This document shows positions 1-64,000 of a DNA stretch of 64,000 nt, piece by piece (the first letter of the stretch is position 1; each line of letters starts with the position of its first letter). Origin of the DNA: Octopus sinensis. Lineage: Eukaryota. Below the pieces are notes generated by a model. It ran no database searches and was not told the DNA's origin. It saw nothing but the letters and a program-made list of their open reading frames with translations. A program made the translations under genes and the position numbers. The stretch spans positions 33,294,001 to 33,358,000 of the forward strand of contig NC_043014.1 of the NCBI RefSeq assembly GCF_006345805.1. The letters are read 5' to 3'.

Positions 1-1159
1 ACTGTCACAAGTGCCAGTAAGACGACACTGGTAATGATCATGCTCGAATGGTGCTTTTTACGTGCCACTGGCATGGAAGTCAGTTAGCTGCTCTGGCAAT
101 GATCATGCTCAGATGGTGCTCTTAGCACTCCACTAGCACGGATGCCAGTCATCGAATTTGATTTCGATTTCACTTGCCTCAACAGGTCTTCACAAGCAAT
201 TCATTTATGAATATTGGTTTCAAATTTTGGCCCAAAGCTAGTTATTTTGGGGAGTGGGTAAATCGATTGCATTGACCCTAGTGTTCAACTGATACCTATT
301 TTGTTGATCCCAAAAGGACGAAAGGTAAAATTGATCTCAGCAGAATCTTAACTCAGATTGTAAGGAGATGGACGAAATGCTGTTAAGCATTTTGCCTGGC
401 ATGCTAACAATTCTGGCAGATTGTCGCCTTATATTTATGCAAGAATATTGAGATATGAAATGTAATAGTCTTTTAAATACTAAGGAGAGAGGAGAAATGG
501 TTTGTATAGGCTGGTGGCTAGGTTTTTGTCATGATGAGTGATTAATCTTCTGACAGATACAATGGTAACCAATCTTAGGTGCATTCATAGTTATATTGCA
601 GATGGTGGTTTCACACTTGGGTGAAATGGAACTAAGCAAAAAAAATACTCAATGTTGTAACATAAAGTGGTGGACTCTCCTGTTATAAATAACAGATGAG
701 GTTCCACAACTTCTTGTTGATCAACCTGCACAGATGAGTTGTTTATAGTGATAAAATGTGTGTGCAGTACTTGAGATCACTCCCTTCATCAAATTAACAA
801 TGCCTGTACAGGGGCACGGTGAATGGAAGTGTTTTGCTTAAGAGCACAATGCACTGCCAGGTCCAGATATCAAAACCACAATCTAGCAGTTGGGTGTGCA
901 ACACCCTAACCACTAAGCCACACACGCTCCCGAGTAAAATATCAACCACTGACTCTCTAATTACTAGCTCACCACTTTATCAACTACAATTGATCATGTT
1001 ACCAGATTGAGAGGTAATAGCACAGAGAGTACAGCTTTACAGAGCAATTTGATAGTGGAATTATGAGTTCCTTACTGAAGTGTTGTATCATTAAGAAAAC
1101 AAGACTACTGGGAATTGTTTGAAAGAAAAATAGACTCTGTGGGCCTCTCGGTTACTTAC

Positions 1160-58063
<56,904 letters not shown>

Positions 58064-58084
58064 CTGTAAAAGAGGAAATATTTG

Positions 58085-58149
<65 letters not shown>

Positions 58150-58169
58150 TAATAATGATAATAATAAGG

Positions 58170-58468
58170 AAGAAAGAAATGTCGATAGATATGACAGGTT
58201 AGCTTGGGAGGTTAAGCAGTTGTGATCGATGAAAAAGGTGATAGTAGTACTAATAATTGTCAGAACAGTGGATAAAAATCTTGAGAAGTACATGGCATGT
58301 ATAGGGGATGCAATAAGGGTGGAGCACTTGAAGAAAACAGCACTGCTTGGAACTGCTTGAATACTCCGGATGGTGCTCAAAAAATAAGGGATGTTACCTT
58401 AGTTCACCGGTAGTGAACAGCAGGCACTATAGTACATCTCCAGCATTAGAAGCTATGCAAAGACAATA
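58170..58468 (+). mobile_element. R4/Dong-like 3' fragment between (AAT)n tracts
   Basis: Translates as VDRYDRLAWEVKQL ... EHLKKTALLGTA*ILRMVL. Confidence 0.65.
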
Positions 58469-58578
<110 letters not shown>

Positions 58579-58579
58579 A

Positions 58580-60216
58580 TTGATTATAGCCACTCAGCAA
58601 AAAGACATTAGAATGAATTTGATAAAGATGAAGATTGATAAAACTTAGCCACAGAGCAACTGCAGAATCTCTGGAGACAGAAACAAAAGTATTAATTATC
58701 TCCTAAGTGACCGCAGTAAGCTAGCACAAAAAGAGTATAAGTGCATGCATGACTGTTTTTTCACTAAAAGAGTGTATTGGGATGTTAGCCAAGTTTGTGA
58801 ATACAACGTGAGGGATAAGTGATATGAACACAAGCCAGAGGCAGTTGTGATGAATGATAATGACAGGATTTTATGGGAATTTTTAATTGCAACTGAACAG
58901 TTTATTGAAACAAGATAACTTGATATGATAAGGTATACTGTAGATGAGTTAAATTAATTGTGAAAACAGCTCAATGCGAAAAACAACATAATAGGTATCA
59001 ACACTCTAGCTGTACCAGTTATAAGTTACAGCTACAATGTTCTTAACTGGACTCTAAATGAACTAATCAAAATAGATGGGAAAACAAGAAAAATAATGAC
59101 AAGATTTAGGATGCACCATCCAAATTCTGAGATAGAAAGGCTATATATACATATATCAAAGGTGGTAGAGGCCTTATACAGCTAGAAAACTATTATAACA
59201 TAACCACCATAGGACTACAGAAATACCTACTTCAGAAGCAAAGAAAACTAATACAAATAACCACAAAACATGAACAAAACAAAGAACTGTTTTCAGTCTT
59301 TAAGGAAGCTTACAAATACAAAAAAGAAATCATAGTACCTAACAACTATGAAGAAAAAGAAGAAACAACAAAAGCTGTAAAACAACTGAAATCCAAACTA
59401 AATTTGGAACAGCAACATATCATGATGAAACAATGGCAAGAAAAGCCCCCTACATGGCAAATATTGGGTTAAGCTAAACAGAAAAGAACTAACAAAGCAA
59501 AATGCCAACAAGGGCTGAGAAGCTCGGGACTCAAAGCAGAAACTGAGGGATTTTTAATTGCAGCACAAGATCAAAGCCTTCCCACCAGAAATCACCGAAA
59601 ACCCGTAGTGAAAAGAAATACAAGTAACTGCAGAATATGTGGTGATGAAGAAGAAACAATAAATCATATTGTCTCTGGCTGCCCAGTCCCGGCCAAGAAG
59701 GAATATATTCACAGACATGACAGAGCTGGGACCAATATACACTGAAAGCTATGCCAACACTATGGAATAACAATAGAAAAAAGATAGTAGAGGCATACCC
59801 AGAAGAGGTCACATAAAATACGAAAGCAGCCATACTCTAGGACATGCCAATACACACAGGTAGAGATATTAAGGCCAACAGGCCAGATATAGTTGTCAGA
59901 GATCACCAAGAAAAAAATGCTTTCTAATCAATGTATCGATACCGACAGAAGAAATGCTTCTCTAAAAGAAATGGAGAAACTTTCAAAATACGAAGATTTG
60001 GAAATAGAAGTGACTCGGATGTGGAGCCTAAAAACAGAAACAATTCCTATTATACAGTTCTATATTTAAAAGATGAGGAATTATATACATTATTTACAAT
60101 TGATGGATATTTGTTCTCATCTTGTTTGTTGTTTCGGCTGATATACCCTCCAGCCTTCATCAGGTGTCTTGGGGAAATTTCAAACCTGGGTTCTATTCCT
60201 AAGGTATTTTTCGATA

Positions 60217-60267
<51 letters not shown>

Positions 60268-60584
60268 TCACTGTCTGGAATCAAACTCGGAATCTTGGGG
60301 TTAGTAGCCCGCACTCTTAACCACTACGCCATATGTGCGTGGGCACATTAGGTATGATAAAATAACATTCAGACAAATACATAATAAAAAACACCAGGAC
60401 TAACAAATATATATAACATACAGAAAATAGCACTACCAGGCACCTATGTAAAACACTTTCCTGTGTAAAACATTTTCAATACAGTGAAAATAAGAGCACC
60501 ACAGCAAACCACAGCATATACCCAAGGCACACAGAGCTGCACTCAGTAGTGCAGTGAAAGCACATGATAAAAATAAGACTACTG
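58580..60584 (+). mobile_element. Decayed R4/Dong-like (RLE endonuclease) non-LTR retrotransposon(s)
   Basis: GLKAETEGFLIAAQDQSLPTRN...CRICGDEEETINHIVSGC...YIHRHD (CCHC knuckle), NRPDIVV, EKLSKYEDLEIEV..IPIIVG; flanked by (AAT/AAC)n. Confidence 0.85.
60055..60338 (-). mobile_element. tRNA-headed SINE-like insert with a hammerhead-like core
   Basis: Minus strand: TGGCGTAGTGG (A box) ... GAGTTTGATTCC (B box), (AAT)n, then CTGATGA-AGGCTG..CAGCC-GAAAC; removal restores the host LINE frame IPII|VGTLG. Confidence 0.7.
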
Positions 60585-60796
60585 AATAATAATAATAATA
60601 ATAACAATAACAACAACAACAGCAACAACAATATGTAACAATAAAGTATCAAAAAGAAAAGGTCTCCAGTAGGAGAAAATCATTTGCAGTAATTCAAAGC
60701 ATCCAATGCAAAGCTGATGCATCAAAGGTAAAGGTATTCCCTCCAGTTTTCGTTGCTTGTTTAAAGTCACTAAATAGAGAAGGCCCATTTAGTCTT

Positions 60797-61026
60797 ATTT
60801 CTTTAATGCCCCCAAGGGGCTACACACAGAGGGGACAAACAAGGACAGACAAACGGATTAAGTCGATTACATCGACCCCAGTGTGTAAGTGGTACTTATT
60901 TAATTGACCCTGAAAGGATGAAAGGCAAAATTGGCCTCGGCAGAATTTGAACTCAGAACGTAATGGCAGACGAAATACCACTAAGCATTTCACCCGGTGT
61001 GCTAACGTTTCTGCCAGCTTGCCACC
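60797..61026 (-). mobile_element. SINE family B, near full length
   Basis: Matches 15631-15861. Confidence 0.85.
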
Positions 61027-61189
61027 TAAAGGCCCATTTAGTCTTGTCAGTTGGCACTCACATGCGCCTATTATAAAATACATAAAATAGTTGCATATTT
61101 CTCTCTAATGCTATCCTTCTCTTTATGTGGTACTTAAAGATGATAAAGGCTTGAACAGAGAGGAAAATCTCTGTCTTCAAACCTTTTAA

Positions 61190-61410
61190 CCCTTTTGTTA
61201 CTGTATTTATTTTGAGATGCTCTGTGTTTCTTTCAATTACTTTTAAATATAACAAAGAATTTAGAAAAATAACTTAGTTATCATTAAGCTTGTGTTAGGA
61301 ACATAAACTGTGACTAAGGTTTGGTGGAAGATTTCAATTCAGAACTTTTGAAAGCAAGACATTTGTACTCAGAGTCAGAGCCAGTTTCAGCCGGGTTGGT
61401 AACAAAAGGG
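61190..61410. mobile_element. piggyBac-type MITE, family B
   Basis: TTAA TSDs and CCCTTTTGTTAC/GTAACAAAAGGG TIRs. Confidence 0.85.
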
Positions 61411-62134
61411 TTAATCATATCCCTCATATAACACATCTTTCACCGTAGCTACCAGGCAGAGGAAGACTTAGTAGTTTTTCTTTCCAAAGGAAGATGGTGA
61501 ATTAACCTTCCTAACAGACTCAGATGATAGCTTGATTCACCCTACAAGGTACACAATCTCACAAATCAGTAATGTATGACTATGAGCGGGGTTGTTCCAT
61601 CATTCTGCTTGCATTTTAGATAGGTCCCAATTTATGGCACTTCTGTACTTGTAGAATTTGTCTCAAACAGTTGATGTAGCACAGTCAAACTATGGAGATT
61701 GTTCAAAATCCCCAACCCCAAAGTCCTCCAGAAATGGCTACTTAGACTGCCCCCCACAATGTACAGAATCATTTGCAGGCCATCAATGCTTACACTCTCC
61801 ACTCACCCATTTTAGAATGTGTGAGTTTATGTTCCACTAATTACGCTGTCCATCTGGCACCATTCCAGATGTCAACTTTGGTCTGCACTTGACCCGGGAT
61901 TGCAGGAACAAACTGCAGAAAGACATTTTGCATAGACACTTAGTAGTTGTCACCATAATGGAACCTCTTTCGAAAATGTGTTAGTCTCAGCAGCACTTGC
62001 TTGTACACTATCAGCCACAACATTCCGAAAGCCCCAGTGGAGCTGTTGCTAGCATGAGATGGATATCCTGATCAGATGTTTCCTAAGATAAGACATGATA
62101 GCCAGACAGTGGTATATCATCAAAACAATATTAA

Positions 62135-62355
62135 CCCTTTCATTACTGTATTTATTTTTAGATGCTCTGTGTTTCTTCCAATTAATTTTGAATATAACAA
62201 AGAATTTAGTAAAATAACTTAGTTATCATTAAATTAGTGTTAGGAACATAAATTGTGACTAAGGTTTGGTGGAAGATTTTAATTCAAAACTTATGAAAAC
62301 AAGACATTTGTATTCAGATCCAGAGCTGGTTTCAGCCGGGTTGGTAACGAAAGGG
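62135..62355. mobile_element. piggyBac-type MITE, family B
   Basis: TTAA TSDs and CCCTTTCATTAC/GTAACGAAAGGG TIRs. Confidence 0.85.
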
Positions 62356-63186
62356 TTAAAGTTAGGTAATATTGCCTGGCTTTCCAGGTACAGTTTCCTC
62401 TAGAGCAAATTTCTGAGTGAGATTTGCTATCTTGCTCACTACCTCTCCATCTAGAAGTCCAATCTGAACCAGAGTTTGAACAATTTTTCTAAAATCTTTC
62501 ATGCTGTATATAACAGTGTAATGAACCTGAAGTTATCAAGTATGTATTCCATTTCAGATCTTTGATAATATATTATGCAACAACAAAGCAAAACTGATGT
62601 AAACTACAAATATTCTATGCTCACAAAAAGATAATGCTGCTCACACTTCAGAAACGTAGAGCTATATCTGGTTATACAGTGGGACTTTAAAGTTAGCCAC
62701 AGCAGAATTTGAACTCCTTCTCTTCCTCCTCTTCCAGCATACACTATCAACAACTCCATCACTGTCAATGACGTTATCACATATGTGTGTGTGCATGTGC
62801 TCGTGTGTGTGTGTGTGTGTGTGTGCGTGTGTGTGTGTGTGTGTGAGTGTGTTGATATAAATATGTGCAAGGACATCTGTGTATTTTACCAATGGAGTGA
62901 ATGACTTGAAAACATATTATCTCAGCAATGACAGGAAAAGCAACTAAATGTGAAGTATAATGAAATATTAATTTATCATGCACACACAGGTACACACGCC
63001 GGTACACACACAAGTACACACACACACACATACACGCACATATATACATGTGAGCATGTATGTGTGTATATGTTTGTATATGTGTGTGTGTGTGTGTATG
63101 TCTGCATATATGAATACACACACACACAGACACACACACACACATATATATACACACACAAATACATTTGCATGTATATGTATGTA

Positions 63187-63217
<31 letters not shown>

Positions 63218-63471
63218 ATGAATGTTGACATTTAGGACAAATGACTAAAACCACAACTCTAGGAGTCATAACTTTAATGGGCTTAAGAGCCAACCTTGCT
63301 TGTTTTGACTGATTTCTTTTTATCATCCCTGACTTTAGTTGAGATTTTTTTCTACATTGCTATTACTCTTTAAAAAGGACATGGGGGTTTTCAGACCTCC
63401 AGTAAATAAAAAAATAGAGAGCTCAAGCTATGCTCTTTCATTCAGCCATGTCTGATGAATATTAATTTTAC

Positions 63472-63500
63472 CTTTCTATGCTTGGAAGGTTCTTTAACAT
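63472..63500 (-). CDS. Candidate first coding exon of the kinesin (MLKNLPSIE-R)
   Basis: ATG TTA AAG AAC CTT CCA AGC ATA GAA AG|gtaaaa. The phase-2 donor fits the phase-2 start of exon 58025-58063, giving MLKNLPSIERVKVAVRVRP. Could be a chance match. Confidence 0.3.
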
Positions 63501-64000
63501 TAGGTGATATGAATCAGCAGTTATGAGACTAAATTAATCATCCTTTTTACTAAAGGCACAAGGCCTGAAATTTTGGTGTGGGGGTTAGTCGATTTCATCA
63601 ACCCCAGTACATAACTGGTACTTATTTCTTCAATCCTGCAAGGGTGAAAGACAAAGTTGACTTCAGTGGAATTTGAACTCCAAAAGCAAAGACAGATGAA
63701 ATTCCACTAAGCATTTTGCCAGATAGTCACCTTAGACTAAATTATTGATACAGTATATATAATGTGTGTGTATGTAAGTATGTATAGATGTATAGATACA
63801 AACATTAAAGACAGAAAGACAGAGTGGATGAGCTAGAGAAGAAAGGAATGATTGAGAGAGAGTAGAGCAGTGAGTGGGGACAGACACAGACACACACGCA
63901 TATATATATATATACACACACATATACATATTTACACACACACACACATACATACATATATATATATATGTACACACACACAAATACATGTGCATGTATA

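Follow-up and report, generated by a model that had tools for sequence, protein, structure and literature searches.

A putative Penelope-like terminal repeat with a tRNA-like head and a minimal hammerhead motif in Octopus sinensis

Introduction

Penelope-like elements (PLEs) are recognized in genomes by an inverted pLTR that carries a tail on one side only (PMC8557442). In vitro, this one-sided tail is explained by two internal start sites for the reverse transcriptase, RT (PMC11167929, in excerpt). The coding sequence of these elements can overlap their ribozymes and repeats: the anole Poseidon open reading frame (ORF) begins within the hammerhead (same excerpt), and the pLTR of Adineta Pen2a contains the first ORF codons (PMC3846280, in excerpt). 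The hammerheads of metazoan PLEs have been described as a dimer-type motif (Cervera and De la Pena 2014; PMC4209133, in excerpt). According to the available part of PMC10886601, autonomous retrotransposons usually use Pol II, and Pol III serves only short parasites.

The DNA considered here, termed the window, is a 64,000-nucleotide stretch of O. sinensis contig NC_043014.1. Near its right end lies an insert that the initial annotation tentatively described as a Pol III-driven, self-cleaving, Penelope-mobilised SINE/retrozyme hybrid. As set out below, the insert is almost certainly a copy of the pLTR of a PLE. The reading preferred here, in which we place moderate confidence, is that it is a solo Poseidon-type pLTR, likely copied from an RNA that started at the tRNA-like head and was probably a Pol III transcript.

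The insert and its host LINE

The insert comprises 284 nt on the minus strand (60055-60338) and lies inside the frame of a host LINE, which we take to be of the R4/Dong type from its C-terminal motifs (CCHC knuckle, RHD and PD..D). The LINE translation across the junction reads IPII/VGTL, so the frame is split cleanly, as first described. Joined, insert-free forms in public runs omit either 60055-60338 (284 nt) or 287 nt, in the latter case with 3 letters at the joint. Since exactly the insert stretch is omitted, there is neither a TSD nor a loss of target, and the absence of a TSD reported in the initial annotation is confirmed. The host sequence and the right-hand joint are as follows.

59490..60054, plus strand: decayed 3ʹ part of the host LINE, left of the insert, with CCHC knuckle and restriction-like endonuclease motifs
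60339..60430, plus strand: host LINE right of the insert, where the frame resumes past it
60339..60345, minus strand: 7-nt microhomology TGCCCAC, found both in the target LINE and in the PLE 3ʹ UTR ahead of the head

Each junction has a microhomology with the element: TAT lies at the 3ʹ end, TGCCCAC at the 5ʹ end. Because TGCCCAC is shared by the LINE and the PLE UTR, the 5ʹ boundary of the insert is ambiguous over 60339..60345. The copy in the window is solo and has the long end, with these 3-nt and 7-nt microhomologies as its joints. Two changes at head positions 2-3 are unique to it (window 60334-60345) and form, together with the flanking LINE, a perfect hairpin (TGTGC...GCACA), which points to a possible template switch at the 5ʹ junction. 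Just right of the host LINE, at ~60820-61030, lies another abundant SINE-like repeat, unrelated to the tRNA-headed PLE family.

Read along the minus strand, the insert contains the following features.

60265..60338, minus strand: tRNA-like head of the pLTR, with the A box at head positions 8-18 and the B box at 52-62
60321..60331 (read 60331-60321), minus strand: Pol III type-2 A box TGGCGTAGTGG, by motif match to what we take to be the A-box consensus
60277..60288 (read 60288-60277), minus strand: Pol III B box, C56 changed to T here (a CpG-type change)
60219..60263, minus strand: (AAT)n/(AAC)n linker, 5ʹ UTR of the PLE ORF
60055..60196, minus strand: first ~51 codons of a Poseidon-type ORF, which in autonomous copies runs on into RT-GIY-YIG
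60164..60170, minus strand: 5ʹ strand of hammerhead stem I, from the alignment of copies
60132..60163, minus strand: minimal type I hammerhead core (CUGAUGA, unpaired A, stem II, GAAA)
60163-60157, minus strand: CUGAUGA
60155-60136, minus strand: stem II, 5 bp, with a sixth G-U pair possible
60135-60132, minus strand: GAAA
60130..60131, minus strand: site of an 11-nt deletion; the palindromic half of stem III, the GUU cleavage triplet and the 3ʹ strand of stem I are gone
60055..60079, minus strand: PLE tail, ~25 nt between the two 3ʹ ends of the family; the window copy has the long end

The A and B boxes of the head stand at canonical tRNA spacing, and its acceptor stem is degenerate. The linker differs in length between copies, and the start ATG of the window copy is broken by a 1-nt deletion. 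"Tail" is used as defined for PLEs in PMC8557442 and in the excerpt of PMC11167929. The A and B boxes, (AAT)n, CUGAUGA, stem II and GAAA were all recovered at the minus-strand places first given for them, and the noted lack of stem III and the NUH site in this copy corresponds to the 11-nt deletion. Two other A/B-box pairs occur in the window, at 19536 (plus strand) and 32854 (minus strand), both unrelated to the tRNA-headed PLE family.

Apart from the one in the insert, the 64-kb window has no hammerhead-like core whose stem II is 5 bp and G/C-opened. An Rfam search matched neither a tRNA nor a hammerhead at the insert, and ARAGORN with default settings found no tRNA gene in the window; it calls the head solely at a 70% threshold, with no amino acid assigned. 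Motifs this minimal and degenerate score below these models.

The autonomous element

Outside the window, the same sequence forms part of a longer unit. In order, this unit consists of the head, (AAT)n, the ATG, the hammerhead and tail within the first ~51 codons, RT, GIY-YIG, a stop, a UTR of ~30 nt and the next head; from head to head it measures 2,605 nt (~2.6 kb). The ATG lies 34 nt upstream of CUGAUGA. The pLTR takes in the ORF's first codons and is repeated behind the ORF. What appeared in the insert to be a SINE body consists of the PLE's 5ʹ UTR and the initial ~51 codons of its ORF.

This arrangement is seen from several directions. Among loci matched through the endonuclease and UTR alone, 24 of 24 have the head right behind the ORF end; overall, the count is 30 of 30, the query locus included. 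Among loci selected by RT, 24/30 have a head ~400 nt past the RT match. At the other end of the ORF, the tail runs straight into the coding sequence in 9/30 loci chosen by the N-terminal part of the ORF (L254, L256, L264, L267, L268, L272, L275, L278 and L282). Additionally, two tail-selected loci show the C-terminus of another GIY-YIG directly ahead of the head. The frame that follows the tail aligns with the N-terminus of P0003, an 847-aa RT-GIY-YIG protein of another organism (45% identity over the ORF start; E 1e-27 for L256), and the RT-EN part is 56% identical to the same protein. The repeat-linked coding sequence is a single ORF with a PLE-type RT (RVT_1 match) and GIY-YIG at its C-terminus. 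By every feature tested, the predicted element is an EN+ PLE of Penelope/Poseidon type, the clade name being taken from the domain order and the overlap of hammerhead and ORF as in the excerpt of PMC11167929. A PDB search gave no significant match. Elsewhere in the window, the PLE thumb/HTH part of P0003 is weakly matched by tblastn at 26515-26664 (minus strand; E 0.016), which may be a remnant of a different PLE family.

None of the copies seen has an intact full-length ORF; their longest open frame measures 551 aa. With copies ~6% diverged from one another, the tRNA-headed family may be inactive at present.

A partner element was sought with PF01541 (GIY-YIG). The 50 loci examined, out of 150 matches, were mostly Neptune-type PLEs; as none matched the head or the tail, they were discarded as partners and reused as controls. 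Several of these Neptune-type PLEs carry other hammerhead cores. Six of them (L097, L098, L107, L113, L117 and L119 in G000) are high-copy, with many near-identical copies, open frames of up to 780-883 aa and a U3-A8 hammerhead variant (UUGAUAA); they look younger than the tRNA-headed family.

The hammerhead of the family

The family hammerhead was derived from an alignment of 30 copies chosen by likeness to the window copy. Its majority form has a 5-bp stem I, CUGAUGA, one unpaired A, stem II and GAAAC-GUU, in which AACGUU is palindromic. All parts of the minimal type I motif (CUGANGA, stem II, GAAA, palindromic stem III, NUH and stem I) are present; stem III and NUH, missing from the window copy, are thus intact in the family majority. 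On these grounds the family hammerhead is a complete minimal, dimer-type motif. Its folding as a single strand gives z-scores near 0, as expected for a dimer-type motif.

Individual copies vary around this form. In a set of 119 arms, 41 are exact, 37 have only a CpG-type change, 21 have other substitutions, 11 have a 3-nt deletion and 9 differ otherwise. The 11-nt deletion of the window copy occurs in two further copies among the 30 chosen by likeness and in 0 of the 119 arms, which were chosen otherwise. The recurrent 3-nt deletion, present for example in L012, L018 and L029, lies beside GAAAC and removes NUH in those 11 arms. Head and hammerhead occur together as a rule: hammerhead or tail sequence lies downstream in 27/30 loci chosen by head similarity and in 26/30 head loci chosen by position.

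Copies cross the predicted cleavage site, and neither copy end falls on it. Thirty loci were selected by the post-cleavage part, with a query that included 5 nt upstream of the site; none clearly begins at the cleavage site, and one resumes there after an internal deletion. In L165 (G000:C1), the hammerhead core is missing through an internal deletion that runs from stem I and stops precisely where cleavage is predicted. Self-cleavage does not set the ends of the copies.

Copy number, copy ends and the relation of short to long copies

Exact 24-mer matches in the 2.7-Gb genome number 6,824 for the hammerhead core and 3,221 for the head start. Reversed controls gave 0, so the family is not a product of chance. 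Between the hammerhead and the head start, ~150-250 nt apart, counts drop 2.1-fold, and they drop a further 5.1-fold across the next 28 nt, where the UTR upstream of the head has 629 exact matches (a ~4.5-fold drop allowing for two more fixed letters). The same boundary is seen in individual copies. A 5ʹ stop at most 9 nt upstream of the head is found in 23/30 position-ordered head loci and in 45/56 similarity-selected ones; of the 18 copies that pass the head upstream, 8 extend at least 176 nt.

The 3ʹ ends fall at two positions. In 63 of 72 head-to-head pairs, one copy has the long end and the other the short end, ~25 nt apart, and these same two 3ʹ ends are visible as loose ends in RNA reads. 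A TSD of at least 8 nt flanks 37 of the 72 pairs (control mean 0.25 on random re-pairing). Mobilisation by Penelope-type machinery, as first suggested, is borne out by these ends and duplications, and the tail of the insert, the ~25 nt between the two family 3ʹ ends, is the PLE tail. In sequencing runs X15-X20, the repeat is present at 75-83% of words for organisms A, D, E, F and G and at 54-58% for organisms B and C, so it is common to several related species.

The abundance of short copies that start at the head, which exceed UTR-bearing ones ~4-5 to 1, could also point to an independent, self-propagating Pol III SINE/retrozyme hybrid that cleaves itself and is parasitic on a Penelope partner. 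For such a hybrid Sm-alpha would be a precedent. Moreover, the short copies retain the A and B boxes and in the majority lack an internal terminator, so some of them could be re-transcribed. One B-box CpG has decayed less in them (changed in 8/92 short and 21/63 attached copies, p=2.5e-4, in a set for which head similarity was one basis of selection). Of 82 internally truncated arms, 7 start at most 3 nt from the cleavage site, which is ~2x the uniform expectation in a biased sample and not significant. However, the head belongs to an autonomous element, and the 93 head-start short copies have the same majority base as the 73 UTR- or ORF-attached pLTRs at all 254 of 254 columns, leaving no diagnostic column between the two sets. 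The short copies are not a separate lineage. Furthermore, copies span the cleavage site and neither start nor end there, and the mapped loci are solo, head-to-head or ORF-linked, with no tandem monomer arrays among them. In the anole element (PMC11167929, in excerpt), the RNA must include the ORF as far as +172, past the RT start sites, and mutation of the hammerhead leaves insertion normal; if the ORF requirement is valid here, the short copies would be dead ends. An independent hybrid is therefore very unlikely, and the non-autonomous, retrozyme-like character given to the insert at first is not retained.

Transcription of the element

The preferred reading, a solo pLTR copied from an RNA that started at the head, raises the question of which polymerase made that RNA. 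The family majority sequence has consensus A and B boxes at tRNA spacing, even though the acceptor stem has been lost. A Pol III start a few bases ahead of such a head is the behavior of tRNA genes. The UTR from the stop to the head is only ~30 nt long, which leaves little room for another promoter. A pattern search of 79 distant relatives found no A/B-box pair, and ARAGORN called 0 genes in the 60 of these 79 on which it was run. An apparent A box in L352 was rejected because it is stem II of the hammerhead of that locus.

The composition of the unit bears on the same question. Its sense strand (2,605 nt) has 13 TTT and no TTTT. Three Neptune PLE families of the same genome have 12 TTTT in 5.9 kb, and distant relatives with similar T content average 2.6 TTTT per kb. 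The spacer between ORF and hammerhead contains a T4 in 18 of 19 distant relatives, and an ORF of at least 1.4 kb free of T4 occurs in 3 of 51. Base shuffles of two parts of the unit gave P=0.024 and 0.23 for the absence of TTTT, and Markov models of order 1 and 2 gave 0.07 and 0.26; shuffles of synonymous codons had too little power to be informative, and frame breaks in the majority string limited them to 288 codons. Runs of G4 are likewise absent. The lack of TTTT is thus modestly significant and borderline. Together with the pile-up of 5ʹ ends at the head it fits Pol III initiation and stops short of proof.

A boundary at the head might also arise in an ordinary PLE transcribed by Pol II, in which the head of a tRNA SINE was captured as a passenger and a hairpin between UTR and head, rather than Pol III, sets the end. 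The UTR/head junction is palindromic (TGCCC-AC-GGGCA), so a hairpin could fix the 5ʹ boundary with no part played by Pol III, whether by an RT stop, by snap-back of the cDNA or by annealing of two cDNAs. Inverted copies do join at this palindrome, with AC or GT at the centre, and some copies with unique flanks have 8-10-nt fold-back ends. Palindromes at pLTR 5ʹ ends, along with fixed pLTR lengths, are found in Adineta PLEs and accompany a TATA-type promoter in PLEs described in the same source (PMC3846280, in excerpt). Kojima (2024), in the part available, argues that Pol II is obligatory for autonomous elements, and the lack of T4 is borderline, as noted. Against this, the family majority retains consensus A and B boxes despite the loss of the acceptor stem, and the T-rich spacer of 18/19 relatives is replaced here by the head. 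In addition, nine unique-flank copies end at 0 to -9 nt and have no inverted arm for annealing. An RT halted by a hairpin is expected to stop on its 3ʹ side, which here would be inside the head. Weighing these points, we consider a Pol II transcript with a hairpin-made boundary unlikely.

RNA-seq from three runs of one study, in a related species, showed no pile-up of ends, in libraries that are poor at showing such ends. Reads fall on both strands, and 88-89% run into unrelated sequence (mostly embedded copies); depth is ~5-10 on the ORF and in the thousands on the pLTR.

From the 5ʹ-end pile-up and the boxes, initiation by Pol III at the head appears fairly probable, and to this extent the initial description of the insert as Pol III-driven remains plausible. 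That Pol III transcribes the whole autonomous unit from end to end is doubtful. This wider reading is a joint claim: the Pol II promoter region would have been exchanged for a tRNA-derived internal promoter, TTTT would have been purged from 2.6 kb, an uncapped RNA would be translated behind an (AAT)n leader, and internal priming would yield SINE-like pLTR copies by the thousands as a side product. Its parts taken together are possible.

Proposed mechanism

On the preferred reading, the RNA of the element would have its 5ʹ end 0-9 nt ahead of the head, presumably through a Pol III start directed by the A and B boxes. As in the anole Poseidon element, from which the internal priming model is carried over by analogy, the RT-EN protein would nick AT-rich DNA and start cDNA at the two tail sites within the RNA. 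A start in the 5ʹ-most pLTR would then yield ~280 nt of cDNA, back to the 5ʹ end of the RNA, and thus a short, SINE-looking copy. Such short copies could arise one at a time or as head-to-head pairs. ORF-bearing copies would instead come from cDNA started in a tandem pLTR further downstream. The template would be uncleaved, in which case the dimer-type hammerhead is not needed for making these copies. The unit structure and the distributions of copy ends are directly observed.

A fixed 5ʹ end combined with internal priming offers a testable explanation of solo pLTRs in the PLE cycle, even with no Pol III read-through. A Pol III head in the pLTR of a PLE itself blurs the division of labor between Pol II and Pol III. 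If the whole unit were a Pol III transcript, it would be a natural uncapped 2.6-kb RNA that makes an 840-aa enzyme, and it would provide a ready route for the birth of SINEs. Tens of thousands of such fragments (a rough scaling from the exact counts at 6% divergence) would be wrongly taken for a SINE family.

Comparison with known systems

No tRNA-headed or Pol III-driven autonomous PLE was found in the literature searched, which did not take in repeat databases and several older papers; an annotation of the family in a repeat library (Repbase/Dfam) may already exist.

The closest described elements are Poseidon_Ac of the anole (PMC11167929, in excerpt) and Pen2a of Adineta (PMC3846280, in excerpt). 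They share with the present element a single ~840-aa RT-GIY-YIG ORF, a pLTR that includes the first codons, a hammerhead that overlaps the ORF start, two RT start sites with a tail, an inverted 5ʹ pLTR, junctions with TSDs or microhomology and a palindrome at the pLTR 5ʹ end. The pLTR described here differs in starting with an A/B-box head and (AAT)n instead of TATA/Inr or a T-rich spacer. Additionally, the tail is ~25 nt rather than 30-40, and the unit is free of TTTT.

The hammerhead itself resembles those of the PLEs in the available part of PMC4209133, which have a stem I of 5 bp, an unpaired base ahead of stem II, G10.1-C11.1, a palindromic 15.2-16.2, no loop III and a predicted need for dimers. 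It differs from them in its stem II, which is 5-6 bp here and 7-8 bp there, and the window copy is deleted at the cleavage site.

TRIMp3 elements (Cassandra, Helenus and Ajax; PMC10886601, in excerpt) similarly carry a Pol III promoter derived from a small RNA in their terminal repeat. However, each of these is a non-autonomous LTR element with PBS/PPT and a length of 0.3-1.3 kb, whereas the promoter here lies in the pLTR of a protein-coding PLE. Non-LTR retrozymes (available parts of PMC7229834 and bioRxiv 10.64898/2026.07.22.740005) have a type I hammerhead, a monomer of a few hundred nt and kinship to PLE pLTRs in common with the present copies. Unlike these retrozymes, which form head-to-tail tandem arrays and circles processed at the hammerhead, the copies here are dispersed or head-to-head, with no tandem monomers in the mapped loci and with ends off the cleavage site.

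With tRNA SINEs (SINE2), the insert shares a tRNA-like head with A and B boxes; the non-autonomy of that class is not found, as the head is inside an autonomous element and 0/254 columns set short copies apart. Sm-alpha and Sj-alpha of Schistosoma (PMC2770079 and PMC8490949, in excerpt) are also short and high-copy, with a tRNA-derived head and a type I hammerhead. Hence the combination had a name (PMC2770079), contrary to the first impression that it belonged to no named class. These elements are reported as active ribozymes in SINE-like elements, and the excerpts name no autonomous PLE that bears the head; in O. sinensis, the head lies within the autonomous element, and the hammerhead is of the minimal form. 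A tRNA head joined to a hammerhead was therefore already known from Sm-alpha; the literature searched showed no tRNA head inside an autonomous PLE.
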